From the NCBI GenBank assembly GCA_951406725.2, contig OX597816.1, positions 136,834,001 to 136,898,000 of the forward strand: a stretch of 64,000 nucleotides of DNA, read 5' to 3'. A program made the position numbers and the translations under genes. Shown one piece after another: positions 1-64,000 of this stretch. The notes under the pieces are model-generated. The model was given only the letters and a program-made list of their open reading frames with translations, ran no database searches and had not been told where the DNA came from. How positions within the stretch are numbered: the stretch's first letter is position 1; the number at the start of each line of letters is the position of its first letter. The stretch comes from Octopus vulgaris (lineage: Eukaryota).

Positions 1-2130
1 CTTTTCTTGCCATCGTTTTATCATGATCCGTTGCTGTTCTAGTTTTACTTTGGATTTCAGTTGTTTTACAGCTTTTGTTGTTTCTTCTTTTTCTTCATAG
101 TTGTTAGGCACTATGACATTTTTTTTGTATTTGTCAGCTTCCTTAAAGACTGAAAATAGTTTACTTGTTTTGTGGTTATTTGTATTAGTTTTCCTTGCTT
201 CTGAAGTAGGTATTTCTGTAGTCCTATGGTGGCTATTTTGTAATAGTTTTCTAGCTGTATAAGGCCTCTACTACCTTTGATACATTGTATATATAACTTT
301 CCTATGTTAGATTTTAGGTGGTGCTTCCTAAATCCTGTTATTATTTTTCTTGTTTTCCTGTCTATTTTGATTAGTTCATTTAGAGCCCAGTCAAAAATAT
401 TGTAGCAGTAACTTATAACTGAGATGGTTAGAGTGTTGATACCTATTATCTTGTTTTTTGCATTGAGCTTTCTTTTCAGTATTAATCTAACTTCTTATCT
501 TCTTTTTCATTTGTGTATGTGTTGTATCGCATCTAGTTCTCTTATTTCATTTGCTTTATCTAGTGTAATGTTGCTACTCTTAAATAGTTTTTCTCTTTTT
601 AAGGTTGCTTTGGCATATTTTTCTAAACCAAATTCATGTTTATTTCTTTGGTAAATCCATGTACTGTCTGTAGTAATGTTTCCAGCTGTTTATCATTTAC
701 AGCATGCAGTTTTAGATAATCCATATATAAGAGGTGGCTAATTGTCTTGCTGTAACAGTTGTATTTACATCCAGTTCTGTTTAACATGTAAGATAAAAGT
801 GTCAGTGCCAAGCAGAAAAGAAGTGGAGAGAGCGTTCTCTGGAATATTCCTTTTCTAATGGGGATAGCTTTGGTTTTTATCAGTCCCTCTTTTGTTTGAA
901 CCTGTAGCACTATCTGCCATTTAGTAATGGAATGCTTTATATATTTCATGATTATTGGTGCTATCTTGGTTATGGCTAGTGTTTCTAGGATCTATGCGTG
1001 GGGAATACTATCAAAAGCCTTTCAGTAATCGATCCTTTTTTTTTGCGGCTGTCTTCAGTTATGGCTTTATTGATCAGTAGCTGATTTTTACAGCCGTATG
1101 AGCCTTGCAGCATCCCCTCTGCTCTTCTGGAAACAGGTTGTTTTCTTTCTGATGTTACTCATTCTCTGTGATATTATTGCAGTAAAGGCTTTGTAAATTG
1201 TAGGGAGACAAGTTATCGGTCTGTAATTTTGTGGGTTTGCCATTTCAGTGGACTTGGGAATTAGTATAGTTTTCCCTTCCATGAGCCATTCAGGCATTGT
1301 CTCTGGCTCTGCTTGTATTTCATTAAGTTTCTCAACCAGCCTTTTATGTGTTCCTGTTAGGTATTTTAACCAGATGTTGGGTATCTTGTCGTGCCTGGAT
1401 GCCTTCCAGTTGCTTAGTTTTTGCAGTGCCTGTGTGACCTCTTTAGTTGTTATTGGGGTCCAGAGTTGTTCAGGTGCTGTATTCGTTGTTTTGATAGACT
1501 TTGCTGAAGTTGTTCCTTCGCCAACCATATTTCTTTCTAAAATTCTTCCACTTCTTGTGCTGTTGATGCTGCATTGACATCTATTTTGTTTTTGTCAAGT
1601 TCTTAGAAGAATCTTTTGGGGTTGGAGTTGAACTGTTTGTTTTGTTCAAAGAGACGTTGGCGTTTCTCATATTGGCAGATTCTTTGTGCTTTGGCAAGGA
1701 TACCTTGCTTTAGCTGTTCTTTTACCACAGGTATACCTTGTTCTGTAATTTTGTATTTATGTAGTATTTTTCTCTCTTCTTGTTGCTTAGTAGGGTTGAT
1801 TGTCTACTAGTTTCATTCAGGACTAACAGATCCTTTCTCCTATTCTCTATTTTTTTCTGGATATTATTTATCCACGGGGGTTTAATTGGGTGGTGATGCT
1901 CCTGTTTGCATGGGTTTTAGTAGGTATCCAGCTTCTTTTGTGACCACAGAGGCTGCTGCATATGTTATATCATTTAGCCTGGTCATATTGACATTTCTTT
2001 CTGTGGCTATTAGTTCTGTGACTGCCAGATTCATGCTATTTATTATTGATGTTGTTTCATTATCAATTTTAATTTTTGGAAGGTATAATCAGTGGACCAT
2101 ACTGAGATCTGTAGCTTTCAATTCTTTGAT
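1..2130 (-). mobile_element. Decayed R4/Dong-clade non-LTR retrotransposon (RT region), truncated by the window edge
   Basis: ORF 1088..1528 has NWKA..D.IPNIWLK, PEWLMEGKTILIPK and NYRPITCLPTIYK. ORF 623..949 has GIFQ..LSPLLFCLAL and HLLYMDY (YMDD degraded). Frameshifts separate the ORFs. The 5' boundary is approximate. Confidence 0.85.
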
Positions 2131-3027
2131 TATGTTTATTTTTAGAGTATTATATTACTCAGAGGCGACTCCAGGTCATCAGCGTCACTTGGGCTCACCA
2201 CAGATTTCGTCACTCAAGCTCATCACAGATTTCATATAAGACACATGTCTATTTGAAGAATTCCATGTTTTTCCGTTTTATTTCTAGCCCCAAATGGCTT
2301 ATTTTTCATATCTAGCACTATGTCTTTCTCCATTTCGAAGTTAAGGGTAAAAATAAAGCAACCCTGCAAAACACAACTGATGTTTACACACAGACGCACA
2401 AAATAGCAGCAATCAAATAATGACAGCAGAGTGCACAACAAACATCAGTGATCTGACTGTCACCTGTAGTCTTGACAAGAGATACCTGTTAGTCTTTTAC
2501 ACCTACCTGGCTTGTTCATATTAGCCCGAGTTGCTGGATAATTTTACGTTCCTTTAAGAATATTGTAGAGCGGAAACTTTTTATAGACTGGAATTTAAAT
2601 ACTAATCTCTAGAGAAATTTATTGCTTCAAGAAAACATCGAATTTGAGTTATTGTTAATTTTTATAATTGTAGATAACAACTCGGGCTGTAACTTCTGAA
2701 TCCATGTCAGGCGCGTGTGAACGATGTCAAGAGAACGTCTGCTATGAATGATATTTTTTGGCACAGAACACCTTTAAGATGACCGCCAGACGCTGAACAA
2801 AAATAAATGAACTGTGATCAGGCTCAATAAAAGGAACCCGAATTATTGGCTGAAATTATATACTTCAAATCAGAGTTAGCGCAGAAAGTCAATCAGCTTG
2901 CAAATACATGTTCACTTTACTAAATTTATACTCGGCTACACCTGAACAGCCCGAGTGCAGGAGTCACCACTGATATTACTCATTTTTAGAGTATCATATT
3001 ATTATTATTATTATTATTATTATTATC

Positions 3028-3240
3028 AAGGCGGGAAGCTGGCAGAGTCGTTAGCAAGCCAGGTAAAATGCTTGGCAGCATTTTGTCCGTCTTTACTTTC
3101 TGAGTTCAAATACCGCTGAGGTCGACTTAGCTTTTCATTCCTTCGAGACTGATAAAATAAGTACCAGCTGAGTACTGGGGTAGATGTAATCAACTATTTC
3201 CTTCCCCAAATTTCAGGCCTTGTGCCTATAGTAGAAAGGA
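3028..3240 (+). mobile_element. tRNA-derived SINE, family B (AAGGCGGCGAGCTGGCAGAATCGTTAGC head)
   Basis: A/B-box-like head (tggcagagtcgttag ... gagttcaaatacc) and the conserved gtcgactt.gc.tttcat.cctt...gataaaataagtaccag block. Flanked by (ATT)n and (CTA)n. More than 12 copies occur in the window. Confidence 0.85.
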
Positions 3241-3686
3241 CTACTACTACTACTACTACAACTACTACTACTTAAAAAAGTGTGTCTTCCATGTCGCAAA
3301 ATATGGTAAATATTCAATGTATAGGGTGTAGCTTTGTTGAAAAAGTTGTTTTATTTAATATGGTAGTCATACCACATTTTATAATTCCATTTCATGAGCT
3401 TGTTGTGTTGCTTGGTAGTTTGTGTTGAGGTAGTCAATGATGATATATTGTGAACGTCTGAGTCACCATTGTTGCAATGGATGGCTTTATCACAAGTGAT
3501 GTAGTGTGATTGTTGGTGTTGTACTGTAGCAATGTAGGATGCATTGACTGCGTGAATAATAACTGATACAAATTCACAGACCTTTAATATTTATTTGGGA
3601 GAATTCACAAGAAAAACAAAAGACAAAGACAGGTGGTGTAGAAAACAAACAGATGTATTAGTATAACACTAGGGAATTGAAAAAGT

Positions 3687-3722
3687 CTTTAATGTTTCGA
3701 GCCTACGCTCTTCCACAGAAAG
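3687..3722 (-). ncRNA. Minimal hammerhead-like motif in a Penelope-type repeat end (non-canonical U6, probably decayed)
   Basis: Minus strand reads CUUU-CUGUGGA-A-GAGC-GUAG-GCUC-GAA-ACAU-U-AAAG. Stem I is CUUU/AAAG and stem II is GAGC/GCUC. Confidence 0.6.
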
Positions 3723-4028
3723 GAACACAGAAACAAGGAGAGAATATTTATTGCCGGACATGATATTTTGTATTGGCTATTTACAATAAAGGATGCTAAA
3801 AAAATAATTGCCGACTGGGAGGAGAGAAACTGCACCTTATGGTTGGCTGTCCGAGTACCAGAAATTGTCTGCACCAAAAGTCCAAAGTCATCTGCTTCAA
3901 TGCCCAAGGTCGATTGCCTGGTGAGCTAAGCGCCAAACGATTTTTATGGAGTGAAAAGAGGCTAAATTCTAGAACATCTGAGAAGCCATATCACGTCACA
4001 GCTTCATGCTGATTGGTTGACTTATAGA

Positions 4029-4416
4029 GGCGCAATGGCCCAGTGGTTAGGGCAGCGGACTCGCGGTCGGAGGATTGCGGTTTCGATTCCCAGACCGGGC
4101 GTTGTGTGTGTTTATTGAGCGAAAACACCTAAAGCTCCACAAGGCTCCGGCAGGGGGTGGTGGTGACCCCTGTTGTACTCTTTCGCCTCAACTTTCTCTC
4201 ACTCCACTCTTACTTCCTGTTTCTGTTGTACCTGTATTTCAAGGGGCCGGCCTTGTCACTCTCTGTGTCACGCTGAATATCCCTGAGAACTATGTTAAGG
4301 GTGCACGTGTCTGTGGAGTGCTCAGCCACTTACACGTTAATTTCACGAGCAGGCTGTTCCGTTGATTCGGATCAACCAGAACCCTCATCGTCGTAACCGA
4401 CGGAGTGCTTCCAACA
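4029..4416 (+). mobile_element. tRNA-Arg-derived SINE (OR-type octopus SINE-like)
   Basis: Head ggcgcaatggcccagtggttagggcagcggacTCGcggtc...ggtttcgattccc is tRNA-like with a TCG anticodon. The head is shared with 36590 and the tail with 48880. Confidence 0.8.
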
Positions 4417-4534
4417 GATCAATCACATGAAACTTAGCAACTTACGGTTAGGATTCACCAATATGACAATGATTTATAAACTTTTACATATTTGCGAATC
4501 AAATAAAGATTCTTCCACTGAAAAGTGCTGCTGC

Positions 4535-4564
<30 letters not shown>

Positions 4565-4565
<1 letters not shown>

Positions 4566-4750
4566 CCTTTCTACTACAGACCTGAAATTTTGGGGGAGGA
4601 GACTAGTTGACTACATCAACCCTAGTGACCCCGAAAGGGTGAAAGATAAAGTCGACCCCGGCAGCATTTGAACCCAGAACGTGATGACAAACGAAATAGC
4701 GCTAAGCATTTCTCCCAGTGTGCTAACAATTCTGCCAGTTTGCTGCCTTA
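4565..4750 (-). mobile_element. SINE family B
   Basis: Reverse-complement match to 3028-3240, with an (AAT)n run at 4536-4565. Confidence 0.8.
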
Positions 4751-5617
4751 CTAGTACTAATACTGCAAATGATGATGATAAACAGGCAGTAGAATATAAA
4801 GAGAAAGCAAAAAGAAATCATGAGTAGAAGTTTCAAGAAGTAGTAGAAGTAGTTTAATCCCAAATCAGCCCTAACTGAGGAGGTCTATGCATAAAGACAT
4901 TCCAATCAATAAAATTGAAGGATGCATACATACAAATCTGGGGGAAATGCATAAGCGTGTAAATATATCAATACAATTGAAATTAGATGAGGTCGCACAA
5001 AGCAGCGTTGAATGTAATTTATTCGTGTAAAATCGTATCTAACACGTTCGAGCACACTAGGACATGGCAATACCTTCTACTGCGTAAATAGTCTCAGGAG
5101 AAAATTCTCCTCCTGCACAAGAATGAAAAACACATTGAGCCAGGAATGGCATTATCGGATCGTATGATGCATGCATTTCTGCGTTCTTTTGCATAATCTA
5201 GAAAAGAACTATTATAATATCCAACAAAAGAATAAAGGAAACTTCTGATTAGTGGTTGATTTCTCACATTCGGTGTGCCTCGTATCACATTTATCTAATG
5301 AGTCCTTCTTTAAAAAAATAATAGTAGGGTATGTCAAGGGGCATTTGGCAGCTATTTATAGCAGGTCCAGCTATTATATCATAGTATAGCTAGTGATGTG
5401 TAGTTCGAGGTTCGTCTTGATCTAGCAGTATGACTCAAGTAGTTGCCCAAATAACGAGACGCATTCTACTTACTACTTGAAATAACAACGGTGTGATTTA
5501 AAGGAAATTTGGCTGCTATTATTAGCCATAGGAACGACTACGAATAGGAACTTATTTCTATTGCTGGGATCATTTAATTTTGTAGATTTCATAAATTTAA
5601 TTAAAACGTGCTGTCTT

Positions 5618-5650
<33 letters not shown>

Positions 5651-6431
5651 CTACCACAAAATAGATTCGAGTTCTATGATATTGAAGGTCATTTAAGTGC
5701 GTATTTTATTTATATGAGGAGATATCCTTGTTACATAAAGTAATTACTTATTGTTCTTGAATGGGTGGGTTCTTACAAATTCCACAACTTTCACATAAAT
5801 AAGTTAAAAATCTAGAAGAAAAATTTGTTTGACTCAGTGAGTTGTAAACAATGTTTGACCCGTCAAAAATGTAATGACAATTGTCGAATACAGCTAAATA
5901 AAAGCTTAATCCAGCATTAATCTCATCCCAAACAATTGTACCTAAGTTCTTTATTTTATCAATAAAAGGAAATAGTTTTACATTAATATTTTTTGTTTAT
6001 TTTTTCTTTACTTCAAAATATTTTTCATCCTTTTTTTTCTCTTATTCTTAGAAATTTTCCTGTTGGGGAAGAAAAATTCAAAAACCAGAATAAAAAAAAA
6101 AGAAACCTAAAAAATACAGAGGAAATGATATGATATTAAATGAAAGACAATAAAACAGAAATAAAACTCTAAAAATGAATGAACTAGAAACTTCATAGAA
6201 AACAGTTGTTTTTTTTTTGTTGTTATTTTTTTGTTTTTTGCAACAAAATGAAATATTCAAAGCTTACTTTCCCACTAGATTAAACAGACACTGGGAGTGA
6301 CAATCATTGTTACTACATTAAGAAAATGTCCGGTATTTTTCATTAGTTGTAAAGTGGACATTATTGAATTTTAATACTACAGACACTATCTGCATGAAAA
6401 ATACGTTAAGTATCAACGAGTCAATGTGTTA

Positions 6432-6820
6432 AAGGTGGTAGGGTGGTAGAATCGTGGGATACAAATACTGTCTGGTATTTCTTCGGGCTCATTACATTCT
6501 GAGTTCGAATTTCACCAAGCTTTACTTTGCTTTTTGTCGATAAAATAAAGTATTGGGGAGTGATACTATCGACCAATACCTTTCCTCTACTTTAAGCCCT
6601 GGACCTAAATTTATTTCAAATTTTGGCACAAGGCCAGTGATTTCGAGGCAGGAGATAAGTTGATTACAACGACCCCAATACTCAGCTGGTACTTATTTTA
6701 TCAATCTCGAAAGGATGAATGGTAAAGTTGACCTCAGCGGAATTTTGAATTCAGAATGTGAACACAGATGAAATGCTGCCAAGCATTTTGCCCGGTGTGC
6801 TAACTTTTCTGCCAGCTCAG
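6432..6820. mobile_element. Two family B SINEs, tail-to-tail (+ 6432-6610, - 6615-6820)
   Basis: Family B head and core motifs are present on opposite strands. Confidence 0.7.
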
Positions 6821-6989
6821 TACCTAAATTAGAAACAATATACCCCAGTACCTAAATTAGAAACAATATATAATGTACAGAGAATTCTTTTTTTTTAAAT
6901 CAACTTGAAATATGAAGAGGTAAATGGGGATGTCATTCAATCATTAATATTTTTTCCATATTCCCAAGCACACAAACACGCACATACAT

Positions 6990-7965
6990 ATTCTTTTACT
7001 CTTTTACTTGTTTCAGTCATTTGACTGCAGCCATGCTGGAGCACTGCCTTTAGTCGAGCAAATTGATCTCGGGACTTATTCTTTGTAAGCCTAGTACTTA
7101 TTCTATCCATCTCTTTTGCCGAACCGCTAAGTGAGGGGGGACATAAACACACCAGCATCGGGTTGTCAAGCAATGCTAGGAGGACAAGCACAGACACACA
7201 CACACACATATATATATGACGGGCCTCTTTCAGTTTCTGTCTACCAAATCCACTCACAAAGCTTTGGTTGGCCTGAGGCTATAGTAGAAGACAGACACTT
7301 GCCCAAGATGCCATGCTGTGGGATTGAACCTGGAACCATGTGATTAGTAAGCAAGCTACTTACCACACAGCCACTCATGTCTTTCACTGCTGCTAGACAA
7401 TCGCTTTTGTTTTGTTTTCGTCCCCATAACTTAGCAGGTCAGCAGAAGAGACTGATAGAATACGTAGCAGACTTTTAAAAAATAAGTACTGAGGTCAATA
7501 TTTTCGACTAAACCCTGCAAGACAATGCCCTAAGTTGGCCGCAGTCCAATGACTGAAACAAGTAAAAGATCTTTTTTCTTATCTTTTGTCTCAGTCATTA
7601 TAGATTGCAGCCACGCTTAGGGCATGGCCTCGAGAAATTTTAGTCGAACTGACTGACCAAGTACTTATTTTCTTCTTAAGCCTGGAACTTATTCTATCGG
7701 TCACTTTTGACTTTTGCCGAACCGCTAAGTTACAGGAATGTAAACACCAGTTGGCAAGCAGTGTTGTGGTGGGGACAGACATAAAGACACATACATGCAT
7801 ATACAATGGGCTTCTTTCAGTTTCCATCTACCAAATCTACTTGCAAGGCTTTGGTTGGCCTGAAGCTATAGTAGAAGACACTTTCCCAATGTGCCGCATA
7901 GTGGGACTGAACCCGGGACCATGTGGTTGAGGAGCAAACTTCTTTTCATACAGACATGCCTGCAC
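6990..7965. mobile_element. Cluster of family A SINEs (CORE-like, with internal microsatellite): - 6990-7378, + 3' half 7395-7567, - 7580-7965
   Basis: Diagnostic blocks gctgtgtggtaagtagcttgct / cttgggcaagtgtcttctactatagcc / ggaaactgaaagaagccc / gactgaaacaagtaaaagag. Confidence 0.85.
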
Positions 7966-8194
7966 CTAAATGCATAAGTTACAAGAGTAATTTCCTGAAG
8001 AGGAGGGCTTTCATATTAATTTTGTGAAGTTGTATGGGTGTGGTTTGTGTTGGTGGACAAATTAAAATCCAGCAAGACTGAAATTTGAATATGTTTGTTT
8101 AAATTACCATAGTCAGTCATTGAAGTGGCACTCGTCTATTGCTCTTGTGTGATTCTGCCAGCTCTCCATCTTCTTTCTTCTAATAACAATTGTC

Positions 8195-8930
8195 TCAAAT
8201 TTTGGCACAAAGCCAGAAATTTTAGACAAGGTGGGTTTGTCAATTATATCGACCATGAAGGATGAAAAGTAAAGTTGACCTTAGCGAGGGATAAATTCAG
8301 AACGTAAAGAGCAGGAAGGAATATTGTAAGGTGTATTAATGATTCTTCCAGCTCGCCACCTTACTCTTAACTCTAATAATTGTTTCAAATTTTGGCACAG
8401 GGCTAGCTGTTTCTGAGGGGATGGATAAGTTGATTACTTATTTCATCGACCCCAAAAGGATGAAAAGTAAAGTCGACCTCAGCTGAATTTTAGCTCAGAA
8501 TGTAAAAATGGACGAAATTCTGCTAAGCATTTTGCCCAGTTTGCTAGGATTTTTCCAGCTTGCTACCTTATTTCAGGGGAGAGAGACTGCTATTTATTTT
8601 ATCGACCCAGAAAGGATGAAAGGCAAAGTTGACCTCAGCTGAATTTTAATTCAGAACGTAAAGATGAACAGAATGCTGCTAAACATTTTGCCTGATGTAC
8701 TAATGATTCTTCTAGCTCGCCAACTTATTTGGCACAGGGCCTGCAGCTTTTGAAGGGATGGGTAAGTCGATTACATCAACTCCAGTACTTGATTGCTATT
8801 TATTTTATCTACCTTGAAAAGGAGGAAAGGCAAAGTCGATCTCGGCTGAATTTTAGCTCAGAATGTAAAGACAGACGAAATTCTGCTAAGCATTTTGCCC
8901 TGTGTGCTAACAGTTCTACTAGTTTGCTGC
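8195..8930 (-). mobile_element. Four head-to-tail family B SINE copies
   Basis: ggatgaaa.g.aaagt.gacct..gc...attt...tcagaa.gtaaa.a recurs at about 8260, 8458, 8614 and 8820. Confidence 0.8.
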
Positions 8931-9282
8931 TTTTCATAACTCTAATAATAACACAAATAAGCAAATGCGGAAAAACTAAATCAAACACCTGGCAGGTACC
9001 TGACCGATTGATACATAATGACATTTTCACTTTTTTTCTTCATAATCAAACACTGCTTTCTCCACAGTGAAGTTACCTGTTAATATGCACTTCAATGTAA
9101 CATTTCAAGAGATGGCCCCGAGGAGATTAGTATCTGGCATCAGATTTAGTTTATGCAATTATGTCTTTATTTTATCGTTGTTTAAAAAGGAAAGGGTCTC
9201 TGTCCTTTGTATGTTTCATGAAGGTGTTAGAACTGAAATAATGATTAATAACGTAGCAGCAATTCGTTTCTACATCTCTGCC

Positions 9283-9907
9283 TAGTGGCGGCTCGTGTAT
9301 AGGCACTGCGAAACTGCAGCACCCCCTACTTCCACTCGATATCATCGATAACATTCAATATAATGAGTCCTCTTTTTTCCTTTAATTCTTTCTTTATACT
9401 TGTACATTATACAATCCTTAAGCTTAATGTCAGTAGCCATCCTCTAGTTTATGAAAAAATACAAAAATCCTTGAATAGAACTGTGTGCTTCACAGTTCCA
9501 GTGACGCGGTGTTTGGCTGTTGTGCACATGTCCTAGATAGGAAGCTTCATGCTAGGGAGAGACAGTACTGTCGTCTATGCAGTGCCGACCTTGTGTGTTG
9601 TTCTTAAAAAGTGTTTATATTCTTGAATGTGATAAAAAGTAGAATTAGATAATCCTCCAGCTTCCAGCTTCAGTGTTGCTACCAGGATTTGAAAATTAGG
9701 GCACATTACATTCTCCCCACCATCACTTATTTTATGATTTAAAGGGGGGATTCGTGGGCATGTTCAGTGCAGTGGCTAAAAGGCGAACCGATCAAGTTTA
9801 TGTATAAATTTTCTTCTTATATGTTTGTTTCCTTTTACACAATATTAAAATGGCTACAAATTTTCTGGAGCAGCACCCCCATTAATTTTATCTACGAGCC
9901 GCCACTG
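9283..9907. mobile_element. hAT-like (Tip100-type) non-autonomous DNA transposon
   Basis: TIRs TAGTGGCGGCTCGT ... ACGAGCCGCCACTG. The 8-bp flanks tctctgcc / cctctgct match 6/8 (decayed TSD). Confidence 0.75.
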
Positions 9908-10181
9908 CCTCTGCTCTACCAATTATGTAACTCTCATCTCGCTAAAGTATTATAGTATGGATTGATTGGGAAACAAAAGACGCAATTAGTATTTGTCGAA
10001 CTGCTAAGTTACGAAAACACACAGACACACAGCTTTTGCTTAGATTCGATCTACTAAATTTTACTCACAAGTTTTACCCACTTGAGACTATTAGAAGACA
10101 ATTGTTGAAGATGTTGTGCAATGCAATTGAACTCAGTACACTCTGGTTACAAAAGCAAACTTCCTAAGCACAGTGCCCCCT

Positions 10182-10213
<32 letters not shown>

Positions 10214-10473
10214 AAATATGAATTAGAGATAAAACCACCATTATGCAACTCAAACAGGGATAGACATAAACCAATACATAAATAACAAATAATATAAATC
10301 TTTTTTTTCAAAAAGTATAAAAAGAATGATAAATATAATAAAATAAGTAAAACCACTACGTACGTTTCATATATATATTTTATATATTTATAATATATTT
10401 TATATGTTTATACTGTGAAATTTGATTTAATACTAAACCAAATTTTTCCCTGTAAGTTTGGAGCTATACTCCC

Positions 10474-10526
<53 letters not shown>

Positions 10527-10530
<4 letters not shown>

Positions 10531-11394
10531 CATGGAAAAATGCGAGCAAGAGAAATAATATTCTTAAGATTATAAACCTGGAAAATTATAGGACAAGCTA
10601 TTACACTTGGAAAAGTTCAGGACAAATTACATCTGGTAAAGTTCAGAACAAGAAAAATTTTACTTAAAGAATAGCAGCTAAGGATAAAATTTCAAATAAA
10701 ATATTTAGATTTAGAAAATATTAGCTTTTATTAAAACTAAAAATTTTATTACAAGTTATTACTTCTCTTTGTTATTGTTACTTCTATTAAAAATTTAAAA
10801 TAACTCAAAATATTTTTTGCACTTTAAAAAAATCCATTTTTTAATTATTAATTAATACTAGGAAATCTGAAAATAGGTTATAAAAAATAATATTAGTACA
10901 ATAAATAGAATAATACAAAAATTAGTTACATATTACAGTGAAATCTACCTATAACAACAACTTCCCAGTAAGATTTGCTTGAGTTATAACTCAAGTTATT
11001 GCGAAGTCTTCACATTTTTAGTTTTGACTGAATGCCTATTTTTTTAATAATGAATCTATCTGCCTACCATATATACTATTCTACTTTGCATAAAACATTA
11101 GCTATATAGATACTTCTGGTTCTCGTTTTTAAGTATTCTAGTGCATCAATATTTTAATAAAATGATGGTACCTTTTTAATTATAATGTTACTCTGTAAAT
11201 TAAAATCAAATAATTTTTAATATTGAAATTTTATCCTTAGCTGCAATATTTTAAGTAAAAATTTTCTTGTTCTGTACTTTACCAGATGTAATAAGTTGTC
11301 CTGAATTTTTCCAAGTGTAATAACTTGTCCTGTAATTTTCCAGGTTTATAATCTTAAGAATATTATTTCTCTTGCTTGCATTTTTCCATGTAAT
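10527..11394. repeat. About 170 bp inverted repeat (10527-10695 / 11223-11394) with an AT-rich spacer
   Basis: attacatggaaaaatgcgagcaagagaaataatattcttaagattataaacctggaaaatta... is matched by its reverse complement ending ...ttgcttgcatttttccatgtaat. Confidence 0.9.
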
Positions 11395-11767
11395 CCATGT
11401 TTTTCCAGGCTATGCTATTATGCTAATTAATAATGTGTCAAATAGCGGTGTCATTGATAATTTTTTCCTTATCTCAATGACACCAGTGACATATATCAAA
11501 AGTCCACTTTTAGAATTATATTCATAAAAAAGTATAGAACTATAGTATCACCCTCAAATTTGAGAAACAAACACTCACAATTTTTTTCTTTTAAAACTTC
11601 ATAGCATAAGATTGATACCATGAAATTCCTCGAACTGAGCTCAATCATTTAAGTATAAGCAAAATATAGTTTGGTATTAAAATAAAAAGTTAATTATACT
11701 TAAATCCAATATTTTGCCTTATTATTTTTTTAAAAAATATTTTTCCTCAACTTTTTTGATACACACT

Positions 11768-12179
11768 GGATCTTTTCGGTTTGAATGGCAGTTTTTTTCT
11801 AGCGGTGTCATATGAAATTGTCACCCATAATTATGACCCTAGTATCGATCTATTGTATTTCAATCTGTTTTAGGGTTAGGGTTAGGGGGAAGGGTATCTT
11901 TTTTCTTCAGAAATGTAAATAAACCGAATCTGTTTCTTAAACGATGGACATATTCATACGGCACAGAATGTTTTCACCTCAATAGACGTCATTGATTGGT
12001 TGAAATTGCAGAAATTGAAGAAAATACAACAACAAATATCTAACAAATTATAGAATTTTCTCAATAAAGCCAAGAGAAAAAGATGTTTTATAGGCACATT
12101 CTACCAGTATACGAAGTTTAAAAGTGTTTAGTTACGTGGAAATTATTTTAAAAAACTGCCGTTCAAACAGAAAAGATCC
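11768..12179. mobile_element. MITE with GG-starting TIRs (Merlin-like), copy 1
   Basis: TIR GGATCTTTTCGGTTTGAATGGCAGTTTTT ... AAAAACTGCCGTTCAAACAGAAAAGATCC. Flanks tacacact/ttcaaact match 6/8. Near-identical to 15518-15942. Confidence 0.85.
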
Positions 12180-14469
12180 TTCAAACTTTTGTTGCCCGGG
12201 AACAAAACTATGGAATTCTTCATGCTTTCTTCTATCATAAATATAATATATTTTGTTTTTAATATAAAAAAAGTTATTTAGATCGAAACTTGATTGGTGG
12301 TGTTACTGTCCTATAACGTTGCTACAAATTTTGATGTAAACTTTTATCTACTGGATCAAATCTCAATTTTCTTATGCCAAAATATAGGTAGGAACCAGTC
12401 CTCTTAGCAGATTTCAATTTCGTTAAGAAATGAATTAGCGACAAGCTCTGAAAGGTGCTGCGTATGAGTAAATTAAGAATATTATTTAACTACTACCGTA
12501 GTTGAATCATGTGTGTATGTGTCGTCGATTATCGGCGTATATAGGCATGAAATCTGAGAGAGAAAAAACCTACTGATATTTATTATACATCGAATAGCAG
12601 CTATCCTCTTCTCACTGTCAGAAATGCAGTGAACAGTGATCAGCCCATTGTAAAACTGTAGCCAACGGCGGCTTTGTTCAGCAATCACGGTATAAAATAG
12701 TGAAAGAAAGGATCAATACATTTTCCTCTCCCCATCTCGCAAAGTATGAAACCTTTGTATTAAATGAAATGAAAGAAATATTTGTTTGGGATTATTTTTG
12801 CTGTTTCTCTCCAGTTTCGCCTTCGTCTTCCATCCTCCGGTGTTCAAATAAAATAATGTAACAGCAATACAAGTTGGAAGGTTGAATCAACTACGTGCCC
12901 TCCCTTATGAAATTTTGTTGTGTTCTCATGGAAAGAAATCAATATCTAAAGCCATAATCGTAATAATAACCTAATTTACTCCGTAGCGAACAATATACGA
13001 GCATACAGACTGCGGATTCATTTTCTCTCGTTGCTTATTTAAACAGTATTTGATATCTGCCATTGTTTTGTGGGGTGAAATATCACCAAATGATATGTAT
13101 AGTAATGCATAATTTGGTAACGTTGTGTCTAGATTCACTGGGAGGTAGAGGGTGAATTAATAACAACGTCTAACTCTCGTACAAAGCAACAAAATTTAGA
13201 GGAGAGGTATAGTTAATTTAATCAAACTCAATGTTTGACTTGAAACTCTGACAGATGAAAGGCAAAGCTGACTCCGGTGGGATATCAACTTAGAACGTAA
13301 AAGAGCGTTACTAAATACCACAAAGCATTTAATTTTTCAGTACTCTAATGTTTCTGCTGTTAGAGGTTGTCATAATATAAGCTCCAGAACAATACAGCTA
13401 TTAGCGAATATTAATGAATTGCTCTAATTATTTCAGATCTATTGTGCCTATGGTAAGTAGTGAATATTTTAGAATAGGACAAAACATTCGTGTTTAATAG
13501 TTATGGTGGCATTAACAGCATAAATTTGTCTGGAATCTGTTTTTAATAGAGCTTATCTATAGGAGTTAACTTTTATTGAGAAAGTTAATGATCTGTCTGT
13601 GTTCCATCATAGCTAAGACACATCGTATATCGTCACATATACTGGCGATATTCTCTCCGGTGTCGTACGCCAAAGTTACCTGAATTTCATTTTTTAATAC
13701 ATTTCCTTCGTTTGATACTCAAAGTACCTTGGGAAAAACTGGCTACTAATTTCTAGCTGGTCGAATTCATTCTTAACCTTCTACATATCGCGTAGTTTTT
13801 ATTAACAGTGACCCTTCAATAGGATAGGGGCAATGTAGTTAATCTCAACAGCATACAAATATACACTAATCATATCAAAGTATTGATGTAGTTAACTGAG
13901 AGCTGGATTATTTAGACTGTTATTATAATTGTTATTTTACAAAAAGTCTTTTATACTGAATACGAGAATGCATGTTTGACAAGAGGAGAAAATGTTATGC
14001 TTTTGTGCTTGGTGAGAGATCTTTTACCCTAGGTCAAAACGACAAAACCGCCGGCTAATATAATCTCTACTAGTCCTCTTGAATCATCTGTGATGTATTT
14101 CCAGCGCATCTTCATTTATAATCATGATTTGGTGAGAAACTACATGGAATTTTCGATTAATCCTAACACCACGCAAATGCGCCAGAACAGCGATTGGTCG
14201 AGATATGGGCTGATTATGATCGTCGCCATATTTATGCTGCAGCCATTTCTTGCGACTGAACTGATAGGGTTTTATAGTGGGTAATAAAAAAATTTAAAAA
14301 AAATAACTGATAGGGTTTTAAATGCTGAGGATGAATTGGTTTCTAACAGGGTCCACGGCTATATATTTTGTGGGAAAACTGTAGATGAAATCGCCTCAAT
14401 CCCTGTTTGACACATTATCGACCCAGAGGGACAAAGAAAACAATATCACAAGCCTTTCTCACCCTAGGA

Positions 14470-14773
14470 CAGGTATGTCAAACTGCAGAGTTTCTATGGG
14501 CGGCATTGCTCAAATACATGTTACTATGGAGGCCGCATATTTCTAAAAACACATTTGCAACAAAGATTTTTATCATATCAATTCTTTAAGTAAAAATCTT
14601 TTTAAACCTCTTATTTGCTCATCAATAAACCTAATTTTATTGATTAAATTATTATTTTGATTATTGCAAAATTGACGGTGGGTGGGTGGGGGTTTCCCCA
14701 TCTTTAAACCTTTAGCTACACCACTCGTGGGTCACACTTGTGTTTGAAAAGGGCCGCGAATTTAACATGCCTA
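14470..14773. mobile_element. hAT/Charlie-like MITE
   Basis: TIR CAGGTATGTCAAACT ... AATTTAACATGCCTA. The 8-bp flanks ccctagga / ctctagaa resemble the nTCTAGAn target. Confidence 0.65.
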
Positions 14774-14966
14774 CTCTAGAATATTCCGTTTTGCTAATAT
14801 TAGATTTATTGAATCGTAGAGGTGGGGTGTTGATTTTTTTGCCAACGCCCCTCTACTATTCAACAAAATTAATGACACCACACACACACACAAAATGCTG
14901 ACATGTTGATTACCTTTAAAAGACTATTTGCACGTAAATCAGTCCATCAATATAATATGGGATGTA

Positions 14967-15175
14967 AGGCAGCGAGCTGGCAGAATCGTTAGAGCGCCGG
15001 GCGAAATGCTTAGCGGCATTTCGTCCGTTTTCAAGTTCTGAATTCAAATTCTGCCAAGGTCGACTTTGTCTTTCGTCCTTTCGAGGTCGATAAAATAAGT
15101 ACCAGTTGAGTACTGGAATCGACACAATCGTCTTACCCCTACACGAAATTGCGAGTCTTGTGCCAAAATTTGAAA
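14967..15175 (+). mobile_element. SINE family B (CpG-intact copy)
   Basis: aaggcagcgagctggcagaatcgttagagcgccgggcgaaatgcttagcgg... Confidence 0.85.
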
Positions 15176-15213
15176 ACAGTATAATACGGGATGTCAAGGC
15201 AACATTTAAAAAA

Positions 15214-16043
15214 AATTGTTCAGTTTGATTAGATTAAAAAAGTAAATAAAATTAAAGGGGAGATAAGTAGTAAAAGAAGCAAAGGGATGAATCAGTCTCA
15301 AAGGAATCGTGGACTGTCATTCAATTAAGAAAAGCTGGAGACAACATTCTTCAGTGGTTGGCACGGCATCGACTAATTATGAACATGTACACCTGTGAAA
15401 AATTCACCGTGTGGCCTTACTACACGTAGTGACGTTACTGATGGAAAATTATGGCACTGCAAGCGCTGTAAAAGGAGAAAATCTGTTCGTCACCGTTCAT
15501 TTTTTGAGAGAAGTAATGGATCTTTTCGGTTTGAACGGCAGTTTTTTCTAGCGGTGTCATATGAAATTGTCACCCATAATTATGACCCTAGTATCAATCT
15601 ATTGCATTTCAATCTGTTTTGGGGTTAGGGCTAGTTAGGTTAAGGGTGGGGGGAAGGGTATCTTTTTTTTCTTCACAAATGTAAATAAACCCAATCTGTT
15701 TCTTAAACGAGGGACATATTCATACGGCACATGTTTTCACCTAAATAGACGTCATTGATTGGTTAAAATTGCAGAAATTGAAGAAAGAAAACAACAAATA
15801 TCTTACAAACTATAGAATTTTCTCAATAAAACTAGGAGAAAAAGATGTTTTATAAACACATTCTACCAGTATACGAAGTTTAAAAGTGTTTAGTTACGTA
15901 GAAGTTATTTTTAAAAAACTGCCGTTCAAACCGAAAAGATCCGAAGTAATATTTTGCCGGCGTATATGTTGTGTAAAAAGTTGACTTATCTACCCCTTAA
16001 TTTTTATTTCCTTTTTTTAATCTAACCAAACTGAACAATTGCC
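15214..16043 (+). mobile_element. Internally deleted Merlin (IS1016/ISXO2-related) transposon with transposase N-terminal remnant
   Basis: About 55-bp TIRs at 15214-15268 and 15984-16043 (right end reads GGCAATTGTTCAG inward). 15336-15517 translates, across one frameshift, to LQWLARHRLIMNMYTCEK and DGKLWHCKRCKRRKSVRHRSFFERS. Confidence 0.7.
15518..15942. mobile_element. MITE with GG-starting TIRs (Merlin-like), copy 2
   Basis: Perfect TIRs GGATCTTTTCGGTTTGAACGGCAGTTTTTT and perfect 8-bp TSD GAAGTAAT (15510-15517 / 15943-15950). Confidence 0.9.
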
Positions 16044-16305
16044 AAGTTGAAAATATTTGTGAAAATTAGAGCAATGAAAAGATGCACCGACCGTACTCTT
16101 ACTTCCCTCTTTGTCCTGTCCTCCACCGCCACCCCCGTACTCAGAAGATTTTCCAACACCCCATAGGGGTCGCTACTACCCACTTTGAGAAGCATTGCTC
16201 TAGAATAACATGAAAGCAAAATCTTCAAAGCTAGACATGCTAGCTAGGCCTTAGAATCAACACGATGACTCTCATACATACATACATATGTATATTACGT
16301 GTATA

Positions 16306-16338
<33 letters not shown>

Positions 16339-16659
16339 GATAGATAGATATATAGTCACACACACATACATATATACAACACGCTCACATATCTTGCCCA
16401 AACTGTATCTAAAACCTAGTTCTTTTTGTGATAGTAAATTTAACCGTGAACAGCTGTTGATCCTGTTGAAGTTACAAGTGCGACTTACACAATATTATTT
16501 ACACACCAGGATGAGTGCTATTTGCTACACACAAAAATCCTTACACTACATACAAAGAAAATACCATATACCTGATTGGCAAAGATTCATTCAGCAACAA
16601 AGCTAAATTTACTGTCCTACAATTGGGCTCTTTCTTCTACCACTATTACAATAGCCTTT

Positions 16660-17185
16660 TCATAAAAGTTTCGTAAAATTGAGAGTATAGCTGTATCGTT
16701 AACACGTGAGTGTAGCAGTAAATATTGTATCTGTAACTCTTATAAAAACAGAGTGGAGCTGTAAATCCCATAAAAATGATGGGCGTTGCTGTTAAATATA
16801 AACCCGTAAATGTCATAAAATAGCGAGTATGGCATTAAATGTTATAAAATTGTGAGTGCAGCTAGGTCATAAATTCGTGAGTGTAGCTTTAAATAGCAAA
16901 CCCTTGTCCCGTTCAACGCTACTGCCACCTGGTCTTTGAGTGCTTTTAGCAGAGTGTCTTATGTCGTAAGCATTTTGCTTAGGTTTCTGGTTTGTAGATA
17001 ACATCGAATGCCGTCTGAAAAAGAAGTAGGGGGTGTCATAACGGCTGCTTTCTCCCTCTGAGTAAGCTACAATAAATAAATAAAGAAAAGAAAAATAACT
17101 CGTGAGTGTAACAACAAATGTTATAGAAACTCGGGGCGTAACTTTAAATGTCATAAAGTAGTGAGTGTGCGTCACAAATCTGTAA
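16660..17185. repeat. Degenerate minisatellite (unit of about 27-30 bp, approx. gtcataaaatcgtgagtgtagctttaaat)
   Basis: cataaaa...gtgagtgtagc..taaat recurs at 16660-16895 and 17095-17185. Confidence 0.6.
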
Positions 17186-18059
17186 AAGGAAATGACCTAC
17201 ATATTTGAAAAATAAAATTCTTTGAATGACTCAAAATGAGGTACAAATCTGCAGTCTACCCTCTGCCCACCACATTGTTACCATCTATCTATCCACCTTC
17301 TATCGGTTGCTTATCTTCCATCAGTTTCCCACCATCTTCCAGCTCTCTATCTCCTAGTTATAAATCCTCTCTCTATCGCCAGCTAGTTATAAAACCTCAT
17401 CATTACCTCCACTTTCAGCCAGTTAATACCTATCAGCAGCAGATTTCCTTCTAGCCAGTTTCGCATCTCGAACTAGTTACTACCCACCTGCCACTAATTA
17501 TCCATCAACTATCACACCTACTATTATATGTCTGCCCCATGAAAATACCTAAGTTAATATTTCCTCTCGAAGGAATGCTTAAACGTAACATTACATCGAA
17601 TAGCACGCCCTGCCTGCTTAAATGCGTGTGTGAGTGAGGCAGTGTGTCTGAGTTAGTGTAGATGCTCAGTGCTGCATGTGTTATGAACGTGCGCTGTAGA
17701 ATGTGAGTTCTGTATGCAACATTATTACATGGGCCGACTATGTTATTTTTCAACGGGAATACATGTACGCGGGTTTATATGTGTGTGTAAGCGTTCGTAA
17801 ACATGTAAGCTATATAGTTATGTATACGTGTTCGTGTAACGGAGCAAGAGAAAGAGAGAGCAGTGTAGAATGTGAATAGAAGTGAAATAGCTTCTACACA
17901 TGATTCAACTCGATATAAGATGTGAGGCAGCAACGGAAGAGGAGAAACAAGGGAATTTGTAAGATGTGAAAAGAGGAGATGGTATGAAGATTTGTAGGCG
18001 AATGAGGTGGATGTTTCTACAAGATGTGTGTATTTTTTATCATTAAAACATCACACACG

Positions 18060-18530
18060 AATACATTCTTTACTCATTATTCCTCTCATTCTTACTGGCT
18101 CCTTTCTCCATTCGTTATTCCAGCCTGGGTCCCCTCTTCCCTCACTCTGTTTTTCTAACTACTTTTTTAAAAAATTCTTTCCCCGCCTTCTCTATTTCTC
18201 TCTCAGTCATTCTATCTCCTTTGCCTTCTTATTCTTCTCCACTTTCATCCTCTCCCATTTTCTCGCCCGCTTTTCCTCATTCTTCTCCCCTTACACTTTC
18301 TTCGCATTTCTGTCTCTCTCTACCTTTACCTTTCCATTCCCTTCCTCACCGTTCCACTTTTTCCTTTGATATCACTCATTTTCCCTTTCTTCTTTTCCTC
18401 ATATTTTCTCTTTACTATTTATTTACTTCACAAATCCCTACATTGTATCATATTCCTTTTCGTTTTATATTTTCTCATTTCCCACCATTCTCGTTATCTT
18501 TCATCGTTCTTTCATCGTGTTCTATCTAAC
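18060..18530. repeat. Polypyrimidine low-complexity tract
   Basis: C/T-dominated sequence; the overlapping ORFs are F/S/L/P-rich artefacts. Confidence 0.8.
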
Positions 18531-19738
18531 CCCTACCAGCCCACTACTGTGTATCATCGCTACATTGTAGATAACAATGGTTCCAACAGATGTCACTGTG
18601 GTGACTGTAGTAATAGACCGCTCGATTGATCGATCGATGGATAGATAGACAAATTGATAAACAGATTCATAGAAAGATAGATAAACAGAGATAGATAGAT
18701 AGATGGGAAAGAGAGATCATTGAACAGTTCGTTTAAGTTCAATTGCCATAAAAGATTCTCAGTCTGATGTGCCCATACATTCTTTGGGTGTGAGGCGGTA
18801 CAGCAGAGGGATGAGAGACACAAAGGGAAAGCATATACTCTACTGAAATAGCTTTCCAGAAGAACACTATCAAGCATAATTATTCTCTGCCAAGCATGCC
18901 ATAATGAACTTTATTATTCTGTATCAATCATGGTCAGACTGCAACTCATGGTTTTTTTCTGAATGGCACACCAACGAAAAATGACCTCGAATTTTTGTTG
19001 TAGTGCAGCCCATCTCATGATGTGTCAGATCTCTCTCATGAAGCCTGCTTCTAGTAAAAAGGTTGTCCATGCATTTATACATGTTCTACACATATAGAGT
19101 CAGCTGTGTGGTAAGATGCTTGCTTCCCAACTACATAGTTCCTTGGGCTGAACAAAGTGTTGTGAGTGGATTTGGTTGTTGGAAACTGAAAGATGCTTGT
19201 CATATATATATACTAGCCTTGATGCTGCCCTTCGGGCACCATTCACTTTCTGTCCAGAGAGAAGCTTTGAGGCCTTCAGCCCCACTATCAGACCATTTCG
19301 TGGCACTTGACCCTTGTGTGGTGAAACTTATTTCTGCAAATTTTCTAAGCACTGATGCTGATTATAGTTTAATCAATGAGCATAGGAGCAAGGTAAAAGC
19401 AGTAAAAATAGTGGGGTCAGTGGCATCCCATTTAAGTGGCCCTTCAGAAATTGAATGTCCTTACAATGCTCCCTCAGAATTCATGGTATGAAATTCATTG
19501 TCATTGCTCTGTTTCGGTTGCCAATGCCATGTATTTAGTTTAAAAATGCAGTAAAAATAGGGGTATCAGTGGAGCCCCAGTTAGGTGGCCCTTAAAAAAA
19601 AAAACCTCTTGGGAAATTACATGGGATTAGGGGAGTTGCTGATTTGAGTTGTCCTTTCACCAATGGTCTTCAAGAAGTTAATGAACATGAAAAAGTAATG
19701 AACAGAGAAACTTTACTCAAATTTATATTAAGAAGATT

Positions 19739-22079
19739 TCTGGGACGTAGTCGATCCACCTGTGCATACCTTCCTTCTTGTGACACTTGTGAAGACCTGC
19801 TGAGGCAAGTGAAAATCAATCAAAATAGATGAACATCAATGGAATTTGTATCTTTGTGGTACCAGTGCCTGTGGCACACAAGAAAACCATCCGAACGTGG
19901 CCGTAGCTAGTACCGCATCGACTCGCTTCCGTGCTGTGGGAACATGGTGGCACATAAAAACACCATCCGAAGACCCGGCAAGACTAGTCAGGTCATAACC
20001 CGTGGGCCCTACCTGGGACGTAGTCAGTCCACCTGTACATACCTTCCTTCTTGTGACACTTGTGAAGACCTGTTGAGGCAAGTGAAAATCAAAACAAATC
20101 AAAATAGATGAACATCAATGGAATTTGTATCTTTGTGGTACCAGTGCCGGTGGCACACAAGAATCCATCCGAACGTGGCCGTACTCAGTACCGCATCACT
20201 GGCCATCGTGCTGTGGGCACATAACAAACACCATCCAGTCGTGGCCGTTCGCCATCCTCATCTAGCACCTGTGTCGGTGGCACATAAAAAGTAGTCAGTA
20301 CCGCTTGTGGTACCAGTGCCGGTGGCACACAAGAATCCATCCGAACATGGCTGTAGTCAGTACCGCATCACTGGCCATCGTGCTGTGGGCACATAACAAA
20401 CACCATCCGGTCGTGGCCGTTCGCCAGCCTCATCTAGCACCTGTGTCGGTGGCACATAAAAACACCATCCGAAGACCCGGCAAGACTAGTCAGGCCATAA
20501 ACCATGGCCCCTACCTGGGACGTAGTCAGTCCACCTGTGCATACCTTCCTCCTTGTGATACTTGTGAAGGCCTGTTGAGGCAAGTGAAAATCAAAATCAA
20601 AATCAAAATCAAATCAAAACAAATCAAAATAGATGAACATCAATGGAATTTGTATCTTTGTGGTACCAGTGCCGGTGGCACACAAGAGAAAACCATCCGA
20701 AAGTGGCCGTAGCCAGTACCGCATCGACTGGCCTCCGTGCTGTGGGCACATGACAAACACCATCCGATCGTGGCCGTTCGCCAGCCTCATCTAGCACCTG
20801 TGTCGGTGGCACATAAAAACACCATCCGAAGACCCGGCAAGACTAGTCAGGCCATAACCCATGGCCCCTACCTGGGACGTAGTCAGTCCACCTGTGCATT
20901 CCTTCCTTCTTGTGACACTTGTAAAGACCTGTTGAGGCAAGTGAAAATCAAAATCAAAACAAATCAAAATAGATGAACATCAATGGAATCTGTATCTTTG
21001 TGGTACCAGTGCCGGTGGCACACAAGAGAACCATCCAAACGTGGCCGTAGCCAGTTCCGCATCGACCGGCCTCCGTGCTGTGGGCACGTAACAAACACCA
21101 TCCGATCATGGCCGTTCGCCAGCCTCATCTGGCACCTGTGTCGGTGGCACATAAAAATACCTTCCGAAGACCCGGCAAGACTAGTCAGTCCACCTGTGCA
21201 TACCTTCCTTCTTGTGACACTTGTGAAGACCGGTTGAGGCAAGTGAAAATCAAATCAAATCAAATCAAAATAGACAAAATAGATGAACATCAATGGAATT
21301 TGTATCTTGTGGTACCAGTGCCTGTGGCACACAAGAAATCCATCAGTGCTGTAGTCAGTGCGGTGGGCACATGACAAACACCATCCGATCGTGGCCGTTC
21401 GCCAGCCTCATCTAGCACCTGTGTCGGTGGCACATAAAAACACCATCCGAAGACCCGGCAAGACTAGTCAGGCCATAACCCATGGCCCCTACCTGGGACG
21501 TAGTCAGTCCACCTGCGCATACCTTCCTTCTTGTGACACTTGTGAAGACCTGTTGAGGCAAGTGAAAATCAAAACAAATCAAAATAGATGAACATCAATG
21601 GAATTTGTATCTTTGTGGTACCAGTGCCGGTGGCACGTGGCACACAAGAAAACCATCCGAATGTGGCCGTAGCCAGTACCGCATCGACTGGCCTCCGTGC
21701 TGTGGGCACATAACAAGCACCATCCGATCGTGGCCGTTTGCCAGCCTCATCTGGCACCTGTGTCGGTGGCACATAAAAACACCATCCGAGCGTGGCCGTC
21801 TGCCAACCTCGTCTGGCACCTGTGTCGGTGGCACATAAAAAACACCATCCGAGCGTGGCCGTTTGCCAGCCTCGTCTGGCACCTGTGTCGGTGGCACATA
21901 AAATCACCCACTACACTCTCGGAGTGGTTGGCGTTAGGAAGGGCATCCAGCTGTAGAAACACTGCCAGATCTGACTGGACTGGTGCAGCTTTTGGGCTCC
22001 CCAGACCCCAGTTGAACCGTCCAACCCATGCTAGCATGGAAAGCGGACGTTAAATGATGATGATGATGATGATGATGAT
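19739..22079 (+). repeat. Complex tandem array (about 6 units of about 280-525 bp) derived from an RTE 3' UTR, ending in an RTE-type 3' terminus with (GAT)n tail
   Basis: aaaatagatgaacatcaatggaat occurs at 19822, 20101, 20626, 20966, 21276 and 21581. Units share gaagaccc.gcaag...ccataacc...catacctt...aagacctgttgaggcaagtgaaa with the RTE 3' UTR at 58950-59080 (-). Confidence 0.9.
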
Positions 22080-22356
22080 ATATATGTATATATGTATATA
22101 ATTATATATATATATATACATATATGTACAATTTAAATATAGGATAAAATCTTTATAAGGATTTATCAAGTAGTTAGCATGAAAAACCTCATAAATTAAT
22201 AAATTTTTCCCTATAAATATATTTATTTATATTAAGGGCATTACTATACATAAATGCCTCATGCTAGGAGGGACTCTTAAAGTCAAAATTACTATAATAA
22301 CCACATTGTACCGAATGCGAGGGAATGCAACTCTCGAAGTGAGCCTCCTAAAAGCA

Positions 22357-22431
22357 GACTCAGCTGCATATCATATGATTTCGTAATTAGTGCACAAAAT
22401 GCACTTTTCACTCGTCAGTGCAAGCATAGTC
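22357..22431 (-). ncRNA. Type I hammerhead ribozyme with canonical core
   Basis: Minus strand reads GACU-AU-GC-U-UGCA CUGACGA GUGA-AA-AGUGCA-UUUUG-UGCACU-AA-UUAC GAA AUCAUAUGAU A UGCA-GC-UG-AGUC. All core nucleotides, three stems and an AUA cleavage triplet are present. Confidence 0.85.
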
Positions 22432-22484
22432 AAGACATAAAAAAATAAACAAAAATCAACAATGTGGTTATTATAGTAGTTTTG

Positions 22485-22654
22485 ACATGAACAAAGAAAA
22501 AACACGAGGACGTGGAATAAGTATAGTGTTATTGGATACTCAGGAAAGGAAAGAAAGAAGGGAGATTTCATGTTTCAAGCAGAGTTCTTCGTCAGAAATA
22601 TAGAAAAGAGAAAAAGTCCAAAGAAGAGAAGACAGAAAGTAAATCGCCAACAAT

Positions 22655-22706
<52 letters not shown>

Positions 22707-22905
22707 GTGTGTGTGAGACCACATGTGTATCATTGGTGATTTTCTTTCTCCGTCTTCCCTTCCTTGGACCTTTCCTTTTTCTGTTTGTGATGAAGAGCTC
22801 TGCTCGAAACGTTAAATCCTCCTTCTTTCTTTCCTTTCCTGAGTGTCCAATAACACTATACTTGTTCCATGTCCTCGCATTGTTATGTTATCTCTTTGTT
22901 CATGT
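22485..22905. mobile_element. Inverted pair of Penelope-like terminal repeats (22485-22659 / 22724-22905) around a (CA)n(TA)n(TG)n centre, each with a decayed minimal hammerhead
   Basis: The arms share aagtatagtgttattgga.actcaggaaaggaaagaaagaagg. Motifs are CUGACGAAGAACUCUGCUUGAAACAU (-, 22565-22599) and GUGAUGAAGAGCUCUGCUCGAAACGUU (+, 22784-22816). Confidence 0.75.
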
Positions 22906-22953
22906 TTGGATTTACTATATATATATATATATATACATATATATATACGTAAA

Positions 22954-23175
22954 CAATTGCAGCGTGGAAGGTGTTTGTAAGCCATTTAAGAAACACACAA
23001 AAGCCGTTCGATTCACTTCAACATTTAAGTTTAATTTGTCAAAATATTTTCGTCACTTTAAGACCGCGACCTGTTCACTGACAAAAATCCGTGCTGCATC
23101 TGAAATGTTGAAGTGAATCGAACGGCTTTTGTGTGTTTCTTAAATGGCTTACAAACACCTTCCACACTGCAATTG
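22954..23175. repeat. 73-bp inverted repeat (22954-23026 / 23103-23175, one mismatch) with a 76-nt loop
   Basis: caattgcagcgtggaagg...cacttcaacattt versus aaatgttgaagtg...ccttccacactgcaattg. Confidence 0.95.
23035..23085 (-). ncRNA. Minimal hammerhead ribozyme, G3-C8 core variant
   Basis: Minus strand reads UUUGUCA GUGAACA G GUCGC-GGUCUUAAA-GUGAC GAA AAUAUU U UGACAAA: 7-bp stem I, 5-bp stem II and palindromic stem III. Confidence 0.7.
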
Positions 23176-23341
23176 CTTTCGTTTCAGCACACGATCTCAG
23201 ATCAAATCACTTGCTATGCAAGTACATCTCCGTATATATACATATATATATGTATATATATATATATACCGGAGTAAACACATAAATGTGAAACAAGGTG
23301 GAAATAGAGTACTCAAATACCAGTGGTAGAGTACACATATA

Positions 23342-23402
<61 letters not shown>

Positions 23403-23444
23403 ATATATATATGTGTATATATGTATATATATATATATATATAT

Positions 23445-23661
23445 ATGAAGGCAGTGAACTGGCAGAATCATTAGCACACTGGGAAAAATGCTTAGCAGCA
23501 TTTCGTCCATCTTCATGCACTGAGTTCAAATTCTGCCAAGGTCAATTTTGCCTTTCATCCTTTCGAGGTCGATAAATAAAGTACCAGTGAAACACTGGGG
23601 TTAATGTAATCAACTAGTCTCCTCCCCACAAATTTCAGGCCTTGTGTCTTTAGTAGAAAGG

Positions 23662-23712
<51 letters not shown>

Positions 23713-24103
23713 TAAAATGCAGCAAACTGGCAGAATTGTCAGCACACTGGATGAAATGCTTAGCAGTATTTCACCTGTTGCTATGTTCTGAGTTCAAATT
23801 CTGCTGAGGTCGACTTTGCCTTTCATCCTTTTGGAAACAATAAATTAAGGACCAGTGAAACACTGGGGTTGATGAATTCATTTAGTCCTTGCCAAAAGCT
23901 TTTGAAAAATCAAGGTATATTACATCCACATTTGAATTGTTGAGTAACTGCCTCAACACCCAGTCATAATGTTGTAAGAGCTGGGTCAGACAGCTCCTAC
24001 CTGGTTGAAAGCCAAGTTATTTTCTTCAAAGAATGCGATTAGTTTCTCTCTTACTATCCGTTACATGACTTTGCTGATGTATGAAGTCAGAGAGATACGC
24101 CTT

Positions 24104-24147
<44 letters not shown>

Positions 24148-24533
24148 CGTATCTCTCTGACTTCATACATCAGCAAAGTCATGTAACGGATAGTAAGAGA
24201 GAAACTAATCGCATTCTTTGAAGAAAATAACTTGGCTTTCAACCAGGTAGGAGCTGTCTGACCCAGCTTTTACAACATTATGACTGGGTGTTGAGGCAGT
24301 TACTCAACAATTCAAATGTGGATGTAATATACCTTGATTTTTCAAAAGCTTTGGCAAGGACTAAATGAATTCATCAACCCCAGTGTTTCACTGGTCCTTA
24401 ATTTATTGTTTCCAAAAGGATGAAAGGCAAAGTCGACCTCAGCAGAATTTGAACTCAGAACATAGCAACAGGTGAAATACTGCTAAGCATTTCATCCAGT
24501 GTGCTGACAATTCTGCCAGTTTGCTGCATTTTA

Positions 24534-24578
<45 letters not shown>

Positions 24579-24795
24579 CCTTTCTACTAAAGACACAAGG
24601 CCTGAAATTTGTGGGGAGGAGACTAGTTGATTACATTAACCCCAGTGTTTCACTGGTACTTTATTTATCGACCTCGAAAGGATGAAAGGCAAAATTGACC
24701 TTGGCAGAATTTGAACTCAGTGCATGAAGATGGACGAAATGCTGCTAAGCATTTTTCCCAGTGTGCTAATGATTCTGCCAGTTCACTGCCTTCAT
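23445..24795. repeat. 1.35 kb near-perfect palindrome (arms 23445-24104 / 24143-24795) centred on (TA)n
   Basis: The differences I found between arms are one substitution, one homopolymer base and two (ATT) units. Each arm holds two family B SINEs and a CR1-like RT fragment. Confidence 0.95.
24143..24354 (+). mobile_element. CR1/L2/Jockey-group RT fragment (mirror copy at about 23890-24104)
   Basis: Translates, with disruptions, to RISLTSYISKVM*RIVREKL ... GFQPGRSCLTQLLQHYDWV ... VDVIYLDFSKA. Confidence 0.8.
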
Positions 24796-25329
24796 TGCTT
24801 GCTTAATAATAATAGGTCAAAAGATTTTGCTATATTTCTATAAACTTCTCACTGACACTTTCATCTCCATTTTTTTTCTTTTTACACTTAACAGTATATA
24901 ATATATTTGAAAAAGAAAGAAAAAACAAACACAACTGAAGATAATGATGTTCGTGAATATAACAATACATTTTAAAATGGCTATCACATCCCTTTTATAT
25001 ATTTCAATACACTTAGCCAGATCAAGCTACTGGTCAAACAAGTACATCACAAATATAATAATTGTTATTCGCTTTAGCATATTAAACAACCACGAGCCTT
25101 CATTTTCTATGTAACACTCACTCACACATGCACATGCACACACACACACACACACATCATATATACATATGATATGTGAATCTATATACATTTAATTTTT
25201 TTTGTCTCTCTCTCTCTTTCCTACTCCTTATAATACATGTTCTATGAATTTTATCACTTTCACCATTTCACTCCTATCAGACAGCAATAAGAAATAAAAG
25301 CATGCAAAGATAAGCATCAAATTTCTTGT

Positions 25330-25690
25330 CTTCCTATTGAAGTAAGGCTTAGATTTGAAACCGCATTAGTTCAGTAATGAGAAATAGGCCACAGTATATC
25401 AGATGCTCTGGATTCTGACAAATAGTATTTCAGCTACACTCTTACAGTTGATGGTTACAAACCGAGATTTGTTCCAAGCTCTTGTAGGTAGACGGACAGG
25501 GTATGTACAACCTGCACAACACATGTAGCAGAGGTTGAGAAGTCCCAGTGAAAATAGGCAAAGAGAATTCTTGGTTGCATCTCAACTTCGAGTTAAAAAG
25601 AATCACTTTGCCTACAATGCACTTCTCCAAGCATGTACACAGGGTATTTCTCAATTCTCATCACTCTCCTCACAAAGATGTAGTTAATCA
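25330..25690 (-). mobile_element. Dispersed decayed repeat, possibly LINE-derived; second copy at about 53430-53780
   Basis: ORFs 25442..25654 and 53316..53756 share LCTCLEKC...KVIL.N, and the DNA shares ccacag.atatcagatg and aatagtatttcagct. Confidence 0.55.
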
Positions 25691-26540
25691 AATTCTTAAC
25701 CAACATACATACATAACTCTCTATGAGTAACCAGTGATATTAGGTTCTAAACTATCTTTAATTTTTGCCACATTCATTGACTACTTTACATTCTAATGTT
25801 CAAGTTGCCCTTTTAGCCCCCACTTTAATCAATATGTTCCTATTTTCTTTAATATCCTTTTTCTGTCATGGAAGTTTAGGGCCCACTTACATGTGATGCA
25901 GCCATCTAATCCCACTCTCACCACTTACATATGAAATTTTTCATTCTTGCTTTTCTTCCCTGATAAGTAAAAAAGCCCAATAGACACTCCTTCCTCCCAC
26001 CCCTGCATAGATCATAAGCTTCATGTACCAGATACAGATCCTCCACCCCTTCCTTATCAACATTCTGCCAACTGCAGTAATAAAAAATCATAGTAAACAC
26101 TCATAACATCAGTAATGCTAATGACATCAGGGATACTTACTATTTATTGATAATAGTTGTAAATAGCACCCTTTTATGAAAGATACAGCAAGTGTTGAAG
26201 AATGAATGATTGATGTCAAAGTAAAAAAGAGGACAAACATAATAATGTGTGCAAATCTACCACCTGCTCACAAATCACAGCGTGGTTTTTCTTATTCCTC
26301 ACAGTGCAGATATCACCAAACAGTAATGGACCAGCAACCAAACAGCCTTCCCACCAAAGATATAACCCTTCTTCCTGTAGGTTCTAAAACTTGTGGGCTG
26401 CAACCATACACAAAGATATGGTGAGAAGTAAATCTGATGAGATTGTGGAAATGGTGGAGAAGAGTGTTATTTGGTTGTGTGTTATGTGCAAGAGATAAGA
26501 TGGAAAGGAACCTCAGCCAAAACTACTTACAGAAAAGAGA

Positions 26541-26786
26541 TCATCATCATCATCGTCTAGCGTCCGCTTTCCGTGCTAGCATGGGTTGGACGGTTCAACT
26601 GGGGTCTGGGAAGCCAGAAGGCTGCATCAGGCCCAGTCTGATCGGGCAATGTTTCTATGGCTGGATGCCCTTCTTACGCCAACCACTCCATGAGTGTAGT
26701 GGGTGCTTTTTACGTGCCAGACGAGGCTGGCAAACAGCCACGGTCAGATGGTGCTTTTTACGTGCCACCGGCACGGAGGCCAGGTG
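26541..26786 (-). mobile_element. RTE 3'-end fragment with (GAT)n tail
   Basis: catcatcatcgtctagcgtccgctttccgtgctagcatgggttggacgg ... gctggatgcccttc. Confidence 0.8.
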
Positions 26787-26789
26787 AGA

Positions 26790-28510
26790 TACAAATTCTT
26801 CTGGGTGAGTAATGGTAACAGTAGGAGTAGAGTAGGCAAACTGCTAGCTGAGAAATGAATAGATAAAGTAATTTAATCAGGGTATGCAATTGAATAATTA
26901 AGAAAGGTCAAGTTATAAGCAACTCAACAGGAATTTTTAAATCTCTGCATATGCCTCACAGGTAGGATAGACAGAAACACAGAAGGACCTTTGCTATGAG
27001 ACTCTACTGCAAACTACTTCAATGATGATTGACAGTGACTTCATCATCATGGTCAGTAACTTAAACAGATAAATTGGCCATGACATTGATAGCTTCTGTG
27101 ACATATATGGAGGATAAGGATATCATTCAAGAAATGGGGAGGATGTAAGGCTTCTGGAGTTCTGCTGTGATGCAACTGTTCCAACAATTTGCTAGATTCC
27201 CTCCAGGAAACCATCCAGTCACCTTATCACCTACCAATTTGGCAAACACATAAGTCAGAGAGATTATATTCCCACTTGGAAACAGTACAGAAATACTATT
27301 GTAAACATCAAAACTTTTCCTAGTAAAGAATGCACTAAGTAATATAAATAAGTGATAAGAGACTTCAGAGTCAGAACTAGGCAGACACAAAAGTGAAAGG
27401 TGATATGGTAAAGAAAGATATGGAAATTAAAGGACCCCACAATTAAGAATAGATTTTAAGGAAATTCTAATCGAAGCATATTACTATAGAGAGAAAGATT
27501 TTGATACCAGTTGCATAGATGACAGGTGAGAATTTCTGCAAAATAACATGCTTAGAGCTACAGATAATACATGAGGCTGAGGCAAAGCACAGCCTACCTG
27601 AAAGCATTGTGGTGGTGGAATGGTATAATTGATAGAGTGGTAAAGGTTAAGAGACTGGCTTGCAGAACATGGATGGGAGATGGTAGTAGGAAGCATTACC
27701 AAATGGCTAGAAGGGAAGCTAGATAACAGGTATGTCTGACAAAGGGGAAGGCAGAAATGAAGTGATTTGTGCATGTCCTGCAGCATGAGGATCAGAGGCA
27801 TGTAATGTTCTGGATTGTGAGACTGTGTGAGAGAGAATTTAGAAACCATGAGTGAGAAATGTATTTGGAATGATGAAGGCATGCTCACCATCAGTAGAGA
27901 AGATAAGAAAGTGGTGTGCACTGGAAGTAGATTCTCTTAAATACCCAGGTTGCTCACAAGAAATTGTTGATATCTTTTTTTTTTTACCTAGGAGATCTAA
28001 ATGTATAGCAGCCAATGTTAGAATAAGTTGGAAAAAGTTCTAGGTGTTACTACCACAGCTGGCTACAAAGGTTTTCTTTCCCCTCAGAGTGAAAGATAGA
28101 TTTTAGAATTGTAATGCTGCATGGTAATGAGATATAGGCTTTGAATGCAGAGGACTTGAGAAGACAGGAAACAAATGAAGTGAGCATGTTCTGTTGGCTG
28201 TGTATTGTAAGTGTGCATGAGTGACATAGAAAAAATGTATTGAGAGAAAAACTGGGCATAAGAGGAATCTGATGCAGTGTGCAAGAAAGAAAACTGCTGC
28301 ACTGGTATGGACTTGTATATGGATGAAGACAACTGAAGAAAGAAGAGTTGCCCACTTAATGTGGATGGCACTTATGGAAGAAGAGACCCCAGGAAGATAT
28401 GGGGCAAAGTGATGAAGGCTGACTCAGGACCTTGAACCTCATGCAGATGTCAAGGGACTAGGATGACTGGTGATATGTGAGTCTCAAGAAAACTCACCCA
28501 ACTCAGTGAA
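26790..28510 (+). mobile_element. Highly decayed RTE LINE (endonuclease to C-terminal remnants)
   Basis: 28000-28500 aligns with the RTE C-terminus at 59060-59600 (agaataagttggaaaaagttc, ctcagagtgaaag, gagagaaaaactgggcataagaggaatc). Confidence 0.65.
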
Positions 28511-28599
28511 AGAAAGTTCTGGAAGTGTTGTGCGTGTGTGTATATGTATATAAATATATATATATATATATATCACAATATCACACTCATAACTGATCC

Positions 28600-29290
28600 T
28601 TTTGTCCAGTTCCCTCTTCAAGACAATCCCACTATCATCTCTCTAGCTGCAGTGTTTCCTTGTAACCACTAATCTTTCTTGCTGCCCAGAAACTTTTCAT
28701 TTGTTTGTTATCCTTCATCCATTAATACAGTTTTCTCCATCCACATTTTACATCGATCACATGGCTGAACTACCAAATTTTCACCATGATATCTCTCTCT
28801 CTCTTTCTTTCTCTCACTCTCAATGCGCTATGCCTATCTTTCTCCACCCCATATTCTTGCAACCTACCCAGTCTCATGTTATCCCTCTTTCTCTCTCTCT
28901 CTCCCTTCCTTCTTTTGTCTACTGTACCCCAATATTACTATTCTGCTGCTCTTCACCCCCCATGCATCATTGGCTACACTGCACCCTATCAAACATTTAC
29001 TGCAGTCACTCCTCAAAATTTGTTCATTATTCATTATTCATTATATTCCCCTCTTCCACTATTCCCCATCTCTCACTCTCCCATATACTCTTGCAACCTC
29101 TACCCATCTGCACTCATGGTTCTGTCCCCCTACCCAGACTTCCCGTCTACTCATCACCACTATTTTAATTTTTTCCTAGCACTGCTCTGATCATTCCGAC
29201 CTTTCCTTTTGTGTTGTCATGTAGCTCCTGTTCCCTCCATTGGCCCCTTCTTGCATACTTTACGTTTCATACTTCATCTTACATAAAGCC
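28600..29290. repeat. Pyrimidine-rich low-complexity tract
   Basis: C/T-rich; overlapping ORFs in all three + frames are compositional artefacts. Confidence 0.7.
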
Positions 29291-31513
29291 ACTTCTGTTG
29301 GAGTTTGTAGTTTTGTAAGCTGTATGTTGATATTTCTAAATGCTGGTGTCATGTAAAAAGCACCCAGTACACTCTGTAATGCAGTTGGCATTAGAAAAGG
29401 TATCCAGTTGGCATTAGAAAGGGTGTCCATGTCAAAGTAGGAAGTGGAGCATGATACAGTCCTTGGACCTGTCAGATCTGGTCAAACTGTTCAATCCATG
29501 CCTGCAGGAATCATGGATACTAAATGCTATTGATGTATATTCACTCACATGCATATATCTATATACTACTAAAACTTTGTGATTGCTTGCTTGTGTGTTT
29601 GCTTGTGTACATGCTTGCCTGGAATTTAATACAGCCAAATTGGCACATAATAGGAAAATACTCTGAAAGTAAGGTACCCCTGAAATGTGAATACAAATGG
29701 AATAAAATAAGTTTCACATAAATCAGCCCATGGATTCCCAAGACACGTTTTTTGGGGGCACCCTCATAAATAGCCTAAGTGGCACATAATGGGAAAATAC
29801 TCCGAAAGTAATAACCCTAAAAAATACAAATTGTTTCTACAGTGAGTATTTAAATTTCAGCTTTCTTTAAACAGACAATATTTCAATCATTAAAAAGTAT
29901 TTTTAAATGAATATGATTTGAAAAATATGAGTTGTAAAGTAAATATTTATATTTAGCTTTCTTTAAACAGACAATATTTTAATTGTTTAGAAATATTTTT
30001 AAGTGATGATTTAAAAAAATTTTTTTTGAGGTAATAGGAATTGTTTCTAAGGTAAATACAATTTTCTATTCTTAAATCATGCCACGATGAGGAAAGAAGA
30101 AAACACCTGGTTGGTCTATAGATAGTGGGAAGAATGTGCAGCTAAGGAGAGCCAACGAAGGTGAGCAAGATAGTGGTGAACACCAACAAGATTGGGACAG
30201 GCCTGCAAATAGAAAAATCGATGAGACTGATAAAGGAGGGGCTGAGCATTTGGCAGAACAGAGGGAAAGGGACAGAAGCAAGAGAGATCAGAAATTGGAC
30301 GCTTGAAACATGAACTTGTAAACCAGACCTATGATGGCACAAATGAATTGAAATATTTAACTGAATCATCATAAAATTGACTTTAATTTCAATGCAATGT
30401 TGAAATCAGCTTTAATATTTTATAAACCTAAACTGTCGGTGACCCAATGGGTCATGGGTAGTCTAGTTGTAAATGTGAAATGGCGGAATCATTAGAATGT
30501 TGGATAGAATGCCTTGCAGTGTTTGTTTTGAAATTCTGTATTCTGAGTTCAAATCTTGCCATAGTTGACTTTGCCTTCTATTCTGTCAAGCTTGGCACAA
30601 GAAGTTTCAGGTCAGTACCAGGATTCTTTTTCCTCCATCATCATCATCATTCAAGCCTGAAGAATGATAAGGTCTGCCAGGTTTAAGATGCCCAAGCCAA
30701 CCCATATATCTTGAAGGCACCCTTACAACTCCATCATCAATTGAGAGTCATCTATCCATATATATATGGATGTGTGTATGTATATATATATGCTGTCACT
30801 TCACCCTGAATGTCACTGTTAATATATATAAGCCAATACAACCTGTCACATGGTTAGGTCATCAGAATTAAATTAGCACTTTACCACCCAGCAGCTTATC
30901 TGGTGAGCAGGGCTGCAAGATACTCAGCAGGATAAAATCAATATCTGTCAAAAGGATGGATCAACCCAGTATTGGGTCTATGTACTAAGCAAATAATGTT
31001 GGTGGATATATATTTGAGATGTGAAATGACACACAGTAAGACAACTTTGGGTATGATGAGCTCTTAAAGCTTTCAGTAATGGCAACAGGTAGCTTAAATG
31101 CATTACATACACACACACATTTGCATGTATGTGTGTATGTTTGTACTGCTTGAACTTAACGGCAATGTGTTTACATTCCTGGTAAACAATGCCTCTTGTA
31201 GCTCTGTGGTTCTGAAGACCATCAGAATAAAAAGTTCCTAATTTGAAAAAACAAATAAGGATTGGCATCAAGAAAAGCATCTAGCTGTAAAAATGCTTCT
31301 TCAGTGAATCTTCCTTCGAGCCATGCCAGCACGGGAGAATGGACAGAAAGTAAATGATCTGAAAGGTATTTGAGGACATACATGGTAATTTAATAAGACT
31401 GCTCTAATGTAGAAAATAATAAATATATTTTAATAAAAAATTGTGGATAAACTTTCTTATATTAATAATAAATCTCTGAGCGAGGTATAAACAGCAGTTG
31501 CACGAACAACATC

Positions 31514-31729
31514 GTGAAGTATATTTGCCACTTAAATGTGGCTAACCCTTTAGGGTGGATGCTACTGTAGCTTATAGCCCCAGGAGGACACCTCCTCCAG
31601 CTAGTTATTGACACACTTTCTGTGCCCTGTGTGTCAATAACCAGCTGGAGGAGGTGTCCTCCTGGGGCTACAAGCTAGTAGCATCCACCCTTAAGGGTTA
31701 GCCACATTTAAGTGGCAAATGTACTTCAC
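31514..31729. repeat. Fold-back hairpin with arms of about 100 bp and a 12-nt loop
   Basis: gtgaagtatatttgccacttaaatgtggctaaccc...ttattgacacac / gtgtgtcaataa...gggttagccacatttaagtggcaaatgtacttcac; loop at 31617-31628. Confidence 0.95.
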
Positions 31730-31759
31730 TTTCTTATATTATTCTATGAATTGACCTTA

Positions 31760-32300
31760 AGCTGTGATGACTGCTTCAGTGTGGGGCCAGAATCATTGAC
31801 ATGCCTGTACTAAATGGTCTCTATTAATTTTGGTCATCACCTGGACAATGGCAGCCTTCTGGGGAAACTATGGTATTGTGAGGATGTGGATTAGTCTCCA
31901 TTCAACGACACTCCAAACATAGTAGTCCATGGGATTTAAATCTGGCAGGTTCGGAGGTTATAAATGTGGTGTTACATGATCATAAAGATTGTTTGACATC
32001 CATTCTTGGGTTGCACGGGCTCCTCTATGCACTTAATCCATTCAGGGCTTAACCACTGTCTCCAGCAACTAAATGTATCCAACAGCATTAATTGTAAGAC
32101 CTCTGTGGAAAGGTGGCATGACATGATTTTTGTTACTCACCATGCAGTAGCTAGAAACTTAATGCGCATCACCCTGGGGACATCAGAAAGGTCTCACATA
32201 ACCATCTGTCATTTCTCCTCTTAGACTTTTGGTCTTGGTCAAAATTTCCCTCATTAGAGAAGAACCATGTTCAAACAGTTTTCCTGTGTCTTTGCAAATA
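31760..32300 (-). mobile_element. Tc1/mariner transposase remnant
   Basis: Minus strand near 31900-31955 translates PNLPDLNPMDYYVWSVVE, matching the (W)PxxSPDLNP(I/M)D motif. Confidence 0.7.
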
Positions 32301-32469
32301 TTAAATTGGCCTTTCCTTCATGAGTACAACTTGTATTGAATATCCTTTACACCACAGTTCTGAAGCTTCTTGCTGATTTTCCAGAATCATCATTGATGAT
32401 GATTCTGGCAAACAAGTAAGAGGTAAAAGATTACAAATAATATCTTGTGTTCTTTCATTTATTTTTCAT

Positions 32470-32825
32470 CTTTCTTTTACTTGTTTCAGTCATTAGACCA
32501 CAGCCATGCTGGGGCACTGTTTTCAAGAATTTTTAGTCAAAGAAAACTCCAATACTTATTTTAAGCCTGGTATTTATTCTGTTCTTTTTGCCAAACAGTT
32601 AAGTTACAGGAATGAAAACAAGTACAGATTGTCAGCAGTGGTAGGGGACAGGCACAAATACAAAGTCAGAGAGAGAGAGAGACACACACACACACCTTAA
32701 GCTTCTTTCAGTCTCCATCTACCAAATACACTCACACAAAGTTTTGGTTGACCCAGGGCTATAGACACTTGCCCAAGGTGCCTAGTAGCAGGACTGAAAC
32801 CATCTGGTTGTGAAGCAAACTTATG
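32470..32825 (-). mobile_element. SINE family A
   Basis: Same blocks as 6990-7378. Confidence 0.8.
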
Positions 32826-33445
32826 CAATTGTTTGATAATTGAATTGTAATTTTAAGATTATTGCAGACAATGATGTTTCTTAATCACCTAGAGTATCAA
32901 ATAATTTATTAGCAAAGCAGAGTTTATTTGTGTTGTGGGAAATTTTGATGAGAAAATGTACAAGATGTAATTTCTTAAGTTGTGTTTGAATAAAACCTAC
33001 TTGTTATTTGTGTGACTTATTCTGGGAAATATTGGTGAATGTGTACTTGCTGACTCTTGTGTCATGTAGAGAATTCACAAGGATACACTGCTACAGTACA
33101 CCACAGTACATAGAATCAAAGGAATAAAAGTGAAAAATTCTACTTTTACTTATCTTATCAACCATTCAAAGTCGAACCAATGAAAGAAAGCTTCTTTGTG
33201 GTTTTTTTAACCTGTTAAAAATACTGGCAAACTCTCTTTCAACTTACTACCTACCATGGAAGAACACATTGAATTATGTGGTCTTAGATACACTATCTCA
33301 AAAAGCAAAACAATATAGAGATGGTCAGTATGCCTTTATTGATAGAGCTTGATTTGAGCTTAGTGGGAACTAAGCAACAGTAACAACAACAACAAGCACC
33401 ACCTTTGAGTGTTATAGAATAAACACTATTATGTGTGCATAATGC

Positions 33446-33492
<47 letters not shown>

Positions 33493-34381
33493 TATATATA
33501 TACTTGGAAATGGATGCATGGCGTTCAATTAAACAATAATTTTGTAAGCGCAGTAACCCCCCTTGGCAGCAGGTTTAAAGAAGCTGGCCGAGAGAGGGCA
33601 TTACGCAACATTAAGGTTCAGACACTCATCTCTTCCTCTTTCTGCATTGGGACACAAGACTGTGAAGATGTAACCTAACTAGTTTTTCTCTCACACACGA
33701 CACGCCAGCTAGCAGACAGGAGCTAACACACAGGAGAAGACCATGGCCTCCACACATCAAACCATTTTCATTTATCATTCAGCTTGTATATATACATGTA
33801 TCCACATTAAAGGTATTTAAAGTCACAGCCTTGTTTTATATATTCTTTATACTAGGTTTCCTGTCAAATGAGATTACAGCCTTCTGAGTAGAGTCACATT
33901 AGATTGCTCCACAACCTATCCATCTAAAATATAAATAATATATATGTGTGTGTATGTGTTTGTGTGTGTGTGTGTGTGCGCGCACATGTGTGTGTGTGTA
34001 TATATATATATATGCATATATGGGTACAAAGTTTGGAACAAAAACAGGACAGTGGACATACAAGGAAACTGAACGAAAACAAACATGGAACGAGGGAGAA
34101 AATAGTGAACGCTGGGTGAAATATTTTCTTTGAAATGTGAAAAGATAGATGTCCAGTCATCAGAATGTTGTGTAGTAAGTGAAAGATGGTCATGTGAGAA
34201 AAAGAAAGATGGACGGTGGTCACGTGTGAGCAATGAGAGAGAGAAAAGGAGAAAGAGGGGGAGAGAGACAGATAGAAAACAGTGAAGGGGAGAAAAAAGT
34301 TTAGGTAGAGTTGCATCAAAAAGGTTATGGCAAACTTACTTGGAAATGGATGTGTGGCGTTCAATTAAATAGTAATATAAA

Positions 34382-34414
<33 letters not shown>

Positions 34415-34820
34415 GCATATATGGGTACAAACCGTCACCAACTGTAAATAACATAAAGTACGAAAACAAGCGAAGTTAAATATGCGAACAACAAGAGAAA
34501 AAATTGAAAAGAGGAAAAGTAACAGAAAGAACGACCCTTCATCAGTTGTCGGCTGTTTGTCTACTCCTCATACATATATATATATATATATGATGGGCTT
34601 CTCTCAGTTTCTGTCTACCAAATCCATTCACAAGGCTTTGGTTAGCCTGAGACCATAGTAGAAGACACTTGCCTCAAGGTGCCATGCAGTGGAACACATA
34701 ACCATGCCTGTGCAGGTGCAGGCATGTCTGTGCTTGAGCAAGTGTCTTCTAGTATAGCCCAGGGCTGAACAAAATCTTGTGAGTAGATTTGGTAGGCAGA
34801 AACTAAAAGATGCCTATCAT

Positions 34821-34950
34821 ATGCATGCATGCATGCATGCATGCATGCATGCATGCATGTATGTATGTATGTATGTATGTATGTATGTATGTATGTATGT
34901 ATGTATGTATGTATGTATGTATGTATGTATGTATGCATGCATGCATGCAT
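34821..34950. repeat. (ATGC)n(ATGT)n(ATGC)n compound microsatellite next to family A SINE fragments
   Basis: Seen directly. Confidence 0.95.
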
Positions 34951-36119
34951 ACATGCAGTACTTGGTATACTAGATCTTTTGATAATGGATATATTTTATC
35001 ACAGATGAAATTAAAAAAACCGCAAGAGAAGCTCTTGGCTCTTCGTCATTAATAGAACACATATGATGTCAGAGAGATTAAATTAGCTGTAGGATAACAT
35101 GTGTAGCACTGATAGATGTTTGGTCTAATAAAAGAAATGATGGATAAATGGCAGATAAGATTAGAAGTATTTACTAACAATTGAAATCAAATAAGCCATT
35201 GGATCTTAATTATATAAAAATTTTTGCATCTCAGCAAACAAGCAAGTGATAAAAGGTTATTGAAGAAGATAGAAGTGTGAAGAGCATGAAACAAAAGCTA
35301 TGGCAATGAAAATGTGTTCTATATGGGAAGAAAGAAAGGAGAGAAAACATCAGTAAATTATTAACCCTTTTGCTACCATATTTCTGTAGAAATTTTTAAA
35401 ATAATGAAGAATTTAGTGAAATAATTTTGTTGTTATCAAGCTGGTGTTTGGGACTTAAATTATGAAATTTTGAAGGAAGATTTTAATTTAGATCACTTTA
35501 AAATAGGAAGTCTGTATCTTAGGACCAAGTTGATCTGAAGCAAGTTGGCATTGGAAAAGTTAAAAGAGAATTAGTGGTAATGCCCGGTGTCAGAGAAGTG
35601 ATGCAATTTGGTGATGAGGGAATAATAAATGGCATACATACAAGAAAAACTGGAAGCACTTGAAAAAAGAAATAGCAAAAGAATCAGAAGAACTGAAGCT
35701 GAAGTGGTATAGTGATAAAAATCAAAAAAGGAAGTCTTTGAGAGAAAGATAACAAATACATACAGAAAAAAAAAAGTCATGGATAATTAAGTTATAACTT
35801 AGATTCCATGAAGATTTGCTCCATCATTAACCATTAGCTTGTAGGAATATATAACAGAAAGAAGTGTGTTGAAGAAACTGGTAGAGATGACAATGAATAA
35901 GAGAGAGAGAAACACATCCTCATGTACTGTCTGGGCACAAAATAGTTGTTAAGAACACACAAATGGTCTTAGTAATAGCTTGAACATATAATGAAGGATT
36001 TGTTGGAACTTATTCAGCTAAGTAGAGGTCAAGCTATTTAACGCACAAAAAAAAGTGTGGATTGTGCTGACATACTCGTGTAAACAAACAGAAAACACTA
36101 TAAAGTATATAACATTTCT

Positions 36120-36401
36120 AATTATATATATATGAGTATATTTTCATACACCTGTATTTACATAACACACACACACACATGCATGTATATATGTATGTGT
36201 GAGTATGCATTTGTTATATTTTAGGATGGTATACATATATATTATGTATATATACACATTTATATGTATGTATATATACACACACATATGTATGTATATG
36301 CAAACACACATATATATGTATGTATATACACATACATATATATGTGTATATATACCTATATATATGATGTATATGTGCATATAAACTCATATATACACCT
36401 A

Positions 36402-36436
<35 letters not shown>

Positions 36437-36556
36437 GTATATATATACTCATATATACGCACATAGATGCATATATATATGTATATATATGTATATATAT
36501 ATACACACACACACACATATATATGTATATATACTCATAAATACACACATAGATGA

Positions 36557-36587
<31 letters not shown>

Positions 36588-36588
36588 G
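36120..36588. repeat. Alternating purine/pyrimidine (AT/AC/GT) low-complexity tract
   Basis: Seen directly; source of the YIYI/HTHT ORFs. Confidence 0.9.
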
Positions 36589-36589
36589 A

Positions 36590-36899
36590 GGTGCAATGGC
36601 CCAGTGGATAGGGCAGTGGACTCACGGTTGTAGGATCGCTGTTTCGATTCCCAGACCGGGCGTTGTGAGTATTTATTGAGCAAAACCACCTAAAGCTCCA
36701 TGAAGCTCTGGCAGGGGGGTGGGTAGTGATCCCTGCTGCACTCTTTCGCTGCAACTTTCTCTCACTCTTTCTTCCATTGGCCTGCTCGCTTAGCCAGCGG
36801 GGTGGCGACATTTGAAGGCTAAAACAATGCAAAGCGCATTGTGACCAGCGATGTGTAGCAACATCTGATAGCATGGTTGGTCACGGTGATCATGGTGAT
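36590..36899 (+). mobile_element. tRNA-derived SINE sharing its head with 4029 but with a different tail
   Basis: ggtgcaatggcccagtggatagggcagtggactcacgg...cccagaccgggcgttgtg; diverges from 4029 after caactttctctcact. Confidence 0.8.
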
Positions 36900-36914
36900 A
36901 TATATATATATATA

Positions 36915-37084
36915 CCATATTTTAACATGTATAAGGAATCCTTGTGTATAAGGAACCCCTTAATTTTGGAAAAAAGGTTTTGTAAGGGATTATAATACTA
37001 TCCATGTATAAGAAACTCCCATATCTTTTTAATCTAATTTTTGACAAAAAAAAAAGGGGGTTCCTTATACACGTTAGAATACAG
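36915..37084. mobile_element. Tc1/mariner (pogo/Tigger-like) MITE
   Basis: TA|CCATATTTTAACATGTATAAGGAA ... TTCCTTATACACGTTAGAATACAG|TA. Confidence 0.7.
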
Positions 37085-37099
37085 TATATGTATATATAT

Positions 37100-37775
37100 A
37101 TAAAGTTTTGGTAAGTAGGAAAGCTGACAAATCATAAATTCCTTCAGGTAAATGGCCCTGCTCAATATGTAGAAAAGGTGTAGGCAGAAACTCTATAAGA
37201 TGTACCCAGTACAAGCTATGGATACATAAGGGGTACAGCAATATCAGAGAAAGGTTAAGAGAGAAAACAGTCTGTGTGTGGCAGTTGTATAAGTACAATA
37301 AACACTAGAAATGTACAGAAAATAGACTCCATCAAATGCCAGTGGGGATACCTAGAAGTAGTTGATAGCTTCCGTTATCTAGATGGTCAAGTCAGCAGTG
37401 GAAGTGGATGCTTGGAGAGCATAGCTACTAGAATTAGAATAGGCTGAGCAAAGGTCAGGGAGCTTTTACTTCTGCTGGTAACAAAGGGCCTCTCCCTCAG
37501 AATGAAAGGCAGACTGTATGATGCCTATGTGCGAACAGGCATGCTCCAGGGCCATGAAGCATAGGCTGTGACCAAAGAGGACATGTAAAGTCTTGAAAGA
37601 AATGAAGTCAGTATGCTTTGCTGGATGAGCAATGTCAATGTGCATGTGCGACAGAGTGTAAGTGCCTTGAGAGAAAAACTGGGCATAAGAAGCATCAGAT
37701 GTGGTGTGTAAAACTCTGTCCAACTTATGCAAGCTTGGAAAAGTGGACATTAAAATGACGATGATGATGATGATG
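37100..37775 (+). mobile_element. RTE fragment (PHD-like finger to C-terminus, joined to 3' tail)
   Basis: Homologous to 59290-59900 (-): tggccctgctcaat.tgtagaaaagg, ctagaagtagttgatagcttccgtta. Ends in (GAT)n. Confidence 0.85.
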
Positions 37776-38050
37776 CTGAAATAGTGTATGAAATAATAAG
37801 GTAATATATATACCCTATTTACCTATGTATATAATTATCCTTTCCAGTACATGCAAAAGACCTGAAATTTAGGGGAAGGGGATTAGTTGATTACATCAGT
37901 CCCATTACATGACTTATTTTATTGATCCCAAATGGATGAAAGTCAATGTCCACCTTGGCAACATTTGAACACAGAATGTAAAAACAGACTAAATACCACT
38001 AAACATTTTGTCTGGTGAGCTATTGATTTTGTCAGTCTTTGCTATGCATA

Positions 38051-38443
38051 TCTCTATATATGAAATGCTGACGTTGTCTGTGTATGGCAGGCTTGGTAGC
38101 CTTCAACTAACACTACCTCCTCCGAGACCCTGAGGTGCAAGTTGATCAAAATTGAGAGTATGATAGAAGAAGGCTTGCTCTTCCTTCCGTAGAAGAAAAA
38201 TTTCAAATCGAACCATGTTAACACCAAATATTATTTACATCAAAAAGGTGCTTTTTTCTATGAAAATCCCTATTTTTTAACGATTTTTTTTACTGCTGTG
38301 TCGCCATTTTTCGGTGTATTTCAACCAGAAAAATGTTCACTTAAAGAGAATAACAAGCTACATAATGCAAAATTTTTACTTTTCAAAAATTCCAATTCTA
38401 AAGGGTTGAAACAAACCCAAGCAACGCCGGGTGATACTGCTAG
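38051..38443 (+). mobile_element. Short non-autonomous Helitron
   Basis: Begins A|TCTCTATATAT and ends with a subterminal hairpin acccaagcaacgccgggt followed by CTAG|T. Inserted between A and T with no TSD. Confidence 0.75.
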
Positions 38444-39485
38444 TAAATAATAATGCACAGTGGGTATTTTCAGCTAAAAATAAAAACTACATCTGTTTAT
38501 TTATAATGTGCAATTTTGCAATTACTACCTTTAAGATGTAAGAACAATTAAAACTTTTAATCAAATTATCCGTATTTCAGTCAGTATAATCACATTAACT
38601 GTCATGAGATTCTGAAGCTATTTTTAATATTTGAAGCTTTTCTCCAGTTGTGGGAGAGTAATGATGTTTTGAAGTGTTCATATTAAGCATTATATTGTAA
38701 CCTGTATATAGATGGTTACTCATTGATTGTAGAGTATACACAACTATGTAACATGATTTATGTATTTCCAAATAACATCATGCATCTTAAGAGACAGTAT
38801 GATTGCAGCAGCAGTCAACCATGTAACTGTCCGCTAACATTATGTTAGCGTGCTAATTTTTTCCACACCTCAAAAATAAAGCACAGAGATTGTTGAAATG
38901 TGACTTGTCTATTGATGATGTCTTCTCCTGGTTGCTTACAGAGAACTTCTAACAAAGAACAGATGTTATATAGAACTTACAAAGTACAGACATACCTCAA
39001 CTTATGTCAGTAATTAGTTCTGAGCCATGCAATTTAACCTGAAAAAAAAATTGTGTAATATGAAAAAACATTTTAAAAAATTTATTAGCTCATATCTGTT
39101 TTAATAAATGGTTTGTACATATTTTCACATACATTTTATTTGGTTTTCCACTGCACTATTAAGTATTAAGTATTTAAAAAAAATTTTTATGCTTTTAAAT
39201 GTACTCACTGAGACCAACATAATAGTCAAATAAATCAAGTGAAGTTAGGGTTTACCTCTTAAAAAATAATGACATAAAGTTGAAAAGACATAACTTGAAA
39301 TGGTATAAGTTGTGATATGCCTGTATTTGCTTAGCATTTAATAAACACAAGTATCAAGAGAAGCAGTTAAAGAGAAGAAAAGTTAATCTTTTAAAATTTT
39401 CATAACACACTATTCTCAACACTCTAAAATTTTTAATTTTGTACTTGTGCATAATATGCGGACCTAAGCGGCTGATAGAAAAGTA

Positions 39486-39630
39486 GCTGCTGCTGCTGCT
39501 GCTGCTGCTTCTTCTTCTTCTTCTTCTTCTTCTTCTTCTTCTTCTTCTTCTTCTTCTTCTTCTTCTCCCCCTCCCCCCTCCTCCTTCTTCTTCAACCACC
39601 ACCACCACCAACTCCTCCTCCCCCTCCTCG
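39486..39630. repeat. (CTG)n(CTT)n(CCT/CCA)n compound trinucleotide repeat
   Basis: Seen directly; source of the poly-R/S ORF. Confidence 0.95.
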
Positions 39631-39633
39631 TTC

Positions 39634-39890
39634 TTTAACGTCCATTTTCCATGCTGGCATGGGTTGGATGGTTTAACCAGATAACCAAAGATTGCAAGCT
39701 GGAGTGCTGCACCGGGCTCCAGTCAGAATTAGCTTGGTTTTCACGGGTAGATGCCCTTCCTAACACCAACCACTTTACAGTATGTGGTGGGTGCTTTTTA
39801 CATGGCACCGACGCGAGTGCTATTTATGTGACACCAACACAGAACTCTTGCAGGCCAATCCTCCTCACCAGAGGATGTGGCCTTAATACC
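39634..39890 (-). mobile_element. RTE-type 3'-end fragment
   Basis: tttaacgtccattttccatgctggcatgggttgg ... gatgcccttcctaacaccaaccac ... gggtgctttttacatggcacc. Confidence 0.8.
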
Positions 39891-39891
39891 T

Positions 39892-39966
39892 AAAAATAGG
39901 GAACGTTTCATGAATTTGTATGTCATGCTAATCTTCTCTATATCCAATTTTAGTATATGTACTGCC
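39892..39966 (-). pseudogene. U6: U6 snRNA pseudogene (5'-truncated, two internal deletions)
   Basis: Minus strand GGCAGTACATATACTAAAATTGGA-TATAGAGAAGATTAGCATG-ACATACAAATTCATGAAACGTTCCCTATTTTT aligns with metazoan U6 from about nt 12 to the 3' oligo-U. Confidence 0.9.
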
Positions 39967-40075
39967 TGTATTTAACAGTGTGGAGCAATTTGCAAAGTTG
40001 TACTTATACATTTAATGATGTGACAGTGTATATGCTAATTTATTGCAAATTTCTTTTCTAAATTCTATTCTTTAA

Positions 40076-40301
40076 CCCTTAAGCATTCAGATTACTCTTA
40101 AATGAAATACTTTTTTTTTTCACATTGTTTTAAATTAATCATGCATTTAAATTAATCTTGTAGCTTTGAGATTTTGAAGATGTGAGTGTGTATTTTTAGC
40201 ATGATATTGTAGGATAGGTATAAAATATCAGATCTGATCTGTTTGAACATAAAACAGGTAGAATATTTAGGCTGGATATGGCCAATTTAACTGCCAAAGG
40301 G
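40076..40301. mobile_element. piggyBac-like MITE
   Basis: TTAA|CCCTTAAGCA ... TGCCAAAGGG|TTAA. A related fragment lies at about 44290-44399, and another TTAA-CCC element at about 35362-35563. Confidence 0.65.
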
Positions 40302-40599
40302 TTAAATGCCTGTTTTCCAAGACCATATCTTCATTCATCAACTCAGTATAGATATAAACTACTTCTAAAAGATCTTCTCAACCTAGAATTATTAATCTAT
40401 AAGAATGTGTACAAATTTTAGAAGAATTTAAAATCTTTCTCTGCTCCTTCTCCTTCTCTTTCACATTCTTTATTAATTTTCTTTCTTTTGTTTTTTTTAT
40501 ACATTGGCTTCTTGATCTGTTTACCTGTGTAACTTGCAAAGTTGTGTAACCTGCCAAAGTCATTTTCCATGTCCCCTAATCAGATCCGTCCACAGGTAT

Positions 40600-41805
40600 A
40601 TTCTTTTATTCTTTTACTTGTTTCAGTTATTTGATTGCAGCCATGCTGGGGCACTGCCTTGAAAGGTTTTAGTCAAACAAATCAACCCCACAACTTATTT
40701 CTTAGAGTCTGGTACTTATTCTAGCTGTCTCTTTTGGTGAACTGCTAAATTATGGGGATGTAAACGCATCAACACTGGTTTCCAAGCAGTGATGGAAGGA
40801 ACAAACACACACAAAGACTCATACACACACATACATACATATATACTCTTAACTCTTTTACTCTTTTACTTGTTTCAGTCATTTGACTGCGGCCATGCTG
40901 GAGCACCCCCTTCAGTCGAGCAAATCGACCCCGGGACTTATTCTTTGTAAGCCCAGTACTTATTCTATCGGTCTCTTTTGCCGAACCGCTAAGTGACGGG
41001 GACGCAAACACACCAGCATCGGTTGTCAAGCAATGCTAGGGGGACAAACACAGACACACAAACACACACACACATACATATATATACATATATCATATAT
41101 ACTACAGGATTCTTTCAGTTTCCGTTTACCAAATCTACTCACAAGGCATTGGTCGGCCCGGGGCTATAGCAGAAGACACTTGACCAAGATGCCACGCAGT
41201 GGGACTGAACCCGGAACCATCTGGTTGGTTAGCAATCTACTTACCACACAGCCACTCCTGCACCTATATATATATATATACTCTCTCTCTTTACTTGTTG
41301 CCATCATTTGACTGTGGCCATACTGGAGCACTACCTTTAGTCGAGGAAATCAACCCCAGGACTTATTCTTTGTAAGCCTAGTACTTATTCTATCGGTCTC
41401 TTTTGCTGAACTGCTAAGTTACGAGGACGTAAACACACCAGCATCGGTTGTCAAGCGATGTTGGCAGGGACAAACACAGACATACAAATACACACACACA
41501 TATATATACATATACATATATACGACAGGCTTCTTTCAGTTTCCGTCTTCCAAATCCACTCACAAGGCTTTGGTCGGCCCAAGGCTATAGTAGAAGACAC
41601 TTGCCTAAGGTGCCATGCAGTGGGACTGAACCTAGAACACACACATATATACAACCAGCTTCTTTCAGTTTCCAACTATTAAATCAATTCACAAAACTTT
41701 GTTCAGCCTGAGGATATAGTAGAAGACACCCAAGGTGCTATGCAGTGGGATTAAGCCCAGAAACATGTGGATGAGAAGAAACATTTTTACCACACAGCCA
41801 CACTT
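40600..41805 (-). mobile_element. Four tandem or partial family A SINEs
   Basis: Copies at about 40600-40820, 40855-41262, 41285-41630 and 41650-41805. Confidence 0.85.
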
Positions 41806-43409
41806 GGGGTATAAGGATGGTATGATTCTTGAAAAAAATGTTTTTACATTTCTACATAATTACATATTTACATTCATGCATCCATTGAAACTAAACCAAA
41901 TCAGGGTGGAATCTGGTATAGCTTGCCCGCTCTGGTCAAACCATCCAACCTATGTCAGCTTGGAAAACGGACATTAAATGATGGTGATGATGATGATGAT
42001 GATACATACCTTTTATGCCAACTGAACTGCTGGTATTCTTTAGATAATTTGTAAATAATAATAACTTGGGTGTAAGAAGTATATTTAATGATGTTCAAAT
42101 AGTGGAATAAATTTCATACCTTTGTTTTTGGAGCCTTTATATTACTGTTTACTGATGCTGACAGACCATCACTAATTTCTTCTTATTTAACCATTTAAAA
42201 AAAATATCTAATGTAGTTTTCTTTCAAACTGTTACAGTACAATATTATGTTAACTATTTAAATCATTGCTACTTCAAATTACTCTGTGATCTAAATACAG
42301 AGCAGCTTAACCCTAAGGTGATTGATCTCATCATTTTTATGCTCGAAAGGAGACAGATTTGATTTCTTTACAAATATCTATTTTCAGATATTTTATACAT
42401 AATTCTAAATGATATTTTTTCCTTTAGTACTTTATAAATATAATTCTGCATTCTTTGCTGCAAAAGCATGGGTAGTTATTCTTTTTTTCTTAACAAGTGT
42501 TAATCAGTAGTTAGCTAATACCACCACACTGGATGGTAATTAAACAGAACTTTCACTTCTTACCTCATTACTATTTATTTCATAGTTTTGTTATTGTTTT
42601 ATCCTGCTTTTTTCTTACTTTATATTTTTCTCTAGTGCCTGCTGGATAATATATGTGTGTTGAGTGTAAATGATTGCATTTGTATGTTCATAGTACAGAG
42701 ACATAGAATGTGTATTTGGGAAAGAGAATTTACACATATGTTCTTGTTCAAGTGTGTATTTGTGTGCACCTACAATTAGGTATACAGGTAGTTGGACTCT
42801 TTGGTAGGCAAATGAAGTTGTGTATAAGGTACATCTGGCATTTGTGCATACAACTTTAACTGGCCATAAATATTTGATTTATCTGGATATTATGCAACAC
42901 ACACCAAAGTTTTTATATCTTTTTTCTTTTACTTGTTTCAGTCATTGGATTGCAAGTCATGCTGGGATACTGCCCCAAAGAGTTTAGTAAAAAAACAAGA
43001 AAACAAAAAACAAAAAAAAAAACAACAGTGGTACTTATTGCTTTTAAGCTTGGTACTTATTCAGGTGTGGCTAGGTGCAGGTATGGCTGTGTGGTTTCAC
43101 TTTGGGCAAGTGTCTTCTACTACAGCTCAGACTAACCAAAACCTTGTGAGTGGATTTAGTAGATGGAAACTGAAAGAGGCCTGTTGTATGCATACAAAAA
43201 GAAAAAAAGGAAAAGCAAAAAGAAAGAAGGGAAGAAGGGGGAAAAGAGAGAAAGAAAGCAAAAAGACTTTCAGTGATGACCACACTACACCACACCTGTA
43301 TATTTTTTCTTGAAGAAGCCACCATCCTTAAACCCATTTCAATGCAATGGTAATTGACTATATGAATGAATGGTGAATAGGAAGGGGGATCCTCCTTCCC
43401 CTCCTCTCT

Positions 43410-43545
<136 letters not shown>

Positions 43546-43983
43546 CCAATGTCTCCAATGTCATGGAACCTCACCCAAAAAAACAAAAACAATGTTCTCC
43601 TCTTCTGACCCCCTGCCCCAATAAAAAGCATGTTTTGTATAAATGAACAAGCTGTTTGTACATTCACAAAATTCTATTTGACAAGTTCCAGAAATGAACA
43701 AAAGCGCTAATAATAAAGAATAAATAAAAATATTTTTTTCCAAAATTCTGTTGACTGTTTTTTTGGTTTCTTTGTTCCCTAACAATACTTACTTTAGTGC
43801 TGTTGACACCGACAGATTGAATGGTACTACCCAGGTGTCAAAACCATAATGATATCTGTGGGGCAGCTGATGATGGAAGTATGTTGGATTGTTGGTATTT
43901 CTGTTTATGTATATGTGGATTAGTATAACTGGATTGTTGGTATGGCTGTAGAGTAGTATTATAACACATCCTTTTGATGTGTG

Positions 43984-44039
<56 letters not shown>

Positions 44040-47000
44040 CATGTATGCATGTATGTATATATTTATGTATGTGTATGCCTTTGTGTCTGTATTTGTTCCC
44101 CTACCATTGCTTGATAACTGATGCTGGTGTGTTTATGTCCCCATAACTTAGCGAGAGAATAAATACTAGGTTTACAAAAAATAAGTCCCGGAGATCAATT
44201 TCTTTGACTGAAGAAAACCCTTATGATTTTGTTAAAAAATAGCAACTAAAAGAACAATTCTTCTTTATATCATATTTTTTGGGGATGAGATTTTGATGTG
44301 ATAATTTACTTTTAGTATGGCATTGTAGTGTAGGGATGAGAGATTGAATATGGCCAGTCTGTACATAAAACAGGTATAAATTTTGGGCCAAAGGGTTAAA
44401 TCAGTCTGATAAACCTCCCAATAAGTCAAGACTTCGAATAACCAATACAATCTATGACTGAAGGCCACATTGTTACAGACTGGAAATTACCCAATAACAT
44501 TTAAAATTATGTAACTTTAGATGCAAGCATTTAAAATTATGTAACTTTAGCCAGCCAGAACCATCCATGGCTGACATAGTGGAAGTAACACCTCAGTGTT
44601 TCTATGGGAACACCACAGACATGACAAAGATGAAACCATTACACGGTTTATTGACCTGCTAGAAATAGCTGCCAAATCTTTTTTGATGTACACTATAACA
44701 GAAATACAACAAGATACTAAGGTGTCAACTTGCAGTATTTCAATATGAACATTAATGCTATCAGTCTCACATGTCTTGGAAGACCTCCCAAAGTAGATGC
44801 CTGAACCAGTATCAGAATATAACAAGCCAGTGAGAGATCCTCTATTCTGTTACTTGACTTAGCAGAAATCATAATAGCTATAACTAGGACCAATCACAGC
44901 CCAGTGTCTAAAATTATGACGGATGTAATAAGTACGTCTAGATACACTGTGCCTGTAAAAAGAACAGAATGGTTGTGACCAGAATGCATTTAATCATGGA
45001 TCTGCTTGATTAAGGCTGATATGGATCTGAATAACAATGATGTCACTATGTCACAATAACAGCAACATTGAAGATACTACATAGCTGTAGTAACAATAAC
45101 TTCTCTTCATCATTTTAATAATGACGACGACCTCACTACAGTATTATTGCAGTTACAACAATTATTTCTGTACATCACCGTCACAACAACGACCTACCTA
45201 AATTACAATAACAAAAATATTGTCACTCTTCTTCTCGACAGCAACAACAACGTTGTTATTATTGAACACTATTATTGTACACTGCAGGGTGGTCACGATT
45301 GGAATGTCTTTGATCATAGACCTGCTCAGTCAATCAAATCTGACCTGGAGCTAAATATCAGGGTTTGGTTAAAACTTGGGATATGAATACATTTCGTTTA
45401 ATGCAAGAAACCTTCAGAACTAACAGAATATCTTCATACAGTTGATTGATATCGATTAAAGTCCTATTCACTCTAGAAACAGAATTTATTGCCAATATTT
45501 CCATGTGACAACAGAAGCTTTTGATGTATCAGTTTTTAATCAAAAACATCAAAATCATCAGATAAATGCTTCAAAGCTGTGTTTATTGATTGTTATCAAT
45601 AACTTTGAATAGCTTCAACATATAATGGGAAAATGTTCTGTGATCATCTTCTTTTGATCGAATAATTCTTTCATAGAATTAATTCTGACTTTGTAGGAAC
45701 CAGTTACATTCTTTGAATTCTAATTATTTTCTACTAACTCCAGCTACAAAATATTTGTGACTGTGTCAGTGAAAGTTGTTGCCAATAGCAACACTGGAAA
45801 CTGTAATGGAGAATAAGGATTAAAGTATATTGTTACTGACTTATGTTGCTCATAGCAGGAACACCTAAGGAGTAAAGGAGTAAATGCATAAAGCATATTT
45901 TGTCAGTGAAATATTGTTGTCTATCGTTTGTGATGGAATTATTATCATTTTAGCTTCATAAAAAAAGACAGAAAAAAACCTTAACCAATCATAAGGAGCC
46001 TAACTACCTTATAAATGATGATGTGTAACATAAATAAAAAGAAAACTGAGATCTAGATTTAGCTAGAAGGATCCCTGATGCTGCCTGTGAAATATAAATA
46101 TTATGGGTAAATTTTTTACTTTTATTCCCAATTCACTTTGAAGGTGTAGTTTACAAGTGATTTCTGGCAATTTTGGTTGTTAGATTAGTTTAAAGCAGTG
46201 GTCTCCAGCCTTTTTTTATACCTCAGACAGGTTTCATGTAAGACAATTTTCCCGTGGATTGATAGTGGCACATATGTGTAATTTAAGATAGAGATAATAA
46301 AAAAGGCAATTTATTAAAGGCAAGAAAAGGTGTATAATCTTTGGAAAGACTTCTTCCCCCACCCCTATTTTCTCGCAAATTATTTATTTATTTTTTTTCT
46401 TTTTTCTTTGCAAAAAACCCATGTTTTTGGATATGGAGATTCCGGAAAATTGCCAAAAATTGGAATTTTGAAATTTTTTTGCCCCCTTACTTCCCCTCCC
46501 CAATTCTTCATTTTAAAACTTTTTTCTGTAAACCTAACCCTAAAACCCCAACCCTAACCCTAACCCTCCGTCTTTTTCCACATATTTTGAAAAAAAAATT
46601 GTGAAAAAAGTTAAAAATGAAGAATTTAGGGTGTGTGTGTGTGTTGGGTGGAGGGGTAATTTAAAAATGCCAATTTTTGCCAATAATTTTGCAGATTCAT
46701 ATTCTCCATAGCTGAAAATGGGAGCTTGTGTAGAAAAAAAAGATTAAATATAAAAAAAAGGTGGTGTTTTGGGTAGGTGGGGGTGTACAAAAGGAAGTCT
46801 TGCCTAATCTTTTCACTCTCATATACCGAAATACTTTAAAATCTGAAAATTAGTTTGGGTTAGAAAATTAGTTGAAAATTATTACAAATAAATAAAAATA
46901 TACATTGATTGTAAAATGTACTTGCAGTTATTATAAAGGTAGACACACAATATACATTAATTATTAAAATATACATCAATTATAAAATGTACTTTAGTTA

Positions 47001-47699
47001 TGATAGATAGTATTGAGTGGATGAATATTGAATATTTAAACAAATCTTCTTAAATTAATGTTCAATATTCAATTTATCTATTATATAATTTTAAACAAGG
47101 TAACTATTTCTTTGCGACCTGGTGGCTGGGGCCTCTGGAATGCACATAAAAAAACTCCACAGTAAAAGCATGAATTTTACCTTCAAAGGGAGACAGGTGT
47201 AATTGTAAATTCATGTTGTTTAATTGTTTGCTATAGCCTTTATAACAAGGTGACTATGATTCATATGCTGGTATGATATAGGTAACTTTCCAGTAAACTT
47301 TTACTGTTACATCTATCTTACTTTGAATGGCAGAGTAAACCTAAAGACAGTGATTTTCAACATTTTTGATGATCAGATTCATTCAAAACCCACAGGAAAA
47401 ATATGTATCTCACCTTCAATGTGAGACATCTTTTAATAGTAAAAATATTCAACGCATTAAGTTGGTGTTTATATATGAGTTAAGGCAAGTTAAGAAGAGC
47501 TGAGAGAGCCTTAGACAGAGTGTCTTTCAGTATTCATTCCATCTTGTTGCCCTTTAAGTACAAATTTACAAGGGTGACATTGGCCTTCTTCCTTTCCAAG
47601 TGTCAATAAATAAAGAACCAATCCAAAATGGAAATTAATTCCTTTCTCTCTCCCCTGCACCCCCTCACATCTCTCTCCTGTCCCCTCTATTCTTTTATT

Positions 47700-48082
47700 C
47701 TTTTACTCTTTTACTTGTTTCAGTCATTTGACTGCAGCCATGCTGGAGCACTGCCTTTAGGCGAGCAAATCGACCCCAGGACTTATTCTTTGTAAGCCTA
47801 GTGATTATTCTATCGGTCTCTTTTGATGAACCACTAAGTTATGGGGATATAAACACACCAGTATCGGTTGCCAAACGATGTTAGGGGGACAAACACAGAC
47901 ACACAAATACACACATATATACGACGGGCTTCTTTCAGTTTCCGTCCACCAAATCCACTCACAAGGCTTTGGTTGGCCCGAGGCTATAGTAGAAGACACT
48001 TGCCCAAAGTGCCACGCAGTGGGACTGAACCCGAAACCATGTAGTTGGTAAGCAAGCTACTTACCACATAGCCACTCCTGCG
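47700..48082 (-). mobile_element. SINE family A, full length
   Basis: Head gcgcaggagtggctatgtggtaagtagcttgc through tail gactgaaacaagtaaaagagtaaaagaa. Confidence 0.9.
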
Positions 48083-48879
48083 CTTATGTGTACAAATGCT
48101 ATACAAAACTGATTTTAACCTCCATTTACAAATCCATTTAATGCTCATTCTTGAAAAATTGAATGAAAAAAGCAGGAGATGAAAATAATTTTACTTTAGA
48201 GTGATTAATACCCTGGGTAGTACTTATAAATGTGAACAAGTCTTTTTTCTTTTTTTTTTTTTGAAAAGCATGCATAAATCATAAAATTAAAGCTATAAAG
48301 TAAAAGAGAAATGTTCCATATTAACAATTGTTTTGCTGTTATGTGAGAGTTACAGCTGCTCAGATATCTGCAGATATTAGTAAAAAATTTTCACCACTGA
48401 GTCTTTCACTGGAATTGGCAAGTAATTTATTTTATTATAGTATTTTATTGTTACAAATCTTCTTTGAAAATATTGTTGGACTTACTAGATGGGCCTTGAT
48501 TAATTAGTATGCAGGTTAGGTGTGTACCGTTGAGGGGAGAGGTGCTGGTACTGCATAAAAGGCACTAGAACTGGTGCCATGTAAAAAGCATTGGTGATAG
48601 TGCTACATAAAAAGCACCCAATACACTCTGTAAAAGTGGTTGGCATTAGGAAGGGCATCCAGTCATCGAAACCAAGCCAAAACAGACCTTGGAATCTGAT
48701 GTAGGACCCTGACCTTGTTAGTTCTTGTCAAGCCGTCCAGCCCATGTCTGCATGAGAAACGGATGTTAATGTTGATGAGGATGAAATTGAATTACTAATA
48801 AAGAATGGCTCTATGAAAGATGTAAGAAATACTCTGTTCTTCATATTTGACAATTCGTTTAAACCAAGATTGAGTGATT

Positions 48880-49200
48880 ACTGGCACTCCATCAGTTATG
48901 ACAGCAAGGGTCCCAGCTGATCCGATCAACAGACCAGCCTGCTCATGAAATTAATGTGCAAGTGATGGAGCACTCTACAGGCACGTGTACCTTGAGCATA
49001 GTTCTCAGGGAGATTCAACATGACACAGAATGTGACATGACTGGCCCTTTGAATTACAGGTACAACTCATTTTTCCCAGCTGAGGACAGGAGCAATGTGA
49101 AATAAAATGACTTGCTGAAGATCACAATGCACCACTAGGTATCAAACTCACAACCTTACGTCTTGAACCGAATAACCTAATCCCTAAGCCATGTGCCTTC
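48880..49200 (-). mobile_element. tRNA-derived SINE sharing its tail with 4029 but with a different head
   Basis: gcactccatcagttatgac...gatccgatcaacagaccagcctgctcatgaaattaatgtgcaagtg is the reverse complement of the 4325-4410 block. Confidence 0.75.
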
Positions 49201-49932
49201 ACTGAGTGGTAATTAAGAAACCAGTCTTCTTAAAGACTTGTTGTATACATCTATGTGTGCCTCTCAGGTGTGTTTGACTGAGTTTTTGCTTTCATAACTG
49301 CCATTACATGGGAACATCTGGAACTTTTGATAACATGCAGTGATTTTATTGTAAAATGACTGGTTAGTATCCAGGGCAGTCACCTGATCTGAATGTGACC
49401 TGATCTTAATTACTGAATCAACAGAGTTTTGAATCTAGGCCTCATTACAATATTTTTATGATTTGGTTAGTTACATTCAGAACTACACATGACATTTGAT
49501 ACACTATTTTTTTTTTTTTGTGGTGTAATGGTGTAAATGGATGTGTGATAAGAAATATCTCATAAGTCCTGCTGCCAACGAAAGTTTATCCATGTTTTAG
49601 TTTAGAGTATATTCTTGATGACTTATTATTACATGTAGCAACAATTTTGAAGAAGGAGTGGAATATACATTATGATGGATGTATATTATTAGTGACAATA
49701 CTTGGGAAGCCATTATGGAGTATAATGATTTATGTTTACTACTGTTTCCCACAGCAATACTTTTGAAGCAGTTGTGGAGTATAAGGATTGAAGTACATTG
49801 TAGGTGACATATGGTTGCCCATAGCAACATTTTATGAAGCCTTGGTGACGTATACAGATTAATGATTATTTTTGGCATTTTGTTATTGCCTTGCTTGTAG
49901 CCATACTTTAGAAGTCATAGTGACAAATAAAG

Positions 49933-50095
49933 CAGTCATGGACAACCTGCAGCCTGTGAGCCACATGCATTCCACAGAAGTTTCTGCATGGCATGCCTTA
50001 TGAAAAATTAGTATCACCTTTTTAGTAGTGTGGCCCACCTGATGATGAATTATGTCTTATGTGGCCCACTTCTCAAAAAAAGGTTGTTCACATTT
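49933..50095. mobile_element. Decayed hAT-like MITE
   Basis: CAGTCATGGACAACCTGCAGCC ... gtggccc...AAAAAAGGTTGTTCAC resembles Charlie-type ends. Confidence 0.45.
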
Positions 50096-51057
50096 AATAT
50101 GAAGACTGAAGTTTTTTATGGTTTAGTCAGACGAGGGATTTTGGCATTTATGAAACTTATAGGACCTTTGAGCCTGATTTATGGAGTTAAGTGTCTGCAT
50201 CAGTACCCTCTCACTGGCTTGTAAAAGATTTTCCTGGTTTCAATCATAAACAATGACTGCTGGGTTTGTGTAATCAGAGGCATTGCATCAATATCTCTTG
50301 TTTTGCTCAGAATGAAGACTTGGTTCAAATTCTTGCAAATGAGTAGACCCTGCTAAAAGTATTCAAGGCTCAGTGGTGGTGATAAACTGGGTAATGGATT
50401 ATGTCTATCTCTCCATGAACAAGTACAAGCAGATTTGCTCCTCACAGGTTCAATCTACTCAATTTCACACAATAAAAACATTAGTTTACCTACCTGCCTA
50501 ACGTGCTGTTTAGCCTAGAGAGGGATGGGCTCTGCCAGGCTTTCTCATCCTAGACATGCTGCATGGCTGCTGCACTCTAACGATCCTCCAAAAGGTTCAG
50601 GGACTTGTCAATTGTCTAATGTGCAGGGTAGTTGTATTGAACCCCAAAATTCTCAACTGCAGATGAGACCTGCACCATGTTTTTATTATTGGTAACTTAC
50701 TGGTAACTTGTTGTTGCCTACAGCAGTATTTGGGAAGGTATAGTGAAAAATAGATGAAGTTGAATGTCAGTGGTTTGTGCAATATTTTCAGAGCAATTGT
50801 GAGTTCAAGCATTAACTCTACCTGTCAAAGCATTTTCATAAGTTTGTTCTAGACGTCCATACTTGATTTCAACCTTTAGTTAGTCCTTGTTTCATGTGTT
50901 CTGAATAATATAAAGCTTTCCTTTCATGAGTCCCAAACTGCTCTGATGGTTGATAAAAATTGGAAGTCTGTATCATATATGGTATGTAAGACAGGCAAAG
51001 TTTTAAAGTATATTGTCAATTTAAATAAAAAAAGTAAGGAAAAATTTAGCCTAAGAT

Positions 51058-51670
51058 GGGCACAGGCGTAGCTGTATAGTAAGAAGTTTGCTTCCCAACC
51101 ACATGGTTCCAGGTTCAGTCTTGGCTTGGGTAAGTGTCTTCTACTATAGCCTTGGGCTGACCAAAGCCTTATAAGTGGATTTGGTAGATGGAAACTGAAA
51201 GAAGCCCGTTGTATGACTGAAACAAGTAAAATAGTAAGATGCAGTAACTTGCTTCCCAATCTTGTGGTGTGGGGTTCAGTCTCAATTCACTGTACTTTGG
51301 GCAATATAACACTGGGCCAACTAAAGTCTTGTGAATGGATTTAGTAGATGGAAACTGAAAGAAGCTCATTGTGTATGTATGTATGTATGTATGTATGTAT
51401 GTATGTATGTATGTATGTATGTATGTATGTATGTATGTATGTATGCATGTATGTATGTATGCATATTTATAGGCATGCATCTTTGTGCTTGTGTTTGTCC
51501 TCCACCACAGCTTGACAACCAGTGTTGGTTTGTTAATGTCCCCATAACTTAGTAGTTCAGCAAAAAGAGACTAATAGAATATGTACCAAGCTTAAAAATA
51601 AGTATCAGGGTTGATTTTTGTTTTTTACCAAACCCTTTAAAGCTGCATGATTGAAACGAGTAAAAGATAA
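51058..51670 (+). mobile_element. Two family A SINEs with internal (ATGT)n
   Basis: Family A blocks, with a microsatellite at 51373-51460. Confidence 0.8.
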
Positions 51671-52867
51671 AAGATATGGTCACCCAAATAAACAGGTTAT
51701 TTATATTCATCAAACAACATATTTTCTCAAAATATTGAATGTTTAACTAAAAAGATCAACCCTGTGTTTCATGACCAACAGAAATGTTGATTTAAGTACA
51801 ATTACCGTTATTTTCATAGATGAAATATTTGGTAATACTTAATATTAATTTTAAAATATTATATTTATTTTTGCTAATTTTACCACTTTTCTTGCATGAT
51901 TCCACTTTTAACAAATGGAAAAATAAAGAGATGTGGTCTTTGATAGTTAACTGAGCATCTGTCTAATGCTGAGATAGTATTTGATATGTTCATTTGACTA
52001 AAAATTTTAATCTGTTCTTATATTTTTCATCAGATTATCACTGAAAATCCTCTCTAGAGCCAAGAAAAATTTTATTCCTGTCTGATAGCAGCTGCTACAT
52101 TTGTTTGTTTGTTTGTTTGTTTGTATGTATGTATGTATGTATATATGTATTTGAATATTAGCAACACTTCCATCCATCCATCATCAATCAATCTTCCCTA
52201 CCCATTGTTCCTGTGAGGGTCATGGTGGTAAAGTTCTCAGGCGTCTCCTCCATAAGTTCCTATCAGAAGCAACTGTTATTAGACTTTCCAGCTGGATTCT
52301 CAAGCGTGATCAACTGAAACTATGGATATTATTCAACCATCTCCTGCTGGTTGGCTCAGCTTGACAAAGCCATTTTGTAGTTCTTTCCTACAACACCCAA
52401 CTCACTCACACATTTGTAGTACTGGATCTATGACCTCTCAATGCAGTGAGGTAGCAGTGAAACCTGGAGAGACTCCTTGATCTTTGAGCTATGAACTTTA
52501 TTGAGTAATGTTACTCAAGGAACCACTTGAAGGAACCACTTTTCAGCCACTTGCATTCATGACTGTACACTTTCAGTCAACTGTACTCTTTCAGTCATTA
52601 TCCAAAATTCATGATGATAGGTGAGGATAGGTACAAAAGCCAAACTGAAGACCAGCTGCCTTCATACATGACTGTACTCTTTCAGTCATTATGCAATATT
52701 TATGACGAAAGGTGAGGATAGGCACGGAAGCCAAATTGAAGACAATATTTTGGTTTTTTTTTTATCAACTTCTCTTCTGAGAATCAAATGCTAGAGCTGG
52801 CACATTACTGTGACATCACCTATAATTCTAGCATCCAATCAAGCTTCCTGCTTCCCATCACTTGTAT

Positions 52868-53175
52868 ATCATCATCATCATTTAGCATCTGTTTTCCATA
52901 GTGGCATGGGTTAGACGGTTTGACTGCAATTGGTAAGCCAGAGAGCTGCACCAGGTTCCAGTCTAATTTGACATGGTTTCTACAGCTGGATGCCCTTCCT
53001 AACACCAGTCGCTCCAAGTGTACAATGGGTGCTTTTTATGTGCCACCAGAAAGGGTGCCAGTTATGTGACACCAGCAAGGGCTACCACTACGATTTCACT
53101 TGGCTTGACAAGTCTTCTCAAGCACAGCATATTGCCAAAGGTCTCGGTCACTTGTCATCACCTCTGTGCCATGAA
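52868..53175 (-). mobile_element. RTE 3'-end fragment
   Basis: (CAT)n followed by the conserved RTE terminus, up to cacttggcttgacaagtcttctcaagcacagcat (end of ORF). Confidence 0.8.
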
Positions 53176-53879
53176 AGAACCACATTTTAAAAGTAATAAG
53201 AAAAAAACTGATGTTTAATAAACATAATGACTTAACGTACATTCTGTTTCAGGGTGCGATGGAAAAGACCCTCCCCCTACCAATTTACACAGTCGTTGTT
53301 GTGGTTCTTCTGAAGTTAGGCAGGTGGCAATGGGTTCTTCACATAGCTAATATCATCATTATTTTCTTCAATTGCCATGGTTTGCACTGGTGCATGCCAT
53401 GCATCTGCAATCGGCACGTTTGTAGCAGAGCTTAGGCTTGAAAGAGCAGTGGTCCAGTAATGAGAAAAAGACCACAGCATATCAGATGGACTTGCCCTGA
53501 ATTTTGACCAATAGTATTTCAGCTGTAATTGTATGAAAGATGGAATTTTCCATGATTTGCCTGTCAAAATTTGGTCATAAATATAGAAGTGCAGAACATT
53601 CAGTGCAGAACATTCAGTGCAGAAGTCGGGAGAGGTTTCTGACAAGAGAGATGAACACAGGATTCTTGGTTGGCTACTTGTCCTTGGGTTGATAAGAATC
53701 ACTTTGTCTGTAAAGCACTTCTCCAAGCATGTGCACAGAACATTCTTAATTCTCACCTCTTGTCACACATGAATATGTAGCTTCCCATTCTTAGCTAGAC
53801 ATATCATACATATAACTCACCACTGGTAACCAGTGATACAGTGTTTGGTCATTATTACAATCATACAAATCATCATTGT

Positions 53880-54580
53880 CATCATCATCATCATATTTGT
53901 TTAATGTCTGCTTTCCATGCTGGCATGGGTTGGACAGTTTGACATGGAGGTGGCTAGCAGGGAGCTGTTCAGACTCCAACTGTCTGTTGTAGCATGGTTT
54001 TTATGGCTGGATGCCCTTCCTAATGCCAACCACTTAACACAGTGTGCTGGGTGCTTTTTACATACTGCCAGCATAGATGCGTTAACACAGCACCAGCAAT
54101 GGTCCTTTTTAAGTGACACTTGCAAAGACAAGCCTGTATGTGTGGAAGACAACGATTTTACTTAGCTTGACATGTCTTATCAAGTACAGCAAATTTCCAC
54201 ATCTCCCAGTCCCTTGACATTTCCTCAGTGAGGCCCAGCATCTGAAAATCCTTTCTCACCACTTTATCCCATATCTTCCTGGAGCTATCCCTTTCACAGG
54301 TACCCTCCACAATTAGAGCTCAGCACTTCTTTATGCAGCTAACCTCATCACATGACCAAACCAGTGCAGTCTTCTCTCTTGCACATATCTGATGCCTCTT
54401 ATACAGTTTTCCTCTTAAATCATTTACACTCTTTCATGCATGCACACTGACATTACCCATCCAGCAGTTCATGATAGCTTCATTTCTTTCAAGCCTTCAC
54501 AAGTTCTCTGTAGTCATAGCCAAGGTTTCACTGCTGTGTAACATAGCTGTATGTGTGCAGGCATCATACAATCTGTCTAA
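53880..54580 (-). mobile_element. RTE C-terminus plus 3' end, decayed
   Basis: Aligns with 58500-59490. Confidence 0.75.
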
Positions 54581-55019
54581 ATAAGTGATGTCTTCAAAAA
54601 TATAAAATGGTCTTGGTTTTATATGGGAAACAAGCATGCAATGAAATTCAGCCCGACCAATCATTCAACATCAGTTAATCAAGCTTCTACATGTTTATCA
54701 AGAATGCTGACCCTGAGGATATTATCTTGCACACTGTATTTAATATAGACTTGTATGGCAAGAATAATCAAATAAAATTTTTTACAGAAAATAAATTGAA
54801 GGATTAGATCCAAAGAGAATTAAATAAGAGGAAGAGTTTTGTGCAAATTTTTTTTTTTAATTCTATTGAAGTGAAAACAATAAAAATCTCTTTATTTAAT
54901 TATTGGAGATTTTATTTAATCACCGTTGAGTCTGAAATGACAGCAATTCATTTATACAATAAAAGTCATTCATGTTAATCACTTACGCCAAGAAATGGGA
55001 AAATGATTCTGCTGAGATT

Positions 55020-55397
55020 ATTGTGTGATAAGAAGTTTGCTTCCCAACCACAGGGTTCCAGGTTCAGACCCACTGCATGACACCTGGGGCAAGTGTCTTC
55101 TACTATAGCCCTGTGAATGGATTTGGCAGACAGAAACTGAAAGAAGCCTGGCATATATATATGTATATCTACACGTGTGTGTTTTTGTGTCTGTATTTGT
55201 GTCTCACCACTGTTTGTCAGTTGACGTCAATGTGTTTACATCCCTGTAACTTAGTGGTTCAGCAAAAAGACCAGTGGAATGAGTACGAAGCTGTAAAAAT
55301 TAAGTGTTAGGGTTGATTTATTCAACTGAAATTTTGCAAGATAGTGCCCTAGCATGGTCAAAGTCTAATGATTGAAACAAGCAAAAGAAAAGATAAA

Positions 55398-55400
<3 letters not shown>
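55020..55400 (+). mobile_element. SINE family A
   Basis: Family A blocks, followed by (TA)n(CATA)n(CA)n. Confidence 0.8.
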
Positions 55401-55432
<32 letters not shown>

Positions 55433-55444
55433 TACATACATACA

Positions 55445-55479
<35 letters not shown>

Positions 55480-55525
55480 TTACATATATAATCTTTTTCT
55501 ATATTTATGTATCTATGTATTTGTC

Positions 55526-55574
<49 letters not shown>

Positions 55575-55582
55575 TTGTATAT

Positions 55583-55874
55583 ATAAAAAATAATATGCAG
55601 GAAACAGGTGTGGTATTCAAAGCTTTATAGGACCTGCATTCATTTAATCATAATGCCAAAATAACTACAGAACAGATGTAGAAACAATATGCAATCATGC
55701 ATTTCATCTCATCAGTTTCCCACTGTAAAAAGTAGGACACAGATGAGGTGAAATGTATGGTGCCATAATGTTTCTACTTCTGTTATGTAATTATTTTGGC
55801 ACTTTGCTGAGATGTGTGTCTGTGCTATAAAACTTTGAATGCCACACCTGTTTTCTGCTTATTAATTTTTTTAT
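55583..55874. repeat. About 290-bp imperfect palindrome with a 6-nt central loop
   Basis: gcaggaaacaggtgtggtattcaaagctttatag / ctataaaactttgaatgccacacctgttttctgc; tgccaaaataa / ttattttggca; centre act-gtaaaa-agt at 55722-55733. Confidence 0.85.
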
Positions 55875-56262
55875 TATTATTTGGCTTGTATACTGCACTT
55901 TAGCCTTTCATGAGTTTGGTGTCCTGCGTTGTACTATACTACATACTGGAGTGGATTGCAGAGTCTACTACTGAATGCAGTATTGGTTGTGTGTCACACT
56001 TTACTGTGCCTCCTTTTTGATGTGGTTCGGCAAAAAGACTAATGGAATAAGTAAACAGGCTTCAAAAAGAAAAGAAAAAAGCACCATGTTCAGTTCATTT
56101 AACTGAAAATTTTGAAGATGGTGCTCCAGCATGGCAGCAAATCTAATAACTGAAACAAATAAAAGATAATAGATAATATTCTTTTATTCTTTTACTTGTT
56201 TTAGTCATTAGACTACAGCCATGCTGGAGCACCACATATATATATAATACATATAATATACA

Positions 56263-56324
<62 letters not shown>

Positions 56325-56327
<3 letters not shown>

Positions 56328-56823
56328 TCATCATCATCGTTTAGCGTCCGTTTTCCATGCTAGCATGGGTTGGACGGTTCTACTGGGGTCTGTGAAGCCA
56401 GAAGGCTTCATCAGGCCCAGTCAAATCTGGCAGTGTTTCTACGGCTGGATGCCCTTCCTAACGCCAACCACTCCGTGAGTGTAGTGGGTGCTTTTTACGT
56501 GCCACCCGCACTGGTGCCAGACAGAGCTGGCAAACGGCCACGAACGGATGGTGCTTTTTATGTGCCACCGGCACGAGGGCCAGGCGAGGCTGGCAACGGA
56601 CACGAAACGGGGCGGTGCTGGCAACGGTCGCGAAACGGAAAGTTCTCTTACATGCCACCGGCACTGGTAACACATCTGCAATTTCCATTGATCGATTTCG
56701 ATTCTGATCCTTACTTGCCTCAACGGGTCTTCACAAGCAGAGTTTTGACATGCCACCGGCACTGGTAGCACATCCGCAATTTCCATTGATCGATTTCGAT
56801 TCTGATCCTCACTTGCCTCAACA
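56325..56823 (-). mobile_element. RTE 3' UTR fragment with an internal tandem duplication
   Basis: (CAT)n terminus; catgccaccggcactggta...acttgcctcaac is repeated at 56651 and 56749. Confidence 0.85.
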
Positions 56824-56874
56824 CGTCTTATATATATATATATATATACACACACATATGCATATATATATACT

Positions 56875-57440
56875 CTTTTACTCTTTTACTTGTTTCAGTC
56901 ATTTGACTGGGGCCATGCTGGAGCACTGCCTTTAGTCAAGCAAATCGACCCCAGGACTTATTTTTTGTAAGCCTAGGACTTATCCTATTGGTCTCTTTTG
57001 CCAAACTGCTAAGTTACGAGGATGTAAACACACCTGCATCGGTTGTCAAGCGATGTTGGGGGGGGGGGACAAACACAGACACACAAACACATGCACACAC
57101 ACATACATATATATGACGAGCTTCTTTCAGTTTCCGTCTACCAAATCCACTCACAAGGCTTTGGTCGGCCTGAGGCTATGGTAGAAGACACTTGCCCAAG
57201 GTGTCACGCAGTGGGACTGAACGCGGAACCATGTGGCTCGTAAGCAAGCTACTTACCACACATCCACTCCTATAATATCTATATATATATGATAGATGTA
57301 TATAGGCACAGGCGTAGCTGTGTGGTAATAAGCTGGCTTCCCAACCACATAATTCTGGATTCAGTCCTGCTGTGTGACACTTTGGGCAAGTGTCTTGTAC
57401 TATAGCCTTGGGCCGACCAAAGGCTTGTGAATGGATTTGT
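56875..57440. mobile_element. Head-to-head family A SINEs (- 56875-57270, + 57304-57440)
   Basis: Family A blocks. Confidence 0.8.
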
Positions 57441-57444
57441 GAGG

Positions 57445-57894
57445 CAGTGCTGGAATAGCCATTAAACAAAAACATATGCTTAGGGCATCAAGGGAAGTGG
57501 GACATCACAGAAATGATAAATGGTTTACAATACAAAAGAAATTGCTTTAAAATTACTAAAATATTTGAAGTGATTTACATGATCAGAAATATAATTTCAA
57601 ATGTTTGTGATGCCATATTGAGAATCTGATCAATGACTTTGCAATTAAAAAAATTAAGAGAAAACTTTTCAAATATAAATAAAGTGTAAGTATACAAAAA
57701 TAAACATTATTTTCCATTTTACTGTTAGTTATGTGTGATTTTGAAAAATAAAATTTATTTTATGGTTTATTATTGTTTATATTTATTATTGTTATATAAA
57801 TGGGGCACCAAAATATATTTATTATTGTTTATATAAATGGGGCACCAAAATCTTTTAAGTGCTTAGGGCCTCTGTGGGTCTTAATCCAGCCCTG
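57445..57894. mobile_element. hAT/Tip100-like MITE
   Basis: TIR CAGTGCTGGAATA ... TAATCCAGCCCTG. Contains an internal duplication of tttattattgtt.atataaatggggcaccaaaat. The TSD is poorly conserved. Confidence 0.55.
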
Positions 57895-58500
57895 TACAGA
57901 GGTTTATCTTTGGTTAGGTATTAATTCTGCAGCTGTCTTAACAGAAATGTAGCATCAGCGGTGCTTCTCCCAAGCACAAAACCAAACTGCATCTCATCTA
58001 CACTAACTCTCTCCCTTATTAGTTGGGCTATAACTCTCACTGTAACTTTCATCACCTGATCCAACAATTTGATATCTCTGTAATTATTTCTATCTAAGGC
58101 ATCACCTTTACCTTTGTAGCATGGATATAACTCCTTCATGTACCATCTGGTTAACTATACTAGTGACTAGACCATAGCCTACACTGCCAGATATTTTAAG
58201 CATCTCAGCGGTGATTCCTGATGGGCCAGGGGCTTTCCTTGTCTTCATATCCTTATTTGCTTTATCTACCAAGGTATTGTTGACTTGGATAGCTCATCCC
58301 TCAGTTGGGTCAAAATGTGGCAGACTCTCTTTCTCCTATTCATTCTCTTTATTTAAAAGCCTTTCATAGTGGCGTTTCCAAGCCCTTTCTTTGCAGGATC
58401 ATTAAATGCAAGTGAATCATCATCCATGTGGACATATAGTTCTCTCCTATGACATCGCAATTTTCTCTCACACACTGTCTTGCAATCCAAAACAGTTCGT
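57895..58500 (-). mobile_element. RTE LINE fragment (RT N-terminal domains)
   Basis: ORF 57921..58139: PCYKGKGDALDRNNYRDIKLLDQVMKV...QFGFVLGRSTADATFLLRQLQ. Confidence 0.9.
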
Positions 58501-58502
58501 AC

Positions 58503-60688
58503 ATCATCATCATCATTGTTTAATGCCTTCTTTCCATGCTAGCATGGGTTGGACGATTTGACTGAGGAGTGGCAAACCAGATGGCTGCACCAGGCTACAA
58601 TCTGATCTGGCAGAGTTTCTACAGCTGGATGCCCTTCCTAATGCCGACCAGTCTGAGAGTGTAGTGGGTGCTTTTACTGGCAATGGCCAATCTCAAATGG
58701 TGTTTTTTACATGCCACCTGCATAAGAGCCAGTCCACTGGCACTGGCATCGACCTCATTCGAATGTTTTTTCACGTGTCACCAGCATAAGTGCCAGTAAG
58801 GTGACGCTCGTAACGATCATGCTCGAATCGTGCTTTTTATGTGCCACTGGCATGGAAGCCAGTTAGCTACTCTGGCAACGATCATGCTCGGATGGTGCTC
58901 TTAGCGCTCCTCTAGCATGGACGCCAGTCATCAAATTTGATTTCGATTTCACTTGCCTCAACAGGTCTTTGCAAGCAGAGTTTAGTGTCCAATGAAGGAA
59001 AGGTATGAATAAGTGGGCTGGTTACACCCCTGGCATATGCCATAAGGTTATGGTCTCACTTGGCTTGCAGGGTCTTCTCAAGTACAGCATATTTCCAGAG
59101 GCCTCGGTCACTAGTCATTGCCTTGGTGAGGCCTAACGTTCGAAGGTCATGCTTTACCACCTCATCCCAGGACTTCCTGGGTCTACCTCTTCCACAGGTT
59201 CCCTCAAGCGCTAGGGTGTGGCACTTTTTCACACAGCTATTCTCATCCATTCTCACCACATGACCATGCCAGCACAGTCGTTTCTCTTGCACACCACATC
59301 TAATGCTTCTTTGGTCCAACTTTTCTCTCAAGGTACTTACACTCTGTCGAGTATGCACATTGACATTACACATTCATTGGAGCATACTGGCTTCATTCCT
59401 TGCGGGCTTACACATGTCCTCAGCAGTCACAGCCCATGTTTCACTGCCATGTAGCATGGCTGTTCGTACACATGCATCATACAGTCTGCCTTTTACTTTG
59501 AGTGAGAGGCCTTTTGTCACCAGCAAAGGTAAGAGCTCTCTGAACTTTGCCCAGGCTATTATTCTAGCAGCTACACTTTCAGTGCACCCTTCCCCGCTAC
59601 TGACTTGGTCACCTAGGTAACGGAAGCTATCAACTACTTCTAGTTTTTCTCCCTGGAATGTGGCGGAAGTTGTTCTCTGCACATTTTCAGTGTTTATTGC
59701 TCCTGAGCATCTTCCACATACAAAAACTATCTTCCCAGTTAGCATTCCTTTGATATTGCCGCACCTCTTATGTGTCCATAGCTTACACTGGGTACATCTT
59801 ATAGAGTTTCTACCTATGCCTTTTCTACAGATTGAGCAGGGCCATCTACCTGAAAGGATTTGTAGTTTGCCTGCCTTCCTACTTATTAGAACTTTGGTTT
59901 TAGCTAGGTTGATTCCTAGGCCCTTCGATTCTAATACTTGTTTCCACACCTGAAACTTCTCCTCTAGTTCTGTCAGTGACTCAGCAATTAGAGCAAGGTC
60001 GTCAGCATAGAGGAATTCCCAGGGGCATCCTGTCTTGAATTCCTCTGTTATTGCCTGGAAGACTATGATAAATAGGAGGGGGCTGAGGACTGAACCTTGG
60101 TGGACACCAACTTCTACCCGGAATTCTTCACTATACTTGTTGCCAATTCTCACCTTACTGACAGCGTCCATGTACATAGCTTGCACAGCTCTCACTAACC
60201 ATTAATCTATCCCTAGTTTCCTCATTGACCACCAGATAAGGGATCGGGGGACCTTATCAAAGGCTTTCTCCTTGTCAACAAAAGCCAGGTTCAGAGGTTT
60301 ATCTTTGGCTAGGTATTTCTCCTAAGGCGGCGAGCTGGCAGAATCGTTAGCACATCGGGCGAAATGCTTAGCGGTATTTCGTCTGCAGTTACATTCTGAG
60401 TTCAAATTCCGCCAAGGTCGACTTTGCCTTTCATCCTTTCGGGGTCGATTAAATAAGTACCAGTTATGCACTGGGGTCGATGTAATCGACTTAATACCTA
60501 TGTCTGTCCTTGTTTGTCCCCTCTATGTTTGGCCCCTTGTGGGTATTAAAGAAATAGGTATTTCTCCTGCAGCTGTCTTACCAGAAATATAGCATCAGTG
60601 GTGCTTTCCCCTGGCATGAACCCAAACTGCATCTCATCTAAACTGACTCACTCCCTAATTAGTTGGGCTATGACCCTCTCCGTGACCT
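58503..60688 (-). mobile_element. 5'-truncated RTE-clade LINE (RT, PHD-like finger, 3' UTR, (GAT)n tail), interrupted by a SINE
   Basis: ORF 59374..60195 has VGVHQGSVLSPLLF, LYADDL and LEVVDSFRYLG. ORF 59056..59373 has the RTE C-terminus (RL.W.GHV.RM, RGRPRK.W). Premature stops are present. Confidence 0.95.
60324..60554 (+). mobile_element. Young family B SINE inserted into the RTE with a 14-bp TSD
   Basis: TAGGTATTTCTCCT occurs at 60310-60323 and 60555-60568; CpGs in the SINE are intact. Confidence 0.95.
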
Positions 60689-60927
60689 TATAGGTATAAA
60701 TACAAATTATATAATAGGCTTCTTTCAGATTCCATCACAAGATTCTGGTCAATCTAGAGTCATAGTAGAAGACACTTGCCAAGCTGCCACAGAGTGTGAC
60801 TGAACCTGCAACAATGTGGAACCATACATCCATACGAAAACTTCATCAAATAGAAGTTGTGGAAACAAAAAAAAAAATTCACTGCTGCGCAACACAAAAG
60901 TAAAACTTCTTTCTTACATTTAAAAAG

Positions 60928-60936
60928 AAAAAAAAA
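60928..60936 (-). terminator. Pol III oligo-T terminator of tRNA-Phe
   Basis: T9 run on the minus strand, about 18 nt downstream of the tRNA 3' end. Confidence 0.75.
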
Positions 60937-60954
60937 TTTGTGCCAACCACCGGA

Positions 60955-61027
60955 TGCCGAAACCCGGGATCGAACCAGGGACCTTTAGATCTTCAGTCTA
61001 ACGCTCTCCCAACTGAGCTATTTCGGC
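60955..61027 (-). tRNA. tRNA-Phe-GAA: tRNA-Phe (GAA), intronless, intact
   Basis: GCCGAAATAGCTCAGTTGGGAGAGCGTTAGACTGAAGATCTAAAGGTCCCTGGTTCGATCCCGGGTTTCGGCA, 73 nt, full cloverleaf with A and B boxes. Confidence 0.99.
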
Positions 61028-62031
61028 TGGCAGTTGAAGTGGTCCATAATAATGCTTTTATTGAAAGCCCATTCTGTTTCTACTGCTGATTTTATTCACT
61101 TATGTCGTAGGTTATCGTAGCAACTGTAAACAGCAGCTAGAGAATGTTGTGTGACGTCACAGCTCAACCGTCTGCAGCTATCTTGTTTCTCCAGTTACTA
61201 CGTTCTGTCTTCTTTCAACCACTCATTCATATTGCGAAGACAAGCTACCATCAAAATAATTCTTAATCGGATGGCGGTACATTAACAGAATCGTTAGATC
61301 GTCGAATAAAATGCCTTTTTTTTTAAATATTTAATTGCGTCGCTTTACTTACTGTGTTCAATTCCCGCCGAAATCATCTTTCCCTTTCGTTCTTTCCGGG
61401 TCGATTAAATAAATTACTAATCAAGGCAATGTGGGGTATATATATAAATTTTGTTTCTTTATAACTTTTTGGAAAATGAATTTTTTATTTTCTAACGAAA
61501 TTTTCTACGAATAGGTTTCTGATAATTAGATTGATATTATACCGGAATTTGACGTGTGAAAAAAAGTGTGTACGTGTGTGTATGTGTATGTTGTGGGGAG
61601 GTGTACAGATGTGTGTTTGTGTGAGACCTAACTGTCTTTGTATTTAGTATGAAGAATATTCCCCTGCGTTAAATTCACGCTTCATCTAAATGTATGAGGT
61701 AACAACGTCATTATGTGAATTATCACCCTCACCTCGATTTTTTTCTTTTCCCATCAAATTCAGAAAGGATTTTAATGTACTCCTGAAATGTATTAGAAAA
61801 TTTTTATTGAGAAATAGCTATTTTACCAAAAGTTATGACGAAACAAAACCAAAGAATGTGAATTTTTCAAAACTCGTCTCCACCATCAAAATGACTTCTC
61901 AGTAAATTCTGATATAATCTACACCATATAAAATGTATCCCAGGAAAATTTCATTACGAATATGAAGAAACAAAGTTGGGGATGAGGCCACATATCTGTA
62001 GTTATACCCTAATCAACAACTGGATTCGATA

Positions 62032-62844
62032 TAAAGGGTTTGGGCTAAATTTGATACTCTACATAAAAGGAAAGGAAAACAACATCCCATCCAAAAAGAA
62101 AAACCCAAAAAACAAATACGTTATGACTGGGTCATAACAGTTTACTCAAATTGGCCGCTCTAAGCTTCCACCATGGCCTGAAAACGACTTGGGAACCTGG
62201 TGCATTCGTTCCTCACTGTATCTCTGGGAATAATTTAAATACCACCAGCTCAGCCTTCCTGTTGCAGGCAGAGTGGTTGATGTCTTCCTTAACTGCACTC
62301 TACACATGGGATTAGAATCAGGGGAATTAGAAAGTCAGAAATTGGAGCTAGTGAAGGCATAAAAATTCTCCGACAACCACTTCTGACTGTTTACAGAAGT
62401 ATGGCAAGGAGTCAAATCTGAATGTCAAATATATGACCTTCCAGCAGCAACCCTCTTCAGTCAGGGTTTGACCACATTTGCCATCAGCTTCACATAGCTG
62501 TCTGAATAGAGCCTAAAGCTTCTGTTCAAAGATGTGGTGTGGCATGACATCACCCTCACTTTGTTTTTCGTGTCTCTATCATGTCTTACAGCCTTTCCAG
62601 TGTTCACAAAGTATTGAGCAGCAGAGATGATGTCAGCATTTTGATACCCAGCACAAATCATCATGATACAGGTCACTCTTTCCAAATATTCAGATGGCTT
62701 CCAGTCTTCTTTGTCAGCTAACTTTTTCTCAACTACAACTTCAATCTTTATGCTCTCCAATGCTGTTGAGTGTTCACCAATTCATCAAGCTATTCCTGAA
62801 AAATAGAAAACATAAAATTGTCATATTTAGCCCAACACCTTGTA
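62032..62844 (-). mobile_element. Internally deleted Tc1/mariner element
   Basis: Imperfect TIRs taaagggtttgggctaaatttgata / tgtcatatttagcccaacaccttgta. An NSPDSNP remnant lies at about 62308-62328 (-). ORF 62461..62760 may be the transposase N-terminus. Confidence 0.6.
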
Positions 62845-63699
62845 ATTAAAATTCTGTCCTTGTGCTTATGCAACATTAGTGGTTAAGGTGATAGTCATTG
62901 GTTCCATTCCAGGAATGAGAGGCATATTGCGTCTTTGAGCAAGGATCTTCATTTCACATTGCTCATGTGAGCCAAGTGCTGGTACAGCCCTTTCTCTTTC
63001 TAGTTGTCACATTTTGGATGCTCTACTGATGCAAGGATGGAAGGGCTGAGAGGGTAGCTGTGACTGGATATGAACTGCAGGGTTGAGTAAAGGAAAGAAC
63101 ATCTAGGAGGTTGCTTGAGTATTAGAAATAGCAACCAAGTCATGCCATACCTTCTTAAAAAAGGACAAGAAAGGTTACCTTAGAAAATACAGCCCAAGGT
63201 GAACTATGCCTACAAAAATAAAAAAAAAATTAAAAATAGACTTGGTGCTCCCAGGTAGAACACTGTGGTGTGCGCGAGGTAGTCAATATATAAAGGCACC
63301 TACCTTCTCTTCGCTCTGATAGAGACCCTTCAGTGGTAACGGATCCTTCGTCACAGCCCCGACCCGAACGCTAATGATAGCAGCTGCTTCACCCAACCTT
63401 AGCAACGTCTTCACACATCTTAACACCTCGACGACCCTCGTTGGAAAGGCCGAAATCCCCGCTCCCTGCGCACGCCTCACAGCTGCCCCTTCCGGTTGCC
63501 CCAACTTCCGGTCAACGCACCCAGCTGCTGACGTCATCCCACAAACACTTTAGATCTATTATCACTCATTCAGGTTGATGCTAACCCCTCTTGCTGCTCT
63601 GTCAGGGAAAAGTAACCCTGTTGTCTGTGTCACCTTTGTGTAGCTATGGTTGTCAGTGTACCTATATATGTCATTTCATTACTTTCCTTTTACTACATG

Positions 63700-63950
63700 A
63701 TTATCATCATCCTCATTATCATCATTGTTTTGACATCCATTTTTTTCCATGCTAGCATGGGTTTGATGGAATTTGTTGAGGCACATTTTGTTCAGCTGGA
63801 TGCCCTTCCAGTTGCCAACCCTCAGCTGTTTCCAAGTAAGATAATATTTCTCCATGGTTGAACTTGTTTTCACGGAAGATTAGAAACAAAGGACACCACA
63901 TGCATGATGGTGATACTCATTTGCAGCTATCAGGCAAAGTCAAGGCAAGC
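63700..63950 (-). mobile_element. RTE-type 3'-end fragment
   Basis: (CAT)n ... ttccatgctagcatggg ... cagctggatgcccttcc. Confidence 0.7.
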
Positions 63951-63957
63951 AGACAGT

Positions 63958-63996
<39 letters not shown>

Positions 63997-64000
63997 ACAT

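Follow-up and report, generated by a model that had tools for sequence, protein, structure and literature searches.

Four truncated Penelope-like insertions beside TA runs in the Octopus vulgaris genome and a hammerhead family with a swapped G3:C8 core

We analysed a window of 64,000 nucleotides of the Octopus vulgaris genome (GenBank assembly GCA_951406725.2, contig OX597816.1, positions 136,834,001 to 136,898,000 of the forward strand), part of which carries copies of three repeat families, here called A, B and C, together with TA runs and four motifs that resemble hammerhead ribozymes (Table 1). An initial annotation had described four hammerheads of three unrelated families, each tied to an inverted repeat. 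The four motifs are indeed present and the three families are mutually unrelated, but only the A and C motifs are intact, and both B motifs are damaged, unlike their family: in the left one stem III is no longer palindromic and stem II is weakened, and in the right one G3 faces G8, which is a mismatch. The three inverted-repeat pairs were also confirmed, with 27 of 28 matches for 22282-22309/22459-22486, 150 of 185 aligned columns identical for 22485-22659/22724-22905, and 72 of 73 matches for 22954-23026/23103-23175 (a second measurement of this last pair gives 83 nt at 95%). These repeats do not delimit the modules as had been proposed, since A extends to 22128 and the inverted copy of C to about 23233. 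We infer a deletion between the inverted remnant of A and the neighbouring B copy.

Other repeats lie around this cluster. A GC-richer tandem array, which we take to be SINE-like, occupies 20133-22080 with periods of 172, 357 and 63, ends in (ATG)n just before family A and is also found in other loci (e.g. L058). A near-perfect palindrome at 23695-24560, with arms of 229 nt (99%) plus 163 nt (97%) around a central (TA)n run at 24123, is flanked by (ATT)n and (AAT)n and looks like an inverted duplication of local DNA that includes another repeat. Broken RT-like frames of non-LTR retrotransposons, recognised by eye from the translations, are found on the minus strand at 114-1594 and 59377-60201.

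Table 1. Repeat copies, hammerhead motifs and simple repeats of the cluster (positions are those of the window).
Feature	Position	Strand	Description
(TA)n run	22078-22127		adjoins family A on its 3' side
Family A copy	22128-22458	-	5'-truncated; ends at the long 3' end with a tail of ~100 nt; piece of a ~485-nt non-coding tandem unit
Family A hammerhead	22357-22431	-	C3 (22418) in a canonical core; internal loop in stem II; stem III a 10-nt palindrome; AUA triplet; cut predicted after 22369 from hammerhead numbering
Remnant of inverted 5' family A copy	22459-22486	+	28 bp; overlaps the B2 copy by 2 nt where the two join
Family B copy, subfamily B2	22485-22655	-	without the last ~12 nt; hammerhead remnant at 22565-22599, stem III palindrome broken
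(CA)n(TA)n(TG)n microsatellite	22656-22714		between the two B copies
Family B copy, subfamily B1	22715-22915	+	3' end of a Neptune-like PLE
B1 hammerhead	22784-22816	+	C3 changed to G, G8 kept; likely dead
(TA)n run	22916-22947		common to the B1 and C 3' ends, which lie tail to tail
Family C direct copy	22947-23102	-	5'-truncated 3' end of an RT + GIY-YIG PLE; ends at the short 3' end
Family C minimal hammerhead	23035-23085	-	stem I of 7 bp, stem II of 5 bp, stem III palindromic; G3 (23078), C8 (23073); one additional G following A9; UUU triplet; cut predicted after 23042
Inverted 5' copy of family C	23103-23233	+	carries a tail of ~60 nt (23176-23233) that the direct copy does not have
3' end of a fifth repeat family	23268-23335	-	inside TA runs; 4 other loci, two of them (L084, L010) with a hammerhead-like stretch upstream

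The 175-bp pair had been read as one inverted repeat, and this reading does not hold: it consists of two independent insertions of family B, set head to head and facing away from one microsatellite. The two arms are 86% alike in aligned columns, and all 7 of 7 diagnostic columns split them, the right arm belonging to subfamily B1 and the left arm to B2, so that the identity between arms that a single event would give is not seen. The diagnostic columns come from 29 B1 and 7 B2 copies, the latter having been picked by their likeness to the left arm (7 of 13 examined). Copies of B end at one site, and an adjacent inversion was found in 0 of 29. Subfamily B2 (L266-L279) has G at position 17 (GUG) where other B-type copies have U, C or A, and ribozyme activity may thus differ among B subfamilies.

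The initial annotation had also proposed that the elements have no RT or GIY-YIG reading frame, and walking 5' along longer copies contradicted this for both B and C. Longer B copies pass through CA-rich sequence and, at locus L182, into a broken RT frame and a GIY-YIG-like frame with a long zinc-finger linker upstream of the B hammerhead end, so the copies in the window are truncated 3' ends of a coding Penelope-like element (PLE). This single broken copy, whose B-type end is 76% identical to the window copy, is the sole locus that links B to reading frames; its RT frame matches RVT_1 with an E value of 1.5e-5, under the cut-off, and the GIY-YIG-like frame, ~1.1 kb upstream of the B-type end, was judged by motif, with no Pfam match.

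In family C, the same walk leads through a TACA-rich stretch, which by eye closes shortly before stem I with a branch-point and acceptor-like sequence, and then into GIY-YIG and RT frames. A search with the C endonuclease gave 150 scored matches, many of them stop-free, and the hammerhead motif of C lies at most 1.5 kb downstream in 26 of the 30 top endonuclease loci and in 8 of the 10 long loci that were fetched. At locus L310 (3471-6545, minus strand) we found an open frame of 1025 codons with RT (YVDD) followed by GIY-YIG at 915-1005 (Pfam, 25.4 bits, above the cut-off), the first ~26 codons of which derive from the inverted arm, the true start being missing. The insertion at this locus is 4 kb long and has the same inverted layout as the C module of the window. 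All 7 of the 7 copies compared with it share 98.3-99.4% identity along as much as 1.9 kb, and we conclude that the C module of the window is what remains, in very short form, of a normal insertion of a PLE that is coding and young. Among named proteins, the closest relative of family C carries an Octopus vulgaris label (54% identity), in line with the cephalopod origin guessed in the initial annotation, and no solved structure matched the C protein by sequence. Between RT motifs A and B', the C protein has 129 residues and the B protein 57, with a median of 129 in the 38 of 67 homologs that could be measured, whereas PLEs with a C-terminal endonuclease (canonical PLEs) are described as being without this insertion (Craig 2021, PMC8557442). 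The C insertion is telomerase-like in length and may mark an undescribed PLE subclade.

The anatomy of C insertions was compared in 59 copies, 7 of which share flanks and were counted as one event. They have two 3' ends ~60 nt apart, and an inverted copy lies directly at the 5' side in 33 of 59, the tail being on one arm only in 32 of these 33; the other 26 have no inversion. Target duplications that are not simple sequence, 11-14 nt long, are present in 12 of 59, and no direct pLTR-ORF-pLTR copy, with a pseudo-LTR upstream of the frame, was seen among the 10 long C loci. These features match PLE insertions as characterised in Craig 2021, and in the window both the 28-bp and the 73-bp pair, which had been taken as parts of the elements, are ordinary PLE 5' inversions. 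At L098, L100, L114, L115, L117, L118 and L120, one inverted C insertion has been multiplied with its flanks inside a larger repeat. Older C subfamilies (L072, L077, L121-L150) carry an internal duplication ~400 nt upstream of the hammerhead, each copy of which ends in branch-point and acceptor-like sequence, and this suggests a retained intron as in Penelope.

Family A is different in kind. Its longer copies are partial tandems of a non-coding unit of 482-490 nt (~485; period 484 in L024), with two hammerhead cores 482 bp apart on the same strand and one type I hammerhead per unit, and neither a shared non-tandem upstream sequence nor a partner ORF was found in 59 loci (29 + 30) with 1.5-kb flanks. 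The suggestion that the cluster holds retrozyme-like non-coding families thus fits A, and fails for B and C, which have coding parents. Like C, A has two 3' end zones, here ~100 nt apart, which contain 21 of 29 ends, and 5' inversions were seen in 12 of 29 copies (a few of these rows are two copies of one insertion). In its hammerhead, N7 differs among copies and position 17 holds A or C; of 39 copies, 16 have G-C at 10.1-11.1 and 17 have U-U. U10.1-U11.1 is described as the best tolerated mismatch (Perreault 2011, PMC3088659), and judged by sequence the variation of A stays inside what hammerheads allow. Joints of A that go back in one public run are accounted for by genomic tandems, and that the runs are RNA is a guess. 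We infer that A is a non-LTR retrozyme moved by PLE proteins, and its tails and inversions provide insertion-anatomy evidence for the PLE-driven mobility of animal retrozymes that was proposed by Cervera 2020 (PMC7229834) and Li 2026 (10.64898/2026.07.22.740005). An A-related tandem unit of ~390 nt, 74% alike, occurs at L184:4317-4882; it seems to be without the first half of the hammerhead core, and keeps stem III with a different loop.

The modules are multicopy, as expected of such elements in the initial annotation, with 1,147 (A), 4,794 (B) and 1,716 (C) candidates at first look, 40 of which were scored for each family. A sample of 340 kb, drawn from fixed positions of the 2.8-Gb genome, contained 7 hits to B, 5 insertions of C and a single distant hit to A, a density that puts B and C at tens of thousands of copies; A is rarer, with 259 exact pattern matches. 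The proposed check with Rfam models gave 96 matches, most of them to microRNA models on hairpins and none to a hammerhead at E values of 5 or less, as expected for minimal motifs. A minimal-hammerhead descriptor with positions 3 and 8 left free did find such motifs: the fetched loci, 1.33 Mb in total and enriched for families A, B and C, contained 74, against 0 in three shuffles. Single-strand folding z-scores were modest (A -2.2, C -2.1, B -0.9 and +0.3). On co-folding of two copies, A formed a dimer through stem III and for C the dimeric hammerhead was not the best structure, minimum-energy folding being a poor test of a dimeric hammerhead.

Position 3 pairs with position 8 in the active hammerhead (Perreault 2011, PMC3088659). 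The literal core C3 U4 G5 A6 N7 G8 A9 / G12 A13 A14 A15.1 / U16.1 H17 is present in A, which has no extra base after A9 and a 10-nt palindrome, and in most copies of family B; it is absent from the right B copy of the window and from C. The core of family C reads G3 U4 G5 A6 A7 C8 A9, followed by an extra G, and is set among a 7-bp stem I, a 5-bp stem II, GAAA and a palindromic stem III; stems I and II, the extra base after A9 and the palindrome are shared with family B. This G3/C8 is the state of the family and not decay of the window copy. In 114 aligned C copies from three subfamilies, including the youngest, G3 is found in 113 and C8 in 108, with no C3, and the swapped core also occurs in 99%-identical copies with long intact frames. 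At 23073 and 23078, no alternative letter reached a share of at least 4% in 4 of 4 public runs with four organism labels; these runs are assembled contigs, used for letter identity at the two positions and silent on cleavage, circles and expression. Genome-wide, a pattern free at positions 3, 7 and 8 gave 3,409 exact matches, with C3:G8 in none of the first 100 matches listed, and a looser G3:C8 pattern gave 9,730 matches against 1,106 for the reversed control, that is, about 8,600 genomic motifs.

C3:G8 motifs in the same flanks do exist, with 14 matches against 1 in the control, all of them in other repeats and none in family C; a tblastn of the C protein against these 14 loci with 1.5-kb flanks gave no match in 14 of 14. 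Several have the same stem II, and one (L263) has the same stems I and II, so that the scaffold exists in both states. The Watson-Crick pair 3-8 is kept in 9 of 10 hand-picked rows, as G-C in C and as C-G in its relatives, a score reached by 13 of 500 shuffles, the rows being related to one another. Four divergent G3:C8 pattern hits were also fetched. One (L321) is an old C copy, 67% alike downstream, which keeps both G3 and C8, and two look like chance; the fourth (L320, about 2335-2370, minus strand) has a different, perfect 7-bp stem II and an imperfect stem I, and is possibly a second family with the swap.

Taken together, the cluster is a heap of PLE ends and is ordinary for this genome. 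As had been proposed, it is Penelope-related and tied to (TA)n: a TA run directly adjoins the 3' end in 25 of 29 copies of B, 36 of 59 of C and 18 of 29 of A, compared with 8.6% of random windows. We consider it very probable that the window holds four separate 5'-truncated insertions of three multicopy PLE families beside (TA)n, and not one type of fold-back element. Such insertions were likely made by target-primed reverse transcription, in which the endonuclease would nick AT-rich DNA, reverse transcription would start at one of two internal sites and so produce the tail, and would then stop early, often yielding an inverted second copy; Frangieh 2024 (PMC11167929) attributes the PLE tail to two internal RT start sites. 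Each insertion would sit in a TA run that stays a target, so that families could pile up, and A would borrow the PLE protein in trans. The genomic copies seen here are likely inert, and the ribozyme would matter in the source elements. With the swapped core of family C predicted to stay capable of cutting, this is the explanation we favour, with a probability of about 0.8.

Two other readings of the cluster were weighed against it. The initial annotation saw in all three modules small non-coding fold-back retrozymes that own their inverted repeats, and could point to the shortness of most copies, to the TA runs on their flanks, to the non-coding, tandem nature of A and to the possibility that short C and B ends are re-mobilised alone. 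Against this stand ragged 5' ends, longer copies that reach RT and GIY-YIG frames, the 4-kb C insertion with the same inverted layout, window B arms that come from two subfamilies, and the lack of any adjacent inversion in the B copies and in 26 of 59 C copies, and we regard this reading as highly improbable. Hardly easier to believe is a cluster that serves as a special landing site or has been selected as a regulatory array, as opposed to a by-product of TA targeting. Uniform placement would seldom bring four copies together in about 1.1 kb (0.02-0.15 expected per genome, a crude estimate), the end of a fifth element lies close by, and of the 8 A/B/C neighbours counted near anchor copies, 4 lie immediately beside them (binomial P 0.004). 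However, both the adjacency of the families and the fifth element end would follow from shared TA targeting, PLEs being reported to insert into or beside earlier copies (review, PMC6765202); the tail-to-tail layout of C and B recurs at L074 and L054; within 1.5 kb of anchors, the density of hits to other families does not exceed the background; and two of the four motifs are broken, with no common orientation. We therefore retain the reading of independent truncated insertions.

A different question is whether the family C motif still works. Judged from its sequence, the swapped core is likely still able to cut RNA, probably slowly and as a dimer or with the element's protein. A double mutant C3G/G8C partly restores the protein-assisted cleavage of a PLE hammerhead (Frangieh 2024, PMC11167929). 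The motif could instead be a dead relic, in which two mutations at positions 3 and 8 struck the source element and the family spread with no ribozyme and no cutting. PLE hammerheads cut poorly and are dispensable for insertion in the one in vitro system, in which no reads ended at the cut site (Frangieh 2024, PMC11167929), Naiad PLEs spread without canonical hammerheads (Craig 2021, PMC8557442), and the triplet of C is UUU, though natural PLE motifs often have U17 (PMC4209133). The three C subfamilies, moreover, vary in just 9 of 164 columns, and 5 of these fall in loop II, which served to define the groups, so that an unchanged core alone is no proof of selection; the swap is one event inherited by all copies, and copy number is thus not independent support. 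On the other hand, of the 13 core positions (Perreault 2011, PMC3088659) the changes are confined to the one tertiary Watson-Crick pair, whose two partners are still complementary, which two random core hits would achieve about once in 230 (1/78 x 1/3, by simple arithmetic); the youngest copies, too, show no damage to either stem, to the extra nucleotide or to the palindrome. We also considered that a reading frame might maintain G3:C8 and set this aside, as loop II differs by one base between subfamilies, a 1-nt length change that speaks against such a constraint. On balance, the relic seems unlikely, and a core that is predicted to remain functional is the reading we carry forward.

The swapped core bears on the wider question of whether PLE hammerheads have any importance in vivo. 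When young, near-intact elements keep a compensatory swap of the pair 3-8, which is catalytic, this is the sort of evidence from nature that would point to selection on the active fold. Descriptors that demand CUGANGA, as in the surveys of Craig 2021 and Perreault 2011, miss G3:C8 motifs, and some PLE lineages called hammerhead-free may therefore not be so. A natural G3-C8 form is not named in the available text of PMC4209133, PMC11167929, PMC8557442, PMC3088659, PMC7229834, PMC6765202, PMC8495972 or Li 2026, and no report of such a form or of octopus hammerheads appeared among the literature hits listed; a fixed G3:C8 core in a large, young, coding PLE family is apparently new in print, although its novelty is uncertain. 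Tentatively, and with somewhat less than even confidence in the whole, we hypothesise that family C is a recently active PLE with a working natural G3:C8 hammerhead not in print, kept through its subfamilies in thousands of copies that are invisible to CUGANGA searches, and with an RT that bears a fingers insertion of telomerase size despite its C-terminal endonuclease, and that family A is a retrozyme whose tails and inversions reveal mobilisation by PLE proteins.

Compared with known systems, the motifs resemble the minimal type I PLE hammerheads of Cervera and De la Pena 2014 (PMC4209133) in their short stem I, the extra nucleotide between A9 and 10.1, G10.1-C11.1 and the palindromic stem III, in occurring mostly as single truncated copies, with U17 triplets in several species, and in forming pairs on opposite strands 100-700 bp apart; supplement file 2 of that paper lists no cephalopod hammerheads. 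As in the endonuclease PLEs Neptune and Nematis (Craig et al. 2021, PMC8557442), RT is followed by GIY-YIG with a CX2-5CxxC linker, and 5' truncation, an adjacent inverted copy, a tail on one end and a bias to (TA)n are shared, the tails here being longer (C ~60 nt, A ~100 nt, compared with 30-40 bp). By eye, and with no placement in a tree, the short linker of C resembles the Nematis rows of their Fig. S2; the B endonuclease, also by eye, resembles the Neptune rows. Like the animal non-LTR retrozymes (Cervera and De la Pena 2020, PMC7229834; Li et al. 2026, bioRxiv 10.64898/2026.07.22.740005), family A consists of AT-rich tandem units that are non-coding and carry a single type I hammerhead each, and its genome also contains PLEs. 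Unlike those retrozymes, it forms 1-1.8 units with PLE-type tails and inversions and not long arrays, and is known here from DNA copies; B and C differ from retrozymes in that protein-coding parents were found. Natural core variants (Perreault et al. 2011, PMC3088659) offer a parallel in the covariation of the 3-8 pair and in U10.1-U11.1, found in one A subfamily, but the variants named there are U3 and A8, and the natural core covariation in PMC4209133 is likewise U3-A8, in contrast to the G3-C8 of family C. The closest match is the Poseidon PAc C3G/G8C mutant of Frangieh et al. 2024 (PMC11167929), which carries the same double change; it is engineered in PAc, whereas in family C it is natural, fixed and recently expanded.
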